Shown piece by piece: positions 1-64,000 of a stretch of 64,000 nt of DNA; positions within the stretch are counted from its first letter, which is position 1, and each line of letters begins with the position of its first letter. The DNA comes from Candidatus Saccharimonadota bacterium. Lineage in GTDB: Bacteria; Patescibacteriota; Saccharimonadia; Saccharimonadales; Saccharimonadaceae. The stretch is from contig JAPLYU010000001.1 of the NCBI GenBank assembly GCA_026395405.1, forward strand, positions 250,865 to 314,864. Reading direction: 5' to 3'. A program made the position numbers and the translations under genes. The notes beneath the pieces are model-generated. The model was not told the origin of the DNA and searched no databases. It worked only from the letters and a program-made list of their open reading frames with translations.

Positions 1-581
1 TCAAGGATATTTTATTTGAACGTTCCGGACGCACCGACGAGGATTACGTTGTAAATAACAGATACAAAGTAATATCAAAAGATGACTATTTCAAGATGAT
101 TAGTCAAAAAACCGCGATCCTTTTGCAAGCCAGCTGTAAAGCTGGGGCGATTTATGCTAATGCAACTGATGAACAGGTCGCATTAATGGGTGAATTCGGC
201 TTCAATATCGGCATTGCTTTCCAGATTCGCGATGATATGTTGGATATATTTGCTGACGAAAAAGAGTTTGGTAAAAAAGTCGGCAAAGATATTATTGAAA
301 AAAAGATGGGCAATTACATTATCTTGTTGGCTCTGGAAAAACTAGACGACGAGGGCAAAAATTTCATCACAAGCCTATTAGAGGGTTCAAACGAAGTTAC
401 AGACCAGGACGTTGCAAAAGTGACTGAACTGGTTGAAAAAACCAATGCAAAATCTGACGCTGAAAAAACGGCTGAATATTTTATTAATAAAGCCATGGAT
501 GCACTTGGAAAGTTACCACAAAATGAAGCAACTGGCTATTTGGGTGAACTTGCAAACTTTATAGTTAAAAGGAGTAAATAA
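1..581 (+). CDS. polyprenyl diphosphate synthase (trans-prenyltransferase, FPPS/GGPPS type); 5' end outside window
   Basis: Frame is open from base 3. The C-terminal half carries the second Asp-rich motif FQIRDDMLDIF followed by GK.VGKD, typical of class I trans-isoprenyl diphosphate synthases. Confidence 0.8.
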   Translation, partial: KDILFERSGRTDEDYVVNNRYKVISKDDYFKMISQKTAILLQASCKAGAIYANATDEQVALMGEFGFNIGIAFQIRDDMLDIFADEKEFGKKVGKDIIEKKMGNYIILLALEKLDDEGKNFITSLLEGSNEVTDQDVAKVTELVEKTNAKSDAEKTAEYFINKAMDALGKLPQNEATGYLGELANFIVKRSK

Positions 582-1109
582 ATGATAAACGTAGTTTTGG
601 TTGACGAAAACGACAATCAAGTTGGCGTAGAAGAAAAGGTTGCTGCGCATTTAGGCGAAGGCAAATTACATCGGGCTTTTTCGATTTTAGTGTTTAATGA
701 AAATGGCGAAACACTAGTTACTCAACGGAGTGCTGGTAAAATGTTGTGGCCGCTTGTTTGGGATAGTGCTTGTGCCAGTCATCCGTTTGAAAACGAAGGC
801 CAAGAAGCTGCCGGTGAACGCAGACTTACCGAAGAACTTGGATTTACTTGCAAACTTGAAAATGCTGATACTTTTCAATACCACGAAAAATATCAGGATA
901 TTGGTGCGGAAAACGAAATTTGCGCAATTTTAGTCGGGGATTATAACGGCCACGTGCATCCAAACCCAGAAGAAGTCGCGGACTATAAATGGATGGCCAT
1001 CAAAGACATCCAGGATGACATGGCCGCAAATCCGGATAAATATACTATTTGGTTCAAGATTGAACTTGACCGATTGATTGCAAAAGGACGAATTAAGGTC
1101 CAGAATTAA
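582..1109 (+). CDS. idi: isopentenyl-diphosphate delta-isomerase, type 1 (Nudix fold)
   Basis: LHRAFSILVFN...LVTQRS..K..WPLVWDSACASHP...GERRLTEELG...ENEICAIL matches the type 1 IDI Cys/Glu active-site pattern. The ATG directly abuts the stop of the upstream gene. Confidence 0.85.
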   Translation: MINVVLVDENDNQVGVEEKVAAHLGEGKLHRAFSILVFNENGETLVTQRSAGKMLWPLVWDSACASHPFENEGQEAAGERRLTEELGFTCKLENADTFQYHEKYQDIGAENEICAILVGDYNGHVHPNPEEVADYKWMAIKDIQDDMAANPDKYTIWFKIELDRLIAKGRIKVQN

Positions 1110-1112
1110 AAA

Positions 1113-1559
1113 ATGATTATAAAACACAAAACTTTGAACTATAAAACAAAAGAACGACTGGATTTCTTGGATATTACTGATAAAGTTCATGAATTTGTGG
1201 CCGAATCGGGTGTCAAAGACGGCATCGTCAATATCCAAACCCTGCATACAACTACGTCAATAATCGTTAACGAAGACGAACCGTTATTAATCGAAGACAT
1301 GAAAAAACACTTCCGTGAACTTGCGCGCGAAGACGCCTATTATGGGCACAATGATTTTGATATCAGAATTGCTCATATGCACGGGCTGGATGAATATAAA
1401 AATGGCCATTCGCATTGTTTGGCGGCCTATTTACCGACGAATGTCACGTTGAATGTGGTTGGTGGCAAAGTTACTTTTGGTGATTGGCAACGGATTTTCT
1501 TTATTGAACTAGACCATTCCCGTGACCGTAAAGTCCAAATGCAAATAATGGGCGAATAG
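1113..1559 (+). CDS. YjbQ/UPF0047 family protein (secondary thiamine-phosphate synthase-like)
   Basis: LDFLDITDKV..FV..SGVKDGIVNIQTLHTTTSIIVNEDEP...HSHCLAAYLP...VTFGDWQRIFFIELD is the characteristic YjbQ signature. Confidence 0.8.
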   Translation: MIIKHKTLNYKTKERLDFLDITDKVHEFVAESGVKDGIVNIQTLHTTTSIIVNEDEPLLIEDMKKHFRELAREDAYYGHNDFDIRIAHMHGLDEYKNGHSHCLAAYLPTNVTLNVVGGKVTFGDWQRIFFIELDHSRDRKVQMQIMGE

Positions 1560-1569
1560 GTAGGAAATA

Positions 1570-1953
1570 TTGGTGGATATTATTAATTCATTAGTAAAAT
1601 ATCTGCAAGATTTTGCGGCGACGTCCGAGGCTACTTACCATGTGAATCCATGGATATTTTTAATTTTGTTTTTTGGCAGCGCCGTACCGCTGTATTTTGG
1701 CTATTTCTTAATCGCAAAATCGGCGCTGAAATATGAAAATCATAAATTGAAACGCAAGAAAATAGATAGAAATCAACTCCGAATTGGCATAATAGTTTCG
1801 ATAGCTGCTTGGTGGATTCCGTATGTATATGTCATGATTTTTGGCAGACTCCCTTTTGGAATGTTTGCATTTTTCATAGCTTTTATCTTGGCAACAGGGT
1901 TCTTTTTTATAAAAACACTGCACAGCAAAATTACCAAAGCTGAAAAAAGCTAA
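1570..1953 (+). CDS. hypothetical integral membrane protein
   Basis: 127-aa ORF with 3-4 hydrophobic helices in the same orientation as the isoprenoid cluster. No recognisable motif. Starts on TTG/GTG. Confidence 0.45.
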   Translation: MVDIINSLVKYLQDFAATSEATYHVNPWIFLILFFGSAVPLYFGYFLIAKSALKYENHKLKRKKIDRNQLRIGIIVSIAAWWIPYVYVMIFGRLPFGMFAFFIAFILATGFFFIKTLHSKITKAEKS

Positions 1954-1991
1954 CGCTTTCGAATATCTGTCGGTAGTGATAAGATTAGTAC

Positions 1992-2876
1992 ATGCCGGTT
2001 AAGGTTGCGAAAAATAAATATCTTGACATTAGAAAAGCCTCAATTTCAGTCTGGGATGAGTTTGTTTATGGCGGGCACTTTTTGGCGCTGGGCGATGCGG
2101 TTGCGCTGTATGTTATGGCTGTTGTTTTAAACATTTCTGTTACTTGGGATTTTTTGGTTGTGATTTACCTGTGTGTTTTCGCGGCTAATTTGTTTAATCG
2201 ATCCGATGAATCCGGACATGATGCGCTGACAAATCCAGTCAGGGTTAAAGTTATGGACAAATATGTTAGATATTTTTATCCAATAACTGCCATTTGTTTA
2301 GCTATTTCGGTTTTACTGATATTATCTTATTCAAATTATGCAGCACTGCTTTTCGCCGTTTTAATTTTTGTAATCGCGACCCTTTACACGTTACTCTTCA
2401 AAAAAATGACGAAATATGTGATTGGGTTCAAAAGTTTTGTCGCTGCGTTTTTTTATGCGTTGATGGTCTTTTTCCTAACTATTTATTATTCTGTGCCAGT
2501 AGGTGCCGCAGCGATTCTAATGTTTGCGTTTTATTTTATTAGGATTTTTATCAGCAACGCCGCCTGTGATGTCAAAGATATAGAAGGTGATAAAAAACGC
2601 GAGCTTAAAACCTTTGCAATCAGAATGGGCGAAAACGGAGCTATGCGATTTTTAAACATCTTGAATATTGCCTCGGGATTGTTAATTATTTGGGGGGTTT
2701 ACGCAAACGTTTTGCCGGTATTTTCATTGGCACTGTTGCTGACCGTACCGTATGCAATTTATTACTTGTATTTAAATTCCAAAATGAACAGCAAAGAAAT
2801 GTATACAAACGCAATTGTCGACGGTGAATTTTTGTTATGGTTGCCGTTTTTACTGATAGGGAAGGTTTTATTTTAA
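1992..2876 (+). CDS. UbiA-family aromatic/glycerol-phosphate prenyltransferase (polytopic membrane)
   Basis: About 8 TM helices. Second Asp-rich motif CDVKDIEGDKKRELKTF resembles the D..D.EGD...G..T motif of DGGGP-synthase-like UbiA enzymes. First motif is a divergent NLFNRSDESGHD. Confidence 0.75.
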   Translation: MPVKVAKNKYLDIRKASISVWDEFVYGGHFLALGDAVALYVMAVVLNISVTWDFLVVIYLCVFAANLFNRSDESGHDALTNPVRVKVMDKYVRYFYPITAICLAISVLLILSYSNYAALLFAVLIFVIATLYTLLFKKMTKYVIGFKSFVAAFFYALMVFFLTIYYSVPVGAAAILMFAFYFIRIFISNAACDVKDIEGDKKRELKTFAIRMGENGAMRFLNILNIASGLLIIWGVYANVLPVFSLALLLTVPYAIYYLYLNSKMNSKEMYTNAIVDGEFLLWLPFLLIGKVLF

Positions 2877-2881
2877 CTACT

Positions 2882-3736
2882 ATGAGCGAAGACGTAAAAG
2901 AAGACACGAAAAAGTATTACGATACAACTCAGATTTCGTACAATCTGCTGTGGATGAACAAAAAAAATCTGGCAATGCATTACGGGTTTTGGGGTAAAGG
3001 TATAAAAACACTTCACGAAGCATTGTTAAATCAAAACAAAGAAACAGCCGAAGCGCTAGAAATTAAAAAAGACGATAGAGTGCTTGATGCAGGGTGCGGT
3101 GTAGGCGGTTCTGCTATTTGGGTAGCGGAAAATTACGGTGCAAAGGTGACCGGGATTACTATTGTTGAAAAACAGATAAAACAGGCTACTAAAAATGCAA
3201 AAAAAAGGGACGTGGACCACCTTGTCGATTTCAAGTTAATGGACTATTGCAACACAGATTTCCCAAATGATTCATTTGATAAAATTTACGCTATGGAAAG
3301 TATGTGTTATGCAAAAAGTAAGGCAGTTTTCGTAAAAGAAATGTACAGAATATTAAAACCAGGCGGCTGCTTGACAATATCAGACGCCTTTCTGGATGAC
3401 AAAACCATTCAAAAATCAGACGAGTTAATGCTGAATGATTGGATGGTTGGCTGGGCTGTGCCGAACGTATCAAAAATTGAAAATTTTCACGATGATTTAT
3501 GCCGGGCTGGGTTTAAGGGGATAAATGATAAAAATGTTAATGACCAGATTATTCCCTCTGCAAAGCGTATAAACAAGATTGGGCGAGTGTTCTATCCATT
3601 TGATTGGACCTGCAATATGCTCGGAATTGTCTCGAACACTACATTTAAAAGCACAATAGCAACTGTTGTTCAACTTCATTTGTTTTCTGAAATGATTATG
3701 CAGTATCATTTAATTAAAGCTAGAAAACCGGAGTAA
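2882..3736 (+). CDS. class I SAM-dependent methyltransferase (type 11, sterol/tocopherol/prenyl C-methyltransferase-like)
   Basis: SAM motif I VLDAGCGVGGSAIW plus post-I and motif II/III (DKIYAMES, LKPGG). I chose the ATG at 2882 (MSEDVKE), just after the upstream stop, instead of the overlapping 2837 start in the ORF track. Confidence 0.8.
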   Translation: MSEDVKEDTKKYYDTTQISYNLLWMNKKNLAMHYGFWGKGIKTLHEALLNQNKETAEALEIKKDDRVLDAGCGVGGSAIWVAENYGAKVTGITIVEKQIKQATKNAKKRDVDHLVDFKLMDYCNTDFPNDSFDKIYAMESMCYAKSKAVFVKEMYRILKPGGCLTISDAFLDDKTIQKSDELMLNDWMVGWAVPNVSKIENFHDDLCRAGFKGINDKNVNDQIIPSAKRINKIGRVFYPFDWTCNMLGIVSNTTFKSTIATVVQLHLFSEMIMQYHLIKARKPE

Positions 3737-3769
3737 CATGAAAAAAATCTTTGCATTTATGGTGGGGTT

Positions 3770-5920
3770 ATGCAAAACATAGATTTATTAAAATCATTCT
3801 TTGTAATCCCATTCACACTGATTTTAGTAGGCCTTTCTTTCTGGGTGCTTTTGTCGGACAAAAAATCAAAAGCGAATAAACTATTGTTTGTTGAAATTAA
3901 TCTCTTGATTTTTTCAATGTTGGCAGATTATCTATCGGGGTTTTTTAACGACTTGACATCAACCTATCTGGTCAGGCTCTCGTATATGTTTTTAATTTTG
4001 GCTTTGGTGATGTTTTACTTTTTCGTTCAACATTTTCCATTTGAAAGCACAATAAGCAAAAGGCATAGATTGTTTAACATGTTTTTAATCATTTTAATGT
4101 CGGTTTTCAGCATTGTTATTATTTTTACTCCCATGATTGTTTCGTCGACTTCGGATTGGAGTAATCAAGTTACTTCGGGTGACTTTGCGTGGGTATACTA
4201 TTCTCTTATAGTCATACTTATTTTAGTATCGTTCTATAATATGATGAAGAAATACCAGCTTTCATCTAAATCTGATAGAGAAAAAATCAGATTCATGCTT
4301 GTCGGGGTTGCGATATATGCGATGCTTCAGGTCACATTTAACCTAATTCTACCAATACTCGGCACACAAAAGTTCTATTATCTAGGTGATTACTCGATAA
4401 TAATTTTCGTTGCATTTACTACTTACGCGATAGTAAGACACCACTTGTTTGACGTAAAACTTGCGATTGTCAGAAGCGTAACCTATTCGCTTGTTCTGGT
4501 CACTTTAGCTGGAATATATCTAGTTATAGCGTTTGTTATTTCGGCGGTATTTAATATCGGACAATCAAACACTGGTCAAATTGTTAGTGGAGTTGTAATC
4601 AGTTTGGTTCTGGCGTTTGCGTTCCAGCCATTGAAGCGCTTTTTCGACAAGATTACCAACAGGGTTTTTTACAAAGACAACTATAATACAGACGATTTCT
4701 TTGCAAAGCTGAACAAGACCCTGTCAATTACGACCGATTTACGTGAATTATTAGAACGAGTTGCATATGAAATAGGGACTACATTAAAAGCTGAACAAGC
4801 GTTTTTCTTTATCTTTACAAAACCGGACGGACATTATGTTTCGGCTGGGACAAGGGGGCATAAGCAATTGCCTAGGCACGATGCGGTTTTGTTTGAACAG
4901 AAATCGCAAGGTAAAAGGGCTGTCTTTGAGGCGTCAATGTTTGACGATGATGACCCGGTAAAAAGAATGATGATAAGTCATCGGATTGAATTAGTTTTGC
5001 CATTAATTCAGGATGACGCGGTTATCGGATATTTATGTTTGGGTGAACACAAGACTTCAGGTTATACTCATCGCGATATCAAGGCACTGAATACAATCAG
5101 CGACGAACTGGTTATTGCAGTTCAAAACGCACTGTCAATTCACGAAATTCGCGAACTTAATGCCTCATTGCAACAAAAAATCGCCAACGCTACCAAAGAA
5201 CTCCGGTCCAGCAACGCTGTTCTACGCCGACTTGACGAGATAAAGGACGAATTCATTAGTATGGCATCACACCAGCTGAGAACGCCCCTTACGAGTGTCA
5301 AGGGCTATATAAGCATGGTAATCGAGGGTGATGCGGGCAAGATTTCGCCTTCACAAAAGCAATTATTGGATCAGGCGTTTATGAGTAGTGAAAATATGGT
5401 TCATTTGATTAATGACTTCCTAAACGTTTCCAGAATTCAATCAGGTAAATTCGTTATTGATAAAAAATCGGTTGATTTTTCGGTCCTTGTTGATGAAGAA
5501 ATGAACGGACTGCGACCAAACGCCACCGCCAGGGGTATGAAACTGGTTTATAAAAAACCAAATAAATTCCCAGTCGTGGAAGTTGACGAGGGCAAATTCC
5601 GTCAGGTCGTCATGAATTTCGCTGACAATGCGATTTATTATTCGCATGAGGATTCGTCAATAATAATCAGCCTGGGTGTTGAAGGCAATGAAATTGTATT
5701 TACGGTTAAAGATACCGGAATTGGAGTACCCAAGGCCGAACAGGACAAGTTATTTGCTAAATTCTATCGGGCTGCGAACGCCAAGGTCCAGCGCCCAGAT
5801 GGCACAGGTGTAGGCATTTATCTGGCTAAACGGGTGATTGACGCCCACGGCGGAAAAATCATCTTTGAATCAACCGAAGGTAAAGGCAGTACATTCGGTT
5901 TCCGCTTACCGATAAAATAA
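3770..5920 (+). CDS. sensor histidine kinase with multi-TM N-terminal sensor, GAF-like domain, HisKA and HATPase_c
   Basis: About 7-8 N-terminal TM helices. H-box MASHQLRTPLTSVKGY, N-box NFADNAIYYS, G-boxes DTGIGVP and GTGVGIYLAKRVIDAHGG. No response regulator is adjacent. Confidence 0.85.
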   Translation: MQNIDLLKSFFVIPFTLILVGLSFWVLLSDKKSKANKLLFVEINLLIFSMLADYLSGFFNDLTSTYLVRLSYMFLILALVMFYFFVQHFPFESTISKRHRLFNMFLIILMSVFSIVIIFTPMIVSSTSDWSNQVTSGDFAWVYYSLIVILILVSFYNMMKKYQLSSKSDREKIRFMLVGVAIYAMLQVTFNLILPILGTQKFYYLGDYSIIIFVAFTTYAIVRHHLFDVKLAIVRSVTYSLVLVTLAGIYLVIAFVISAVFNIGQSNTGQIVSGVVISLVLAFAFQPLKRFFDKITNRVFYKDNYNTDDFFAKLNKTLSITTDLRELLERVAYEIGTTLKAEQAFFFIFTKPDGHYVSAGTRGHKQLPRHDAVLFEQKSQGKRAVFEASMFDDDDPVKRMMISHRIELVLPLIQDDAVIGYLCLGEHKTSGYTHRDIKALNTISDELVIAVQNALSIHEIRELNASLQQKIANATKELRSSNAVLRRLDEIKDEFISMASHQLRTPLTSVKGYISMVIEGDAGKISPSQKQLLDQAFMSSENMVHLINDFLNVSRIQSGKFVIDKKSVDFSVLVDEEMNGLRPNATARGMKLVYKKPNKFPVVEVDEGKFRQVVMNFADNAIYYSHEDSSIIISLGVEGNEIVFTVKDTGIGVPKAEQDKLFAKFYRAANAKVQRPDGTGVGIYLAKRVIDAHGGKIIFESTEGKGSTFGFRLPIK

Positions 5921-5921
5921 A

Positions 5922-6143
5922 CTAAAACCCTGCTATTAGTCTGATAATTTCAATTATAATAACAATTACAAAAATAGCCACTCCCGCTATTAACAAGATT
6001 GGCTTGGCGATTTTTTTATGATCAAACCACCACTGAGAGGGTTTGTTACGGTTAACGGCTGAAATTTTGGTGATTACCGGTTTAGTCATAGCGGCATCAA
6101 CGCCGGTATAAACTTTGTTTCGCTTTTTTTTATTCTTTCCCAT
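5922..6143 (-). CDS. small tail-anchored membrane protein, hypothetical
   Basis: 73-aa ORF with a Lys-rich N-terminus and one C-terminal TM helix (ILLIAGVAIFVIVIIIEII). Confidence 0.45.
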   Translation of the reverse strand: MGKNKKKRNKVYTGVDAAMTKPVITKISAVNRNKPSQWWFDHKKIAKPILLIAGVAIFVIVIIIEIIRLIAGF

Positions 6144-6173
6144 GATATGTACGATTATACCAGATTACAAAAT

Positions 6174-6193
6174 ACCCCCGCATTGTAGCGGGG
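6174..6193 (-). terminator. intrinsic terminator downstream of the LPXTG protein gene
   Basis: Stem cccccgc/gcggggg with a 6-nt loop. On the minus strand it is followed by tattttgt. Confidence 0.6.
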
Positions 6194-6255
6194 GCAATTG
6201 TTTGTCTGAATCGCTTCAGAAGTTTGAGCGGTCAGACTCGGGCCAGGGGATTAAA

Positions 6256-7887
6256 TTATCCTCGGCGTCGACTTGCTCGGTAGTAACCGGCACTCGCAAC
6301 CAATGATCCAAGTCCGAAGAAGGCAGAAATATCTGCACCGGCACCTGTGGTTGGAAGTTCTGATGGTGTAACTGGAGTTACTGGTGTTACAGGAGTAACT
6401 GGAGTTTCCACGCATCGACTATCACCTTCAGGGATACCTGGTTTACATTCTTTTGGAGTTTCACACCGGACATCACCCTCTGGGATTCCGGGTTTACACT
6501 CTTTTGGAGGTTGGTTAACTTTGATTTTTACTTTACAAGCTTCGCTGGTAACGGTTTTTTCAGTTCCGTCAATATTGAAGGTAACGTGCAAAATCGCAGT
6601 ATACTCAGCATCTTTTGTTGCATAAGTGTGTGTAACCGTTGGGTTAGTAACGGTTGTATTCGAATTGTCGCCAAAGTCAAATTTATAGTTTTTGACAGTT
6701 GCGCCGTTTTCGGCTGTTGCTTTAGCTTTAAATTCATACTTGTTTTCGTCGATCAGTTTTGCTGTCAATGAATCACAAGTGAATACAGGTTCCTTTGGTT
6801 TTTCACACTCTTTTTTAACGACGACGTTGGCAGTATCCGTAATCGAATATCCAGCAACGTTTACATTAGCCTTGTTGACAAGGGTGTTGTCGCCACAATT
6901 TGGTAATTTGTCATTATCAGTAACTTTGGCACTAAAGATTACCCATGCGTTTGCACCGACACCGTATGAACCGATGTTGACACCTGTTCCGTTAGCGATA
7001 TTATCACTAATAGTTTTCCCGCTTGGGAAGTTAGAGTTACCAACGACGGTCGAACCGTTTACATAGGTTTCACCGGCTGGTAGGGTATCACGAACTGTGA
7101 CGCCGTCTTCTTGCATGTTTCCAGTGTTTTTGTACTGAATCAAGTAGTCAACAGTTTCACCAGGTTTAGCTGTATAGCTTTTAGCCCAGGTGTTTGCACC
7201 GTGTTTGCTGACCATTTTACTCATCGTAAATGAGGAATTTGGGGCAAATTGTGGTTTAACAGTAAAGCTGACATAGCCAGCAAACTGCAGACATCCAGGG
7301 ATTTGACCATTCATGCTGGTGTATCCAAGTTTCGCACCAGTGCTGGTGAAAATACTTTCAGGAAGAGTAAAGGTTTTTACGTTGTTTTCAAAGATTAGGC
7401 TGTTTTTTACATACGCCAGATTAAAATCTGTGCTGCTGGTAAATTTAGCGCTATCGTAAACTTCTTTTGGAGAAGCGTTGGTTGAATCAATAAAACCATC
7501 AACTGTGATTGATTTTCCAGTAGTTGTTGGCAAATTGACTGTTGCTTTTACATTTTCGGCGACAAGTTTCAGGTTGGCTGCTGCGTTATTGTGAACGTAC
7601 ATGCGAACCGTATATTCTTTGCCGCTTTGAACGGTCATATCATCCGTAAATTTGTTTGTTGTGCCTTTTTCGCGGATTCCCACGAAATTGCGTTCGTCAC
7701 CGATGTTTGGATTATCGGTAATTGAGTCGAACGTAACGTGATCGGCAGGATGTGCCATCGTGTATGTTGGACGGGTTGGTCCCCATGCGAACAGGGTTGC
7801 AGGAATGATAAGAGCGGCTGCAATTATCGCAAACACTGCACTCGTACGCTTGGGAGCGCGATTTAAAATTGACATTAGTTTACCCAT
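6256..7887 (-). CDS. LPXTG-anchored surface protein with DUF11-like and PKD-like Ig folds and Cys-rich/Pro-Thr-Val repeats
   Basis: Signal peptide (AVFAIIAAALIIPATLFAWGP). PKD-like FDFGDNS...VTHTY segment. Tandem KECKPGIPEGD.RCE x2 and TPV x4 repeats. C-terminal LPTTGAG plus hydrophobic stretch plus RASRRRG sortase signal. Start set at the ATG at 7887, preceded by GGAG. Confidence 0.85.
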   Translation of the reverse strand: MGKLMSILNRAPKRTSAVFAIIAAALIIPATLFAWGPTRPTYTMAHPADHVTFDSITDNPNIGDERNFVGIREKGTTNKFTDDMTVQSGKEYTVRMYVHNNAAANLKLVAENVKATVNLPTTTGKSITVDGFIDSTNASPKEVYDSAKFTSSTDFNLAYVKNSLIFENNVKTFTLPESIFTSTGAKLGYTSMNGQIPGCLQFAGYVSFTVKPQFAPNSSFTMSKMVSKHGANTWAKSYTAKPGETVDYLIQYKNTGNMQEDGVTVRDTLPAGETYVNGSTVVGNSNFPSGKTISDNIANGTGVNIGSYGVGANAWVIFSAKVTDNDKLPNCGDNTLVNKANVNVAGYSITDTANVVVKKECEKPKEPVFTCDSLTAKLIDENKYEFKAKATAENGATVKNYKFDFGDNSNTTVTNPTVTHTYATKDAEYTAILHVTFNIDGTEKTVTSEACKVKIKVNQPPKECKPGIPEGDVRCETPKECKPGIPEGDSRCVETPVTPVTPVTPVTPSELPTTGAGADISAFFGLGSLVASAGYYRASRRRG

Positions 7888-8137
7888 TACTAGGTACTCC
7901 TTTTCTTTGATTCGCCTCGCAGACAGAATCAATGTTATGAACATAAATTAATTAACTAAAGATATGATGATGTGAATGCCGAATTGTTAAAGGCGCAACA
8001 AATCAGATTGTTACAACGTGCATGTCGATCCACTAAGGTGAATCACAAGTAGTCGACTCGACTGCGAACGCTAGGCGTTCAAGCAGGAATTGATTCCTTG
8101 GAGATGTTGTAAGTGTTGTATAGATTAGTTCCCCGTT

Positions 8138-8174
8138 GAGCGGGAGTGTGGCGTGGGGTGCCACACTCCCGCTC
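8138..8174 (-). terminator. GC-rich 15-bp perfect hairpin downstream of the island ORFs
   Basis: gagcgggagtgtggc / gccacactcccgctc with a 7-nt loop, located about 150 nt past the stop of ORF 8322-8867 on the minus strand. Confidence 0.5.
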
Positions 8175-8321
8175 TTCTTGCGTCACGAAGTCGGTTGTAC
8201 CATGGGCACAATCCGTTCGAGTCACTAACCCCGATCATAGGGGCCGTAACGGGCGTTAATGACGGCGCAATGGGCTGGGGAATGCCCAATCACTGGCTTG
8301 ACGCCAGCGATTTTCGAGAAA

Positions 8322-8867
8322 TCACATCCCCGGAGGGGGTGCTGTACCGGTTGCTACCGGAGTCGGGAGATCCGGTGTCGGCGTCGGCTGAGGATCAGGC
8401 GTCGCGGCTCCGGTAGGCTTGGGCGCCGGTGTCGTCGGGTTGGGCCGAGGCGTCTTGCCAGGCTTATTCGGCGTCTTGGTGTACTGCCCAGGACCCTTTG
8501 TTGCGTTCTGACCACCGCCGACAGGGGCATTGCCCTGAGCGTAGGGGTCCTGGCTGGCAATCTTCCTGGCGAGGTTGTCGGTCGGAACGACCGGCAATTT
8601 ACCCTTACCAGGGAACGCCAAGTTACCGCACCTTCTGAGAGCGACAAACTTGCTGCCGTCCTTGAAGGTGACGATAAGGGCTGTACGATTGCCGGAGATT
8701 CCAGCATGTGCAGCACGACCGAACTTGCCACCAGAGTACCCACTGTTGTACCAGCTAGCCGGCGCGTTGCCGACTTTGCTGGTTGTTCCCTTGGCTGTGA
8801 GAGCTCCCTTAACGGAAGCCCAAAGCAGCATTCCTCGTGTGGACAGGTATGTCCCATCGGGGCTCAA
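8322..8867 (-). CDS. hypothetical protein with Pro/Thr-rich C-terminus (high GC); possibly the 3' half of a frameshifted gene
   Basis: 181-aa ORF with a GC-rich codon style. It begins on TTG only 8 nt after the upstream stop, with no obvious SD. Its frame stays open upstream to 8888, overlapping the end of the upstream ORF. Confidence 0.45.
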   Translation of the reverse strand: MSPDGTYLSTRGMLLWASVKGALTAKGTTSKVGNAPASWYNSGYSGGKFGRAAHAGISGNRTALIVTFKDGSKFVALRRCGNLAFPGKGKLPVVPTDNLARKIASQDPYAQGNAPVGGGQNATKGPGQYTKTPNKPGKTPRPNPTTPAPKPTGAATPDPQPTPTPDLPTPVATGTAPPPGM

Positions 8868-8875
8868 GAGACCGG

Positions 8876-9619
8876 TTAAGCGGTGAACTCAGGCGCAGTG
8901 TTGCCAGGGAGTCCTGTCCCGATGACCCTGTTCAGGTCACCGAGGCCGACGTCCTGCTGGACAAACCTCTGATCGAGGTTCGCTGTCGCAGAAGCCGACG
9001 GGGTTGTCGTAGGACTAGCCGTCGGACTTGCGGTCGGACTTGCCGCGGGCGATGCTTTCGTATCAGCGACCGCGACGGTCTTGTCACCGTTCGACACGAT
9101 GACGACGATGGCTGCGGCGCATACCACCAGCAGAACCAACGCCATTGCGAGCCCAGCGATCAGAATCGTCTGGGTCTTGCTCTTGCGAGGCGCCGGGGGC
9201 TGAGCTTCAGCAGTCTCCGACTTGTAGTACGTCACCTTTTCGGTGACGTCCTGCTCGTCAGTGACCTTCTTGTCAGTCTTCGTCTTGTCCGGCTGAGGCA
9301 CTTCGGCCACAGGCGGCTTCGATGAGGGCTCTGCAGCCCCCGTGGGGGGCGTCGTGCCCTTGTCTTCAGTCTCCATGTTGACCTCGGTCTCGTTGTCGTC
9401 GTTGTCATCGTCATGAAAGACGATGTAACTCCAGAACTTGTTCCAGCCTCTGCGGATCCAGAACCAGAACCGCCTCATGCGGTTCTTGGGGTAGTCATCG
9501 TGAGACTGTGGGATGAGACCGCATTTGATTGCGAATCCGTACCACCAGTCCCAGAAGGGCTCCTTGACGTGGTACTTCCACAAAATGTGGAGGTGAACAC
9601 GCCTTGACAGCTTTTCCAT
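8876..9619 (-). CDS. hypothetical single-pass membrane protein (Trp-rich cytoplasmic N-terminus, acidic/Pro-rich linker, TM, Ala-Ser-Pro-Thr repeats)
   Basis: The ATG at 9619 is preceded by gaggagg. TM helix ILIAGLAMALVLLVVCAAAIVVIV. ASPTASPTASPTTTP low-complexity segment. High G+C. Confidence 0.55.
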   Translation of the reverse strand: MEKLSRRVHLHILWKYHVKEPFWDWWYGFAIKCGLIPQSHDDYPKNRMRRFWFWIRRGWNKFWSYIVFHDDDNDDNETEVNMETEDKGTTPPTGAAEPSSKPPVAEVPQPDKTKTDKKVTDEQDVTEKVTYYKSETAEAQPPAPRKSKTQTILIAGLAMALVLLVVCAAAIVVIVSNGDKTVAVADTKASPAASPTASPTASPTTTPSASATANLDQRFVQQDVGLGDLNRVIGTGLPGNTAPEFTA

Positions 9620-9960
9620 TACAAATTCCTCCTCGTCTCCCCTTAGGCAGGATTTGTGGCAAAGCCACGGTTGCTGTCCAGGGGGTCGGGAGCAGCGCGG
9701 CAACCAATCATTTAGATTAATTGGCGCGCCGCTCTCGACTGAGAAAGAAATTATAAAAATCTATACAAAATACTTGTCTTATTCAGACATGCACTGTAAT
9801 AATCTGATTTGTTAACGATCGTCCGCCATCTGTGAAAGTTCCACCTCACACCTTGATAACTGATGCCACTAATGTATCACAAAAAGGCTAAATTGTCAAT
9901 GTATTAACATAACATTTATGAATAAACACAAGCAGTTTAAATTCAGTCAGATATCAATAC

Positions 9961-9989
9961 TGGTCAAAACCATCTATTTTTGCTACAAT
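9961..9989 (+). promoter_or_regulatory. putative sigma-70 type promoter for tRNA-Glu
   Basis: TGGTCA, then 17 nt, then TACAAT. The -10 element ends 20 nt before the tRNA 5' end. Confidence 0.45.
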
Positions 9990-10009
9990 CATCTGGCGAT
10001 TAACGTATC

Positions 10010-10084
10010 GGTCTCATCGTCTAACGGTTAGGACACCAGGTTTTCATCCTGGCAACCCGGGTTCGATTCCCGGTGAGATCACCA
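10010..10084 (+). tRNA. tRNA-Glu (anticodon UUC), CCA encoded
   Basis: Hand-folded cloverleaf. Acceptor GGTCTCA/TGAGATC (one G-T pair). Anticodon stem ccagg/cctgg with loop ttTTCat. T arm CCGGG-TTCGATT-CCCGG. Discriminator A plus CCA. Confidence 0.9.
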
Positions 10085-10122
10085 AAGTAAAATACCCATC
10101 CATGCGATGGGTATTTTACTTT
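10084..10122 (+). terminator. 17-bp perfect hairpin immediately after tRNA-Glu
   Basis: aaagtaaaatacccatc / gatgggtattttacttt with loop catgc. Confidence 0.55.
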
Positions 10123-10131
10123 GGTATTTCT

Positions 10132-10304
10132 TCGAAATTGAAACCGGGTTGCCCAACCCGGGTGAGAACTGCCAGTCGGCAGTTCGCAAGGCCGGAAGCC
10201 GGATGACGAACGTCACCGACTGAGGCGGGGTCGCGGAATTTTCTGAAAGAAAATATCTGTGACCGATTCCTACTTATAACATCTAGGCGTTGGCCCGGTG
10301 AGAT
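10132..10304 (+). repeat. tRNA-linked conserved structured element, copy A, ending in an interrupted duplicate of the tRNA-Glu 3' end
   Basis: Shares with 57128-57296 this order: P1 hairpin, GTGAGAA, CTGCC-loop-GGCAG, TTCGCAAGG, variable hairpins, GCGGGGTCGCGGAA, GTGACCGA. It then has cgattcc (10264-10270), about 24 nt, and cccggtgagat (10294-10304), which copy the tRNA-Glu T-loop-to-acceptor segment. Confidence 0.6.
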
Positions 10305-10316
10305 TTTCTGGTTTTC

Positions 10317-10664
10317 TTAGTGTGTCAACAACCAAATTAAAGCTTCACAGTCGACAATCTCGTTCTGGGCAGCGTCACGTGTTGCCTGATCATCTGAATG
10401 GTCGACCACGTACTGGTATTGTTTTTCAGCAGTTTCTAGCATTTGTATCGCTTGTTTGGGTTTGGTCTGCATCTCGTCAATACCTTTTTGCTTCAGTTTA
10501 TCTGCTGCGGGTTTATCAGATACAGCAACCGTTTGACTGTTATTCGATATTGTGACAAATCGTGCAATTGAGACCACGCTTATCAACGCAATCAAGAATA
10601 GCGCCCCTAAGAGGATTGCATAAATTAGCTTCTTATTATTTTCTATTTTTTTCTTTTTTACCAT
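10317..10664 (-). CDS. small N-terminally anchored protein, paralog 1
   Basis: Lys-rich N-terminus and one TM helix. C-terminal motif ATRDAAQNEIVDCEALIWLL is shared with the downstream paralog. Confidence 0.55.
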   Translation of the reverse strand: MVKKKKIENNKKLIYAILLGALFLIALISVVSIARFVTISNNSQTVAVSDKPAADKLKQKGIDEMQTKPKQAIQMLETAEKQYQYVVDHSDDQATRDAAQNEIVDCEALIWLLTH

Positions 10665-10761
10665 ATCTTTTCTCCTTAATGTTTATTTCGCTTATGCTAT
10701 ATAAATTATAGTACTTAACACTGTAAAAACAAGTGTTGGCGCTAATCCGGTCTTTATATTC

Positions 10762-11139
10762 TTAAACATTAACCGTATATGATTGGCTTGGGGTTTGGTT
10801 TCTAAGGATGCTAATAAAATAAATTTGCGCCTCACAATCAATTATCATATTTTGGGCGTAATCACGGACAGATTGGTCGGGGCTGGTTGCAAGAATGTGC
10901 TGGTATAATTTTTCAGCCACATGGTACAACAGATTTGCCTCAATGTATCTTTTGTTGGTGTAGGCAACAAGTGCTTGGGCTTTAGTCGCATCTGCCAACG
11001 ATTGCTCGGAACATGCTACCGTTTTATTGGTATTGGCTTGATTGATACGATAAACTAAAACACCTGACCCGGTTGCAATAACTGCGACCATAACCACCGA
11101 TGCGATAATGTACTTAAATTTTATATTTTTTAACATCAC
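10762..11139 (-). CDS. small N-terminally anchored protein, paralog 2
   Basis: One TM helix. C-terminal SVRDYAQNMIIDCEAQIYFI aligns with paralog 1, and the shared AEK.YQ..L/V helix also matches. Confidence 0.55.
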   Translation of the reverse strand: MMLKNIKFKYIIASVVMVAVIATGSGVLVYRINQANTNKTVACSEQSLADATKAQALVAYTNKRYIEANLLYHVAEKLYQHILATSPDQSVRDYAQNMIIDCEAQIYFISILRNQTPSQSYTVNV

Positions 11140-11281
11140 GTTTCCTCCGATTTTCTTAATACGCTTATGTCTACAAGAATTATGATACTTACTTTTTTAG
11201 ACCGACGCAAATCAGAAAGTTTATTATAAGCAAAGAAAAAGGACAGACTTTTTTGTGTTAAATAATAATTTCAAGGATTAG

Positions 11282-11312
11282 GGGAGAGGCGGGCATTTGC
11301 CGCACCTCTCCC
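11282..11312 (-). terminator. GC-rich hairpin overlapping the stop of the metallophosphoesterase gene
   Basis: gggagagg (11282-11289) pairs with cctctccc (11305-11312), with further inner G-C pairs. Confidence 0.4.
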
Positions 11313-12805
11313 TATTTAATAGGATAGTAGTGTTGACTGCCGCCGCGGTCCAGGCGATCGAACTCAAGGGTCCAAACACCGACTAGTTTGGGGTTGGGGC
11401 CACTCGAGAAACACAGTACCTGGAACGAATAGCTGGCGCTTCGGGAAACGCCATCTAGGCCAGAGGCTCCACTGGTGCCACTGCCGATGAGATTTACCGT
11501 TCCTTCGGTCTTGTGGCCGACCTTGTGGTCGTGGCCATAGACTACGGTCAGGTTACGCTTGTCAGCCCTGGCCAGTTCGATGGCCTCTTTAGCCTGGGCC
11601 AACTCGTGTACGACGATGACATCGGGGGGTTCTGGGTAGTTGTACCAAGACCCAGCCAGGGATTCGGAGCTGTTTTCTAACTGCGCCGGTGTTGCCACCA
11701 AGCCTGAATCGTAGGCGGTTGGGTCGCTTTGGCCGATAGCCGTCACTCCATTGATGTTTACCTCTTGGCTACCGAGCAGTTTATAGCCCATTTGCCCAAA
11801 GGTCCGCATAGCTCCGGCGTTCTCGTGGTTGCCCCCGTCGAAATAGATGGGTCTTTTGCCGATGTTTAGCGAACCATCGAAAAAGTGGGCTTCCCACGAA
11901 TATCCCGCGTTGGTGATGTCGCCGGCCAGTATCAGCGCCGAGATATCGCCAAAGCGCTTCTTCGGGTCGTTGATGATTTGGCTGGCAATTTGCATGCCCA
12001 CCGTACTGTCATGGATGTCACCGGCAGCCAAGATGAACGTGCCTGAAGTCGGGATACCCTGACTGCCATCGGTCACGTTATTCATCTGGTCGTTCAGCGA
12101 CACGGCCCCGTCTATCAGGTTATTTAGCAGATTCTCCTGCAGTTGATAGCCCTTGGCTATCTTTAGTACGTAGGGAGCTGCTTTTGCCAGGTCCTGAGCT
12201 AAGGGCCCGGTATAGCTGATATCCGGTGTCCTGTTGAACGTAAGGTACGATATTCCTATCAATACCAAAGCCGGCAGGACAAAGCAGATAACGCCCCAGA
12301 TCGCGAACTTCCTCTTGAACCAGTGTTCGCCGCCGTTGCTGAGGGATATTCCTACTGCGAGTCCTATCAGTGCGATGATAATGACTCGGGTTACCAGGAA
12401 CGCAGCCACTGCGTTGACGGCGTCGTACCCGAACTTCTTGCCGACAGTTTTTGCTGTATTCGGCAGGTCTTGACCGGTCGTAATGTGGTCGTTTAGGACC
12501 AAGTTCATCTTGAGGTTGATTGGAATGGGGTGTGTGCGGAAATTCATGGATCCCAGAGGACCCAGCGAAAACTGCACGTAACCGCCACTCCTCGAACCTA
12601 AGGCCAGCTGATACGACAAATCGCCCTGACGCACCAGGAAATGTTGAGGTGTGATTAGCACCATTCCCAGTACGAGCATGGACAAAATGACGAAAAGCCG
12701 GAAGCAGAACTTGGACAAGGCCTTTTTGTTGGTCTTGATTCTGGTTAGTGTGTTTGACGGCCAAGCAAGGGCCGCCCTGACTTTGCGCTTAGCAAAACAC
12801 AGCAT
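11312..12805 (-). CDS. membrane-anchored calcineurin-like metallophosphoesterase (elevated G+C)
   Basis: N-terminal TM helices followed by the MPE motifs AAGDIHD, LAGDITN, GGNHE and VYGHDH. G+C is 33/60 at both 11401-11460 and 12301-12360, versus 19/60 at 10801-10860. Confidence 0.8.
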   Translation of the reverse strand: MLCFAKRKVRAALAWPSNTLTRIKTNKKALSKFCFRLFVILSMLVLGMVLITPQHFLVRQGDLSYQLALGSRSGGYVQFSLGPLGSMNFRTHPIPINLKMNLVLNDHITTGQDLPNTAKTVGKKFGYDAVNAVAAFLVTRVIIIALIGLAVGISLSNGGEHWFKRKFAIWGVICFVLPALVLIGISYLTFNRTPDISYTGPLAQDLAKAAPYVLKIAKGYQLQENLLNNLIDGAVSLNDQMNNVTDGSQGIPTSGTFILAAGDIHDSTVGMQIASQIINDPKKRFGDISALILAGDITNAGYSWEAHFFDGSLNIGKRPIYFDGGNHENAGAMRTFGQMGYKLLGSQEVNINGVTAIGQSDPTAYDSGLVATPAQLENSSESLAGSWYNYPEPPDVIVVHELAQAKEAIELARADKRNLTVVYGHDHKVGHKTEGTVNLIGSGTSGASGLDGVSRSASYSFQVLCFSSGPNPKLVGVWTLEFDRLDRGGSQHYYPIK

Positions 12806-13021
12806 GCCCTCACCACCTTTGATGTGAAAGAACGTTTTCCTTACTACTATCGAGTATCTATTGAATAGGTACGCAACATATTAGTCAAGCATGCAAATTG
12901 CTATTTAAGAATATAAAACCACCAATAACCAGTCCGATTTAAGTTGTGCACAGCGGCTTACTGGACGCTTGAATACAAATAGGGTAAACTTGAATTGATA
13001 AACATAAACGATTTATAACAG

Positions 13022-13822
13022 ATGGCGAGCGACAAAAAACTCATTATAGCTAATTGGAAGATGAACCTCGATATGCACGAGGCGAGTTTGTATCTGCATA
13101 AATTATCAAAAATGGTAAAAGTCCACAGGGATACCGAGGTTGTACTAGCTCCTACATCTTTGACACTGCAGTCGCTAAGTTTGCAGGTTAATTTAAAGCA
13201 ATTCAAACTGGCGGCACAAAATTTTTATTGGCGTGATTCAGGTACATATACCGGTGAAATTTCCGCTACTCAACTACGTGGCGTAGTGCAATATGCCTTA
13301 GTCGGTCACTCTGAACGGCGCCATATCTTTAATGAAAGCGACAAAGACGTTCGTAACAAAGTCGCAGCAGCAATCCGCAACAATATTCGACCGGTGTTAT
13401 GCATCGGCGAAACTGCTTGGGAACATGCAAATAACGAGACCAAAGACGTTATCCACGACCAACTTGCAGGCGGGTTGGCCAATATTACAGGTGAAGAACT
13501 TGAAAAAGTTGTCATCGCGTATGAACCCGTCTGGGCAATTAGCGCTGGGCTAGGGTCTACGCCAGTTAGTGTTTCACTCGATGATGTCAAATTGGCATTT
13601 AACGCAGTTCGCAACCAAATCAAACACCTGTACGGGCAAAAGGCGTCAGAATCTATCCAAGTACTTTATGGCGGTAGCGTAACAGGGGATAGTGTGGCAG
13701 ATTATTTATCACTTCCGGGTGTAAATGGACTACTTGTGGGTTGGGCTAGTTTGAACGCCAATACGTTTAATGAAATACTTGAAAAAGCACATAAAAGTGC
13801 CTTAGCGGATAAAAAGGAATAG
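13022..13822 (+). CDS. tpiA: triosephosphate isomerase
   Basis: IANWKMN, GHSERR, AYEPVWAI and YGGSV motifs. Confidence 0.9.
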   Translation: MASDKKLIIANWKMNLDMHEASLYLHKLSKMVKVHRDTEVVLAPTSLTLQSLSLQVNLKQFKLAAQNFYWRDSGTYTGEISATQLRGVVQYALVGHSERRHIFNESDKDVRNKVAAAIRNNIRPVLCIGETAWEHANNETKDVIHDQLAGGLANITGEELEKVVIAYEPVWAISAGLGSTPVSVSLDDVKLAFNAVRNQIKHLYGQKASESIQVLYGGSVTGDSVADYLSLPGVNGLLVGWASLNANTFNEILEKAHKSALADKKE

Positions 13823-13833
13823 GGGTGGAATAA

Positions 13834-14784
13834 ATGAAAGACATTGATTTTGATGAAATAGACCGAGCAGTAAACTCAGTCAGTTCGGACAATCCTGTCA
13901 CAAACGATAATATCGCAAGCACCACAACCCAACCTGATACATCCGAACCATCAAAACCAGCAATTCAAACGCCACCAGCTTTGGCGGGACGACGAAGTTC
14001 AGGACAGTTTATGGACGTCGTTCATCCCAGCTCGAATATGCGTCGAGCACCAATCAATATGCCGGATCGTCCATTGAATCAAAATACTACACCAGATACA
14101 CCAACGTCTCCTTCTGTTTCAGAACCGCAACCAACTGAAACCGAATTGCCGACACCAACCGTCCCAAACAGTGGCTGGGCTGAATTAAAAGACGAGAACG
14201 AAGACGCGGATATCGATAAAATCAACGATGACATCGTAAACGAACTTGACCACAAATCAGACGAATTACCAGACACTCCGTTTATATCGGGGACCAAGGT
14301 TGAAAAACGACCACTTGGGGCATTTTCTACCGAATCAACAGCTCCCGAAGTTGAACCTGAATCAGAAAATCCAATCTCGGATGATAAAAAGGATGACTCG
14401 CTTCCCGATGAGTTGCAAGACAATCTGTTATCAATCGAATCAAAAGAAAGTACGCCTAGTCCAGAGATTCAAAAAGAGGAAGCAGAGCCTATTGAAAAAC
14501 CCGAGGTTGTCGAAAAGCCTGAAGTCACTAAAAAACCCGAAGCGTCGATAGTCGAAAGCAAGCCTGCTGTAGCTACTTCTATAACCCAGCAATACGAAGA
14601 AAAACCAAGTACTGGCGATAAGGATAGCGGGCCGATTTACGACACAAATGCCTACCACAAACCCCTTGCGTCACCAGTAAAAAAGAAATCGAGCTGGAAA
14701 ATAATCATATGGATACTAGGTATACTTATCATTGGTGTTGGCGCTGGCATTCTGGTGTATTATTTTGTCCGACCGATACTGTAA
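13834..14784 (+). CDS. hypothetical acidic Pro/Glu-rich protein with C-terminal TM anchor
   Basis: 316-aa ORF with low-complexity PE/PT-rich segments (KPEVVEKPEVTKKPE) and a terminal helix IIIWILGILIIGVGAGILVYYF. Confidence 0.55.
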   Translation: MKDIDFDEIDRAVNSVSSDNPVTNDNIASTTTQPDTSEPSKPAIQTPPALAGRRSSGQFMDVVHPSSNMRRAPINMPDRPLNQNTTPDTPTSPSVSEPQPTETELPTPTVPNSGWAELKDENEDADIDKINDDIVNELDHKSDELPDTPFISGTKVEKRPLGAFSTESTAPEVEPESENPISDDKKDDSLPDELQDNLLSIESKESTPSPEIQKEEAEPIEKPEVVEKPEVTKKPEASIVESKPAVATSITQQYEEKPSTGDKDSGPIYDTNAYHKPLASPVKKKSSWKIIIWILGILIIGVGAGILVYYFVRPIL

Positions 14785-14813
14785 TCTTATCTTTTAGGCT
14801 ATAATAGATATTA

Positions 14814-16919
14814 ATGGACTTACTTGAAGGGCTAAATACGGCGCAAGTTAAAGCGGTGCAGATAACATCTGGACCGCTTCTTATTCTGGCTGGCGCCGGC
14901 AGTGGCAAGACAAAAACGCTGACACACCGGATTGCATATCTGATTGCAAACGAAAATATTTCGCCTAACGAAATTTTGGCGGTGACCTTTACGAACAAAG
15001 CTGCCAAAGAAATGCGCGAAAGACTGGGTGTTTTATTGGGGCAAAACAGTGCAAATCGTGGTTTTATGCCCTATATGGGCACTTTTCATGGAATCTGCGT
15101 GCGCATGCTAAGTATTGATGGTGAATTAATCGGAATTCCAAAGAACTTCGTAATCTATGACGAAGATGATAGGCGAGGGCTGATTAAACAAGTTATGAAA
15201 CGTTTGTCCATCAGTGACAATGAAATGAAATCGCGCTCAGTCAGCTCGGCCATTTCTAATGCAAAAAACGAGATGACGGATCCGGAAATGTATTTGGCTG
15301 CAGCCCAAGTCCCCTACCAAAAAAATGTTGCAAAAATCTATAAAAAGTACGAGGAACTCCGCAAAAAAGCCGGGGCACTCGATTTTGACGATTTGTTGCT
15401 GGAAGTAGTCCATTTGCTTCGGGACAATTCTGATGTTCGTAAAAAATGGCAAGATAAATTCAAACACATTTTAATCGACGAATACCAGGATACGAATGCG
15501 GCCCAGTACAACATTATTAAACTATTAGTCAACGAAAAACGAAATATTTGCGTAGTGGGTGACGACTGGCAATCGATTTATAGCTGGCGTGGTGCCGATT
15601 TTACAAATATTCTGAATTTTGAGCGTGATTTTAAGGGTACGGCCGTAATCAAGCTGGAACAAAACTATCGTAGTACCGGCAATATTTTGGATGCCGCCAG
15701 TAACGTTATCGCTAAAAACGTCAAACGAACCGACAAAAAACTTTGGACTAAAGCTGGGGCGGGCGCGCCTGTCCAAGTACATGAACTTTACGACGAAGCC
15801 GAAGAGGCGAATTTGGTCGGCGAAAGAATTTCATCACATGTAACAATCGGTGCCAGAAAATACGGTGATTTTGCCGTTTTATACCGTACAAATGCCCAAA
15901 GCTACACCTTGGAACGCGCATTTTTGCGTTTTCGTGTCCCCTACCAGATTATTGGTGGAGTCAGGTTTTATGATCGCAAGGAGATTAAAGATGTTATTGC
16001 ATATCTGCGGTTAATTTATCAACCACAGGACAGGATGAGTTTCAGCCGGATTGCGAATGTTCCGGTCCGTAGTGTTGGCGCAATGAGTTTGGAAAAGTTT
16101 TTGCAGTGGCAGTCGGGAAGTGACATGGATATTATTACCGCACTTGAAAATGTTGAGCAAACCAGTACGATTACAGCCAAAGCTAAATCTTCACTTTCTA
16201 TCCTCGGCCAAAAACTTAGGTTATTGCAGGCTGATATGCAGACCGCAACACCAAAGGAGCTGATTGAGCGAATGTTAGGCCTGGTGGGGTATCGCGAATA
16301 TATAGCCGATGGCAGTCCGGCCGCCGAAGAACGCGAAGCCAATATCGGTGCACTTTTGTCAGATGCTCAAAGCTTTGTTACTTTACCCGACTTTTTAGAA
16401 GAAGTAGCCCTAATGTCCAGTGCTGATACCAGCAGCCACGGACAAAAAGTAACACTTATGACACTTCATGCCGCAAAGGGTTTGGAGTTTCCGGTCGTTT
16501 TCATTGTTGGGATGGAAGAGGGAATCTTGCCACATGCCAGAGTTTATGAAGCCGGACCAGACGAACTAGAAGAAGAACGTCGCTTGGCCTACGTTGGAAT
16601 GACCAGGGCACGCGAAGAACTTCATCTAACCTATGCCGGAAGTCGCATGCAGTTCGGGCAGCGTGGCTACAACCCAATGTCACGTTTTATATCAGACATG
16701 GGCGATCAAGTGAATCTGTCTGCTCCAGTTGCACCAAAATTCGTTGTCGAGCAGGAATTTTACAGTGACGAGGTATTTACAGTCGGCGAAAACGTTCGCT
16801 CGGCAACGTTCGGGTGTGGACAAATTGTCGAAGTTGATGGTTTGGCAATGACTATAAAATTTGACGATGGCCGAACTAAAAAACTCAACGCCGAATATGC
16901 TAGATTAGAGAAAATTTAA
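14814..16919 (+). CDS. pcrA: ATP-dependent DNA helicase, UvrD/PcrA family
   Basis: Walker A AGAGSGKT, motifs DEYQDTN, VGDDWQSIYSWRGA, LEQNYRS, TLHAAKGLEFP and VGMTRA. Confidence 0.9.
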   Translation: MDLLEGLNTAQVKAVQITSGPLLILAGAGSGKTKTLTHRIAYLIANENISPNEILAVTFTNKAAKEMRERLGVLLGQNSANRGFMPYMGTFHGICVRMLSIDGELIGIPKNFVIYDEDDRRGLIKQVMKRLSISDNEMKSRSVSSAISNAKNEMTDPEMYLAAAQVPYQKNVAKIYKKYEELRKKAGALDFDDLLLEVVHLLRDNSDVRKKWQDKFKHILIDEYQDTNAAQYNIIKLLVNEKRNICVVGDDWQSIYSWRGADFTNILNFERDFKGTAVIKLEQNYRSTGNILDAASNVIAKNVKRTDKKLWTKAGAGAPVQVHELYDEAEEANLVGERISSHVTIGARKYGDFAVLYRTNAQSYTLERAFLRFRVPYQIIGGVRFYDRKEIKDVIAYLRLIYQPQDRMSFSRIANVPVRSVGAMSLEKFLQWQSGSDMDIITALENVEQTSTITAKAKSSLSILGQKLRLLQADMQTATPKELIERMLGLVGYREYIADGSPAAEEREANIGALLSDAQSFVTLPDFLEEVALMSSADTSSHGQKVTLMTLHAAKGLEFPVVFIVGMEEGILPHARVYEAGPDELEEERRLAYVGMTRAREELHLTYAGSRMQFGQRGYNPMSRFISDMGDQVNLSAPVAPKFVVEQEFYSDEVFTVGENVRSATFGCGQIVEVDGLAMTIKFDDGRTKKLNAEYARLEKI

Positions 16920-16925
16920 CCAAAT

Positions 16926-16978
16926 TTACATATTATAAAATAAAACCTTCTTTTAGAAGGTCCGTCCTTCTAAAAGTT
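16926..16978 (+). repeat. about 53-nt intergenic repeat with 11-bp hairpin, copy 1 (after pcrA)
   Basis: ttacatattataaaataaaa..c.tttagaaggtccgtccttctaaaagtt is nearly identical to 37847-37899. Hairpin cttttagaagg / ccttctaaaag. Confidence 0.7.
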
Positions 16979-17039
16979 AGTCGATAAAGTTGATTTTTGG
17001 TATAATTGACTAATACCGGTTGAGGTATATTAAGAATTT

Positions 17040-18185
17040 ATGAATATTCTGAAAAAAAAGACTGTAACACTTGTCGCCGCGCTAATAACTGCGCTTATTT
17101 TTTTGATATTTGCCGCACTTTTTACTGTTTCTGGCATAACCCACGCCCAAGATAGCGGTTCGCAAAGTTCTCGTCTGATTACAATTCATGACCGCGGTGT
17201 TACCAAGGTGGTGCTAACAAAAGCTACGACAATTGGTAATGCTATCGCAGATGCCGGAATACCAATTGATAAAAAAGACATGGTTGAACCAGACGTAAAC
17301 CAAAAACTAATCGCCACTCACTATCAAGTCAATATCTATCGTGCCAGGCCGGTGCTAGTCATTGATGGGAATATTCGACAAAAAATCATTACGCCCTACC
17401 AAACCCCCCTACAAATAGCGGCTGGTGCCGGTATTGTGGTTTATCCCGAGGATATTACGACGATTGATCGCGTTGACGACTTGGTTAGCGGAGCTGGTTT
17501 ACAGATGACAATAAAACGGGCAATACCGTTCGAATTCACGCTATATGGGAAAACCTCAACCGTTCGAACTCAGGCATCAACGGTTGGCGGAATGTTGTCT
17601 GAAAAAGGGATAAAACTTACAAAAGACGACCGAGTATCACCGGGTGCAAATTCCAAAATTGTTTTTGGCTTGCCCGTAAGGGTTTGGCGAGAAGGCAAAC
17701 AGACAATCACTTTCGAAGAGGTAGTTAATTTTGACATAGAGAAAATTCAAGATGCCGACAGGCCAGTTGGGTATCTGAACATCACAACCCCCGGCGTAAC
17801 CGGTACTCGAAATGTTACTTATGAAATTGTTGTTCAAGACGGCCAAGAAATTTCTAGAAAAGAGATTGCCAGCCTAACAACAAGACCTCCGGTAAAGCAG
17901 GTCGAGGTCGTCGGGGCAAAATTGGCATTTAGCGGTGATTTTGCAGCCGCCTTGGCGAAACTACGCAGTTGTGAGGGTGGATATAATAGTTGGAATGCAT
18001 CAGGTCCATATTACGGGGCATATCAATTTGACAGACAAACATGGGGGACCGTAGCTAATCCGGCGGATTATGGATCAGCATCGCCAGCCGAACAAGACAA
18101 CGCCGCATATCAGCTTTATCTGCGTCGCGGATGGCACCCGTGGCCAGTATGTGGGGCAGCTGTTCTGCCGGATATTTATAGATAA
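17040..18185 (+). CDS. RpfB/YabE-like secreted protein (DUF348 repeats, G5 domain, C-terminal transglycosylase-like domain)
   Basis: N-terminal TM/signal. G5-like segment (ITTPGVTGTRNVTYEIVVQDGQEISRKEI). C-terminal CEGGYNSWNASGPYYGAYQFDRQTW...AEQDNAAYQLY..RGWHPWPVCG resembles the Rpf-type transglycosylase domain. Confidence 0.75.
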   Translation: MNILKKKTVTLVAALITALIFLIFAALFTVSGITHAQDSGSQSSRLITIHDRGVTKVVLTKATTIGNAIADAGIPIDKKDMVEPDVNQKLIATHYQVNIYRARPVLVIDGNIRQKIITPYQTPLQIAAGAGIVVYPEDITTIDRVDDLVSGAGLQMTIKRAIPFEFTLYGKTSTVRTQASTVGGMLSEKGIKLTKDDRVSPGANSKIVFGLPVRVWREGKQTITFEEVVNFDIEKIQDADRPVGYLNITTPGVTGTRNVTYEIVVQDGQEISRKEIASLTTRPPVKQVEVVGAKLAFSGDFAAALAKLRSCEGGYNSWNASGPYYGAYQFDRQTWGTVANPADYGSASPAEQDNAAYQLYLRRGWHPWPVCGAAVLPDIYR

Positions 18186-18961
18186 TGACAGCTCAAAATA
18201 AACACTTAGGCCAAAATTGGCTTCATAGTAGGGAAGTGCTTGCAAAAATAGCAGATTACGCCGAGATTTCAAAAAACGAAACCGTTCTGGAAATTGGTCC
18301 CGGATTAGGAACGCTTACAAGCGAACTTTTAAAGAGGGCAAGGGCGGTAGTAGCCGTTGAATTTGATGACGAATTGGCGCGCAAATTACCAGCTCAGTTT
18401 CCGGGCAAAAATCTGGAGGTAATATCGGAGGATATTTTAAAGTTTGATTTATCAGATATGTCGCCCGGCTATAAAGTTGTGGCTAATATCCCCTACTACA
18501 TTACCAATAAAATTATACAAATCTTGATGACTGCCAAAAATAAGCCCAAAACGACCGTACTATTGGTTCAAAAAGAGGTTGCACAGCGACTAGCTGCCAA
18601 ACCTGGTAAAATGAGCATTTTGTCAATAAGTGCGCAGGTTTTCGCGGAAGTAACGCTTGGCGATATAGTTCCGGCAGAATTATTTACACCCGTGCCAAAA
18701 GTTGACAGTCAAATAGTTATTCTTAGAACCAGAAAAACTCCGCTAGTAACTAATGCCGATGAACCCAACTTTTTCAAAGTTGTAAAAGCCGGTTTTTCCT
18801 CAAAACGCAAAAAACTGCGCAGCAGCCTTTCAGGTGGTTTAAAACTTCCCAAAGATGAAGTCGAGATACTTATGGGCAAGGCGAATATCGATCCTAATGA
18901 ACGCGCCGAAGCACTGAGCCTGCCGGATTGGGTCCGATTGACTCATATTGTTGCCAAATAA
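18185..18961 (+). CDS. rsmA: 16S rRNA (adenine1518/1519-N6)-dimethyltransferase
   Basis: LGQNWL, VLEIGPGLGTLT and VVANIPYYIT motifs. Its start overlaps the upstream stop (ATAATG). Confidence 0.9.
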   Translation: MTAQNKHLGQNWLHSREVLAKIADYAEISKNETVLEIGPGLGTLTSELLKRARAVVAVEFDDELARKLPAQFPGKNLEVISEDILKFDLSDMSPGYKVVANIPYYITNKIIQILMTAKNKPKTTVLLVQKEVAQRLAAKPGKMSILSISAQVFAEVTLGDIVPAELFTPVPKVDSQIVILRTRKTPLVTNADEPNFFKVVKAGFSSKRKKLRSSLSGGLKLPKDEVEILMGKANIDPNERAEALSLPDWVRLTHIVAK

Positions 18962-18982
18962 CGCTAATGCTATACTTACCAT

Positions 18983-20068
18983 ATGCGACAGCGTACACGT
19001 AGTTCTACATCTACCAACCATCATCTAACACCTACCAGCATCGGTTTTACTCTTATTGAGCTGGTAATCGTCATCGCCGTTATAGCTATCGTTGCCGTGT
19101 TAGGTATGGCAGGTTATAACGCAGAAATTAACAGCACAATCAGTTCCTCTATTCAATCAAGCCTAAAGAACACCTCAAAACAATTAAACGTTGATCAGGC
19201 TCGCAGTATTACTGGTATTTTTCCAGCTACTCTTGCTGATGCTAATAACGGTACGGGTATTAGTTTTAACACAGACACAACGGTGGTATACAAAGTTGAT
19301 AATGCCGATACCCCTAAAACGTTCTGTCTATCAGCGACTCAAAGAGGTCAAAGTTACTTTATCACCCAAGAAGGCACCATATTTGCAGGACCCTGCCCGG
19401 TTCTATACCTCGATGCAGGTATTTCCACGTCATACCCAGGTACAGGCGCTATCTGGTATGATTTGAGCGGGAATGGAAATAATGGCACGTTGGCAAATGG
19501 ACCGAATTATAGTAGCTCAAATGGAGGGTCATTGGGTTTTAATTATGATATACCAAACTATGTTACAGTTGCTCTAGCAAATTCATTTAATAAAACCGAA
19601 GGGACAATTAACCTTTGGGTTAACCCAACAAGATATAATGGTGGAAATGGATATTTTGTAAATCGTGAAGACGCTACTCCAAATGCTACTGATTGGTTTT
19701 GGATTGGCCCATACAGTGATACATTTTATTTTAGAATTGGGAATGGAGCGGATTGTTGCAGCAATGACCTTTCTTTTGGTAGCGTTTCTACAGTTATTCC
19801 TATTAATACCTGGACTAATATGAGCTTTACTTGGAAAATTAATGGAAGATCTGTAATTTATAAAAATGGAAATCCATTAACATCAAGAACCATTGGAAAT
19901 ATACCTAATACTAACCCAGCAACTAATGGAACATTTGGACTTGGGCATACAAATGGACCAAGTTATTTTGATGGTAAAATGTCAGTCATTCAATCCTACA
20001 ACAGAGCTCTTAGTACAAACGAAATTCAACAAAACTACAACATACTTAAGGGTCGATTCGGCCTATAG
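18983..20068 (+). CDS. type IV pilin-like protein fused to a LamG/concanavalin-A-like lectin domain
   Basis: Class III signal SIG/FTLIELVIVIAVIAIVAVLG. The C-terminus has GTINLWVNP...FYFRIGNG...FDGKMSVIQSYNRALSTNEIQQNY, typical of LamG_3 jelly-roll domains. Confidence 0.8.
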   Translation: MRQRTRSSTSTNHHLTPTSIGFTLIELVIVIAVIAIVAVLGMAGYNAEINSTISSSIQSSLKNTSKQLNVDQARSITGIFPATLADANNGTGISFNTDTTVVYKVDNADTPKTFCLSATQRGQSYFITQEGTIFAGPCPVLYLDAGISTSYPGTGAIWYDLSGNGNNGTLANGPNYSSSNGGSLGFNYDIPNYVTVALANSFNKTEGTINLWVNPTRYNGGNGYFVNREDATPNATDWFWIGPYSDTFYFRIGNGADCCSNDLSFGSVSTVIPINTWTNMSFTWKINGRSVIYKNGNPLTSRTIGNIPNTNPATNGTFGLGHTNGPSYFDGKMSVIQSYNRALSTNEIQQNYNILKGRFGL

Positions 20069-20124
20069 TTTTAAATAATACCTTCGAAGACTATTATTTA
20101 ATCTGTTACAATATTACTAGAACT

Positions 20125-21609
20125 ATGGAAAAAAAATTATACATTACAACCGCAATTCCTTATGTAAACGCGCCGCCTCACATCGGCAACGCCCTTGACT
20201 ATTTGCTAGCCGATATTTGGACACGTTATCAAAAACAAAACGGGAACGAAGTGCGTTTTCAGGTTGGCACAGACGAACATGGAAATAAAATTGCCGCCAA
20301 GGCAGCCGAATCTGGAATTGATCCCAAAACCTACGTCGATAAAATGTATGTAAATTTCGAAGCATTGATGAAAAAAGTCGGCGCCAGCTATACTGATTTT
20401 ATTCGTACAACCGACCCGAAACACATAGAAGCCGTTCAAATTATCTGGCAAAAACTACAGCAATATATTTACAAGGGGACGTATGAGGGTTGGTATTGTG
20501 TCGGTTGCGAATCATTTGTTTCCGACAAGGAAGCCACCGAAAACGGCGGGGTTTGCCCAGATCACAATCAACCATATCAGCGCCTAAGCGAAGAAAACTA
20601 TTATTTCAAAGCCAGCGCTTTTTCTGATGCGGTCCGTGAAGCAATTAAAAGCGGCGAAATGCAAATCGTTCCGGAATTTCGTAAAAAAGAATTTCTAGAA
20701 CTTATGAAAGACGGTCTGCAGGATGTCAGCATTTCCAGGCCGCGCAAAAACCTCAGTTGGGGTGTTCCAGTGCCAGGTGACCCCGATAATATTATGTATG
20801 TTTGGATGGATGCACTGTCGAACTATATCACCGTATTGGGCTATCCAAATAATCCGACTTGGCAAGAATTTTGGCCAGCAGATGTAGAAGTTTTAGGCAA
20901 AGATATCATGCGTTTTCACGCTGGTCTTTGGCCGGCAATGTTATTGGGGCTGGGACTGCCTTTGCCGAAAAAACTATTAGTCCACGGATTTGTTAACGTT
21001 GGTGGCGCCAAAATGAGTAAAAGCGTCGGAAACATCGTTGACCCTAACCAGATTATCGATGAATATGGTGTTGATGCTTTTCGCTATTTCTTTTCACGGC
21101 ACATCCCGACACTAGATGACGGTGACTTCACTTGGGAGAAGTTCGAAACTGCTTATAATACAGAACTGGCCAACGATCTAGGTAACCTAGTTTCGCGAAT
21201 CGCCAGCATGGTTACTCGTTACGAGGCTGGTGTTATTGGCGTTGTCAATCATGGCGAACATGACATGAACGTTTATCACGAAACGATGGACTCATTGGAA
21301 TTTAATAAGTCCATGGACGAGACTTGGTCAAAGGTCCGCAGTCTGAACCAATATATTGAAAGCGTCAAACCGTGGGTAATTGCCAAACAAATAGAAAAAA
21401 ACCCAGAAGCCGCACCACATTTATCAGAGGTGTTAACTTACTCGGTTGGCTCAATCATGCAAATTGCGGATTTACTAGTTCCATTTTTGCCCGACACTGC
21501 CAGTAAAATTCATAAAGTATTTGAAACTGGAAAAATCGTAGCGCTTGACGGCGTGTTATTCCCAAAAATCTATATTCACACCGAAAGCCCGAATCCTGTC
21601 AAGAAATAG
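20125..21609 (+). CDS. metG: methionyl-tRNA synthetase (short form)
   Basis: HIGH-type motif PPHIGNAL, KMSKS motif and a Cys-rich CP1 knuckle (CVGCESF...CPDH). Confidence 0.9.
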   Translation: MEKKLYITTAIPYVNAPPHIGNALDYLLADIWTRYQKQNGNEVRFQVGTDEHGNKIAAKAAESGIDPKTYVDKMYVNFEALMKKVGASYTDFIRTTDPKHIEAVQIIWQKLQQYIYKGTYEGWYCVGCESFVSDKEATENGGVCPDHNQPYQRLSEENYYFKASAFSDAVREAIKSGEMQIVPEFRKKEFLELMKDGLQDVSISRPRKNLSWGVPVPGDPDNIMYVWMDALSNYITVLGYPNNPTWQEFWPADVEVLGKDIMRFHAGLWPAMLLGLGLPLPKKLLVHGFVNVGGAKMSKSVGNIVDPNQIIDEYGVDAFRYFFSRHIPTLDDGDFTWEKFETAYNTELANDLGNLVSRIASMVTRYEAGVIGVVNHGEHDMNVYHETMDSLEFNKSMDETWSKVRSLNQYIESVKPWVIAKQIEKNPEAAPHLSEVLTYSVGSIMQIADLLVPFLPDTASKIHKVFETGKIVALDGVLFPKIYIHTESPNPVKK

Positions 21610-21612
21610 ACC

Positions 21613-22401
21613 ATGTTAATTGATACGCATTGCCATATTCACGAATTTGATTACCCATTTGAAGCGGGTGAAGTTATTAGCCGCGCCCATGCAGCTGGTG
21701 TTGAAAAAATAATTTGTGTCGGAACGAATCTGACTGATTCCAAATTGGCACTTGATTTAGCCACGAAACACGATGGAGTGTTTGCGTCGGTTGGCGTGCA
21801 TCCTCATTACGCCAAGGAGGATATTGGTGATCTGGCCCGTCTAGTTGACTCCGTTCATTCGGGAAATAAATTGGTTGCTATCGGTGAAATCGGCTTGGAC
21901 TATCACTATTCGGACGGCACATCACATGATGCACAGAAAAAAATTCTAAAACAACAGATTGAACTGGCGCTGGACCATGATTTGCCAATTATCTTTCATG
22001 TTCATGATGCCTATGATGAGTTTTGGGAAGTTTTGGATGGGTTTAAAGACGACGGCAGGCAAATCCGGGGAGTATTGCATTGTTTTACGGATACAATCGA
22101 AAACTCCAAAGAAGGGCTGAAACGCGGTTTTTATATCAGCCTAAACGGCATTTGTACATTTACTCACGATAAATTGCAAAAAGAAATGTTTGATTCAATC
22201 CCATTGGATAAAATATTACTGGAAACAGATGCACCATGGTTGACACCTTACCCCTTACGTGGTAAAATAAAAGAAAACGAGCCAGCGTTCGTGAGGGAGG
22301 TCGCCGAATATATCGGCCAGACCCGTAATGTTCCGATTGAACAAATCGCAGACATAACAACTCGGAATGCTAGCAAACTGTTTAAATATATAAACCACTA
22401 A
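21613..22401 (+). CDS. tatD: TatD-family metal-dependent hydrolase/DNase
   Basis: IDTHCHI, VGVHPH, IGEIGLDY, IFHVHDA, HCF and ETDAPWL motifs. Confidence 0.85.
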   Translation: MLIDTHCHIHEFDYPFEAGEVISRAHAAGVEKIICVGTNLTDSKLALDLATKHDGVFASVGVHPHYAKEDIGDLARLVDSVHSGNKLVAIGEIGLDYHYSDGTSHDAQKKILKQQIELALDHDLPIIFHVHDAYDEFWEVLDGFKDDGRQIRGVLHCFTDTIENSKEGLKRGFYISLNGICTFTHDKLQKEMFDSIPLDKILLETDAPWLTPYPLRGKIKENEPAFVREVAEYIGQTRNVPIEQIADITTRNASKLFKYINH

Positions 22402-22415
22402 GAGGTGAAGAATAA

Positions 22416-22661
22416 ATGTATCAGGAATCGCAGGATCTGCAAATCCACAGCCATGTCCCAGATGAGCCTAATAAAGACGAGCTCGATGCTATTGATGCAA
22501 TATACCGTGATATGCCGGTGGATGCTTCGGATGTTGTTTTCTTTCGACCCGAACAAGTAGCTAACCCGTATTCAAGAAAACTGTACGCAGTAAGTGATGA
22601 ACTTAATAGAGCGCGTTCCCGTTGTTTAGATAGCCAATTTTTTATTGAGGATGCTGCCTAA
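22416..22661 (+). CDS. hypothetical small acidic protein
   Basis: 81-aa ORF whose stop overlaps the next start by 1 nt (TAATG). No recognisable motif. Confidence 0.45.
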   Translation: MYQESQDLQIHSHVPDEPNKDELDAIDAIYRDMPVDASDVVFFRPEQVANPYSRKLYAVSDELNRARSRCLDSQFFIEDAA

Positions 22662-23086
22662 TGAAAAGCTTCGGTAATTCGGTTACAAAAGTAATATTCG
22701 GCAAAGTGTTGCCATTTAAGCGCCTTGAGCCATTAACAGAAGACATTCTTCGGGCAAAGGAAAGCGAAATCGGCGCAACAATATTTGGCGCAATGGCACC
22801 AAATGAAATTCAAAGAGAATTCTGGTACGATCGACGAATTGCCGATAGAGACAGTTGGCTCTTTCATCAAAAAATCGTAGAAGATACAGGCGTAAAAGAT
22901 GTAACTATTCATTACGAAGTTCATCCAAATGGGGTACTAAGAATTAGCAGTCATCCAAATACAAAAAATGAATTTATTGAAGGTCAAGAATTAGAAAACT
23001 TTATGACAGCGACCGAATTATATCGGGATATGGTCATAGAAAAGATTTACGAATCAAACTGGTATTTGAGTAAAATAGCTGCTTAG
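22661..23086 (+). CDS. hypothetical protein
   Basis: 141-aa ORF translationally coupled to 22416-22661. No recognisable motif. Confidence 0.5.
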   Translation: MKSFGNSVTKVIFGKVLPFKRLEPLTEDILRAKESEIGATIFGAMAPNEIQREFWYDRRIADRDSWLFHQKIVEDTGVKDVTIHYEVHPNGVLRISSHPNTKNEFIEGQELENFMTATELYRDMVIEKIYESNWYLSKIAA

Positions 23087-23107
23087 CCGTTATAATTAAA
23101 GTTAGTA

Positions 23108-24262
23108 ATGAAATGCGAGATAATTTATCTGGATCATGCAGCTGCTACGCCTATGGACGCGCGAGTTTTGACGGCAATGCAGCCGTATTTTATTGATAAT
23201 TTTTATAATCCATCCAGCCCATACCTGCCAGCTGTATCCGTAAAGCGTGACTATGAAAATGCCAAACACGTAATTGCACAGCAAATCGGCGGTAAAATCG
23301 GCGAAATTATTATTACAGCCGGTGCAACCGAATCTATAAACCTAGCTTTTAGCGGTGTTTCTGGTCACGTTATTACTTCGAACGTCGAACACGACTCGGT
23401 GTTGGCATGTGCTAAACATCACGAAAATACTGTAGTGGCAGCTGATAATCATGGCCTAGTGACCGTCGATGTAATAAAATCGGCGATAAAGCCAGATACG
23501 CAACTTGTCAGCATTGCGCTAGCTAATAACGAACTGGGAACAATTCAGCCGATTCGGGACATTGCTGAAGTTATTAAAACAGAACGAAATAACAGATTGC
23601 AACTGGGTGACAAAACGCCGATTTATTTACACTGCGATGCTTCGCAAGGTGCCTGCCAATTAGATATAAATGTTGCCAGGCTAGGCTTCGACATGTTGAC
23701 CCTAAATGCCGGCAAGATTTATGGGCCCAAGCAAGTTGGGCTATTATGGGCAGCTAGCCACGTCCATTTGCAGCCGCAAATCGTTGGCGGTGGTCAAGAA
23801 AACGGAATACGCAGCGGTACAGAAAACGTTGCAGGTACGATTGGGTTCGCTCGTGCCCTAGAACTTGTCGGCGAACATCGAAAATACGAATCTAAAAGAC
23901 TGGCAAAACTGCGCGACATCTTGCAAACAACGCTTTCGGATGCGTTTGAGTATGCTATTGTATCTGGGCACAAGAAACATCGTCTGGCTGGTCATTTACA
24001 TATTTCTTTTCCCGGTTTGGACGGCGAAAGGCTGATTTTCCTACTGGAAAAACGTGGGGTGCTGGTAGCAACCGGCAGTGCTTGTGCTGCAAATAAAGGG
24101 ACAAGGTCGCATGTTTTAACGGCTATCGGGCTAGGTCCTGAAGCGGCTGATGGTAGTATTAGGATTTCTCTGGGACATTTGTCGACGCCTGAAAATACCG
24201 AAACTGCCGGTAAAATAATGATTGAAGAGATAAAAAACGAATACAAACGAGTGGGCCAATGA
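23108..24262 (+). CDS. cysteine desulfurase (class V aminotransferase, NifS/IscS-like)
   Basis: IYLDHAAATP, TAGATESINLA, LHCDASQ and GKIYGPK (PLP Lys region), plus the active-site loop ATGSACAA. Confidence 0.85.
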   Translation: MKCEIIYLDHAAATPMDARVLTAMQPYFIDNFYNPSSPYLPAVSVKRDYENAKHVIAQQIGGKIGEIIITAGATESINLAFSGVSGHVITSNVEHDSVLACAKHHENTVVAADNHGLVTVDVIKSAIKPDTQLVSIALANNELGTIQPIRDIAEVIKTERNNRLQLGDKTPIYLHCDASQGACQLDINVARLGFDMLTLNAGKIYGPKQVGLLWAASHVHLQPQIVGGGQENGIRSGTENVAGTIGFARALELVGEHRKYESKRLAKLRDILQTTLSDAFEYAIVSGHKKHRLAGHLHISFPGLDGERLIFLLEKRGVLVATGSACAANKGTRSHVLTAIGLGPEAADGSIRISLGHLSTPENTETAGKIMIEEIKNEYKRVGQ

Positions 24263-24754
24263 AAAAAATATTAATCTGGCTAATCACAATTATAATTCTT
24301 ATTGTTATTTTTATCGTTGGAATTAGCCTTTATTTGCAACCAAACAATTTAAGTGATTGCGCGCATCCGATAGGTGATAGGTATTGGTTTTCCAGAGAGT
24401 GCTTCTTCATGGGCTTCTTGACGAATCCGATCGCGATCATCAGGATGGAAAAAAAGTGAAAATATTTACATTGATGAATATGCCGCTACAACAGGTCAGA
24501 ATGCCAAGGATACTCAGACAATTTTTGCCCAGCACAATATTAAACGCGTGATTCTGGTAACCTCTGCTTATCATCAGCGCAGAGCCAGTCTAGAGTTTAA
24601 TAAACGGGCTAAAGGTGTCGTCATATTAGACAGTCCGGCTGGAAACGACAAAGACTGGTCATTCTGGTGGTTTTTAACATTTCGGGGTTGGTGGCTAGTC
24701 GGTGGTGAAACAGTAAAAATAATGATTTTCTATTTGACGGGCTTATGGTCGTAG
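24259..24754 (+). pseudogene. degraded DUF218 (YdcF/ElyC/SanA-like) gene split into two frames
   Basis: ORF 24259-24459 supplies an N-terminal TM helix. From about 24458 the second frame reads ENIYIDEYAATTGQNAKDTQTIFAQHNIKRVILVTSAYHQRRASLEF, which is the DUF218 C-terminal signature. The frames switch at an A7 run (24449-24455), and the central Gly-rich part of the domain appears to be missing. Confidence 0.5.
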
Positions 24755-25929
24755 ATAAAAAAATAAAAGTTTATGTCGGAATGAGTGGCGGCGTAGATTC
24801 GTCGCTGGCAGCGGCTTTGCTGGTTGAACAGGGATACGAAGTTACCGGTGTTTATATGAAGAATTGGACGGCCGATTTACCGGGTATGAAGTGTCCTTGG
24901 GCCGATGATTTAGCCGATGCCAAGCGAGTTGCAGTGCAGTTGGGGATTGATTTTAAGGTATTTGATTTTGAAAACGAGTATAAACACAAAGTCGTCGATT
25001 ATATGATTGCCGAATACAAAAATGGCCATACGCCGAACCCGGATATTATGTGCAATCAAGAGGTAAAATTCAAATTATTCTTAGATGCTGCGCTAGAAGA
25101 TGGCGCCGATATGATTGCAACAGGTCACTACGCAAGAGTAGAACATAGCGATGGCGATTCGCCCATTACTTCATCGTCACTGCTTCATGCCGGGTTGAAT
25201 CAGGGCCCCGGCGCCTTATTAAACTTGGATTCCAGGGTTTCCGATGAAATAACGAGCAAATCGCCGTTGCAAACTGGAGTTCTGAAACAAGCCGTAGATA
25301 AAAACAAAGATCAAACTTACTTTTTGTATAGGGTTACGGGTGAGGCTATGTCGAAAACATTATTCCCAGTTGGTGAACTTACCAAACCTCAGGTGCGAAA
25401 AATGGCGGATGAACGCGGCCTAACAACCGCTGTTAAAAAAGATTCCCAGGGGATTTGCTTTATAGGTCAAATCGGCATCCGTGATTTTCTAAGTTTATAT
25501 GTTGACGCAAAACCCGGCGAAATTATCGATAAAAAATCAGGGAAAGTTTTGGGTCGTCATGATGGAGCGATTTTTTATACTTTCGGCCAACGTCACGGTA
25601 TGGATTTGGGTGGAGGTATGCCGTATTACGTTGTCGGCAAAGATATGGACAAGAACGAAGTTTACGTCACGACCGACCTGAATGACGATACTTTATGGAA
25701 GAAAACAATAAGTTTAACCGATTTGCACTGGATTAACCAGGCTCCGGTTGATGGAAAGTACGAAATACGAGTCCGACACCGCGCACCCCTCGTGTGGGCC
25801 GTAGTGAGCTCAGGCGACAATAACACGCTAAAATTATCTCTGAATAACCCAGAACGAGCCATCGCCCCCGGTCAATCCGTCGTCATTTACGACGGCGACA
25901 CCTGCCTCGGCGGTGGAATCATTATCTAA
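24745..25929 (+). CDS. mnmA: tRNA 2-thiouridine(34) synthase
   Basis: PP-loop VGMSGGVDSS, TPNPDIMCN, ATGHYAR, KDQTYFLY and QGICFIG motifs. It carries an extra roughly 45-aa Ser/Leu-rich insert between ATGHYAR and KDQTYFL. Confidence 0.9.
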   Translation: MVVDKKIKVYVGMSGGVDSSLAAALLVEQGYEVTGVYMKNWTADLPGMKCPWADDLADAKRVAVQLGIDFKVFDFENEYKHKVVDYMIAEYKNGHTPNPDIMCNQEVKFKLFLDAALEDGADMIATGHYARVEHSDGDSPITSSSLLHAGLNQGPGALLNLDSRVSDEITSKSPLQTGVLKQAVDKNKDQTYFLYRVTGEAMSKTLFPVGELTKPQVRKMADERGLTTAVKKDSQGICFIGQIGIRDFLSLYVDAKPGEIIDKKSGKVLGRHDGAIFYTFGQRHGMDLGGGMPYYVVGKDMDKNEVYVTTDLNDDTLWKKTISLTDLHWINQAPVDGKYEIRVRHRAPLVWAVVSSGDNNTLKLSLNNPERAIAPGQSVVIYDGDTCLGGGIII

Positions 25930-25985
25930 CGAAAAAAACCTTCCCCCCTGTGGATAAAAAGGATAAAAAGGACGGACCTTTTTCC

Positions 25986-26013
25986 CCGCCTGTCTGAATA
26001 CAGTTCGGGCAGG
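25986..26013 (+). repeat. strand-specific G-U hairpin motif (ccgcctgtctg ... cgggcagg), solo copy
   Basis: Same stem sequence as the hairpins at 57253-57282 and 58306-58335. The T-G pairs are compatible only with plus-strand RNA folding. Confidence 0.5.
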
Positions 26014-26124
26014 ACACCTTAGGGCGATGACAAATATACAACAGACAGAAAGTCTAGACTTTTTGTTGTTCTAGGTAAATTTACTGGTGGCCGATAATTG
26101 AAAAGAATGGTAAAATTAACAGAT

Positions 26125-28083
26125 ATGAAACCACAGCAAATACGAAGCGAATATTTGAAATTTTTTGAGCAGCGCAACCACGCGATTATTAATCCGGCCA
26201 AACTAGTCCCGGATAATGACCCGACAACATTATTTACCGGAAGTGGTATGCAATCCTTGTTACCATATCTACTAGGCGAAAAACACCCGGAAGGTGTTCG
26301 TTTGGCGGATAGCCAGCCATGTTTCAGGGCTCAGGATATCGACGCCGTTGGCGACAATCGACATACGACATTTTTTGAAATGTTGGGCAACTGGAGTTTG
26401 GGCGACTATTTCAAAGAACAGCAAATTCACTGGTTTTTTGAGTTTTTGACCGAAGTTATCGGGCTCGATGCAAACAGACTTTATGTCAGCGCGTTTATCG
26501 GCGATGAAAAAAATGGGATACCACGCGATGACGAAGTTGCCGATATCTGGAAAAAAGTATTTGAAGAAAAGGGGATAAAGGCTGAAATTGTTGAAATCGG
26601 CACCCAGGAAGATGGCAATAAACGCGGAATTCATGATGACGAGCGTATCTTCTTTTATGACGACAAGGAAAACTGGTGGTCCCGTGGTGGCAGCCTAGGT
26701 AAGACCCCAATCGGCGATCCTTGCGGGCCAGACAGCGAAGTATTTTATGATTACGGCCCGCAAAACCACAACGAAGGATACGGACTTGCGCACCCTGCCA
26801 GTGATAGCGGACGATTTGTTGAAATTGGCAACCAAGTATTTATGCAATACCGCAGGCTAGAAGATGGCAGTTTTGAACCACTAGCCAGTAAAAACGTCGA
26901 TTTCGGCGGAGGCCTAGAGCGAATCTCGGCAGCATCGATTGACAGTCCGGATATGTTCAAAACCGCTCTGTTTTGGCCTATTATCGAAAAACTTCAAAAG
27001 CTTAGCAAAAAAGGCTACGAAAACCATCGCGAAAGCATGCAAATCATCGCCGACCATTTACGTGGTGCTACATTTTTGGCTGTTGACGGTGTCGCACCCA
27101 GCAACAAAGAACAAGGATATGTCATGCGCAGGTTCCTGCGCCGGGCTATTCGTTTTGCGTTTGAACTGGGTATCGAACAGAACTTTTTATCCGAAGTTGT
27201 GCCGGTAATAGCTGATTTATACGCCGATGATTATCCGGAAGTCAAAGCAAAACGAGAAGAGGTCATAACATTACTCGTGAGAGAGGAAAAGGTCTTTAGG
27301 CATACCCTGAGGAAAGGACTCCAGGTCTTCGAAAAGATAATGATGAGTCCGATATCATCTGGTATTGTTGATAATTCAGAACTTTACGACCATAAAGATC
27401 GATTCAAAGTCGAGTACAAGAAAACAATGGATGCTGAAGATATGTTCAGGCTGTATGATACTTTTGGATTTCCTGTTGAACTTATTAAGGAAGAGGCGTT
27501 CATGAAGGGTATTGCTATTACGGATGATACACAGCGCGGGTTTGATGATTTGATGGAAGAACAACGCGAGCGCTCAAGGACTGCGGCAAAGGGAACGTTT
27601 AAGGGCGGGTTATCCGGCGACAGCCTGATGCATAAAAAATACCACTCGGCAGCACATCTGATGGGGCAGGCACTTCGCGATGTATTGGGCGAGGGTGTTG
27701 CGCAAAAAGGCGCCAATATTACAGACGAACGACTACGTTTTGACTTTTCTTGGCCAGAAAAAGTAAATCCTGAACAAATTAAACAAGTCGAAGATATAGT
27801 AAACGAACAAATCGCCAAGGATTTACCGGTGACATTTGCAGAATATCCACTAGCCGAAGCTCGCGCTATAGGCGCATTCGGCGAATTTGGTGATAAATAT
27901 GGTGAAAAAGTCAAAGTTTATCGAATGGGTGCCGAAAACGAAAAACCATATAGCTTGGAAATTTGTGGCGGTCCTCACGTTGACCATACCGGACAACTTG
28001 GCGAGGGTGGCAAAAAATTCAAAATTACCAAAGAAGAATCCTCATCCGCAGGTGTTCGTCGAATAAAAGCTATTCTGATTTAG
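26125..28083 (+). CDS. alaS: alanyl-tRNA synthetase, compact form
   Basis: IRSEYLKFFEQRNH, FTGSGMQ and HTTFFEMLGNWSLGDYFK (catalytic core). Editing-domain HSAAHL and CGGPHV motifs. Start placed at MKPQQIR. The TTG at 26098 or the ATG at 26107 are alternatives. Confidence 0.85.
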   Translation: MKPQQIRSEYLKFFEQRNHAIINPAKLVPDNDPTTLFTGSGMQSLLPYLLGEKHPEGVRLADSQPCFRAQDIDAVGDNRHTTFFEMLGNWSLGDYFKEQQIHWFFEFLTEVIGLDANRLYVSAFIGDEKNGIPRDDEVADIWKKVFEEKGIKAEIVEIGTQEDGNKRGIHDDERIFFYDDKENWWSRGGSLGKTPIGDPCGPDSEVFYDYGPQNHNEGYGLAHPASDSGRFVEIGNQVFMQYRRLEDGSFEPLASKNVDFGGGLERISAASIDSPDMFKTALFWPIIEKLQKLSKKGYENHRESMQIIADHLRGATFLAVDGVAPSNKEQGYVMRRFLRRAIRFAFELGIEQNFLSEVVPVIADLYADDYPEVKAKREEVITLLVREEKVFRHTLRKGLQVFEKIMMSPISSGIVDNSELYDHKDRFKVEYKKTMDAEDMFRLYDTFGFPVELIKEEAFMKGIAITDDTQRGFDDLMEEQRERSRTAAKGTFKGGLSGDSLMHKKYHSAAHLMGQALRDVLGEGVAQKGANITDERLRFDFSWPEKVNPEQIKQVEDIVNEQIAKDLPVTFAEYPLAEARAIGAFGEFGDKYGEKVKVYRMGAENEKPYSLEICGGPHVDHTGQLGEGGKKFKITKEESSSAGVRRIKAILI

Positions 28084-28147
28084 AATTAAATATTACGACT
28101 GCTAATGTTATACTAAGCTTAACAATTTGTTAAGGACCTGGTTTCCC

Positions 28148-29770
28148 ATGGCATATAAAAAATCAAAACAATCCGCTTTTACTATCGTCGAACTTCTAGT
28201 CGTCATAGTAGTTATCGGCATCTTAGCTGCCATTACAATCGTGACTTACGCAAATATATCCCAAAAAGCCACCGTTGCATCAATCCAGTCAGATTTATCC
28301 AACGCCCAAACCCAATTAAAACTGTTTCAAACCGATAACACGGCATTTCCAAACTCCGTTACTGACTGTCCAGTTCCATCAACCGGTAGTTTATGTCTTA
28401 AAGTAAGTTCTGGCAACACTATTTCCAGTTATTCAGCTAATAACTCAGCTAACCCGCAAACCTACAGTTTATCTGTTATGCACGGTAGCACCATATACAC
28501 CGTTACTAGCACTACCGTTCCAACTACCCTTGCTTCGGCTCCACTTTCCCCGGTAGCTGACTGGTTGGCAATGGCCCAGGGTGATCATTATGGTAATGTG
28601 TATGATTTGATAGGTAAACAGTGGGCTACCGTAGCTAGGGTTGGTCCAAAAACTATCTACGACCCGGGGACAAACCACGTATATGACGTACCCGATAATT
28701 ATTTGGGGATAAACCCGCGTAGCGATGGTAAGTCGGGTTCCGAGGCAGAATTCGAAAATACGGGGACTAATTATATAACCAACTCGTACTTCAATACCGA
28801 CTCAAACAGTGACGGCTTAGCAGATAGTTGGGGTGAGACCAATAAGGCAACCTCGGGCGCGACCACTTACACATTATCAAACAGCAGCATATATGGAAAA
28901 GCCCAGAGAGCTCAATACACGGGTCAGGCCGGTGATTCTAACAGCGGTTTTGACCTTCGTTCGTTCAGTAGCGCATCTTTTGTTGCAACCGACCCGGTCA
29001 CGGAGTCGATATTTATAAAAGGTGCTTGCACCGGATGCACTGTAAAATTATGGGCTGTCAGTTATCCTGATTATGCGACCGTTGTAATGTCCAGCGCGAT
29101 AGCCTTGACCAATCAATGGCAAAGAGTGTCCGTAAGTGGGGTAGTCCCTGCCGGTGATACTAATATGTATTTGTATATTCAAGTCAGAGCGGTTGATACG
29201 GCAGACGTATTAGATATTAGCTTGTCGGCCGCCCAAGTGGAAAAAGCGGCGTATACAACTTCTTATATCCCGACAACTGCCGCTATTGCTACGAGGAACG
29301 CCGATTCAACTACAATACCAACCACAAATTGGAATGCCGATACAGGAGCTTCTGTTGTAGTGGCGGGCGATAACCCGTGCCGAGCGTCGGGTGGCTGTGC
29401 GGGTGGCTATTGGCGTGTAAGTTCGGGTAGTAATAACCTCCGGACGTATGCTGGATACACATCATCATATTTAACAGAGGACTATAACGCATCGACTTAT
29501 TATGACTCTCGTGGGATAACGGCGGGATATCATACTCGGGCTGGTCGATGGGACAACGGAAATACCATTCGAAGCTATGTTGATGGCGTTGCTGGAGCTA
29601 GAACTGACGTATATACCACATTATCACCGTTTGCTGGGACTGCGATGTTGGGTGCGTATAACAGCTCAAACTATTTTAATTCCAATATCCAACGGTTCAC
29701 CTTTTACTCGTCAGCACTATCAGACGCAGACATCATGACCGCTAGCAACGCTGTCAAAGATGGCCCATAG
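28148..29770 (+). CDS. type IV pilin-like protein fused to CBM-like jelly-roll and LamG-like domains
   Basis: Class III signal KQSA/FTIVELLVVIVVIGILAAI. Mid-region NSYFNTDSNSDGLADSW...QWQRVSVSG resembles carbohydrate-binding jelly-rolls of tail-fibre-type proteins. C-terminal ...RSYVDGVAG...NIQRFTFYSSALSDADI is LamG-like. Confidence 0.75.
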   Translation: MAYKKSKQSAFTIVELLVVIVVIGILAAITIVTYANISQKATVASIQSDLSNAQTQLKLFQTDNTAFPNSVTDCPVPSTGSLCLKVSSGNTISSYSANNSANPQTYSLSVMHGSTIYTVTSTTVPTTLASAPLSPVADWLAMAQGDHYGNVYDLIGKQWATVARVGPKTIYDPGTNHVYDVPDNYLGINPRSDGKSGSEAEFENTGTNYITNSYFNTDSNSDGLADSWGETNKATSGATTYTLSNSSIYGKAQRAQYTGQAGDSNSGFDLRSFSSASFVATDPVTESIFIKGACTGCTVKLWAVSYPDYATVVMSSAIALTNQWQRVSVSGVVPAGDTNMYLYIQVRAVDTADVLDISLSAAQVEKAAYTTSYIPTTAAIATRNADSTTIPTTNWNADTGASVVVAGDNPCRASGGCAGGYWRVSSGSNNLRTYAGYTSSYLTEDYNASTYYDSRGITAGYHTRAGRWDNGNTIRSYVDGVAGARTDVYTTLSPFAGTAMLGAYNSSNYFNSNIQRFTFYSSALSDADIMTASNAVKDGP

Positions 29771-30455
29771 TTAAATGTTGTTTTATATATCCAAGTTCTA
29801 TATCTATTTCATCAGCCGAATCCAGCACACTTTCTATTATGATTGGTAAATCAACGTTTGGTACAGCACTTATTATCATGTCTTGTTTTGTTTTGAATAG
29901 CGGCTCATGAAATGTCCCAAAACCGCTAATATGCAACTCTTTAATTTTAGGTTTAAATGCCTTTACTAAATCATCTGACAGCTCCATTGTCGGGTCATTC
30001 GTGAAGGAATGATTAATATCGAAAACCATCGGGACGTCGAAAATAGTAAAAACCTTCTGTAAATCCTCGACATTTTTGCAGCTTTCCCTGCGACTATCCA
30101 TATTCTCGACGGCAAAGGGCAAACCTATATCCTTTAAAAAGCTAAAATCATCAAACATATCTGGGTGCAATACGACTGCATCAAAAGGTACCTCACGGTG
30201 CATTTTTTCAATTGCCTTCATTGCTTTTATATATTCACTTTTTTTGCCTTCTCGATAAATTGGGGCATGAACGGACGTATATTTAAAACCTTTAATATCC
30301 GAGGCCTTAAGTTTAATAAACCTTTCGATATCTGGGAGTCTATGAATCATTATCTCTATTGCGTTACAGCCACCTCTTCTAAAGAGGTCAATCGTTGCCG
30401 GGTCAAGAGAGTCGTGGGTGTTATACAGGCACCCCGTTGAAAATCCAATTATCAT
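29754..30455 (-). CDS. xylose-isomerase-like TIM-barrel protein (sugar phosphate isomerase/epimerase or AP-endonuclease-2 superfamily)
   Basis: GFSTGCL, NAIEI, HAP, VVLHP and FAVENM beta-strand-end motifs. It overlaps the convergent pilin gene by 17 nt. Confidence 0.55.
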   Translation of the reverse strand: MIIGFSTGCLYNTHDSLDPATIDLFRRGGCNAIEIMIHRLPDIERFIKLKASDIKGFKYTSVHAPIYREGKKSEYIKAMKAIEKMHREVPFDAVVLHPDMFDDFSFLKDIGLPFAVENMDSRRESCKNVEDLQKVFTIFDVPMVFDINHSFTNDPTMELSDDLVKAFKPKIKELHISGFGTFHEPLFKTKQDMIISAVPNVDLPIIIESVLDSADEIDIELGYIKQHLTMGHL

Positions 30456-30525
30456 GGTTCAATTTTAACATTATCTTTTAGCCTATGTGAGCACAAGCGC
30501 CATTAGTATATAATGGTATGTAACT

Positions 30526-31791
30526 ATGGTATTCAAAAAACTGCGAAACATGCGAAAAGAGAACGCGTCGGATGATTATATCGTGGCGCTGGATATTGGA
30601 ACCGAATACGTCAAAGCTTTGGTTGCTAGGCTAGATGGTGAAGAGTTAAATATCGTCGGTGTTGGACGTACCCACCAGCAAATTAGCGACATGCATTCCG
30701 GTGCCATTGCTGATATTTCCGGAGTTGTTCGAAACTGTGAAGACGCACTGGCTGACGCCGAAGACCAGTCCGGAATTCAGGCGAAAAACGTAGTTATTGG
30801 AATTGCCGGCGAATTAGTTAAAGGGGTGACTAATACTATTCGTTATCGTCGACCACAGCCTGACAGGCCACTGGATACGTCCGAAATGGAATTTATTATC
30901 GAAAAAGTCCAGGAACGTGCACAGAACAAGGCGCAAAAACAGATTGCATTGGAAACCGGTAACGAAGATGTCGAAATCAAACTAGTTAACAGCGCGCTAG
31001 TCAGTATTCACATTGATGGTTATAAAGTAAGTAATCCAATCGGTTTTCAGGGCCATGATGTGGCTGTCCAGATTTATACGGCTTTTGCACCGATGGTTCA
31101 TATAGGTGCACTAGAGCGAGTTGCCGATGAATTATCACTTGAACTTCTGGCAGTTGCAGCCGAACCTTTTGCTGTCAGTCGCAGTGTGCTGGGGAACGAT
31201 GCAAACAGTAATTTTACGGCAATCTTGGCCGATGTTGGTGGCGGAACAACCGATATTGCTGTTGTTGACGATGGCGGTGTCGAAGGTACAAAGATGTTTG
31301 GTATTGGAGGCCGAAGTTTTACTCGTACAATCGCCAGTGAAATGAATATAGCATACGACGACGCCGAAAAACTAAAGGTAAATATTGAAAGTGACAAAAT
31401 AAAACCCGCCGTAGTCACAGACGTTAATAAGGCCATCGATAAATCATTAGAGGTCTGGGTTTCCGGTGTTGAACTGGCATTAAGTGAATTTGATTCAGCC
31501 GACCACTTGCCGAATAGGATTCTATTATGTGGCGGTGGTTCCAGCCTAACCAGATTAGTTGAAGCTTTGCAGAAACAGGAATGGCACAAAGACCTGCCGT
31601 TTACGAAAAAGCCGACGGTTCATCATATTCATCCTTCAGATGTCGCCGGAATTAACGATTTGACCGAACTTGCGAACGACCACACATACATTACGGCCAT
31701 GGGTTTGCTGCGGGTTGGCTATGATACAATTGTTGGCGGTGGCGAAGGCAGCACAATGAAGGAAAAGTTAAACAAGATTCTGCGAATCTAA
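30526..31791 (+). CDS. ftsA: cell division protein FtsA (actin-like ATPase)
   Basis: VALDIGTEYVKALV, GIAGELV, ADVGGGTTDIAV and LCGGGSSL phosphate/adenosine motifs in the FtsA order. Confidence 0.75.
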   Translation: MVFKKLRNMRKENASDDYIVALDIGTEYVKALVARLDGEELNIVGVGRTHQQISDMHSGAIADISGVVRNCEDALADAEDQSGIQAKNVVIGIAGELVKGVTNTIRYRRPQPDRPLDTSEMEFIIEKVQERAQNKAQKQIALETGNEDVEIKLVNSALVSIHIDGYKVSNPIGFQGHDVAVQIYTAFAPMVHIGALERVADELSLELLAVAAEPFAVSRSVLGNDANSNFTAILADVGGGTTDIAVVDDGGVEGTKMFGIGGRSFTRTIASEMNIAYDDAEKLKVNIESDKIKPAVVTDVNKAIDKSLEVWVSGVELALSEFDSADHLPNRILLCGGGSSLTRLVEALQKQEWHKDLPFTKKPTVHHIHPSDVAGINDLTELANDHTYITAMGLLRVGYDTIVGGGEGSTMKEKLNKILRI

Positions 31792-31792
31792 C

Positions 31793-33478
31793 ATGAATAA
31801 AGATATAATTTACATCGATACCGAAGATGACATCACGGCAATAATTGGCAAAATCAAAAAAGCCAATGAAAAGATTGTTGCGCTGGTTCCCCCAAAGCGA
31901 ACCGGGGTTTTACAAAGTGCAGTGAACCTGCGGCTACTTTCACGCATGGCCAAAAAAGAAGGCAAGGAATTAGTGTTGATTTCAGCTAACAAAGCATTGA
32001 TTGCACTTTCGGCTGCTGCTAAAATCCCTGTCGCGAAAAACTTGCAAAGTAAACCAGAAATTGCCGAAATTGCAGCTTTGGAAGTTGATGACGGAGAAGA
32101 TATAATCGATGGTTCAAATCTACCCGTAGGCGATTTAGTTAAGATTTCTGAGAAAAAACCGGGTGATGACATTGCCAAAGACCTTGGCTCGATTGACATT
32201 GATGATGAAGCGGTAGGATATGTGCCCCCATCTGCAGCAGGTTCTGATGATAAAAAACCAGCTAAAATTGCTAAACCAAAAAATGGAGTTAAAGTACCCA
32301 ATTTCGGCAAATTCAGGAAAAAATTATTCATGGGAATCGCTGCCGGAATTTTATTCATTATCTTTTTGATTTGGGCGATTTGGTTTGCGCCATCGGCTAA
32401 AGTGATAATTACCGCCAAAACCCAAGCAGCCCCAGTTAGTATGACGTTGAACTTGGGCGGAACTGCACCAACAAATATAAGTACCAACACAGTTCAAACT
32501 GTAACCAAACAGATTAAAAAAGATTTAAGTGTTGATTTTACGGCGACAGGCTCCAAGACGGTTGGTACAAGCGCTAAGGGGAATGTGATATTCAAAAACT
32601 GCGAGACACTTTCACCTCAAACAATCGCATCAGGGACCACCATCACCTCAAATGGACTGAGCTATACTACTCAATCCTCGGTTACCGTACCAGCTGGCAC
32701 TGGCGGTTTCGGTGGATGTACCGCCGCTGGGGTATCAACTCCGGTTGCCGTCATGGCCTCAGATATTGGAAGCAACTATAATACTGCAAATGGAACAACC
32801 TTTTCTGTTGCAAACCATTCCAATAGTTCCGGAGTGTACCTGAGGGCAGTTGCAACTACTGAAATTACCGGAGGAGAAAGTCATCAAGCGACAGTCGTTA
32901 CAGCCATTGATGTCCAAAAGGCTAAACAGGCGTTGGTCGACCAAAATAATAGTGATGTAAAAAAACAATTAACACGACAATTTACGAATGGTGAAACGGT
33001 TGTAACCGACAGCTTTAAGGCCGATTATTCAGACGCAACGTCTGTACCGGCGATTGATGCAGAGGCGACTGGTGGTAAGGCAAAATTAACTTCTCCAACC
33101 ACCTTTTCAATGACTGCTATCGCAAAATCTGAGCTAGTGGCGTTCCTGCGTGATGCAATCACTAAACAAATGGACGCATCTAAAAACCAACGAATTTATG
33201 ATGATGGTTACAGTAAGGTTGTCCTGTCGGGATATCAAAGCGGCGACAATGGGGCAGCTACTGTTAACGTAGCAACAACTGGTCAATTCGGCCCCAATAT
33301 CGACAAAGAGGCTATAAAAAACCAGGTAAAGGGAAAGAATTTCGGTGATGCTCAAGCCCTACTCAGCAGTATAAATAACGTCAGTAACGTCGATATAAAA
33401 TTCCCTTATTTCTGGGTGACTACTATCCCAAATGATACTAACAAGATAACCGTACAATTCCAGATTTCAAATGCCTAG
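31793..33478 (+). CDS. hypothetical bitopic membrane protein, possibly baseplate-J/gp47-like beta-rich ectodomain
   Basis: Cytoplasmic N-domain, one TM helix (GIAAGILFIIFLIWAIWFA), then a Thr/Gly/Val-rich region with GNVIFKN...ASGTTITS...VTVPA...VAVMASDIGSNYN. The family call is tentative. Confidence 0.5.
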   Translation: MNKDIIYIDTEDDITAIIGKIKKANEKIVALVPPKRTGVLQSAVNLRLLSRMAKKEGKELVLISANKALIALSAAAKIPVAKNLQSKPEIAEIAALEVDDGEDIIDGSNLPVGDLVKISEKKPGDDIAKDLGSIDIDDEAVGYVPPSAAGSDDKKPAKIAKPKNGVKVPNFGKFRKKLFMGIAAGILFIIFLIWAIWFAPSAKVIITAKTQAAPVSMTLNLGGTAPTNISTNTVQTVTKQIKKDLSVDFTATGSKTVGTSAKGNVIFKNCETLSPQTIASGTTITSNGLSYTTQSSVTVPAGTGGFGGCTAAGVSTPVAVMASDIGSNYNTANGTTFSVANHSNSSGVYLRAVATTEITGGESHQATVVTAIDVQKAKQALVDQNNSDVKKQLTRQFTNGETVVTDSFKADYSDATSVPAIDAEATGGKAKLTSPTTFSMTAIAKSELVAFLRDAITKQMDASKNQRIYDDGYSKVVLSGYQSGDNGAATVNVATTGQFGPNIDKEAIKNQVKGKNFGDAQALLSSINNVSNVDIKFPYFWVTTIPNDTNKITVQFQISNA

Positions 33479-33881
33479 GTCTATCACAGCAATTTGTTTG
33501 GATATTGGAGAAAAGCGCATCGGCGTGGCTGTCGGTGATAGTGATGTTCGTATTGCCGTACCTTTTGACACAATTGACGTTGATGGGACCGAGATTGAAA
33601 CTATCGCCGAGGTTTTATTAAAAGAAAAAGCCGACGTTTTAGTAATCGGTTATCCTCGTAATCAATCTGGCGAATCTACGGCTCAGTCAAAGTTCGTCGA
33701 ACAGTTTGCCGCAAAACTAGCAGACGTTGCTCCAAATATTGTTTTTCAAGACGAATCATTGACAAGTGTTATCGCAGAACAGCAGTTGGCTGCATACGGC
33801 CGGCCATATAAAAAAGCCGACATCGACGCCCAAGCGGCAGCAATTATTTTACAAGATTATCTGGAGGCGAATTATGCCTGA
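33471..33881 (+). CDS. ruvX: Holliday junction resolvase-like protein RuvX/YqgF
   Basis: ICLDIGEKRIGVAVGD, VIGYPRN.SG and DESLTS motifs. Confidence 0.85.
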   Translation: MPRSITAICLDIGEKRIGVAVGDSDVRIAVPFDTIDVDGTEIETIAEVLLKEKADVLVIGYPRNQSGESTAQSKFVEQFAAKLADVAPNIVFQDESLTSVIAEQQLAAYGRPYKKADIDAQAAAIILQDYLEANYA

Positions 33882-35019
33882 ATCTAAACCGGTTATTAAA
33901 CATAAACAACAGCCGATTAATGGTCAGCCGAGCGGGCTTAAAATACCTAAAAATTCACCAATACACAAAAACTGGGGCCTAATAATCAGCCTTGCGGTAG
34001 TTGCTTTGATTATAATTTCAATCATTTGCGGATACATTTGGTTCCAATTCCAACTTTCGCCAGCAGGCAGCGATAAACACCAATACATTAAAATCAAGGT
34101 AGCAGAAAATAGTACTTCCAGTCAGATAAGTCAGCAGCTGCAAGACAAGAAAATTATTCGAAGCGCATTGGTTTTCGATCTTTACGTCAGACTTTCCGAT
34201 AAGGGCGGCAAGCTCCAAGCCGGTACATATCGCTTGTCTCCTGCCGATTCTACCTCTGAGATTATCAACCACTTTACTAAAGGTTCCGTCGATAAGTATG
34301 AGATAACATTTTATCCAGGCGCAACACTGGTAGATAATTCAAATAAGACCGTGAAACAAGACGTAACTAGCGTGCTTAAAAAAGCCGGCTATACGCAGGC
34401 AGAAATAACCGAGGGGTTAAATGATACATACGACACCGCTAGTGACAAGATTTTATTTACCGGTAAGCCTGCGGAAACAGACCTAGAGGGCTATATATTC
34501 GGTGATACCTATTCAATCAACGACGGAGCTTCGGTACATGAAATTTTGCAACGAACAATGGATAAATTTTATAAAGTAGTTGTCGATAATAATTTGATAA
34601 CCAGCTACAAGAGTCACAACCTGAGCCTATATCAAGGTATAACGCTAGCTTCAGTTGTTCAGCGTGAGGCAAACAAAGTCGAGGACCAAAACCAGGTCGC
34701 CCAGGTCTTTTATTCCAGATTGGCCAAAGGGATGACACTGGGGTCGGACGTAACTTACCAATATATTGCCGATAAAACAGGTGTTGCGCGTGATCCTAAT
34801 CTAGATTCGCCATATAATACCCGTAGATTTACAGGACTACCCCCTGGACCAATTGCTTCACCGGGCATATTTGCACTACAAGCAGTCGCAAATCCTGCCA
34901 GTGGTGACTATCTGTTCTTCCTAGCAGGAGATGATGGTGTGATGTACTATGCTCGCACCAGTGCCGAACATGATGCCAATATCACCAAGTACTGTAAAAT
35001 TAGTTGTAGTACGCCATAA
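33874..35019 (+). CDS. mltG: endolytic murein transglycosylase MltG (YceG family)
   Basis: N-terminal TM helix. LASVVQREA and SPYNTRRFTGLPPGPIASPG motifs. The ATG at 33874 overlaps the ruvX stop by 8 nt, so the upstream extension in the ORF track is rejected. Confidence 0.85.
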   Translation: MPESKPVIKHKQQPINGQPSGLKIPKNSPIHKNWGLIISLAVVALIIISIICGYIWFQFQLSPAGSDKHQYIKIKVAENSTSSQISQQLQDKKIIRSALVFDLYVRLSDKGGKLQAGTYRLSPADSTSEIINHFTKGSVDKYEITFYPGATLVDNSNKTVKQDVTSVLKKAGYTQAEITEGLNDTYDTASDKILFTGKPAETDLEGYIFGDTYSINDGASVHEILQRTMDKFYKVVVDNNLITSYKSHNLSLYQGITLASVVQREANKVEDQNQVAQVFYSRLAKGMTLGSDVTYQYIADKTGVARDPNLDSPYNTRRFTGLPPGPIASPGIFALQAVANPASGDYLFFLAGDDGVMYYARTSAEHDANITKYCKISCSTP

Positions 35020-35021
35020 AT

Positions 35022-35050
35022 TGACATAAATAGCAAGGGTTGGTATACTA
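35022..35050 (+). promoter_or_regulatory. near-consensus sigma-70 promoter upstream of the LysM-CHAP hydrolase gene
   Basis: TTGACA, then a 17-nt spacer (taaatagcaagggttgg), then TATACT. It is followed by a leader of at least 145 nt before the first possible start codon. Confidence 0.6.
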
Positions 35051-35197
35051 GGTGACAGCACATTTGTGGTTTAGTCTACTGGTGCAGTTTATTTTTATAA
35101 CTGCGGGTGGGTAACACGAATCATAAATGAGCCTACCAATAAATGTCGTACGGGCGCAACAATCTAGAACTAATATTATTTAATATAAAGGTCGAAG

Positions 35198-36463
35198 GTG
35201 CCCCGTTCTTGCGAGAAGATAAGACAAAGTAGGGTAGACGCCACTGTAGCAATGCAGTTCGGCGGGAGATTGAAAATTCGTAACCCGATCAAATTGAGAT
35301 TACCTCAAAAATCTGTTAACGCCAATAAACAGCAAACCCAGGCAAAAACTCGTCGTAGGACGAAGAGCTTGCTGAAACCATCCGTACTTGCTGTCTATGT
35401 TGGTATTTTTGTTGTTATTATTGCTTTTGTTTTTATCGGTTATCATGAACCGAAAGATACTTCAACGGTGGCAAACGCCACCACTGTTACGTCTCCGACT
35501 AGTCAGATTGACCAAACCTCGGTTGATAATGTTGTTGCTACCAATGTTGCGGCAAGCGTTGCTAGTGCGGCTAATTTGCCTATCGCTACGTCTGTTTCCA
35601 ATATGGCAGTATCAGCTCGGGCTAAAAGCCAATTCTTGCAGTCAGACAGTCAGGGCCAGGGAACAACTAAACCGCAACTTGTTGGTTCGGACACGTCAAC
35701 TAAACGTGATGTCATCAGTTATACGGTTAAAGCTGGCGATACGGTCGGCGCAATTGCTGCGCAATTTGGCATAACAAGTCAAACTATCAAATGGGCGAAC
35801 AATTTAACGTCAGATACGCCAACGGTTGGTTCACAACTGCGAATACTCCCTGTTGACGGTGTTCTTTATTCTGTTAAATCGGGCGATACGATTGATTCAA
35901 TCGCTACGAAATATGCGGTCGACAAAGCGCGCTTGATTTTGTATAACGACCTTGACATGAGTGGTCTGCAACCTAACACCAGTATTATTTTGCCAAGTGC
36001 GGTACTACCTGGAAACGAGCGTCCCGGATATGTTGCACCAGTAATTGCGACTGCGAATAATGACTACAACGTATTTTACGGTGTTTCTGGAACTGGTTTT
36101 GGCGGATCAACCTGGAGGATTGGCGTAGGAACTCCTGACAACGGACTTTATGCTCACGGCAACTGTACACTTTACGCCTACAACCGCAGGAAAGCCCTTG
36201 GCTTGCCTGTTGGCGATCACTGGGGAAATGCCGGTACGTGGGCACCAATGGCTGCATCGGAAGGCTATGTTGTTAATCACTCCCCCGGTGTCGGAGCAAT
36301 TATGGCTGACTACGGCCATGTTGCAATCGTTGAATCCTTGTTGCCAAACGGGGATATCAGTATCAGCGAGATGAACGCATATGTTTCTGGTGGCGGATAT
36401 AATATCGTTTCAGGACGTATAGTTATCGCCGGAAACACTGGCCAATACTGGTACATTCACTAA
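35198..36463 (+). CDS. secreted peptidoglycan hydrolase: TM anchor, 2x LysM, C-terminal CHAP domain
   Basis: LysM repeats (YTVKAGDTVGAIAAQFGI..., YSVKSGDTIDSIATKYAV...). CHAP Cys/His region GNCTLYAYNRR...GHVAIVE. The start is uncertain: GTG at 35198 or ATG at 35252. Confidence 0.8.
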   Translation: MPRSCEKIRQSRVDATVAMQFGGRLKIRNPIKLRLPQKSVNANKQQTQAKTRRRTKSLLKPSVLAVYVGIFVVIIAFVFIGYHEPKDTSTVANATTVTSPTSQIDQTSVDNVVATNVAASVASAANLPIATSVSNMAVSARAKSQFLQSDSQGQGTTKPQLVGSDTSTKRDVISYTVKAGDTVGAIAAQFGITSQTIKWANNLTSDTPTVGSQLRILPVDGVLYSVKSGDTIDSIATKYAVDKARLILYNDLDMSGLQPNTSIILPSAVLPGNERPGYVAPVIATANNDYNVFYGVSGTGFGGSTWRIGVGTPDNGLYAHGNCTLYAYNRRKALGLPVGDHWGNAGTWAPMAASEGYVVNHSPGVGAIMADYGHVAIVESLLPNGDISISEMNAYVSGGGYNIVSGRIVIAGNTGQYWYIH

Positions 36464-36483
36464 AATATACAATCTAATTACAA

Positions 36484-36513
36484 TAGTCGCCCCTGTTAAG
36501 TCAGGGGCGACTA
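36484..36513 (+). terminator. intrinsic terminator after the LysM-CHAP gene
   Basis: tagtcgcccctg / caggggcgacta 12-bp stem with a 6-nt loop, followed by tgttatatt. Confidence 0.65.
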
Positions 36514-36531
36514 TGTTATATTGGTTACAAT

Positions 36532-37827
36532 ATGTTTGTCGATACCGCCAAAGTATTTATCAGCGCAGGAAAAGGCGGAGACGGAGCCGTCAATTTTCGG
36601 CATGAGATTTATGTCGAAAAGGGTGGCCCTGACGGTGGCGACGGAGGCAAGGGCGGAGATGTTATTTTTGTAGCAACCAGTGGTTTAAACACTCTGGTTG
36701 ATTTTCGATATAAACCTGAATTAAAAGCAAAACCCGGGGGTAACGGCACTAAACGCGACCGGCATGGCGCAGACGGTGAAAATTTAGAGGTAAAAGTTCC
36801 AATCGGGACAATTGTCAGGAAGAAAGACGAAATTATTGCAGACTTGGTGTCAGATGGGCAAAAAGTTGTTATTGCCAAAGGGGGCGATGGCGGATTCGGC
36901 AACGCTCACTTTAAATCGTCAGTTCGTCAAACCCCTCGAATTGCTGAAAAAGGCGAAAACGGTGAAACATTCGAAGCTACTCTGGAATTGAAGCTTTTGG
37001 CCGATGTTGGACTGGTCGGTTTTCCAAATGTTGGCAAATCGACGTTTCTATCTGTTGTCAGTAATGCTAGGCCGGAAATCGCAGATTATGACTTTACAAC
37101 CCTAACACCTAATTTAGGGGTTGCGGACGTTGATAACACCAGTATTTTGATTGCAGACATCCCAGGACTGATTGAGGGCGCCAGTGAGGGCAAAGGTTTG
37201 GGCGATGCGTTCTTGCGTCATGTTGAACGTACAGCTGTGCTGTTGCACCTGATAGACGCCTATACGGACGATATAGCTGGGGCGTACCAAACAATTCGTG
37301 CGGAACTGGCAAATTACAAGGTTGATTTGAAAGATAGGCCAGAAGTTGTTGCTTTGACAAAAATTGACGGTTTGGACGACGACATTGTCCAAATGCAGAT
37401 TGATGCCGTTAAGGAGGTGGCAGGTGAAACTCCGGTTTTTGCTATCTCATCGATTGCCCACCAGGGGTTAACCGAGCTTTTACGCACTCTTCGTAAAAAA
37501 GTCTTGGAATCTAGGGAGACAGTCGAACTAACTGATGAACCTGACGAAGAAATTGAAACAATATCACTTAGTCAGACCAAAACAGCTGACGCTTGGGAAG
37601 TGCAACAGATTGAAGATGAAGATGATGGCGTCATTATTTACAAGGTTACCGGTGAAAAAGTCGAAAAATTCGCCAGACGAACCGATTTTGGGAATTTCGA
37701 GGGCGTAAACCGCCTGCGCGATATCTTGAAAAAACTTGGGGTTTCCCACGAACTACACCGTCAAGGAGCCGAAGGTGACAGTATTATCCAAATTGGCGAC
37801 AATAAATTCACCTTTTTAGAACAATAA
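36532..37827 (+). CDS. obg: GTPase Obg/CgtA
   Basis: Gly-rich Obg fold GKGGDGAVNFR...GGPDGGDGGKGGDV. G1 GFPNVGKST, G3 DIPGLIEGA and G4 TKID motifs. Confidence 0.9.
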   Translation: MFVDTAKVFISAGKGGDGAVNFRHEIYVEKGGPDGGDGGKGGDVIFVATSGLNTLVDFRYKPELKAKPGGNGTKRDRHGADGENLEVKVPIGTIVRKKDEIIADLVSDGQKVVIAKGGDGGFGNAHFKSSVRQTPRIAEKGENGETFEATLELKLLADVGLVGFPNVGKSTFLSVVSNARPEIADYDFTTLTPNLGVADVDNTSILIADIPGLIEGASEGKGLGDAFLRHVERTAVLLHLIDAYTDDIAGAYQTIRAELANYKVDLKDRPEVVALTKIDGLDDDIVQMQIDAVKEVAGETPVFAISSIAHQGLTELLRTLRKKVLESRETVELTDEPDEEIETISLSQTKTADAWEVQQIEDEDDGVIIYKVTGEKVEKFARRTDFGNFEGVNRLRDILKKLGVSHELHRQGAEGDSIIQIGDNKFTFLEQ

Positions 37828-37846
37828 ACCCTAAAGACATCTAATT

Positions 37847-37899
37847 TTACATATTATAAAATAAAAGTCCCTTTTAGAAGGTCCGTCCTTCTAAAAGTT
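37847..37899 (+). repeat. about 53-nt intergenic repeat with 11-bp hairpin, copy 2 (after obg)
   Basis: Near-identical to 16926-16978. Confidence 0.7.
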
Positions 37900-37958
37900 G
37901 CGTTTTTCGTGCCATCAAGATTATACTAAAGCAATAAATAGGACTATTTTTGTAAAAA

Positions 37959-39041
37959 ATGAAAAAATTAAACCTTCACCATAAAAATTCAAAACGGTCA
38001 TCGGGTTTTACTATCCTAGAATTGATTATTGTAATAGTAATAATTGGTATTCTGGCGGCGGTGGTGATTGCTACATATATTGGTACCGTGCCGAGTGCAC
38101 GCGATGTAGGCGTCCAGTCGGATGTCGACACTATGGATGGACTCCAAACAAATTTCGGTACGAAAAACAATGTTTCCGGCAAGGTGTATTACGGCAGTGG
38201 CTATGACGCCTCCTTGGACTTTCAACCAAGTAGTGGCAACATTATAGACGTGGTCATCAATTCAACTGACTATTGCATTCGTGGATATAACCCAGCCGGG
38301 ACGAAAAATTCGATAACTAACTCATATATTAAAGAGTCGACGTCCGGTGTTTGCGGGATTCTTAGTCCTTCTGCAGCTGCTTACGCAGGCACACCGATTA
38401 AATTACCAGGCGATATCGCAGGATTAAAATTATGGTTGGATGCATCACAGATTACAGGAAAAAATAATAATGATACATTATCAACATGGTCTGATCTTAG
38501 CGGTAGTGGCAATAGTCTCACTCAAGGGACGGTAAGTAATTATCCAGTCTATAAGACGAATATCGTCAAAGGAAAGCCTGCGGTACATTTTGCCGCCGCA
38601 AGTGCGCAAACTATGACAGTTGCTACTAATTTCACAGCGCCAGTCACTGTAATTTACGTAGGTCGTCAATCGGGTGGCACTAACGGTCGTATGCTTTCTG
38701 GGATAAACAATAACTGGCTGTTGGGGTTTTGGGGTGCGTCAAGATCACAGGCGTATTTTGAGGGCTGGGTCTCACCGGTCGGTACACCCGGATCGGATAC
38801 AAATTGGCATATGTACAGTGCTGTAATAACCGGGGCTGGGACTAACACGAAAGTATACGCAGACAGGACTCTAGTTGGTAGCAACCAGGGCGGTTTACAA
38901 GGTCCAAACGGATTAACTCTGATGGGTGAGTACGGTGAAAATTCGGACGGAGATATTACTGAAGTTATCATATACAATTCAGCCATATCTGATGTCAATA
39001 GATCTGCCATTGAAGATTATCTGTCCAATAAGTATTTCTAG
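37959..39041 (+). CDS. type IV pilin-like protein fused to a LamG-like lectin domain
   Basis: Class III signal RSSG/FTILELIIVIVIIGILAAV. C-terminal LKLWLDAS...WSDLSGSGNSLTQ...YSAVITG...GDITEVIIYNSAISDVNRSAIEDYL. Confidence 0.8.
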   Translation: MKKLNLHHKNSKRSSGFTILELIIVIVIIGILAAVVIATYIGTVPSARDVGVQSDVDTMDGLQTNFGTKNNVSGKVYYGSGYDASLDFQPSSGNIIDVVINSTDYCIRGYNPAGTKNSITNSYIKESTSGVCGILSPSAAAYAGTPIKLPGDIAGLKLWLDASQITGKNNNDTLSTWSDLSGSGNSLTQGTVSNYPVYKTNIVKGKPAVHFAAASAQTMTVATNFTAPVTVIYVGRQSGGTNGRMLSGINNNWLLGFWGASRSQAYFEGWVSPVGTPGSDTNWHMYSAVITGAGTNTKVYADRTLVGSNQGGLQGPNGLTLMGEYGENSDGDITEVIIYNSAISDVNRSAIEDYLSNKYF

Positions 39042-39064
39042 TGTTTTTTTGTTATGCTTGAAGT

Positions 39065-40486
39065 ATGACCGAGACTTTCTTTTTTTACGACCTTGAAACT
39101 AGCGGTTTGAGTGGGCGTGAAGATCGCATCATGCAATTTGCCGGTATACGGACCGATTTGGAATTAAAACAAATTGGCGAACCTGTTAATGAATTTATTA
39201 AGTTAAATGACGATACTTTGCCCAGTCCCGAAGCCGTGATGGTTACAGGGATTACACCTCAGCAAACTCAGGATGAAGGTTATCGTGAAGCTGAGTTTTC
39301 AAAGAAATTAGCCAACGAAATATTCACCCCCCATACAATTGCGGTTGGCTTTAATAATATTCGTTTTGATGACGAGTTTATCCGCCATCTGTTTTGGCGA
39401 AACTTTTACGATTCATACGAATGGTCATGGAAAGATGGTCGTTCGCGGTGGGATATGTTGGATGTCGTTCGAATGACCCGGGCGCTTCGACCTGATGGGA
39501 TAAAATGGCCGGTTGATGACAAAGGCGTGGCCACTAACCGCCTAGAATCAATCGGCAAAATAAATGGGATTAATCATGTAAAAGCTCACGATGCCCTAAG
39601 TGACGTAGAGGCACTAATTGGGATAACCAAGCTTATTAAACAAAAGCAACCACAGCTTTTTGACTATTTATTTAAAATGCGTGACAAAAATGAAGTTAAA
39701 AAACTTGTTAATTTGGATAAAAAACAAACATTTGTCTATGTCAGCGGTCGTTATGATTCTGAGTTTAATAAAGCCACTGTCGCATTTCCACTTACGGCCG
39801 GAAAAAACGGCAATGTCATAGTGTACGATCTGCGATATGACCCGACACCCTTCATTAAGATGAATTCAAAAGAACTTGCCAAAAAAATGTTTGCAACTTG
39901 GGAGGAGCGTCAAGCTGACGATTTTGAAAAACTGCCAGTCAAAGAGCTGCAATACAATCGCGCTCCCGCAGTTGCACCAATCAGCGTTTTGGAGCAAGGG
40001 GATGGCTGGAAAAAAATAAGCCTTGAACTATCAGTAATCGATAAACATAAAAAAATATTATTGTCGGTACCGGGATTTGCCGAAAATATCCGTACGATTT
40101 TTGAAAATCGTGAAGAATACAAAAAATCAACAGACCCGGAATCGCAACTGTATGATGGATTCGTATCAGACGCTGACAAAATGCGCCTAGAGGCTGTCCG
40201 AAATGCTGGCGAAAATGATTTAGCTGATTTTCAACCGAATTTTGTTGACGAACGACTAAATCCGCTACTTTTACACTACAAAGCTCGTAATTTCCCAAAA
40301 AGCTTATCTGACGATGAAGCAACGCAGTGGGAAAAATGGCGTGCTGGACGGATTGCCAGCAAATTACCGGCTTATATGAACACTTTGCAAAAACTATCCA
40401 CGTCAGAAACAGACGAAAATAAACTCTTTATTTTACAAGAATTACACCTGTGGGCTGAAAGTATAATGCCCATTGATGCGGATTAA
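39065..40486 (+). CDS. sbcB: exodeoxyribonuclease I
   Basis: DEDD exo motifs FFFYDLETSG, GFNNIRFDDEF and HDALSD, followed by the SH3-like/helical ExoI C-terminal region. Confidence 0.8.
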   Translation: MTETFFFYDLETSGLSGREDRIMQFAGIRTDLELKQIGEPVNEFIKLNDDTLPSPEAVMVTGITPQQTQDEGYREAEFSKKLANEIFTPHTIAVGFNNIRFDDEFIRHLFWRNFYDSYEWSWKDGRSRWDMLDVVRMTRALRPDGIKWPVDDKGVATNRLESIGKINGINHVKAHDALSDVEALIGITKLIKQKQPQLFDYLFKMRDKNEVKKLVNLDKKQTFVYVSGRYDSEFNKATVAFPLTAGKNGNVIVYDLRYDPTPFIKMNSKELAKKMFATWEERQADDFEKLPVKELQYNRAPAVAPISVLEQGDGWKKISLELSVIDKHKKILLSVPGFAENIRTIFENREEYKKSTDPESQLYDGFVSDADKMRLEAVRNAGENDLADFQPNFVDERLNPLLLHYKARNFPKSLSDDEATQWEKWRAGRIASKLPAYMNTLQKLSTSETDENKLFILQELHLWAESIMPIDAD

Positions 40487-40816
40487 TTAAACCCGTTTTA
40501 GCTTTCTGGTTTTTGCTTTGCTTTGCTTGGCAATAAGCAAATTGATTTTGATAAGCAATTCTGGTTTGAATCGGATGACGACGATACCGGCTGCAATTAC
40601 GTATAGTATTAACATTTCTTCGGGTGTAAGTTGCAAATTTGTTCCAGGAATAATTCCAGCGAAAAAGAACATCATTAAAGCATATCCAAAGTGAATCGAA
40701 TCCAGGATGATTAACAAGCTGGAAATCAAGAAAAACACCGTCAAATACTTTCTCATATATATTTGAAAGCATAACTCCAAAAAGTTACTAATGCAACCAT
40801 AAACGTAATATGTCAA
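40487..40816 (-). CDS. hypothetical small membrane protein
   Basis: ORF with 3 hydrophobic helices and a Lys-rich tail. The true start may be the internal MRKYL at about 40756. Confidence 0.4.
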
Positions 40817-40873
40817 ACTATTTGGCGTCTAGCACTGGAAAAAAGTGCCAAAACGGCGTATAATGGTCGGGTT

Positions 40874-43687
40874 ATGCCAGAGGTGATAAAAGTAACAGGC
40901 GCGCGCGAGCACAACCTGAAAAATATTAATGTTGATATTCCACGCGATAAATTCGTGGTTATTACTGGATTGTCCGGTTCGGGAAAATCTTCACTGGCAT
41001 TTGATACTATTTATGCCGAAGGCCAACGTCGTTATGTCGAAAGTTTATCCAGTTATGCCCGTCAATTTTTGGGATTAATGGAAAAGCCCGATGTTGACCA
41101 AATTACAGGTCTAAGCCCGGCTATTAGTATTGATCAAAAATCAACCAGTCATAATCCCCGCAGTACAGTCGCAACAGTAACGGAAGTTTACGATTATTTG
41201 CGCTTATTATTCGCACGGATAGGCGTTCCACACTGTCCAATTTGCGGTAAACCGGTAACTCGTCGGACCAGCGAAACTATTATCGATGAAATTATGAAAC
41301 TGCCTGACGGTGCGAAACTGATGATTTTGGCACCAATTGTTAAGGACAAAAAAGGCGAGTTTGCCCATATTCCCGAACAATTTAGTCGCCAAGGTTTTGC
41401 CCGAGCGCGGGTTGACGGCGTCGTTTATGCCCTGGATGAATTTCCGGTTTTGGATAAAAACTACAAACACAACATCGAAATTGTTGTCGATAGGGTTGCT
41501 ATGTCACCTGATATGCTGGGACGTGTTACGCAATCTGTCGAGCAAACCTTGGATATAGCGGATGGATTAATTGAAGTAATAAACACAGACAACCAAACAC
41601 TTACGGCGTATAGCCAGCGCTATGCTTGTCTGGACCACCCAAACGAAGATATCCCGGAACTTGAACCACGACTTTTTAGTTTTAATGCGCCTCAGGGGGC
41701 ATGCCCTGTATGTACTGGGCTTGGCAACAGGCTAGAGGTTGATCCTGATTTAGTATTTAACCCAAACCTGACCATTTCCGAAGGTGCAATCCGTCCATAT
41801 AACCGGGTTAACAGCGATGCTTGGTATATGAAACGCTTGGCAGAAGTTGCCAAAGCGCATGGATTCAGCGTAAAAACCCCAGTTGGGCAATTGTCCAAAG
41901 GGGATCTCGACAAGGTACTATATGGAACGGGCGACCAAACATATAGCGTGCAACTTGGCAACGGTCGGATGTACGATTCGACTTACGAAGGAGTAATCCC
42001 AAATCTGGAACGACGCCACAAAGAGACGGATAGTGATTTTATTCGACGTGATATTGAACGATTCATGCGTGAACGACAGTGTAATACCTGCCATGGTGCT
42101 CGCCTGAAACCTGTAGTTTTAGCGGTTACGATTCACGATATGAACATAATGGATATTTGTAATCTAGATACCGATAACGCCCTCGAATTGTTTAAAAGCG
42201 GATTAAAACTAAACGATCAGGAAAAATTCATTGCAACCCAGATTATCAAAGAAATTATCGCCAGACTAAGTTTTATGAATAACGTCGGGTTGAACTATCT
42301 GGAACTTGGGCGTGCAGCCAATACTCTGTCGGGCGGCGAAGCTCAGCGAATTCGATTAGCAACACAAATTGGTTCGGGGCTTCAGGGAGTTCTGTATGTT
42401 TTGGATGAACCTTCAATCGGATTGCACCAACGTGATAATCACAGATTAATCGGCACCTTAAAGCATCTTCGCGACCTGGGCAACACCGTAATAGTAGTTG
42501 AACACGATGACGATACGATTCGAAATGCCGATTATTTGTTGGATATTGGTCCAGGGGCTGGGGTTGCAGGTGGACATGTTGTGGCCGCAGGTACTCCGGA
42601 CGAAGTCGCAAAAAACAAGGACAGCATCACAGGGCGATATCTGGCTAGACTAGAAAAAATCGATTCTCCAAAAAAGCGTCGAACTGTTATCAAAGATAAG
42701 GCATTAGTTATTCGTGGCGCCAAGGAAAATAACTTAAAAAATATCGACGTATCATTCCCACTGAATGTCTTAACGGTCGTGAGTGGCGTCAGTGGCAGTG
42801 GTAAATCGACCTTAGTAAACGACATTTTAGCCAAAGAACTATCAGCCAGACTGCACCGTTCGCATGTTGTTCCCGGGTCTCATGAAAACATTGAGGGAAT
42901 AAATTTACTGGATAAAGTAATTGTCATCGACCAATCGGCAATTGGACGGACTCCACGTTCGAATCCAGCAACCTATACTGGAGTATTCACTGCAATTCGC
43001 GATTTATTTGCATCGACGCCTGAATCGAATATTCGCGGTTATAAATCTGGTCGGTTTAGTTTTAATGTCAAGGGCGGACGCTGTGAAAATTGTCATGGCG
43101 ACGGTGTAATTAAAATCGAAATGCACTTTTTACCTGACGTTTATGTAACCTGCGATGTCTGCAAGGGCAAACGCTATAATCGCGAGGCGCTTGAAATAAA
43201 ATACAAGGGGGCAACAATTAGTGACGTTCTGGATATGACCGTAGAACAATCTGCCAAGTTTTTCGAAAATATTCCGGCTATTGCCAGGAAACTAAATACT
43301 CTAGTCGAAGTGGGTCTGGGCTATATTCGGCTTGGCCAACCAGCCACGACATTTAGTGGTGGTGAAGCTCAGCGTATCAAACTTGCAACCGAATTATCGC
43401 GTCGTGCAACTGGAAAAACACTCTATATTTTGGACGAACCAACTACTGGACTGCATACCGACGACGTTAAACGATTGTTGGTAATTTTGCAAAAACTGGT
43501 TTCCAGTGGAAATAGTATGGTGATAATTGAGCATAATCTAGACGTTATCAAAACAGCTGATTACATCATAGACATGGGACCTGAAGGTGGCCAAGGCGGT
43601 GGAAATATTGTAGCTGCCGGAACCCCCGAGCAAGTCGCCAAAGTTAACGATTCGTTTACGGGTCAATATCTTAAAAAAATAGTTTAA
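40874..43687 (+). CDS. uvrA: excinuclease ABC subunit A
   Basis: Two ABC modules ([18 protein letters not shown], two LSGGEAQR signatures) and Zn-finger Cys clusters. Confidence 0.95.
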
Positions 43688-44424
43688 ATTTTATACCGTT
43701 TTAAATATACCGAATCAACGGCTATTATTATTGCCAAAATAATGAGTGCAAGTCCGACTGAAGCGATGATATCTGTTAACCAGTGATAACCCAAATAGAG
43801 CCTACTAAGTGCGACTAAGGATGTTCCAATTACGGCAGTGGCAATCCATGCCCAGAATCTTTGCAAACTGTAGTTTCGTGAATATATTAAATACCCAACG
43901 ACCAGCAAAAATACGGCTATCCCAATCGTATGTCCGGACGGGAAGGAAAAGTCATATTCATACGTTGGAATCATATCGATTTGAGGTGGGCGACTGTCCA
44001 TAAAGTGCAACTTCAACAGAGTCGAGGTTGCAGCAGCAACCGCAACTGCACAGGCTAGAATTACCGGACGCCAAATTTCACGCCGCAACCCCATCCAGGC
44101 AAAAACAACCACAGCAGTAATGGATGCGAAAAAATAAGGATTTGCAATTGATGTGATAATCTTTGCCGAAACCGTAATACCATCAGCCCGATGGTTAATC
44201 ATCCATGTTAATATTGGTAGGTTTAAGGAACCAACCCCAACCGATTGCTTCATGCCAATATAAGCAACAATGAACACAATAATACCTAAAACAAGACAGG
44301 TTGTAGCAAGAACAGCCCGTCCTTTAAGTGAAAGTATTTTTTTTGAATTAGATGGTTCTGTCACGGATAATTCCAACCTATTTTTTTCGTTCAATAATTT
44401 TTCGCCACTCTTGTTTCGTTGCAT
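43684..44424 (-). CDS. PAP2-family phosphatase (membrane)
   Basis: Motifs KLHFMDSRP, PSGHT and SRLYLGYHWLTD, with 6 TM helices. Confidence 0.8.
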   Translation of the reverse strand: MQRNKSGEKLLNEKNRLELSVTEPSNSKKILSLKGRAVLATTCLVLGIIVFIVAYIGMKQSVGVGSLNLPILTWMINHRADGITVSAKIITSIANPYFFASITAVVVFAWMGLRREIWRPVILACAVAVAAATSTLLKLHFMDSRPPQIDMIPTYEYDFSFPSGHTIGIAVFLLVVGYLIYSRNYSLQRFWAWIATAVIGTSLVALSRLYLGYHWLTDIIASVGLALIILAIIIAVDSVYLKRYKI

Positions 44425-45073
44425 TCCAAATAGCTTGTCGTTGACTTTTGTTTTTCAAAAGTTGGTAAATTGCAGGTGAAATCGATACTATTAAAATTAA
44501 TGCGACAATTGGCAGAATAACCGTATCAACATCCAACCCCATGTTTTCCAGTAGTTTACCCAAATAAAATCCCAAATAAGTTATACCAGCGACCCAGATA
44601 AAGCCACCGATGATGTTGTATATCATAAAGGTTTTATATTTCATTTTTGCAACGCCTGCAATCAACGGTACGAATGTACGAACAACTGGGATAAATCTGG
44701 CTAGAATTATTGTTTTACCACCATGTTTATCGTAAAAGTCCTGGGCTTTTTGAACATTTTCTTGTTTGAACAACCGAGAATTTGGTCGTTTAAATAGTGT
44801 TGGACCAATTTTTCTACCAAACAAATAGCCAACATTGGCGCCCAAAACCGCAGCAACCCATAACAACAGGATTACAAGCTCAATATTTAAATCAAGTTTA
44901 AAATGCGACGTTCCCTGTATAAGTAAACCAAGTGTAAATAGAACACTGTCACCAGGGAAGAAAAAACCGATTAATAGTCCGTTTTCAGCAAAAATAATTG
45001 CCGCCACTACAATAAGTACAGCTATTGGTCCGGCTGTCTGAGCGAACTGAACCAGGTCAAATCCAGGAATCAT
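44378..45073 (-). CDS. DedA/SNARE-associated family membrane protein
   Basis: FFPGDSVLF and ARFIPVVRTFVPLIAGVAKMKYKTF motifs. Confidence 0.8.
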   Translation of the reverse strand: MIPGFDLVQFAQTAGPIAVLIVVAAIIFAENGLLIGFFFPGDSVLFTLGLLIQGTSHFKLDLNIELVILLLWVAAVLGANVGYLFGRKIGPTLFKRPNSRLFKQENVQKAQDFYDKHGGKTIILARFIPVVRTFVPLIAGVAKMKYKTFMIYNIIGGFIWVAGITYLGFYLGKLLENMGLDVDTVILPIVALILIVSISPAIYQLLKNKSQRQAIWNATKQEWRKIIERKK

Positions 45074-45156
45074 ACTTTAAACATTTTATCATGTCGCCAC
45101 AGAATGTTATACTAGTAGACAGTAGTTATCATTTAATGACAGAGATAGGATAAAAG

Positions 45157-45876
45157 GTGAGTTACATTTCATTGAAATTAGAAGAACGAACGGCCGAAGG
45201 TAAGAAACTAGCTAAATTACGAAACAATGGTTTGATACCAAGTGTTATTTACGGTGGTCAAGATCAACCGATTATGACGCAATCCAAACAGGTTGAAACA
45301 TCAAAAGTTGTTCATACAGCCGGGCGGCACACTCCAATCAGCTTGACTTTGGATGGCAAGAAAAAACTGGTCATAATCAAGAGTATTGATATGGATCCGG
45401 TAAAGCACGTACTGAGGCATATTGCGTTTCATACGATTAAACAATCAGACATAATTACAACCGAAGTTCCAATTGTCTTGATTGGACAAGGTGAAAGCGC
45501 CGCTGAACGTGCCGGACTAGTTATTTTGCAAGCAATCGAGCATGTTGAAATCAAAGCAAAACCAGCTGATTTGCCAGATTCATTAGAAATCTCGATTCAT
45601 GACCTAGAAACAACCGAAGATAAAATATCCGTTGGTGATATTAAACTGCCCGAGGGTGTCGAATTTGCCGATGCCGACCAAGACTTGGAATTGATTATCG
45701 CCAACGTTTACGAACCGAGTGCACTGCAAGCTGCCAATGAAGCAGCCGGTGGCGAAGCCGAAGCCGAGGAAGAATCAGAAGTCCCTGTCGAAGGCGAGGT
45801 GGAATCCGCAGAATCCGACAAAACCGAAGCTGACAAATCCGAAGCTGACAAAAAATCTGACGAACACTCAAACTAA
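45157..45876 (+). CDS. rplY: ribosomal protein L25/general stress protein Ctc with acidic C-terminal extension
   Basis: R...GK....LR..GLIPSVIYG N-terminal signature and a two-domain Ctc layout. GTG start. Glu/Ala-rich tail. Confidence 0.75.
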   Translation: MSYISLKLEERTAEGKKLAKLRNNGLIPSVIYGGQDQPIMTQSKQVETSKVVHTAGRHTPISLTLDGKKKLVIIKSIDMDPVKHVLRHIAFHTIKQSDIITTEVPIVLIGQGESAAERAGLVILQAIEHVEIKAKPADLPDSLEISIHDLETTEDKISVGDIKLPEGVEFADADQDLELIIANVYEPSALQAANEAAGGEAEAEEESEVPVEGEVESAESDKTEADKSEADKKSDEHSN

Positions 45877-45877
45877 G

Positions 45878-47647
45878 TTAATCTTTGATATATCCACCGG
45901 TTTGGTGAGACCATAGTTTCGCGTATATTCCGCTGTCAATATTTTGCAGTTCATTGTGAGTACCCTGTTCGACAATATGTCCATTGTCTAGCACAATAAT
46001 TCGGTCCAGTTTTGCGACTGTCGACAATCGATGGGCAATTACGATGCTTGTTCTGCCCTCCATCAATTTCGCCAATGCGTTTTGAATCAATTTTTCGTTT
46101 TCACTGTCTAGTGCTGATGTAGCTTCATCCAAAACCAAAATCGGAGCGTCTTTTAATATTGCCCTGGCAATGGCAATTCGTTGACGTTGACCACCGGAAA
46201 GTTTAACCCCTCGTTCGCCGACTAGAGTTTCAAAACCTTTCGGCAGCGTTTCGATGAAGTCAATTGCATTAGCTTGTTTTGCTGCCGTACGAATTTCCTT
46301 TTCGGTTGCATTTGGTTTGCCATAAGCAATGTTTTCGCGGATTGTACGATGGAAAAGTAGCGGTTCTTGCGGTACATAAGCAATTGCTTTATGCAAATCT
46401 GACTGAGTGACTGTGGTGACATCTTGGTCGTTTATCAATACTCGTCCCGCGTCTATATCGTTGAATCTTAGCAATAAATATGTCAAGCTGCTTTTTCCAG
46501 AACCGGAACTACCAACTAATCCAATTTTTTCACCGGACTTTATTTTCAGTGAGAATTCATCAAAAAGTTTATCGTCATTTTCGCTGTGCGTGAATATTAT
46601 TTTTTCAAACTCAATATTACCAGCTTTGACATTAAGTTTTGCTGGGTGAATAGGGTCTTTCAATTCAACTTCTTCATCAAGCGTGCTTATCATCGGGGCG
46701 GCGTCACCAAGGACCCTAATATATGATCTGGTAGTACTTGAGACTGACCACAATTCTGAAACGACATTCAGTGTATAGCTGATAACCAAATAGGTTGTGC
46801 CGACGTTAGCGATGTGATGTTCGGTCGCAATTATCGCCGCCACGAAAGCACTGATGTTCATTATCGTCATCAAAGTACCGTATGAAGCAGTAATCTTTAG
46901 AACGCTTCGAAGTTCGCGAAAATTTGCTTCTCGCCAATGCCCAATTAATTTATTATAGTGTTTTTCTTCTGACTTTTCTCTGGAAAAAGCTTTGACGGCC
47001 GCAATGTTACTGACTACGTCGGCTAAATATGAGGTCATAGCACTGGACCTTTCAGCTACTTGTCGGCTGACTGGCGCGATGGCCGTCTGCGCCCTAACGA
47101 TAATGAATATTATTATCACTGAAAGTACCGCCAAAACTACAGCGAATTGCCAAAGAATGAAACTAAGTGCTATACAAACAGAGATGAGAGTTGTTAATAT
47201 CGGTGTAAAATTAAACACCAATGTATCCCAAAACCGTTCAATTGAGCCGTTCAGTTTATTTGTGTCCGATACGATTCCTCCGCTCATGCGATTTGAATGG
47301 TACCCTAGGCTTTTTGACATTAGGTGATTTAAAACTTTTGCGGATATGGTTGCCTGCATTTTTGTTTCAGCAATATATATCATTGCCATTGTGGCGCGAA
47401 TTGCTATGACATCACCCAAGAAAAGTATTATTGCATAGCCCACCAATAAACCGACGCTACTATTCATAGTGGCGCTTCCGTTGGCAATATTCGTCAGAAG
47501 TCTAGATACAAAGATTGGAGCAATCGTCATCGTAAGAATCGCAAAAACAATCTGCGTGGCAACCATTGACCACGTCAAGACAGGTGAAATTCGCCAGAGT
47601 CCGAATAGGAATCCGATGATTCTTTTTTGTGATTTTTGATTGTTCAT
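45878..47647 (-). CDS. ABC exporter, fused permease/ATPase (MsbA/MdlB-like)
   Basis: Six-helix TMD. Walker A GSSGSGKSS, signature LSGGQRQR, Walker B ILVLDEATSALD. Confidence 0.9.
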   Translation of the reverse strand: MNNQKSQKRIIGFLFGLWRISPVLTWSMVATQIVFAILTMTIAPIFVSRLLTNIANGSATMNSSVGLLVGYAIILFLGDVIAIRATMAMIYIAETKMQATISAKVLNHLMSKSLGYHSNRMSGGIVSDTNKLNGSIERFWDTLVFNFTPILTTLISVCIALSFILWQFAVVLAVLSVIIIFIIVRAQTAIAPVSRQVAERSSAMTSYLADVVSNIAAVKAFSREKSEEKHYNKLIGHWREANFRELRSVLKITASYGTLMTIMNISAFVAAIIATEHHIANVGTTYLVISYTLNVVSELWSVSSTTRSYIRVLGDAAPMISTLDEEVELKDPIHPAKLNVKAGNIEFEKIIFTHSENDDKLFDEFSLKIKSGEKIGLVGSSGSGKSSLTYLLLRFNDIDAGRVLINDQDVTTVTQSDLHKAIAYVPQEPLLFHRTIRENIAYGKPNATEKEIRTAAKQANAIDFIETLPKGFETLVGERGVKLSGGQRQRIAIARAILKDAPILVLDEATSALDSENEKLIQNALAKLMEGRTSIVIAHRLSTVAKLDRIIVLDNGHIVEQGTHNELQNIDSGIYAKLWSHQTGGYIKD

Positions 47648-47755
47648 ACGACCCCTTTCAAGAGTCAGTGTTAATAAAGTAGTAGAGGATCCCTGCGAGG
47701 ATCATATTAGAACAAATTATACAGTATAATATAATCTGGTGTAAAGGGTTTTTAT

Positions 47756-49222
47756 ATGAAATTGAACGATAAATTAAAAACATTACCAATTTCGCCTGGA
47801 GTTTACTTTCATAAAGATAAAAAAGGCGAGATTATTTACGTTGGTAAAGCGGCAGTTTTAAAAAATCGAGTCAAACAGTATTTCCAAAAATCACGCAACA
47901 TGGACATCAAAACCCGGGCGCTAGTAGCCGAAATCGCTGATACGGATTGGGTTGAAACCGAAAGTGAAATTGACGCACTATTTTTAGAGGCAGAAATGGT
48001 CAAACGATATATGCCTCGATACAACATTTTACTTCGTGATGACCGGTCATTGATCTATGTTCGAATCGATATGAAAAGTCAGTGGCCAACAGTTAGTTTT
48101 ACACGTAATCCGGCAGACGATAAAGCAGAATATTTCGGGCCGTATTTTAACAGTTTTGCTGTTAAAAAAGCTTTGCGATATTTGCGTCGGGTATTTCCTT
48201 ACTATACAAAAACCCCTAAAGATAACGATAAACCTGACTTGTATGCTCACCTAGGACTGGCGCCGGTCAATATGAATCCCGATGAATATAAAGCCAACCT
48301 ACGCAAATTAGTCAGCTATATAAATGGCAACAGAAAAACCATAGCTGCTGATTTAGAGCGTGATATGAAATTAGCAGCAAAATCTCAGGATTTTGAAAAA
48401 GCGGCAAATATTCGAAATAAACTACGCAACCTGCGTGAATTGCAGCGCCGAATTATGTTCGGTGACAAAGAATTTTTAGATATATCTAAAGACGAAGCTC
48501 TTAGTGATTTGACCGATTTGCTGAATCTGGTAAAAGTACCGGTCCGTATCGAAGGTTACGACATATCGCATATGGGCGGAGTGAATGTTGTTGCCAGTAT
48601 GGTGGTTTTTAAAAACGGCGTCAGTGACAGGGGACAATATCGAAAATTTAAAACCAAAATTGAACGTAATGACGACTTTGCTAATATGAACGAAGTAATA
48701 GCCAGACGCTTCAGTCAAAATAATATTAAAAATTGGGGCAAACCGGACTTGGTATTGATTGACGGTGGTAAGGGACAGCTTGATGCAGCACTTCGGGCGC
48801 GCGATAAATCAGAACATACCGAAATTCCGTTTATAGGATTAGCAAAGCGCGATGAGCAAATTGTTTTAAAAGATATCCGAATAAATAAACAAAAGCTGAC
48901 AGAAGTCGATGGCACTACTGAGTTAACAGCAGATTTTACGCTAATCAATTTGCCAAAATCATCGGCGGTTGTAAAACTATTGCAACGTATACGCGATGAA
49001 TCCCACCGTTTCGCAGTCAGTTACCACACGGTATTGAAACGCTCCAAGCAAACCGCTAGTTCTCTGGATGAAATACCTGGTATTGGTCCTAAAACCCGGG
49101 CTAAATTAATTCGAAAATTCGGCAGTATTCGTAATTTAACACTAGCGGATGAATCAGACATCACTTTATTAATTGGACCCAACAAGGCGGGGCTTGTCAT
49201 TCTGTACCTAAGAGAGCTATAA
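47756..49222 (+). CDS. uvrC: excinuclease ABC subunit C (compact)
   Basis: GIY-YIG PGVYFHKDKKGEIIYVGKA, UVR domain (DFEKAANIRNKLRNL), EGYDISHMGG and a C-terminal HhH IPGIGPKTRAKLIRKFGS. Confidence 0.85.
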   Translation: MKLNDKLKTLPISPGVYFHKDKKGEIIYVGKAAVLKNRVKQYFQKSRNMDIKTRALVAEIADTDWVETESEIDALFLEAEMVKRYMPRYNILLRDDRSLIYVRIDMKSQWPTVSFTRNPADDKAEYFGPYFNSFAVKKALRYLRRVFPYYTKTPKDNDKPDLYAHLGLAPVNMNPDEYKANLRKLVSYINGNRKTIAADLERDMKLAAKSQDFEKAANIRNKLRNLRELQRRIMFGDKEFLDISKDEALSDLTDLLNLVKVPVRIEGYDISHMGGVNVVASMVVFKNGVSDRGQYRKFKTKIERNDDFANMNEVIARRFSQNNIKNWGKPDLVLIDGGKGQLDAALRARDKSEHTEIPFIGLAKRDEQIVLKDIRINKQKLTEVDGTTELTADFTLINLPKSSAVVKLLQRIRDESHRFAVSYHTVLKRSKQTASSLDEIPGIGPKTRAKLIRKFGSIRNLTLADESDITLLIGPNKAGLVILYLREL

Positions 49223-49236
49223 TTCTAGTAAAGCTT

Positions 49237-52002
49237 ATGTTCAGTTGTGGGAATAAACCAAAAGATCAAAAGAAATTGCTGTTTAGTTCAGCCTTTACTT
49301 TAATTGAACTTATAGTGGTTGTCACAATCATAGCCATTTTAGCGACAATCGGTGTTGTCGGGTACAATAGTTGGCGGCAAGCCACCGCAACAGCACAGTT
49401 GAAAAGCGATTTAAATAGCGTCGCAACTGCAATGGAAGACAACCGTAACTTTAACAATAAATATCCCGCTACAATTCCGTCAACCTTTAACCCAACCACC
49501 GGCGTAACCCTTAGTGGTGGTAGTGATGATGGCGGTTTGACATTTTGTGTTAGCGCCGTAAATTCACAATTTCCAAGCCTTTCATTTCATATTGACTCAA
49601 CAAATAACGGACCACAACCGGGTGTTTGTGCGACCCAAAAACTATTAGCGACCTACGCGGGCACTGGTGGAACAGTAAGCCCTGGTGGTACGTATGCTTC
49701 CAATTCGGTGCAAACAATAACGGCCACACCAAGTCAATATTATCGTGGTCTGGGTAACAATACGAATGTCTGGACCGGTGATAGTGGGTGTGCAGGTGGT
49801 GGTAATATTCTAAGCCATACAATTACAATGGATACCAAAAAAGATTGCACTGCTAATTTCGAACCGATTCCAATAGTATGCGTTCCCTCCGCACCGACGG
49901 TAACGCATGCAACAGTAGCCGGGACAACGACTTTTTCATGGACTCCTGGTGTATGCGGTGGCGCCTCAACTAGATATCAATATCGATATACGATTTCACC
50001 ATCTGGCTTTGATTCCGGCTGGATATCCACCGCCTCGCCGTCTGCCGCCTTTACGACTACGACCGAAGGCCAAACCTACTCGTTGGATGTTCAAACGCAG
50101 TTCTATAACCCGGCTACAAGCACCGCCTGGGGCCCTACGGGAACAGATGGCTGGTTTTTTACACCAACCATCCCAGTAATTACCTGTACGACAGCCTCCA
50201 GTTCGTCGGTTAACTGCTCGTGGACTTCTAACCCATACGCCACTAACTATTCGATGGATCGTGCGACCAACTCTTCGTTTACCACCGGCTTAACCACAAT
50301 AACCCAGGCTGGAACGACCTATACTTCAACCGGACTAGCGCAGGGAACAACCTATTATTTCCGGAGTAAGACTAACCTTGCCGGCAGTTCTAGTGCGTAT
50401 TCGCCTTACGATACTGCGACGACGACTGTCGACATTTGTAACGTACCTGTTGATAATTATTCGACAGTTGGTGCAACTACAACTTGGACGTGGAGCGCAC
50501 CAACCTGTCCTCCGGGAACATCTGCTCGTTATCGCTACGACTATACCATTGCTCCAATAGGTTTTGACTCAGGTTGGACGTCAACCGCCTCAACATCTGT
50601 CGCCTTTACGACCTCGACCGAAGGCCAGACTTATTGCGTAGCTTTGCAAGCACAGGCTTACACGGGGTCTGCATCAAGCGCTTGGACAGCATCTGACACA
50701 GACTGTTACTTAAGAGGGATTCCAACCCCAACGATTACTGCCACAACTGCTTCTAGCACCTCGGTCAATGTGTCGTGGACTTCAGATGCGTATGCTACCA
50801 GCTATACCATGGATCGTGCGACCAACTCTTCGTTTACCACCGGCTTAACCACAATAACCCAGGCTGGAACTACCTATACTTCAACCGGACTCAACGAGGG
50901 AGTAACTTATTATTTCCGTGTAAATTCTAACCTTCCAGCTGGTCCAAGCGCAGACTCACCTTATGGTACTGCTACAACGACAATAACTACTCCGACGCCA
51001 AACCCACCAACAACTACCGATAACACTGTTGGGGCGACTACGACGTGGACGTTCTCTGCCGAGACCTGTGCCGGCGGCACAACCTTAGAATATCGATATG
51101 ACTACACTATCGTACCGCCACCACTCGGTTCTGGTGGATATGACTCTGGTTGGATGGCTACTTCTGCTTCGTCAGTGGCGTTTACAACTTCAACTGAAGG
51201 CAAGACATACAATGTAGTTGTTCAAGCAAGATGTTACACAGGCGCTACTACTAGTTCCTGGACATCATCCAGTGCAAATAACACATATTACCGCATCATT
51301 AACTACTATTTGACGTTAGCTGGATCGAACTGTACTTTTAGCCAGAGTCCGGGTATGGGTCCTTATCCTGAAGGCTCTGCTGCTACGATGACCTGCACTC
51401 CAACCGCAACAAACTATTTTGACCATTGGTCCGGTGATACCGGCTGTACAATAAATGGTGGTACGGATTACACCCATACAGCCAGTCACACAATAACGAT
51501 GGACTCAAATAAGTCATGTGTCGCCCTGAGTTCTCATTGGATATACGCAGACGTCGGGGGTCAGATAGGTGGAAAATATGTATGGTACAAAGATCTGTCT
51601 GCCGAATATGCGTATAAGGTAAATAATAACGCCGATAATAATACCTGGACCGTTATGGGGGGTGATTCAAGCCATCCAAATCAAAGGGTATTGAGGGACC
51701 CAAATACTGCTCCGGGGAATACCCTTGACTGGGCCTCGTGGTATCCGTCTCAATATCGTTGTAATAGTAGCCTTGGTGGCCGCGTGCCAAACAATGGTGA
51801 ATTGGCTGGTATTATTGCTAACAAAAGCTTGTTTAATCAAGATTACGGATTCGGTACCCTTGATGATTGGTATGGGTCATCAAATGAGGCAACTGATTAT
51901 GACACAACAATCAGCCCAGTCAGAAACCGAATCACTGATGATTATGGAGATAGAGGTAAAACTGGAACCGCCGCTATCAGATGTATCGCTGATAACGTGT
52001 AG
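49237..52002 (+). CDS. giant type IV pilin-like adhesin: pilin N-terminus, InlB-B-repeat-like module, FN3-like repeats, C-terminal DUF1566/Lcl-like domain
   Basis: Class III signal FSSA/FTLIELIVVVTIIAILATI. Repeated YRYDYTI.P.GFDSGW...TEGQTY and SW/NSSFTTGLTTITQAGTTYTSTGL..G.TYYFR (FN3-like) units. The C-terminus with ...CNSSLGGRVPNNGELAGI...WYGSSNEA is tentatively DUF1566-like. Confidence 0.8.
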   Translation: MFSCGNKPKDQKKLLFSSAFTLIELIVVVTIIAILATIGVVGYNSWRQATATAQLKSDLNSVATAMEDNRNFNNKYPATIPSTFNPTTGVTLSGGSDDGGLTFCVSAVNSQFPSLSFHIDSTNNGPQPGVCATQKLLATYAGTGGTVSPGGTYASNSVQTITATPSQYYRGLGNNTNVWTGDSGCAGGGNILSHTITMDTKKDCTANFEPIPIVCVPSAPTVTHATVAGTTTFSWTPGVCGGASTRYQYRYTISPSGFDSGWISTASPSAAFTTTTEGQTYSLDVQTQFYNPATSTAWGPTGTDGWFFTPTIPVITCTTASSSSVNCSWTSNPYATNYSMDRATNSSFTTGLTTITQAGTTYTSTGLAQGTTYYFRSKTNLAGSSSAYSPYDTATTTVDICNVPVDNYSTVGATTTWTWSAPTCPPGTSARYRYDYTIAPIGFDSGWTSTASTSVAFTTSTEGQTYCVALQAQAYTGSASSAWTASDTDCYLRGIPTPTITATTASSTSVNVSWTSDAYATSYTMDRATNSSFTTGLTTITQAGTTYTSTGLNEGVTYYFRVNSNLPAGPSADSPYGTATTTITTPTPNPPTTTDNTVGATTTWTFSAETCAGGTTLEYRYDYTIVPPPLGSGGYDSGWMATSASSVAFTTSTEGKTYNVVVQARCYTGATTSSWTSSSANNTYYRIINYYLTLAGSNCTFSQSPGMGPYPEGSAATMTCTPTATNYFDHWSGDTGCTINGGTDYTHTASHTITMDSNKSCVALSSHWIYADVGGQIGGKYVWYKDLSAEYAYKVNNNADNNTWTVMGGDSSHPNQRVLRDPNTAPGNTLDWASWYPSQYRCNSSLGGRVPNNGELAGIIANKSLFNQDYGFGTLDDWYGSSNEATDYDTTISPVRNRITDDYGDRGKTGTAAIRCIADNV

Positions 52003-52081
52003 AACTAGGCCTATTTCCAACATATTTATTTGACGTCTATTTCATTTATTACATGAAACAGTTATAATTCTGGATAAGCAT

Positions 52082-54352
52082 ATGCGTGGTGATAAGGACA
52101 ATAAAGACATCAAAAAAAAGAAAGCGCTGTTTAGCTCGGCTTTTACTCTTGTTGAACTTATAGTGGTTGTGACTATAATCGTAATCCTAGCAACAATCGG
52201 AGTTGTTGGGTATAACAGCTGGCGACAAGCCACTGCATCAGCACAACTGAAAAGTGATTTGAATACCGTTGCTACGGCTATGGAAAACTACCGTAACTTT
52301 AATAACGGATATCCAAATACAGTTCCATCATCCTTCAATCCAAGTAGTGGGGTAACTCTTAGCGGTGGTAGTGATGATGGTGGAGTGACATTTTGTATTA
52401 CCGCGGTCAATTCTCAATTCCCGGGCCTTTCATACCACATAGACTCAACAAACAATGGGCCTCAATCTGGCGTATGTGTATCACAAAAATTATTGGCGAC
52501 TTTTGCGGGCACTGGCGGTACAGTTAGTGCTGGTGGTTCATACGCAACTAACTCTGTCCAGACGATAACGGCTACGCCTAATACAAACTATTCATTTAGT
52601 AGTTGGACTGGTGATACTGGTTGTTCAGGTACTGCCAGCCACACAATCACAATGGACGCGAATAAAACTTGTACAGCGAATTTTGTAACCTGCACGTTAA
52701 CGTTAATCGCAGGTAGTGGCGGGACCATTACTGGAGGTGGCAATAATGTTTGTGGTACGACCCCACCAATTACAAGCACCCCTAGTACATACTACTCATT
52801 TACTAGTTGGACCGGTAGTACCGGTTGCTCTGGCACTGCCACTCATAACATCACTATGGATACAAATAAAACATGTACCGCGAACTTCTCGCCAACGGCA
52901 ATTGCCGCGCCATCGGCTCCAATCGTCACACCGGTAACTGTCACTGATACTACAACCTATTCATGGGGTGCAGCCTCGTGTCCGGGGAATACAGCCAGGT
53001 ATCAATATGACTATACAATTTCACCTGCAGGTTACGATTCTGGCTGGACGGCAACTGCATCAACTTCCGTTGCCTTTACAACCACAACTGAAGGCCAAAC
53101 TTACACTGTAGCCGTTCAAGCCCAATGTTATAACGCGGCGACAAGTAGTCCTTGGAGTTCATCGGGATCGGGCAGTTATTTACGTCCTATAACTTATCAA
53201 ACTTTGACATTAACTCCTGGAACTGGCGGTACTGTCAGCGGTGGAGGATCGTTCGCTACTGGTTCGTCTCCAACAATGACATCTACTCCTAATGCGAACT
53301 ATACATTTACCAGTTGGACCGGTAGTACCGGTTGTAGCGGTACACAAGTTCATACGATAACAATGGACGCAGCAAAGTCCTGTACGGCGAACTTTACGGC
53401 AACAGGTATCGCTACACCGGCAAATCCTATAGTAACGCATGCGACGGTTGGGGCTACAACAACGTTTTCATGGGGCGCAGCCTCGTGTCCGGGTAATTCA
53501 GCCAGATATCAATATGATTATACATATAACACCACGCCAACTCCTTTCGATTCCGGTTGGACAGCAACTGCATTGACATCGTTTGCACCTACAACTTCAA
53601 CCGGACCACTAACATATAGTTTGGCGGTACAAGCTCAATGTTATAACGGCGGCAACCAAAGCGCTTGGAGTGGCAGCGGAACAGATAGCTATCTAAGGCC
53701 TGGTGGTACCGGAGGAACAATTACATATTCAGGTGGTAGAACAATACATACATTTACAAGTAGTGGATCACTCGTGATTACAGGCGGGCCATTGTCTGGT
53801 GGTACCGTACTTATTGTCGCTGGTGGTGTTGGTGGTGCAGGTGGTGTTCAGGGGGGGCCGGCTGGGTCCGGCGGTGCCGGCGGAAAAGTCACAGCCCTCA
53901 GCAGTCAAAGTTTTAATGGGACCACTACGGTCACTGTCGGCGCTGCCGGTGCCGCAAGTGTGTTTGGCGGTACGACATCTAGTGGCACCGGAGCAACCGG
54001 TGGTACACCGAATGGCGAGGGAGCCAATGGCCTCCCGGGCGCAGCAGGTACTTCGTCAAGTATTAGCGGTTCGTCGATTTATTACGGCGGCGGTGGTGGT
54101 TCTGGCGCTTTTGTTGGTTATCCCGTTCACAGTATACATTTTTACGGTGGGGCTGGTGGCTCCGGAGGCGGTGGCACCGGGGGAGATGCATATTATGACG
54201 CCGTTGGGGGATGGAGTTATGGCTTTGTGGGGGTTGATGGAGCGGCAAATACGGGCGGCGGCGGCGGTGGTGGTGGCACCGGTTATGACTCTCCTGAATC
54301 TGGCGGCAACGGCGGTAAGGGAATTGTGATAGTTTCATATCCAACGCCTTAA
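52082..54352 (+). CDS. giant type IV pilin-like adhesin: pilin N-terminus, 4x InlB-B-repeat-like modules, FN3-like units, C-terminal glycine-rich domain
   Basis: N-terminal about 150 aa nearly identical to the 49237 gene. Modules GTGGTVS.GG...ITATPN.NY.F.SWTG.TGCSG...HTITMD..K.CTANF occur 4 times. The last about 220 aa are Gly-rich and end in GGNGGKGIVIVSYP. Confidence 0.8.
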   Translation: MRGDKDNKDIKKKKALFSSAFTLVELIVVVTIIVILATIGVVGYNSWRQATASAQLKSDLNTVATAMENYRNFNNGYPNTVPSSFNPSSGVTLSGGSDDGGVTFCITAVNSQFPGLSYHIDSTNNGPQSGVCVSQKLLATFAGTGGTVSAGGSYATNSVQTITATPNTNYSFSSWTGDTGCSGTASHTITMDANKTCTANFVTCTLTLIAGSGGTITGGGNNVCGTTPPITSTPSTYYSFTSWTGSTGCSGTATHNITMDTNKTCTANFSPTAIAAPSAPIVTPVTVTDTTTYSWGAASCPGNTARYQYDYTISPAGYDSGWTATASTSVAFTTTTEGQTYTVAVQAQCYNAATSSPWSSSGSGSYLRPITYQTLTLTPGTGGTVSGGGSFATGSSPTMTSTPNANYTFTSWTGSTGCSGTQVHTITMDAAKSCTANFTATGIATPANPIVTHATVGATTTFSWGAASCPGNSARYQYDYTYNTTPTPFDSGWTATALTSFAPTTSTGPLTYSLAVQAQCYNGGNQSAWSGSGTDSYLRPGGTGGTITYSGGRTIHTFTSSGSLVITGGPLSGGTVLIVAGGVGGAGGVQGGPAGSGGAGGKVTALSSQSFNGTTTVTVGAAGAASVFGGTTSSGTGATGGTPNGEGANGLPGAAGTSSSISGSSIYYGGGGGSGAFVGYPVHSIHFYGGAGGSGGGGTGGDAYYDAVGGWSYGFVGVDGAANTGGGGGGGGTGYDSPESGGNGGKGIVIVSYPTP

Positions 54353-54399
54353 ATCTTCAAAATCTAATTAACCATTCGTGTTATAATTATCAGAGTTGT

Positions 54400-54783
54400 A
54401 TGAATAATAAATTCGTTATTTTTGTTGTCCGATGGTTGTTTAATTCGCTTGGTTTGTGGATAGCTGTGCGTTTATTTGGTACAGGATATGACAGTTCACA
54501 AGTAAGTATTAGTATTGTCGGGTTTTTACTGGCAGGACTAATTTTTTCAATGGTAAATGCTGTCCTAAAACCGTTCATAGTTATATTGGCATTACCCGCA
54601 ATTTTAGTGACGCTAGGACTGTTTATTATTATCGTCAATGGATTAATGGTATGGATATCGCTTCGGTTTGTTCCAAGTATTGAAATGACGTTTTTTAACT
54701 CTATACTTACCGGAATCATCCTGAGTCTGGTAAACTATATAGTAAGCGCGTCGTTAGTTTTGCGCAAAAGTGAGGCGAATTAA
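54400..54783 (+). CDS. phage-holin-family-4 / DUF360 membrane protein
   Basis: 127 aa with 4 TM helices. RWLFNSLGLWIAVRLF...VNAVLKPFIVILALPAILVTLGLF pattern. Confidence 0.6.
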   Translation: MNNKFVIFVVRWLFNSLGLWIAVRLFGTGYDSSQVSISIVGFLLAGLIFSMVNAVLKPFIVILALPAILVTLGLFIIIVNGLMVWISLRFVPSIEMTFFNSILTGIILSLVNYIVSASLVLRKSEAN

Positions 54784-54791
54784 GGAAAAAA

Positions 54792-55028
54792 ATGAAGAAT
54801 ATAGATAGCATTCTGCAAATAATAACGATTATTTCGGCAGTACTTATGATTTTGGCGATTCTGTTGCAGCAACGTGGCGCATCCTTAGGTGCGGGCTTTG
54901 GGAGTTCCGGTGAATTGTTCACCACTCGTCGGGGAATCGACAAAAACCTGTTCGAGGTAACAATTATTCTGTCAGTTATTTTCGTATTGTCGATACTAGC
55001 TGGGCTAATCTTGCCCGCCATTAAATAG
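54792..55028 (+). CDS. secG: preprotein translocase subunit SecG
   Basis: 78 aa with two TM helices flanking LLQQRGASLGAGFGSSGELFTTRRG. Confidence 0.8.
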   Translation: MKNIDSILQIITIISAVLMILAILLQQRGASLGAGFGSSGELFTTRRGIDKNLFEVTIILSVIFVLSILAGLILPAIK

Positions 55029-55037
55029 GTATATTTT

Positions 55038-56831
55038 ATGCCAGATAAATTAGATTTGTGGGATAAGTTACCAAAACCCAGTTTTGATAAAAAGAAGCTT
55101 ACCAGACGTATGCGAAAAGCCGAGGGCGCAACTATTAAGCATGCCAACAGATTTGTTTTCAAGCGCTGGGAGAACATTCACGAAGTCCAAAGGCACGTTA
55201 TAATCTGGGTCTTGGCAATGGGTGTTTTGATTGCTGCAACTGGCCTGCAATTAATGTGGAACCAACAAAGTTACCAAACGAAAACCTCAGCTGAAAATGG
55301 CATATACGCCGAAGCTGCCCTTGGTCCCGTCGAGACTTTGAACCCTCTGTTTGCCAACTCAAGCGCCGAGAAATCGGCGAGTGACTTGATGTTTTCACGC
55401 CTGTTAAACTATGACCGTACCGGACATCTGAATTACGACCTTGCGACTAATGTTAGGATAAACAACACCAACACTGTCTATACAATTAACATCAGACCAG
55501 ACGTAAAATGGCATGACGGAGTCAAACTAACCGCCAAAGATGTTGCTTTTACGGTTGGTTTAATGAAAGATCCTAATACTCGTACGGTTTTTTCAGGCTG
55601 GTCAGACATAGGCGTAAAAGCTATCGACAACACAACTATTGAGTTCACTTTAAAATCAGCTTTTGCTCCATTTCTACATGCACTAGTCTTCCCAATTATT
55701 CCCGAGCACGCCCTAAAAGGGGTGACGCCTCTAAATCTAAGAGAAAACAGCTTCAGCCAAAACCCAATAGGGAGTGGACCATTTAAATTCAATCTGATTC
55801 AATCAACCGATGCGACATCGGGACGAAAAGTGATTTACTTGACAAGAAACGATAATTACTACGGTGGAACGGCAAAGTTATCGAGGTTTCAGCTCCACAC
55901 CTATAACACGGACTCGGAAATCTTGAGTGCTCTTTCAAAAAATGAAGTAAACGCAGCAACTGATTTATCAAGTACGGATATAGGAAGCATCAATAAATCC
56001 CATTATGACATTCTGACAAAGCCAATTCAAAATGGAGTATATGCACTATTAAATACCAGGAGTGCTCTGTTAAAAGACGCCCCGATAAGGCGGGCACTTC
56101 AGATGGCAACGGATGCTGCGGCTATTCGGAAAAAATTGCCAACAGCAATCCCGGCACTTTGGTTACCATTTACTAACGGTCAGCTGACTGGTAATATACC
56201 CGGTGCGCCGGTGTTTGACCTTGCATCCGCAAAAAAGTTGCTTGATGATAATGGTTGGAAATTAAACAAAGATAATATTAGGGAAAAAGCCGGCACGAAA
56301 TTGAAACTGTCGGTCGTTACCACCAAAGACAATGAACTGGAAAGCGTTTTACAAACCCTGACAGACCAATGGAAAGAATTAGGGGTTACTACTGAAACAA
56401 AAATCATTAACCTGAATAATGCAACGCAAAGTGATGCCCAAAACATACTTCAACCACGTAACTTCGATGTATTATTATATCAACTTGATATTGGGGCTGA
56501 TCCGGATGAATATGCATATTGGCACTCTTCCCAAGCTTCAACAACCGGTCTAAATTATTCAAATTACTCGAACCAGATAAGTGATGATGCCTTGATTTCG
56601 GGTCGAGCTCGGATTGAGCCAGCGCTTCGCAATGCGAAATATATTACCTTTGCTAACCAATGGCTGTCTGATGTTCCTGCAATAGGCCTATATCAGCCGA
56701 CAACTGAATATGCCGTCAGCAAGGGCGCTCAGACGTTTGATAGTTCTAACAAACTGGTTTCATCTGTTGACCGATATGGCGACATCTTAAACTGGGCAGT
56801 TGGAAGCCGTACCGTTTACAAGACACCTTAA
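55038..56831 (+). CDS. ABC transporter substrate-binding protein, family 5 (oligopeptide/nickel type)
   Basis: N-terminal TM/signal anchor. YTINIRPDVKWHDGVKLTAKDVAFT and GSGPFKF motifs of SBP_bac_5. No cognate permease or ATPase genes are adjacent. Confidence 0.8.
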   Translation: MPDKLDLWDKLPKPSFDKKKLTRRMRKAEGATIKHANRFVFKRWENIHEVQRHVIIWVLAMGVLIAATGLQLMWNQQSYQTKTSAENGIYAEAALGPVETLNPLFANSSAEKSASDLMFSRLLNYDRTGHLNYDLATNVRINNTNTVYTINIRPDVKWHDGVKLTAKDVAFTVGLMKDPNTRTVFSGWSDIGVKAIDNTTIEFTLKSAFAPFLHALVFPIIPEHALKGVTPLNLRENSFSQNPIGSGPFKFNLIQSTDATSGRKVIYLTRNDNYYGGTAKLSRFQLHTYNTDSEILSALSKNEVNAATDLSSTDIGSINKSHYDILTKPIQNGVYALLNTRSALLKDAPIRRALQMATDAAAIRKKLPTAIPALWLPFTNGQLTGNIPGAPVFDLASAKKLLDDNGWKLNKDNIREKAGTKLKLSVVTTKDNELESVLQTLTDQWKELGVTTETKIINLNNATQSDAQNILQPRNFDVLLYQLDIGADPDEYAYWHSSQASTTGLNYSNYSNQISDDALISGRARIEPALRNAKYITFANQWLSDVPAIGLYQPTTEYAVSKGAQTFDSSNKLVSSVDRYGDILNWAVGSRTVYKTP

Positions 56832-56864
56832 CATCGGATATACTTACGCTGTACGAAAACTTAT

Positions 56865-56951
56865 GCGCGCGTGCTGTAATTGGTAGCCAGGCCAGCTTGA
56901 GGTGCTGGTGTCCGCAAGGACGTGGAAGTTCAAGTCTTCTCGCGCGCACCA
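56865..56951 (+). tRNA. tRNA-Leu (anticodon GAG), long variable arm, CCA encoded
   Basis: Acceptor GCGCGCG/CGCGCGC. Anticodon stem ccagc/gctgg with loop ttGAGgt. Variable stem-loop gtccgcaaggacg. T arm ggaag-ttcaagt-cttct. 87 nt in total. Confidence 0.9.
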
Positions 56952-56994
56952 CTTGCAAAACCACATCTGTATCTGTATAATTCTCGAAAGGTAA

Positions 56995-57071
56995 GGGCGC
57001 TTAGCTCAGTTGGCTAGAGCATCTCGTTTACACCGAGAGGGTCGGGGGTTCGAGCCCCTCAGCGCCCACCA
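56995..57071 (+). tRNA. tRNA-Val (anticodon UAC), CCA encoded
   Basis: Acceptor GGGCGCT/AGCGCCC. D loop agctcagttggctagagc. Anticodon loop ttTACac. T arm cgggg-gttcgag-cccct region. Discriminator A plus CCA. Confidence 0.9.
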
Positions 57072-57077
57072 AATAAA

Positions 57078-57106
57078 GAAACCAATCCTTGTGATTGGAT
57101 TTTTTA
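57078..57106 (+). terminator. intrinsic terminator after tRNA-Val
   Basis: ccaatc / gattgg stem (extendable) with loop cttgt, followed by a T6 run. Confidence 0.6.
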
Positions 57107-57127
57107 TTTGGTACGCCCCGAATGGAC

Positions 57128-57296
57128 TCGAAACCCCGACGCCAAAGGTTGGGGGTGAGAACTGCCCAGAATGGCAGTTCGCAAGGCGACTTTCCGATGC
57201 AAACTATGTTTGCAATCGTGAAATCGCGGGGTCGCGGAACGTGACCGAGCCCCCGCCTGTCTGTTCGACGGAACGGGCAGGCCTCAGCGCCCACCA
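57128..57296 (+). repeat. tRNA-linked conserved structured element, copy B, ending in an interrupted duplicate of the tRNA-Val 3' end
   Basis: Same module order as 10132-10304. It ends in cgagcccc, a 28-nt G-U hairpin, and cctcagcgcccacca (57282-57296), which copies tRNA-Val 57057-57071. Confidence 0.6.
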
Positions 57297-57341
57297 AGTA
57301 CGTTATTTATCTGAACGATTTATTAGTGTTAGAATTGTAGT

Positions 57342-57515
57342 ATGGATAAAACATCCGAGGAATCAATCCAGAAGCCAGAGTTGCCGGTTGTGGACCCCGA
57401 AAAAATACAACGACTATTGGCACGGGGCGCAATGATTCAAGAAGAGTTTCAAAAACTGCAACCATCACTAAGAAAATTAGACTTAGATGATACGGGTTTA
57501 ATTTTTCGCGATTAG
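57342..57515 (+). CDS. possible small ORF (57 aa), hypothetical
   Basis: ATG-initiated MDKTSEESIQKPELPVVDPEKIQRLLARGAMIQEEFQKLQPSLRKLDLDDTGLIFRD. It falls below the ORF-track cutoff and has no clear SD. Confidence 0.25.
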   Translation: MDKTSEESIQKPELPVVDPEKIQRLLARGAMIQEEFQKLQPSLRKLDLDDTGLIFRD

Positions 57516-57736
57516 TTTATTAGAAAACTAGCCTCATTGACGAACTACTACAATCATCGTAGAATAACAACTAACTTGTTGAACTGAAACAGCTCCAAGG
57601 TACATTGACAAGCAGACAAATTCACAAGGTGGGGCCTCTGTGCTGAACATTCAACGTGGGGGCCTCATTTTGTGATATCTAATGGAGCGAAAGATATAGG
57701 CCGTATATACCTATTGTCGAACCAGGAGGTAATGTC

Positions 57737-58111
57737 GTGTGTGACATAAGCAAACTTAACTATCTGCGGGAGACCCGAGCACGGAAGCGCCAACCGGGAG
57801 TTTCATACCCAGGGTTGGTTGTCACTGACGATCATCTCATCGCCGCTCTTGAGGCAGTTTTGAAAGAGCGGGAGCTGTGCGGCATCTGCGAGCATTACAG
57901 AAGCGAGCATAGTTACTGCCATCTGGCTGGTGACTTGCCGCGGAGGAATCCGGATGAGGATCCGAACGACTACGGATGGCCGGCATGGGTACAGGACCCC
58001 AATGTTGTTGTGACCGTTCAGCTTCCACAAGCCTTCGTTCGCAACTGCGACCACTGTCACTTTGTGACGTCAGCGTGGGAGCCGTGCCGCTCGCCCGTAT
58101 CTTCGACCTAG
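57737..58111 (+). CDS. hypothetical Cys/His-rich small protein (GC-rich, GTG start)
   Basis: AGGAGG lies 8 nt upstream of the GTG. 124 aa with CGICEHYRSEHSYCH and CDHCH clusters suggesting metal binding. Composition is unlike the host background. Confidence 0.55.
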   Translation: MCDISKLNYLRETRARKRQPGVSYPGLVVTDDHLIAALEAVLKERELCGICEHYRSEHSYCHLAGDLPRRNPDEDPNDYGWPAWVQDPNVVVTVQLPQAFVRNCDHCHFVTSAWEPCRSPVSST

Positions 58112-58187
58112 TCTAGCGCAAAGGTATAGGCAGTCCGGGTTGTATAACCGGCTGCCTTGAGGGTATGTGCCTCTGTCTGCTTGTCAT

Positions 58188-58242
58188 ATCGCTTTCATGA
58201 ATGTGCATTCATGCTGATGAGTCCTAAAGGACGAAAAGCGAT
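58188..58242 (+). ncRNA. type III hammerhead ribozyme motif
   Basis: AUCGCUU-U-[CAUGAAU GUGC AUUCAUG]-CUGAUGA-[GUCC UAAA GGAC]-GAA-AAGCGAU. All invariant core nucleotides are present, with three Watson-Crick stems of 7, 4 and 7 bp. Confidence 0.8.
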
Positions 58243-58277
58243 TATTCTGGATAGACGTATTCATGTAGTCGTGAATT

Positions 58278-58347
58278 CGAGGGGTCGCCAAAGATGACCG
58301 AGCCCCCGCCTGTCTGTTCGACGGAACGGGCAGGCCTCAGCGCCCCC
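58278..58347 (+). repeat. third copy of the GGGGTCGC...tRNA-Val-3'-end module (right boundary of the 1-kb insert)
   Basis: cgaggggtcgccaaaga, then the 51-nt exact repeat including the G-U hairpin, then cctcagcgccccc. Confidence 0.65.
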
Positions 58348-58386
58348 TTAATTCCCCTAATGTTAATCAAATGCTATACTCAATTC

Positions 58387-59598
58387 ATGAAAGTTGCTAT
58401 TAGGAACAGATCATCAGGCTTTACCATCGTCGAACTCCTAGTGGTAATAGTCGTCATCGGTATCCTGGCAGCCATTACCATCGTCTCTTATGCTAATATC
58501 TCTCAAAAAGCCGTCGCCACTTCAATAACATCAGACTTAGACAGCGCCTCTAGACAATTAAAATTGTATCAAATTGACCACGGTACTTATCCAGCATTAC
58601 CACTAACTGTCTCCGGAAATAAATACTGTCCATCTGATGATAATCGGTACTGCTTTAAGGCCAGCCCCGGTAATACTTTTACCTACACTAACGTCGCTCC
58701 ATCAACCTTTAATCTAAGAAACGAAAATAGTAGTATCAGCTACTCAACCACCAATAACTCTCAGCCCACAATCTCTAATGTAACTAATTCCTCAAATACC
58801 TGTCCAACCGGCTTTATCCCGGTTCCTGGCAGCGGTACGTATGACACCAATGACTTTTGCGTCATGAAGTACGAAGCCAGTCAGGTCGGTGTCACAACTA
58901 CGCCAATCAGTCAGTCCGGATCTCTTCCTTGGGTAAATATCTCTCAAACCACAGCCATCACCAATAGCGCCAACGTCGCCGGTTGCACCGGCTGTCATCT
59001 GATAACTGAGGCCGAATGGCTGACTCTTACTCAAAATGTTCTTAGTGTTGCTAGCAACTGGGATGATGGGTCTGGTGGCCATACCGTTGGTGTTGGATAC
59101 ATTTACTCCGGCCACAACGACAACGTCCCCGCCAATGCCCTAACAGCTGATCCGAGTGATGCTAATGGCTACGTCGGTACCGGTAATGTCGCCCCGTCAA
59201 GCCAGAAACGTACTCTAGCCTTATCTAACGGTGAAGTCATTTGGGATTTTGCTGGTAATGTCTATGAATGGACTACTGGTACCATTGGTAGTGGTCAACA
59301 ACCAGGCCTAACTGGCGAAGTAGCCTACGCCTGGAAACAATGGAATAACGGTTCACTACTGCAAAATGGCTTTCCAGCTAGTGCTATGCCGGCTTATACT
59401 GGGATACCTGGTGCCAGTGGCTGGAGTTCGGCTCAAAGTATTGGCCAAATGTATACAAATTATGGTGATGCTTCGGTGCGGGGCTTCTTACGTAGTGGCC
59501 ATTATAACAATCTTGGTAACGCTGGGGTTTTCGCTTTGAATTTGAACTATATCCCCAGTGGCACGAACACGTTTATCGGCTTTCGGGTTTCCCGGTGA
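58387..59598 (+). CDS. type IV pilin-like protein fused to an FGE-sulfatase (SUMF1/DUF323)-like domain
   Basis: Class III signal RSSG/FTIVELLVVIVVIGILAAI. The C-terminus has DFCVMKYEAS, PWVNIS, AEWLTL, DFAGNVYEWT and FIGFRVSR, resembling the FGE-sulfatase fold signature. Start set at the ATG at 58387, because the 31-codon upstream extension lies in the repeat. Confidence 0.75.
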   Translation: MKVAIRNRSSGFTIVELLVVIVVIGILAAITIVSYANISQKAVATSITSDLDSASRQLKLYQIDHGTYPALPLTVSGNKYCPSDDNRYCFKASPGNTFTYTNVAPSTFNLRNENSSISYSTTNNSQPTISNVTNSSNTCPTGFIPVPGSGTYDTNDFCVMKYEASQVGVTTTPISQSGSLPWVNISQTTAITNSANVAGCTGCHLITEAEWLTLTQNVLSVASNWDDGSGGHTVGVGYIYSGHNDNVPANALTADPSDANGYVGTGNVAPSSQKRTLALSNGEVIWDFAGNVYEWTTGTIGSGQQPGLTGEVAYAWKQWNNGSLLQNGFPASAMPAYTGIPGASGWSSAQSIGQMYTNYGDASVRGFLRSGHYNNLGNAGVFALNLNYIPSGTNTFIGFRVSR

Positions 59599-59630
59599 TA
59601 TAACCACATCAACTTAATCTTCTTAAGCTT

Positions 59631-59659
59631 GATAATCTCCAGTTTTCTGCTATAATTCA
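59631..59659 (+). promoter_or_regulatory. putative promoter of typA
   Basis: TTGATA, then a 17-nt spacer, then TATAAT about 30 nt upstream of the ATG. Confidence 0.45.
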
Positions 59660-59691
59660 AGATAAGGAACCCGCCTGGCGGGTATATTTTT

Positions 59692-61515
59692 ATGAAAGAC
59701 CCAAAATTTATTAGAAATGTCGCGATTATTGCCCATGTCGATCATGGCAAGACCACTATTGTTGATGGGCTTTTAAAACAAAGCAATACTTTCCGTTCCA
59801 ATCAGGCCGAGATGGAACAAACCTTGATTATGGACAGTGGCGACCAAGAACATGAGCGTGGCATTACTATTACCGCCAAACAAACCTCGGTTTATTTTGG
59901 TGATTACAAGATAAATATTATCGACACCCCAGGACACGCGGATTTTTCAGGTGAAGTTGAACGAACCCTTAATATGGCAGACGGAGTACTGTTGGTAGTT
60001 GATGCCCAGGAAGGGCCAATGCCACAAACTAAATTCGTATTACAAAAAGCGTTGGAACTTGGACTGCAACCCGTAGTTATTATCAATAAAATCGACAAAG
60101 CCGCACGTCGGATAGACGAGGTTTTGGACGAAACCGCCGACCTATTCCTAGAGCTTGCAGTCGACGACAGCCAACTTTATTATCCGGTTTATTACTGTAT
60201 CAGCCGTGAAGGTAAGGCCTGGAAAGAATTACCAGACAATCCATCTGAACACACCGACATGAGCCCCATTTTCAATGCAATTATTAATGATATACCGTCA
60301 CCAACCGTTGATTCCAAAGGTAATCTTCAACTATTAGTTACTGCACTTCAATATGATTCATTTGTGGGCAAGTATGCAATCGGTCGTGTTAGCCGCGGAG
60401 TTGTTAAAAAAGGTTTGCCAGTTACATTAGTAAAACGCGACGGCAAACAAGTTAGCACGAGGATTGACAAGGTTTTTGGCTATCGCGGTCTGAATCGCGA
60501 AGAAGTCGACAGCGCAATTGCTGGAGACATCGTGGCACTTACTGGTGTAACGGACGCAAACATTGGCGAAACGATTGCCGACAAGGATAATCCCGAAGCC
60601 TTGCCGACTATCGACGTTGAAGCCCCAACAATCAGCATTTATTTAGGGCCCAACACCAGCCCGATGAAAGGCAAGGAGGGTCAGTTTAATACCTCCAGAC
60701 AAATTGGCGCCAGGTTAAAACGTGAATTGGAAACAAATGTTAGTTTGCGTGTAGAAGAAGACGGCATTGGCTTTAAGGTCTGTGGTCGCGGTGAATTACA
60801 TTTGTCGGTTTTAATCGAAACTCTGCGCCGTGAAGGCTATGAATTCGAAGTTGGCCGTCCGCAAGTTGTTGTCACAATTGAAGACGGTGTCAAAAAAGAA
60901 CCAGTCGAAGAACTACTAATTGAAGTCGCGTCCGAATTTATGGGTGTAATTAGCCAAGAACTGGGAGCTAGGCGAGCGAATCTGGTTAAACAGGAACAAA
61001 CCAGCAGTGGTACAACGCGGATGACCTATATTTTGCCAACGAGAGCTTTAATCGGGCTTCGCAATTTGTTACTGACGGATACAAAAGGCACCGTTATTAT
61101 GAATTCATTGCCACATGGTTATCAAAAACTCGGACCAAAACTTCCAAAAATCAGAAACGGCGCAATTATCACGACAGATTCCGGCATAACAACCCCGTAC
61201 GCCCTGGAAATGGGCGAATCCCGTGGCGAATTATTTATAGGACCTGGCGTTAACGTTTATCAAGGCATGATAGTTGGTTTGTATCAGCGCAATGATGATT
61301 TGGAAATGAATGTTTGCAAAGCAAAACACCTGACCAACATGCGCAGCTCATCTAGTGATGGCACGGTCCAATTAACGCCGTTTACTGACCTAAGTTTGGA
61401 ACAATGTATTGACTTCATTGAAGATGACGAACTACTTGAAGTTACCCCAAAAAATCTGCGCCTTCGCAAACGATATCTAGACCCGAACCAGCGTAAACGT
61501 GCAGCAAAAAGCTAA
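59692..61515 (+). CDS. typA: translational GTPase TypA/BipA
   Basis: [24 protein letters not shown] and NKID motifs with an EF-G-like domain order. Confidence 0.9.
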
Positions 61516-62459
61516 TTGACCGGATATTTAACGATTGTTTTTAATAAGTCGGACTTATCGATTAAAGCGGCAGCTATCACATCGTCGGCAGCCCCATAGT
61601 ATAAATAATAGTTAGAAATTAGTTCGACAACAGATGTCCCGAAAACGACATTTGGCACAACTCCAGCTTCTTCGTATTTAAAACCGGGCGATAAAAGCGG
61701 GTACGGTAGTCGGTACAATACTTCGGTTGGAGCTTTTAGGTTTAGGATTGCAGCCCCCATTGAATATTTCATATCGTGACTAACGCCATGATAAAAGAAT
61801 AGCCAGCCTATGGGTGTTTTTATTGGTGGAGAACCAGCGCCAATTTTAAGCGACTCCCAGTCGTTCTGTGTTGGTTTTAATACTGTAGAAAATTTTGTCC
61901 ATTTTTTTAAATCAGTCGATGTGCTTAGTTGAATATTTGGTTCTAATCTGTGAAGCATGTAATATAGCCCGTTAATTTTTTCAGAGAATAGTACACCATC
62001 TTTGTCATTTTGTGGTTTTTGTTTTTCAAAACTGGGCGTTACGTGTTCGAATTTGTGAAAATCCGTCGTTTCAAGAATTCGAATCCTTGTTTGAACGGGC
62101 ATTTCTTGTTTGGCATATGCCGTATAGGATATAAGATACCGGCCATCAATATGAACAATTCTTGGATCTTCGATACCGCTATATTCAAGCCCGGTATGAT
62201 CAGGAATAACGCGTGGTTTTTTGTCTTTATTCCAGTCGATACCATCGTCACTTTCGGCATATCCGATTCTGGATATCCCATCTTTACCAAAAGCGCGGTA
62301 TAACATTTTCCATTTGCCGTTTTCGAGAACAACTGCCGGTGCAAATACACCTCCGGCCTCCCAATTAAGTTCCGGATCAGGTTCAATCAGTGGCTTGCCA
62401 TTAATTCTAGTGAAGCATATCTGTTGGTCTTGTTGGTTTGAGGTATCATTTAGTGTCAT
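61512..62459 (-). CDS. glycoside hydrolase family 130-like beta-propeller (phosphorylase/glycosidase)
   Basis: WEAGGVFAPAVV..NGKW.MLYRA, RIGYAESDDGIDW, EDPRIV..DGRYLISYTAY and YYGAADD are characteristic of GH130/DUF377-type five-bladed propellers. Confidence 0.65.
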   Translation of the reverse strand: MTLNDTSNQQDQQICFTRINGKPLIEPDPELNWEAGGVFAPAVVLENGKWKMLYRAFGKDGISRIGYAESDDGIDWNKDKKPRVIPDHTGLEYSGIEDPRIVHIDGRYLISYTAYAKQEMPVQTRIRILETTDFHKFEHVTPSFEKQKPQNDKDGVLFSEKINGLYYMLHRLEPNIQLSTSTDLKKWTKFSTVLKPTQNDWESLKIGAGSPPIKTPIGWLFFYHGVSHDMKYSMGAAILNLKAPTEVLYRLPYPLLSPGFKYEEAGVVPNVVFGTSVVELISNYYLYYGAADDVIAAALIDKSDLLKTIVKYPVN

Positions 62460-62560
62460 CTTGTGCTATTATTATACAATAATGATGTAATAAGTGGGTA
62501 AAAAACTATTACTTCGCTTATACTTGTTTACGACGATAATCATTGAATTGATAGCATACT

Positions 62561-63754
62561 ATGACAAAGAGAAAATTACGAGTTGGACTGATAAGTTCCT
62601 ACGTACCCATGAAATGCGGTATCGCAACGCATAGCCGCGATTTATTAGAGGCAATGCTTGGTCATAGTAATTTTGATTGGCGACTTGTTGCCGCCGAAGA
62701 CACCTTGGGGCCATATAATTTTAACGACAAAGAAATTGCCACATTAGATAAAAGCAATAAAAAATCATACGAAGCTGCCGCAGAGGCTATGAATAAATGG
62801 CAGCCGGACGTCGTACTATTGGCGCACGAATTCGGTTTGTATGGCGGAACAACCAAAGACATACAGCATAATGATAAAAACCTGCATGTTATCACGGGCG
62901 ACTATATCCTTACTCTCATCGATAAACTAAAAGCTCCGATTATTACAACCCTTCATACAATTATCCCAGATCCCGATAAATTACGTCGTGAAGTGATGCG
63001 TGCAATCAGTAAACGGTCATCCAAACTTGTATCAATGACAGACGACGGTCGCAGTACCCTAGACTTTTTTTATGGGATAAAACCAGCCAAGGTGGCAGTT
63101 ATACCGCACGGCGTTCCACAGCCGGTTCAGCGGGACAAAAAACTTGTATTAAAAGATCTTAAACTTGATACAAACAAATTCTACCTTTTAGTTACTGGAT
63201 TAATCGGACCGAATAAGGGGATAGAATTAATCATCAAGGCCTTGCCCGATATTATTAAAAAACATTCCGAGGTTATGTTGTTGGTCGTTGGTCAAACGCA
63301 CCCGGTAATTTTAGAAGAAGTTGGTGAGGTATATCGAGAAGGTTTGATAAAACTAGCGACAGAACTGGGAGTTTGTGACCATATACAATTTGTGAATGAA
63401 TATTTGCCTACGGACAAGCTGGTTGATTATTTGACGATTGCCGATGTTTATTTGACGATTCACAGTGATCCTGAACAAGCTGCGTCTGGTACTTTGGCAT
63501 ACGCCTTGGGTTGCGGACTGGCTTCAATCTCTACTCCCTATCGTTATGCCAAGGAGGTTTTGGCCGATGGCCGAGGATTTCTAGTGCCATTTAACGATCC
63601 TTTGGCGATTGCGAAACAGGTTGATACATTGATTGAAAACAAGGCTCTTCTGAATGAAACTAGGGAAAAAGCCATGCTATTTGGATGTCCAATGAGCTGG
63701 GAGAAAGTCGGGGATGAGTATATGAAATTAGTTGAGGCAATTTTACAGGAGTAA
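62561..63754 (+). CDS. glycosyltransferase family 4 (GT-B, group 1)
   Basis: N-terminal CGIATHSRDL and a C-terminal E..G..L.EA-type region (SGTLAYALGCGLASIST). Confidence 0.75.
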   Translation: MTKRKLRVGLISSYVPMKCGIATHSRDLLEAMLGHSNFDWRLVAAEDTLGPYNFNDKEIATLDKSNKKSYEAAAEAMNKWQPDVVLLAHEFGLYGGTTKDIQHNDKNLHVITGDYILTLIDKLKAPIITTLHTIIPDPDKLRREVMRAISKRSSKLVSMTDDGRSTLDFFYGIKPAKVAVIPHGVPQPVQRDKKLVLKDLKLDTNKFYLLVTGLIGPNKGIELIIKALPDIIKKHSEVMLLVVGQTHPVILEEVGEVYREGLIKLATELGVCDHIQFVNEYLPTDKLVDYLTIADVYLTIHSDPEQAASGTLAYALGCGLASISTPYRYAKEVLADGRGFLVPFNDPLAIAKQVDTLIENKALLNETREKAMLFGCPMSWEKVGDEYMKLVEAILQE

Positions 63755-63758
63755 TATT

Positions 63759-64000
63759 GTGGGGAAGTTTCCCTCTACACCTTATTTTGATAATTTAATT
63801 GACGACTTCGGGATTTGGCAACACACCGACGAAAATTCTATTTTGCGTGGGGAAGGTTATGCGTTGGACGATGCTGCGCGCGGACTACTATTGACACTTG
63901 CGCTAGACAGACAGCAGCAATCGGAAGCATTATTTTCATATATATTAAAATCACAATCCAAAGACGGTTTTTATGGTTTTGCCAGGCAGGATAGAAATTT
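63759..64000 (+). CDS. hypothetical protein, 3' end outside window
   Basis: GTG-initiated frame open to the window end (VGKFPSTPYFDNLIDDFGIWQHTD...GYALDDAARGLLL...). It begins 5 nt after the GT4 stop. Confidence 0.35.
   Translation, partial: MGKFPSTPYFDNLIDDFGIWQHTDENSILRGEGYALDDAARGLLLTLALDRQQQSEALFSYILKSQSKDGFYGFARQDRN

Follow-up and report, generated by a model that had tools for sequence, protein, structure and literature searches.

Hammerhead ribozymes are known by the hundreds in bacteria (PMC3088659). They have been published as flanking single genes of varying identity (PMC3088659)—a pattern that the ribozyme described here matches—and the roles of most of them are still “largely elusive” (PMC6765202). 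Likewise, no function has been assigned to most RAGATH motifs (PMC11061315). The present ribozyme lies in a 64,000-nt stretch of a Saccharibacteria chromosome (the window; Table 1), and two further kinds of RNA system bear on its interpretation. The mRNAs of hok and other type I toxins are closed by a long-range 5′-3′ helix, which keeps them compact and stable and goes together with a blocked ribosome-binding site; exonuclease trimming of the 3′ end activates hok mRNA. RiboJ-type insulators are synthetic and usually placed 5′ of a gene, where a hammerhead and a stable helix give defined ends and uncouple transcription units.

Does the motif have the make-up of a type III hammerhead? All of the core positions (C3 U4 G5 A6 N7 G8 A9 and G12 A13 A14) are present, the closing pairs are in place (A15.1-U16.1 is A58236-U58194 and G10.1-C11.1 is G58221-C58232), and position 17 is U58195, not G. 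Stems I and II are loop-closed and stem III is open in both the MFE fold and the RF00008 alignment. The type III anatomy and cleavage site given in a preliminary description of this DNA thus hold in full, with sequence, core positions, and stems of 7, 4, and 7 bp as stated there, and its observation that there is no second motif is borne out by a default Rfam scan and by model R1 (see below), which find no other hammerhead in the window. The 55-nt MFE fold is the claimed three-way junction, at -15.9 kcal/mol (z = -2.5), and the pattern of core plus stem II occurs once in the window and in none of 100 shuffles. RF00008 aligns the ribozyme end to end (model positions 1-54) at 39.7 bits, with E = 1.3e-7 over 201 nt and 8.5e-7 over 1351 nt, or ~4e-5 by our own scaling to the whole window. 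The match is full length but falls below the Rfam gathering score of 48.5 bits—formally one half of what that description had named as refuting the motif—and the ribozyme is therefore unlisted in a default whole-window scan.

Table 1. Features of the ribozyme locus (positions in the window)
Feature	Position	Strand	Evidence or remark
tRNA-Val(TAC)	56995-57071	+	Own terminator 57082-57105; conserved left border of variable stretch
82-nt direct repeat, left copy	57211-57292	+	Ends in tRNA-Val 3′-terminal sequence; possible old attachment site
Cassette promoter-like site, TTGACG-17-TAGAAT	57537-57565	+	10/12 consensus matches; left edge of conserved cassette
5′ arm, UGACAAGCAGACA, in mRNA leader	57606-57618 (extended 57606-57626)	+	Inverted repeat, relatives
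Conserved leader hairpin, base ACAAGRUGRG / CUCAUYUUGU	57622-57675	+	11 conserved base pairs and covarying tip
Cargo ORF, 124 aa, Cys/His-rich	57737-58111	+	AGGAGG 8 nt before GTG start
Local 3′ UTR hairpin, GGCAGUCCGG...CCGGCUGCC	58128-58156	+	Several folds; upstream of 3′ arm
3′ arm, GUCUGCUUGUCA core	58174-58186 (extended 58166-58186)	+	Inverted repeat, relatives, MFE and centroid folds
Type III hammerhead ribozyme	58188-58242	+	Sequence, RF00008, fold, model R1, covariation among relatives
Stem III, 7 bp, open	58188-58194 (AUCGCUU) with 58236-58242 (AAGCGAU)	+	
Position H17 = U	58195	+	
Predicted cleavage site	Between 58195 and 58196	+	
Stem I hairpin, 7 bp, CAUGAAU-GUGC-AUUCAUG	58196-58213	+	
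Core CUGAUGA	58214-58220	+	
Stem II hairpin, 4 bp, GUCC-UAAA-GGAC	58221-58232	+	
GAA	58233-58235	+	
82-nt direct repeat, right copy	58264-58345	+	90% identical, last 51 nt exact
Pilin-like gene	58387-59598	+	N-terminal methylation motif, weak FGE-sulfatase match; downstream of ribozyme

The cleavage triplet, UUU, is unusual. Beside GUC, it is a poor context in minimal hammerheads. In the MFE fold of 58112-58400, the 5′ half of the ribozyme pairs with the pilin start region, leaving stems I and III unformed; this alternative fold, the UUU triplet, the 4-bp stem II, and the sub-threshold score count against the ribozyme and the cassette model set out below. Judged from its sequence, 58188-58242 is nonetheless very likely to be a real hammerhead ribozyme of type III, predicted to cleave itself.

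How widespread is this architecture? It is shared by 47 distinct ribozymes in phage and metagenome contigs; type III relatives were found 28 times in phage contigs, and 46 metagenome loci have the same architecture. By our estimate, ~0.09 of ~180 pattern matches would be expected past the stem filters by chance, and 47 distinct ones passed. The relatives were prefiltered for pairing, so their paired percentage is no independent evidence. Among 39 of them, double changes occur in 12 of the 18 pairs (six of the seven pairs in each of stems I and III), and covariation reaches 0.689; shuffles give 0.19, and sliding the partners gives no more than 0.10. Model R1, built from 39 relatives with the window left out, scores the ribozyme at 74.5 bits, a figure that is partly circular because the search patterns that retrieved the relatives came from the window itself. 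The traits of the subfamily are a 7-bp stem I capped by G-N-G-Y, a stem II of GUCC-NAAA-GGAC, and an open stem III. Stem I is identical to that of the window in seven loci, and the UUU triplet recurs in three (L223, L231, and L237). Loop 1 is G-N-G-Y and loop 2 N-A-A-A across relatives that had not been chosen by their loop 1, a constancy that suggests a possible loop-loop tertiary contact of the kind that permits fast cleavage at cellular Mg2+. Seven relatives checked against RF00008 score 24-45.7 bits, all below the gathering score; because these are clear relatives and every one falls short, the threshold is uninformative here, excludes the subfamily as a whole, and would leave it unlisted in gathering-threshold annotation. 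By sequence, then, the ribozyme belongs to a widespread phage and bacterial type III subfamily. It is a new member of a known ribozyme class and far less exceptional than the rating in the preliminary description implied.

The surroundings of the relatives are also informative. Stable helices just upstream of the ribozyme are a general trait of the 47 type III relatives: the 60 nt upstream fold at -17.3 kcal/mol, compared with -10.9 kcal/mol for random 60-mers of the same loci (p = 1e-4), and the 60 nt downstream have less structure than random sequence (p = 6e-6). Long-range arms (see below) are found in precisely those four loci whose local upstream hairpin is weakest. In some relatives (L241 and L218), a terminator-like hairpin and T-run, read by eye, directly follow the ribozyme, which fits poorly with a ribozyme that stands in for a terminator. 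The preliminary description had proposed looking for the same motif beside tRNA-Val or pilin genes; a tRNA link did not hold up, as phage type III hammerheads have no regular tRNA neighbors, and 551 kb of related Patescibacteria loci contained no hammerhead.

What is conserved around the ribozyme? The answer lies upstream, in a cassette that occupies about 57537-58242 of the window and runs in the order promoter, structured leader with the 5′ arm, one small ORF, 3′ arm, and ribozyme. The 13-nt inverted repeat noted in the preliminary description is real (57606-57618 with 58174-58186), but the spacing from repeat to ribozyme is 1 nt (only 58187 lies between) rather than 2 nt, and the repeat is no boundary of foreign DNA but a conserved long-range pairing within the promoter-to-ribozyme cassette. 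The cassette recurs in four further distinct loci (L233, L236/L225, L235, and L251), in each of which the 3′ arm directly precedes the ribozyme as it does in the window; the distance from 5′ arm to ribozyme is 583, 686, 620, 586, and 396 nt in the window and these four loci. The cassette family consists of these five homologous loci and one analogue, L249, which has the same layout with wholly different 24-nt arms; this small membership counts against the cassette model. Both promoter hexamers align in 5/5 homologous loci, similarity ends upstream of the -35 hexamer, and the flanks beyond it and past the ribozyme are unrelated between loci. The cargo ORFs encode unrelated proteins of 71-178 aa, mostly not toxin-like. 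In L251, the cassette fills the gap between recR and DHH, and the same gap measures 42 nt in L256. Two more loci (L210 and L226) keep a 3′-arm-like sequence; the 5′ arm was not found in the diverged sequence of L226, and the L210 contig is too short to reach it.

Arm complementarity alone is compatible with either an RNA helix or DNA-level inverted repeats. Among loci, two pairs of the arms have changed in a compensatory way and two others have become G-U, which pairs in sense RNA only. The arms are paired, forming a clamp, in both the MFE and centroid folds of 57572-58195. The predicted mature RNAs have z = -5.5 to -9.6, compared with -2.3 to +0.8 for ORF bodies and -3.6 to +0.8 for control coding regions. 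A leader-pattern search for more cassettes gave 0 matches in viral contigs. In the literature searched, we found no description of a promoter, leader, and long-range clamp alongside a hammerhead, and the promoter-to-ribozyme cassette may be new.

Does the leader resemble any described RNA? The 3′ strand of its conserved hairpin, CCUCAU, is also complementary to the Shine-Dalgarno sequence of the cargo ORF, which provides an alternative pairing. Two leaders of the family align over the full model of RAGATH-10 (RF03147), whose closing helix, CCUCAUCU / GGAUGAGG, encloses three hairpins: that of L233 at 35.9 bits (E = 8e-4) and that of L236/L225 at 32.7 bits (E = 5e-3), both below the gathering score of 41.2 bits. 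The leader in the window has no RAGATH-10 match at E <= 5 (57050-58400), nor has any other ribozyme or RNA family a match there at E <= 5. It retains just the short CCUC/GAGG closing pairing of RAGATH-10 and shares with it the CCUCAUYUUGUG strand and the pairing of that strand with the Shine-Dalgarno sequence; it differs in that the cassette motif is a 5′ UTR with a ribosome-binding site, whereas Rfam files RAGATH-10 as an sRNA. A RAGATH-10-like pattern search returned three matches, none with a hammerhead; the one that was read, L262, is phage coding sequence.

The cargo ORF of the window has a GC content of 0.53-0.59, compared with ~0.40 nearby, in keeping with the GC-rich insert of the preliminary description. 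Among 5.8 billion proteins, it matched only itself, a 57-aa ORF likewise found only its self-match, and the two small ORFs within the repeat-bounded unit have no family match. The cargo proteins, including that of the window, have no Pfam, PHROGs, or PADLOC family. The AlphaFold2 model of the 124-aa protein has a pLDDT of 39.6.

Where in the chromosome does the cassette sit? Between tRNA-Val and typA, the window has 2.6 kb, the ribozyme included, that are missing from relatives, in which typA comes directly after tRNA-Val, and the preliminary description was thus right to see an insert. The pilin-like gene is absent from the relatives' loci as well. Of the label “pilin-FGE” given to this gene, the N-terminal methylation motif is solid, but the FGE domain match is weak and does not reach the Pfam cut-off (E = 0.0016). 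The 82-nt direct repeats enclose a 1053-bp unit, and the right copy begins 22 nt after the ribozyme. CCTCAGCGCCC(ACCAA) occurs at 57057, 57282, and 58335, in the 82-nt repeats, and the tRNA-Val terminator resembles that of the relatives. Viral and metagenome collections held 0 matches to the 82-nt repeat; two viral matches to its first hairpin proved to be GC-rich coding sequence. Between 37959 and 63754, the ORFs compared with Pfam encode housekeeping, pilin-like, or glycan functions (the last ORF, 62561-63754, was judged by eye only).

How might these parts work together? We put at roughly 55% the probability that a self-contained single-gene cassette ends here in a genuine type III hammerhead, which makes the 3′ end and insulates the pilin-like gene. 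We infer cleavage in the cell, the transcription start, and effects on stability and translation, and the RNA ends are predicted ones. RNA polymerase would read through the ribozyme, which would fold and cut after U58195, freeing a cargo mRNA of ~625 nt (from about 57572 to 58195) that ends in a 2′,3′-cyclic phosphate, 9 nt beyond the 3′ arm. Pairing of this arm with the 5′ arm in the leader would give an end-to-end clamped, unusually structured RNA. The cut would create a defined, protected 3′ end without a terminator and uncouple the cassette promoter from the downstream pilin-like gene, and the clamp may also affect the switch in the leader that would sequester the Shine-Dalgarno sequence. 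A broader proposal, which we offer tentatively and hold to be distinctly less probable, is that Patescibacteria, this Saccharibacteria genome included, carry undescribed portable single-gene cassettes that join a RAGATH-10-type leader, a covarying 5′-3′ clamp, and a type III hammerhead; the ribozyme-made 3′ end would complete the clamp, and the clamp would set mRNA lifetime and toggle the Shine-Dalgarno switch. If true, this would give bacterial hammerheads and RAGATH-10 a concrete function.

The preliminary description instead favored operon processing, which we regard as rather doubtful: the ribozyme would split a read-through transcript so that the pilin-like mRNA gains a 5′-OH and a hairpin-capped leader, with its own stability or translation rate, and the upstream ORF and the repeat would be incidental. 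The processing of polycistronic transcripts has been suggested as a role for hammerheads (PMC3088659; PMC6765202, section 13). As the preliminary description held, ribozyme, cargo ORF, and pilin-like gene are all on the + strand, and with no terminator-like site on that strand in 57100-59669, any read-through transcript from the Cys/His-rich ORF into the pilin-like gene would be cut. The unusually unstructured sequence downstream of the type III relatives resembles translation-initiation regions, and 58192-58202 is an 11-nt perfect complement of the pilin start region (58383-58393); the complementarity of the ribozyme to AUUCAUGAAAG is probably coincidence, however, because the stem I sequence is fixed across the family. 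Against operon processing, the conserved parts—arms, leader, and promoter—are all upstream, the downstream gene is different in every relative, and nothing is conserved past the ribozyme. An extended -10-like TGCTATACT ~7 nt before the ATG, seen by eye and not reported by the promoter scan, suggests that the pilin-like gene has a leaderless transcript of its own. With ribozyme relatives adjoining unrelated genes, the link between this ribozyme and the pilin-like gene looks incidental.

Could the conserved complementarity instead act at the DNA level? The inverted repeats might be recombination or transposition sites of a small non-autonomous one-gene element, its enzyme perhaps encoded elsewhere, with the ribozyme a passenger, or the locus might be a decaying phage or integrative remnant at tRNA-Val. 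Perfect 13-nt inverted repeats around a GC-rich orphan ORF invite this reading, as do the absence of the region from relatives, the 82-nt direct repeats with tRNA-Val 3′ sequence around the 1053-bp unit, and the frequent proximity of bacterial hammerheads to integrases and prophages (PMC3088659). We consider it unlikely. The inverted repeats are not the ends of the conserved unit, because on the left the conserved unit extends beyond the repeat with its promoter and leader, and on the right with its ribozyme. By eye, there is no target-site duplication at the cassette ends or repeat arms in the window, and the other loci have neither target-site duplications nor flanking direct repeats; the cassette does not show the terminal inverted repeats with target-site duplication of MITE- or IS-like elements. 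No integrase, transposase, or phage gene is found in the 20 kb upstream or the 4 kb downstream, and no integrase of a tRNA-targeting element or prophage lies within or beside the repeat-bounded unit. The G-U changes in the arms, which pair in sense RNA only, also speak against DNA-level sites, and the covarying ribozyme stems argue for selection rather than decay.

A circular, viroid-like RNA or retrozyme-like element, in which the ribozyme would process the 1053-bp unit or the clamped mRNA and ligation would close a circle, is very improbable. The clamp does join the 5′ and 3′ regions, the unit is ~1 kb long, the 1083-nt Logan contig L001 has a 30-nt terminal self-overlap, and one relative (L211) carries two hammerheads, one on each side of a single ORF. 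Yet the element is chromosomal DNA with a promoter, and in place of ribozymes at both ends or tandem units and a circular RNA it has one hammerhead; with only one ribozyme in the window, the RNA would start with a triphosphate, whereas ligation needs a 5′-OH. Logan contigs L001 and L002 were rejected as a circle: the start of L001 coincides with the edge of the 51-nt exact repeat, L002 is exactly the segment between the copies, and assembly-graph branching predicts both. Finally, a chance consensus match without function is scarcely credible, for although the score is below the Rfam gathering threshold and the z of the 55-nt fold is just -2.5 (4/200 shuffles fold as well), the whole-window E and the empty shuffles speak against it, and near-identical ribozymes with covarying stem III in many unrelated contigs contradict it.

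What does the single-gene cassette add to the known systems? In this locus and its relatives, the ribozyme is fixed at the 3′ end of the unit, the ends are complementary, and the cargo is variable, which hints at a role for the hammerhead and turns the vague idea of “mRNA processing” into a specific, testable form; should the cassette prove to be ordinary accessory DNA, the ribozyme would just add to the type III hammerheads already known from bacteria. Retrozymes and viroid-like circular RNAs (PMC4918200, PMC7761336) share the type III ribozyme and a ~1-kb direct-repeat-bounded unit, but the window has a single ribozyme outside the repeats, a DNA promoter, no reverse-transcription features that we could see, and no solid evidence of circles. 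Compared with RiboJ, the cassette is natural, its ribozyme is 3′ of the gene, and its helix is upstream of the ribozyme. The likeness to hok fold-back inhibition would be one of mechanism only: a ribozyme would make the 3′ end of the cassette, and the cargo differs from that of hok-type systems in its size range and mostly non-toxin-like character. The bacterial and phage type III hammerheads (RF00008, clan CL00010; Perreault et al. 2011, PMC3088659) have the same core, junction, and open stem III and are likewise intergenic between co-oriented genes and tied to accessory DNA. From these the ribozyme of the window differs in its sub-gathering score, as do its seven checked relatives, in having UUU rather than GUC, in lying on a Saccharibacteria chromosome where neither prophage nor integrase was found close by, and in its association with a promoter, a leader, and a long-range clamp that are all conserved.

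Does the putative ribozyme belong to a natural family? On re-reading, its plus-strand sequence agreed exactly with the preliminary description: a 7-bp stem III, U17, a 7-bp stem I (loop GUGC), CUGAUGA, a 4-bp stem II (loop UAAA), and GAA. Folded in isolation, the 55 nt form the claimed three-way junction (-15.9 kcal/mol, z = -2.5). The Rfam type III model (RF00008) scores 39.7 bits across all 54 of its positions—E = 1.3e-7 when 201 nt are searched, 8.5e-7 for 1351 nt, and ~4e-5 by our scaling to the whole window—but this falls below the curated gathering score of 48.5 bits, which is why a default whole-window Rfam scan returns three tRNAs and one lysM-TM7 RNA only. The window has a single occurrence of the core-plus-stem-II pattern, and 100 shuffles have none; as had been stated, neither the Rfam scan nor a model built from relatives finds another hammerhead in the window.

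We then turned to relatives elsewhere. At least 120 loci matched the pattern CTGATGAGTCC-N3-9-GGACGAAA in viral contigs, and the 130 viral matches listed included 88 of type I and 28 of type III. These type III relatives are built like the window motif, with a 7-bp stem I closed by a 4-nt G-N-G-Y loop, a GUCC-NAAA-GGAC stem II, and a stem III of 3-8 bp. A metagenome scan that additionally demanded an AU-GUGC-AU tip gave 46 loci, in seven of which stem I (CAUGAAU-GUGC-AUUCAUG) is identical while stem III differs yet stays complementary. The UUU cleavage triplet, a weak context in minimal hammerheads, recurs in three of these seven (L223, L231, and L237). Double-sided changes occur at 12 of 18 pairs in a gapless alignment of 39 distinct relatives (pre-filtered for pairing, window excluded), and the covariation score is 0.689; shuffles give 0.19 and slid partners no more than 0.10. 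By our estimate, chance would carry ~0.09 of ~180 pattern matches through the stem filters; 47 distinct ones passed. A model built from the relatives gives the window 74.5 bits, a partly circular score because window-derived patterns fetched them. Seven relatives checked in Rfam also lie under the gathering threshold (24-45.7 bits), so missing it says little about the window motif. By these comparisons, 58188-58242 genuinely belongs to a natural subfamily of type III hammerheads, with predicted cleavage activity.

Some relatives occur in repeated arrangements. One fetched contig, L211, carries near-identical type III hammerheads at 1962-2016 and 2745-2799, 783 nt apart around a single 159-aa ORF and each preceded by CCAUCAUCCAUCC; this arrangement could yield ligatable ends. 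Four phage contigs (L089, L205, L216, and L250) have a second near-copy of the ribozyme-abutting GC hairpin ~1.1 kb upstream of the hammerhead, and L089 has a sub-threshold type I match at 3101-3150, which suggests that a hairpin plus ribozyme punctuates phage transcripts repeatedly.

What is conserved around the ribozyme? BLAST similarity between the island and several fetched loci extends upstream from the ribozyme into the right arm of the inverted repeat, with an additional match at the left arm in L233. Five homologous loci—the window, L233, L236 (= L225), L235, and L251—share GUCUGCUUGUCA immediately 5' of the ribozyme and UUGACAAGCAGAC further upstream, by 583, 686, 620, 586, and 396 nt, respectively. 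Each has one ORF with a Shine-Dalgarno between the arms, encoding unrelated proteins (124, ~88-101, ~131, 116, and 71 aa) that match no Pfam or PADLOC family. Common to the loci are a -35/-10 pair upstream of the 5' arm, at which similarity ends, and a long hairpin 3' of that arm (base ACAAGRUGRG / CUCAUYUUGU, covarying tip); beyond the ribozyme, nothing is common among the loci compared. As read from sequence, the conserved unit is thus promoter to ribozyme. The arms, first taken as the boundary of a foreign insert, fall inside it, a placement that speaks against transposon ends. They show two compensatory changes in L251 (A-U to G-C and G-C to A-U) and two changes to G-U among the loci, where pairing is possible in the sense RNA only. 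One analogue, L249, completes the basis of this class: it keeps the part order, and its 24-nt arms are wholly different. A promoter and a small hairpin precede its 5' arm; a hairpin, a 178-aa ORF, and a local hairpin lie between the arms; and the ribozyme follows the 3' arm. L251 derives from a Patescibacteria chromosome—its CysS is 72-75% identical to named Patescibacteria proteins—and its cassette sits between recR and a DHH-family gene; these two genes are 42 nt apart in L256, and other small genes separate them in further relatives. L232 is also Saccharibacteria-like.

Features of the window and of related cassette leaders
Feature	Location	Strand	Basis or description
Promoter-like site TTGACG-17-TAGAAT	57537-57565	+	Promoter scan; hexamers common to cassette loci
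Inverted repeat, 13-nt arms	57606-57618; 58174-58186		
Cys/His ORF (cargo)	57737-58111	+	124 aa
Type III hammerhead motif	58188-58242	+	Sequence, fold, RF00008 alignment
82-nt direct repeat, two copies	57211-57292; 58264-58345		90% identical, last 51 nt exact, 1053 bp apart
lysM-TM7 RNA (RF03005)	35131-35268	+	89.9 bits, well over its gathering score
RAGATH-10 sub-threshold matches	L233 1084-1162; L236 522-599; L225 1923-2000		In 5' leaders of cassettes ending in a hammerhead

Rfam's RAGATH-10 model aligns end to end with the leaders of L233 (35.9 bits, E = 8e-4) and L236/L225 (32.7 bits, E = 5e-3), both below its gathering score of 41.2. In its closing helix, AGAUGAGG, with the Shine-Dalgarno inside it, is the partner of CCUCAUCU, and the CCUCAUCUUGU strand doubles as the 3' side of the upstream leader hairpin; the two folds are therefore mutually exclusive. 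The window leader has no RAGATH-10 match; it retains the strand, which can pair over a short stretch with the leader's own AGGAGG. The placement of the L233 and L236/L225 matches suggests that RAGATH-10 works in cis, as a leader, and not as an sRNA.

Folded from predicted start to cleavage site and compared with dinucleotide shuffles, six cassette RNAs gave z = -5.5, -5.6, -5.8, -6.0, -9.6, and -5.7, against -2.3 to +0.8 for the ORF bodies alone and -3.6 to +0.8 for control coding regions. The long-range arm helix is present in both the MFE and centroid folds of the window and L233 RNAs. Across 47 distinct type III relatives, the 60 nt upstream of the ribozyme average -17.3 kcal/mol (vs. -10.9 for random 60-mers from the same loci, p = 1e-4), and the 60 nt downstream, at -7.4, show less structure than random sequence (p = 6e-6). 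In the examples inspected, the upstream hairpin directly adjoins the ribozyme, with no U-tract. The four loci with long-range arms are precisely those whose local hairpin is weakest, so that, in predicted folds, a stable helix directly 5' of the ribozyme, local or long-range, looks like a family trait.

Is the ribozyme tied to the pilin-like gene downstream, as first proposed? An 11-nt perfect complement joins its 5' half (58192-58202) to the start-codon region (58383-58393), and the MFE fold of 58112-58400 pairs 58191-58202 with that region, displacing the hammerhead. Such pairing in read-through RNA could slow cleavage or hide the start codon. It is probably a coincidence, because the ribozyme would be transcribed ~140 nt earlier and has a stem I sequence conserved in the family. 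We judge the link unsupported.

How did the cassette come to lie here? The order SBP gene, tRNA-Leu, tRNA-Val, typA is conserved across related genomes, several of which start typA ~100 nt past tRNA-Val. The window holds an extra 2.6 kb there (57072-59690). Besides the ribozyme and the Cys/His ORF, this stretch contains a 57-aa ORF, both copies of an 82-nt direct repeat, a short structured piece that is conserved, and the pilin-like gene, which has no counterpart at the relatives' loci. No hammerhead occurs among 35 related Patescibacteria loci (551 kb). Together with the family comparison, this synteny partly upholds the preliminary interpretation: a type III hammerhead in accessory DNA, stripped of its pilin link and insert boundary. 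The repeat copies enclose the 57-aa ORF and the cassette; each has a 12-bp hairpin and terminates with the tRNA-Val 3' end (CCTCAGCGCCC), which suggests old attachment-site remnants. Against a simple history of this kind, the tRNA-Val terminator resembles that of relatives. We found no integrase, transposase, or phage genes within 20 kb upstream or 4 kb downstream, and the viral and metagenome scans yielded no relatives of the repeat. Two Logan contigs (SRR20698641, SRR20698644), 100% identical to window 57242-58324 and 57263-58324, hold just the repeat-bounded unit, and one has a 30-nt terminal self-overlap. Since both contigs stop at the exact repeat, their ends probably reflect assembly-graph branching; less probably, the 1053-bp unit is excised or amplified.

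Elsewhere in the window, a short GC-rich structured stretch right after the tRNA-Val terminator (57128-57200) is ~80% conserved in the closest relative's contig (L123 12092-12148), includes an 8-bp hairpin (GAACUGCC...GGCAGUUC), and has no Rfam match. The lysM-TM7 RNA marks the genome as Saccharibacteria (TM7), and the window is part of its chromosome. Pilin-like/surface-protein genes are dispersed (37959-39041, 49237-52002, 52082-54352, and 58387-59598), three with an N-terminal methylation motif and two with InlB B-repeat (Flg_new_2) domains.

From this anatomy we infer that transcription would start near 57572 and read across the ribozyme, which would cut after U58195. The cargo mRNA would be left with a 2',3'-cyclic phosphate end, 9 nt beyond an arm pairing to its own leader. 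No terminator would be needed for this 3' end, which would be defined and shielded by a helix, and the cut would separate the cassette promoter from the pilin-like gene. A terminator-like hairpin, as read by eye, directly follows the ribozyme in some relatives, a caveat for terminator replacement. The extended 5' arm overlaps the leader-hairpin base, and the clamp may favor one fold of the leader switch.

The ribozyme itself belongs to an already known kind of RNA; the cassette architecture, not found in the searched literature, is the part worth following up. That literature held no paper combining hammerheads with Saccharibacteria, and the two papers mentioning hammerhead and Patescibacteria together concern unrelated topics by title and abstract. 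The clamp would resemble the fold-back inhibition of hok-type mRNAs, and the ribozyme engineered ribozyme insulators, both in function only. The proposed mechanism agrees with, and makes specific, the role tentatively given to such hammerheads, "mRNA processing, different stabilities" (PMC3088659; PMC6765202, section 13).
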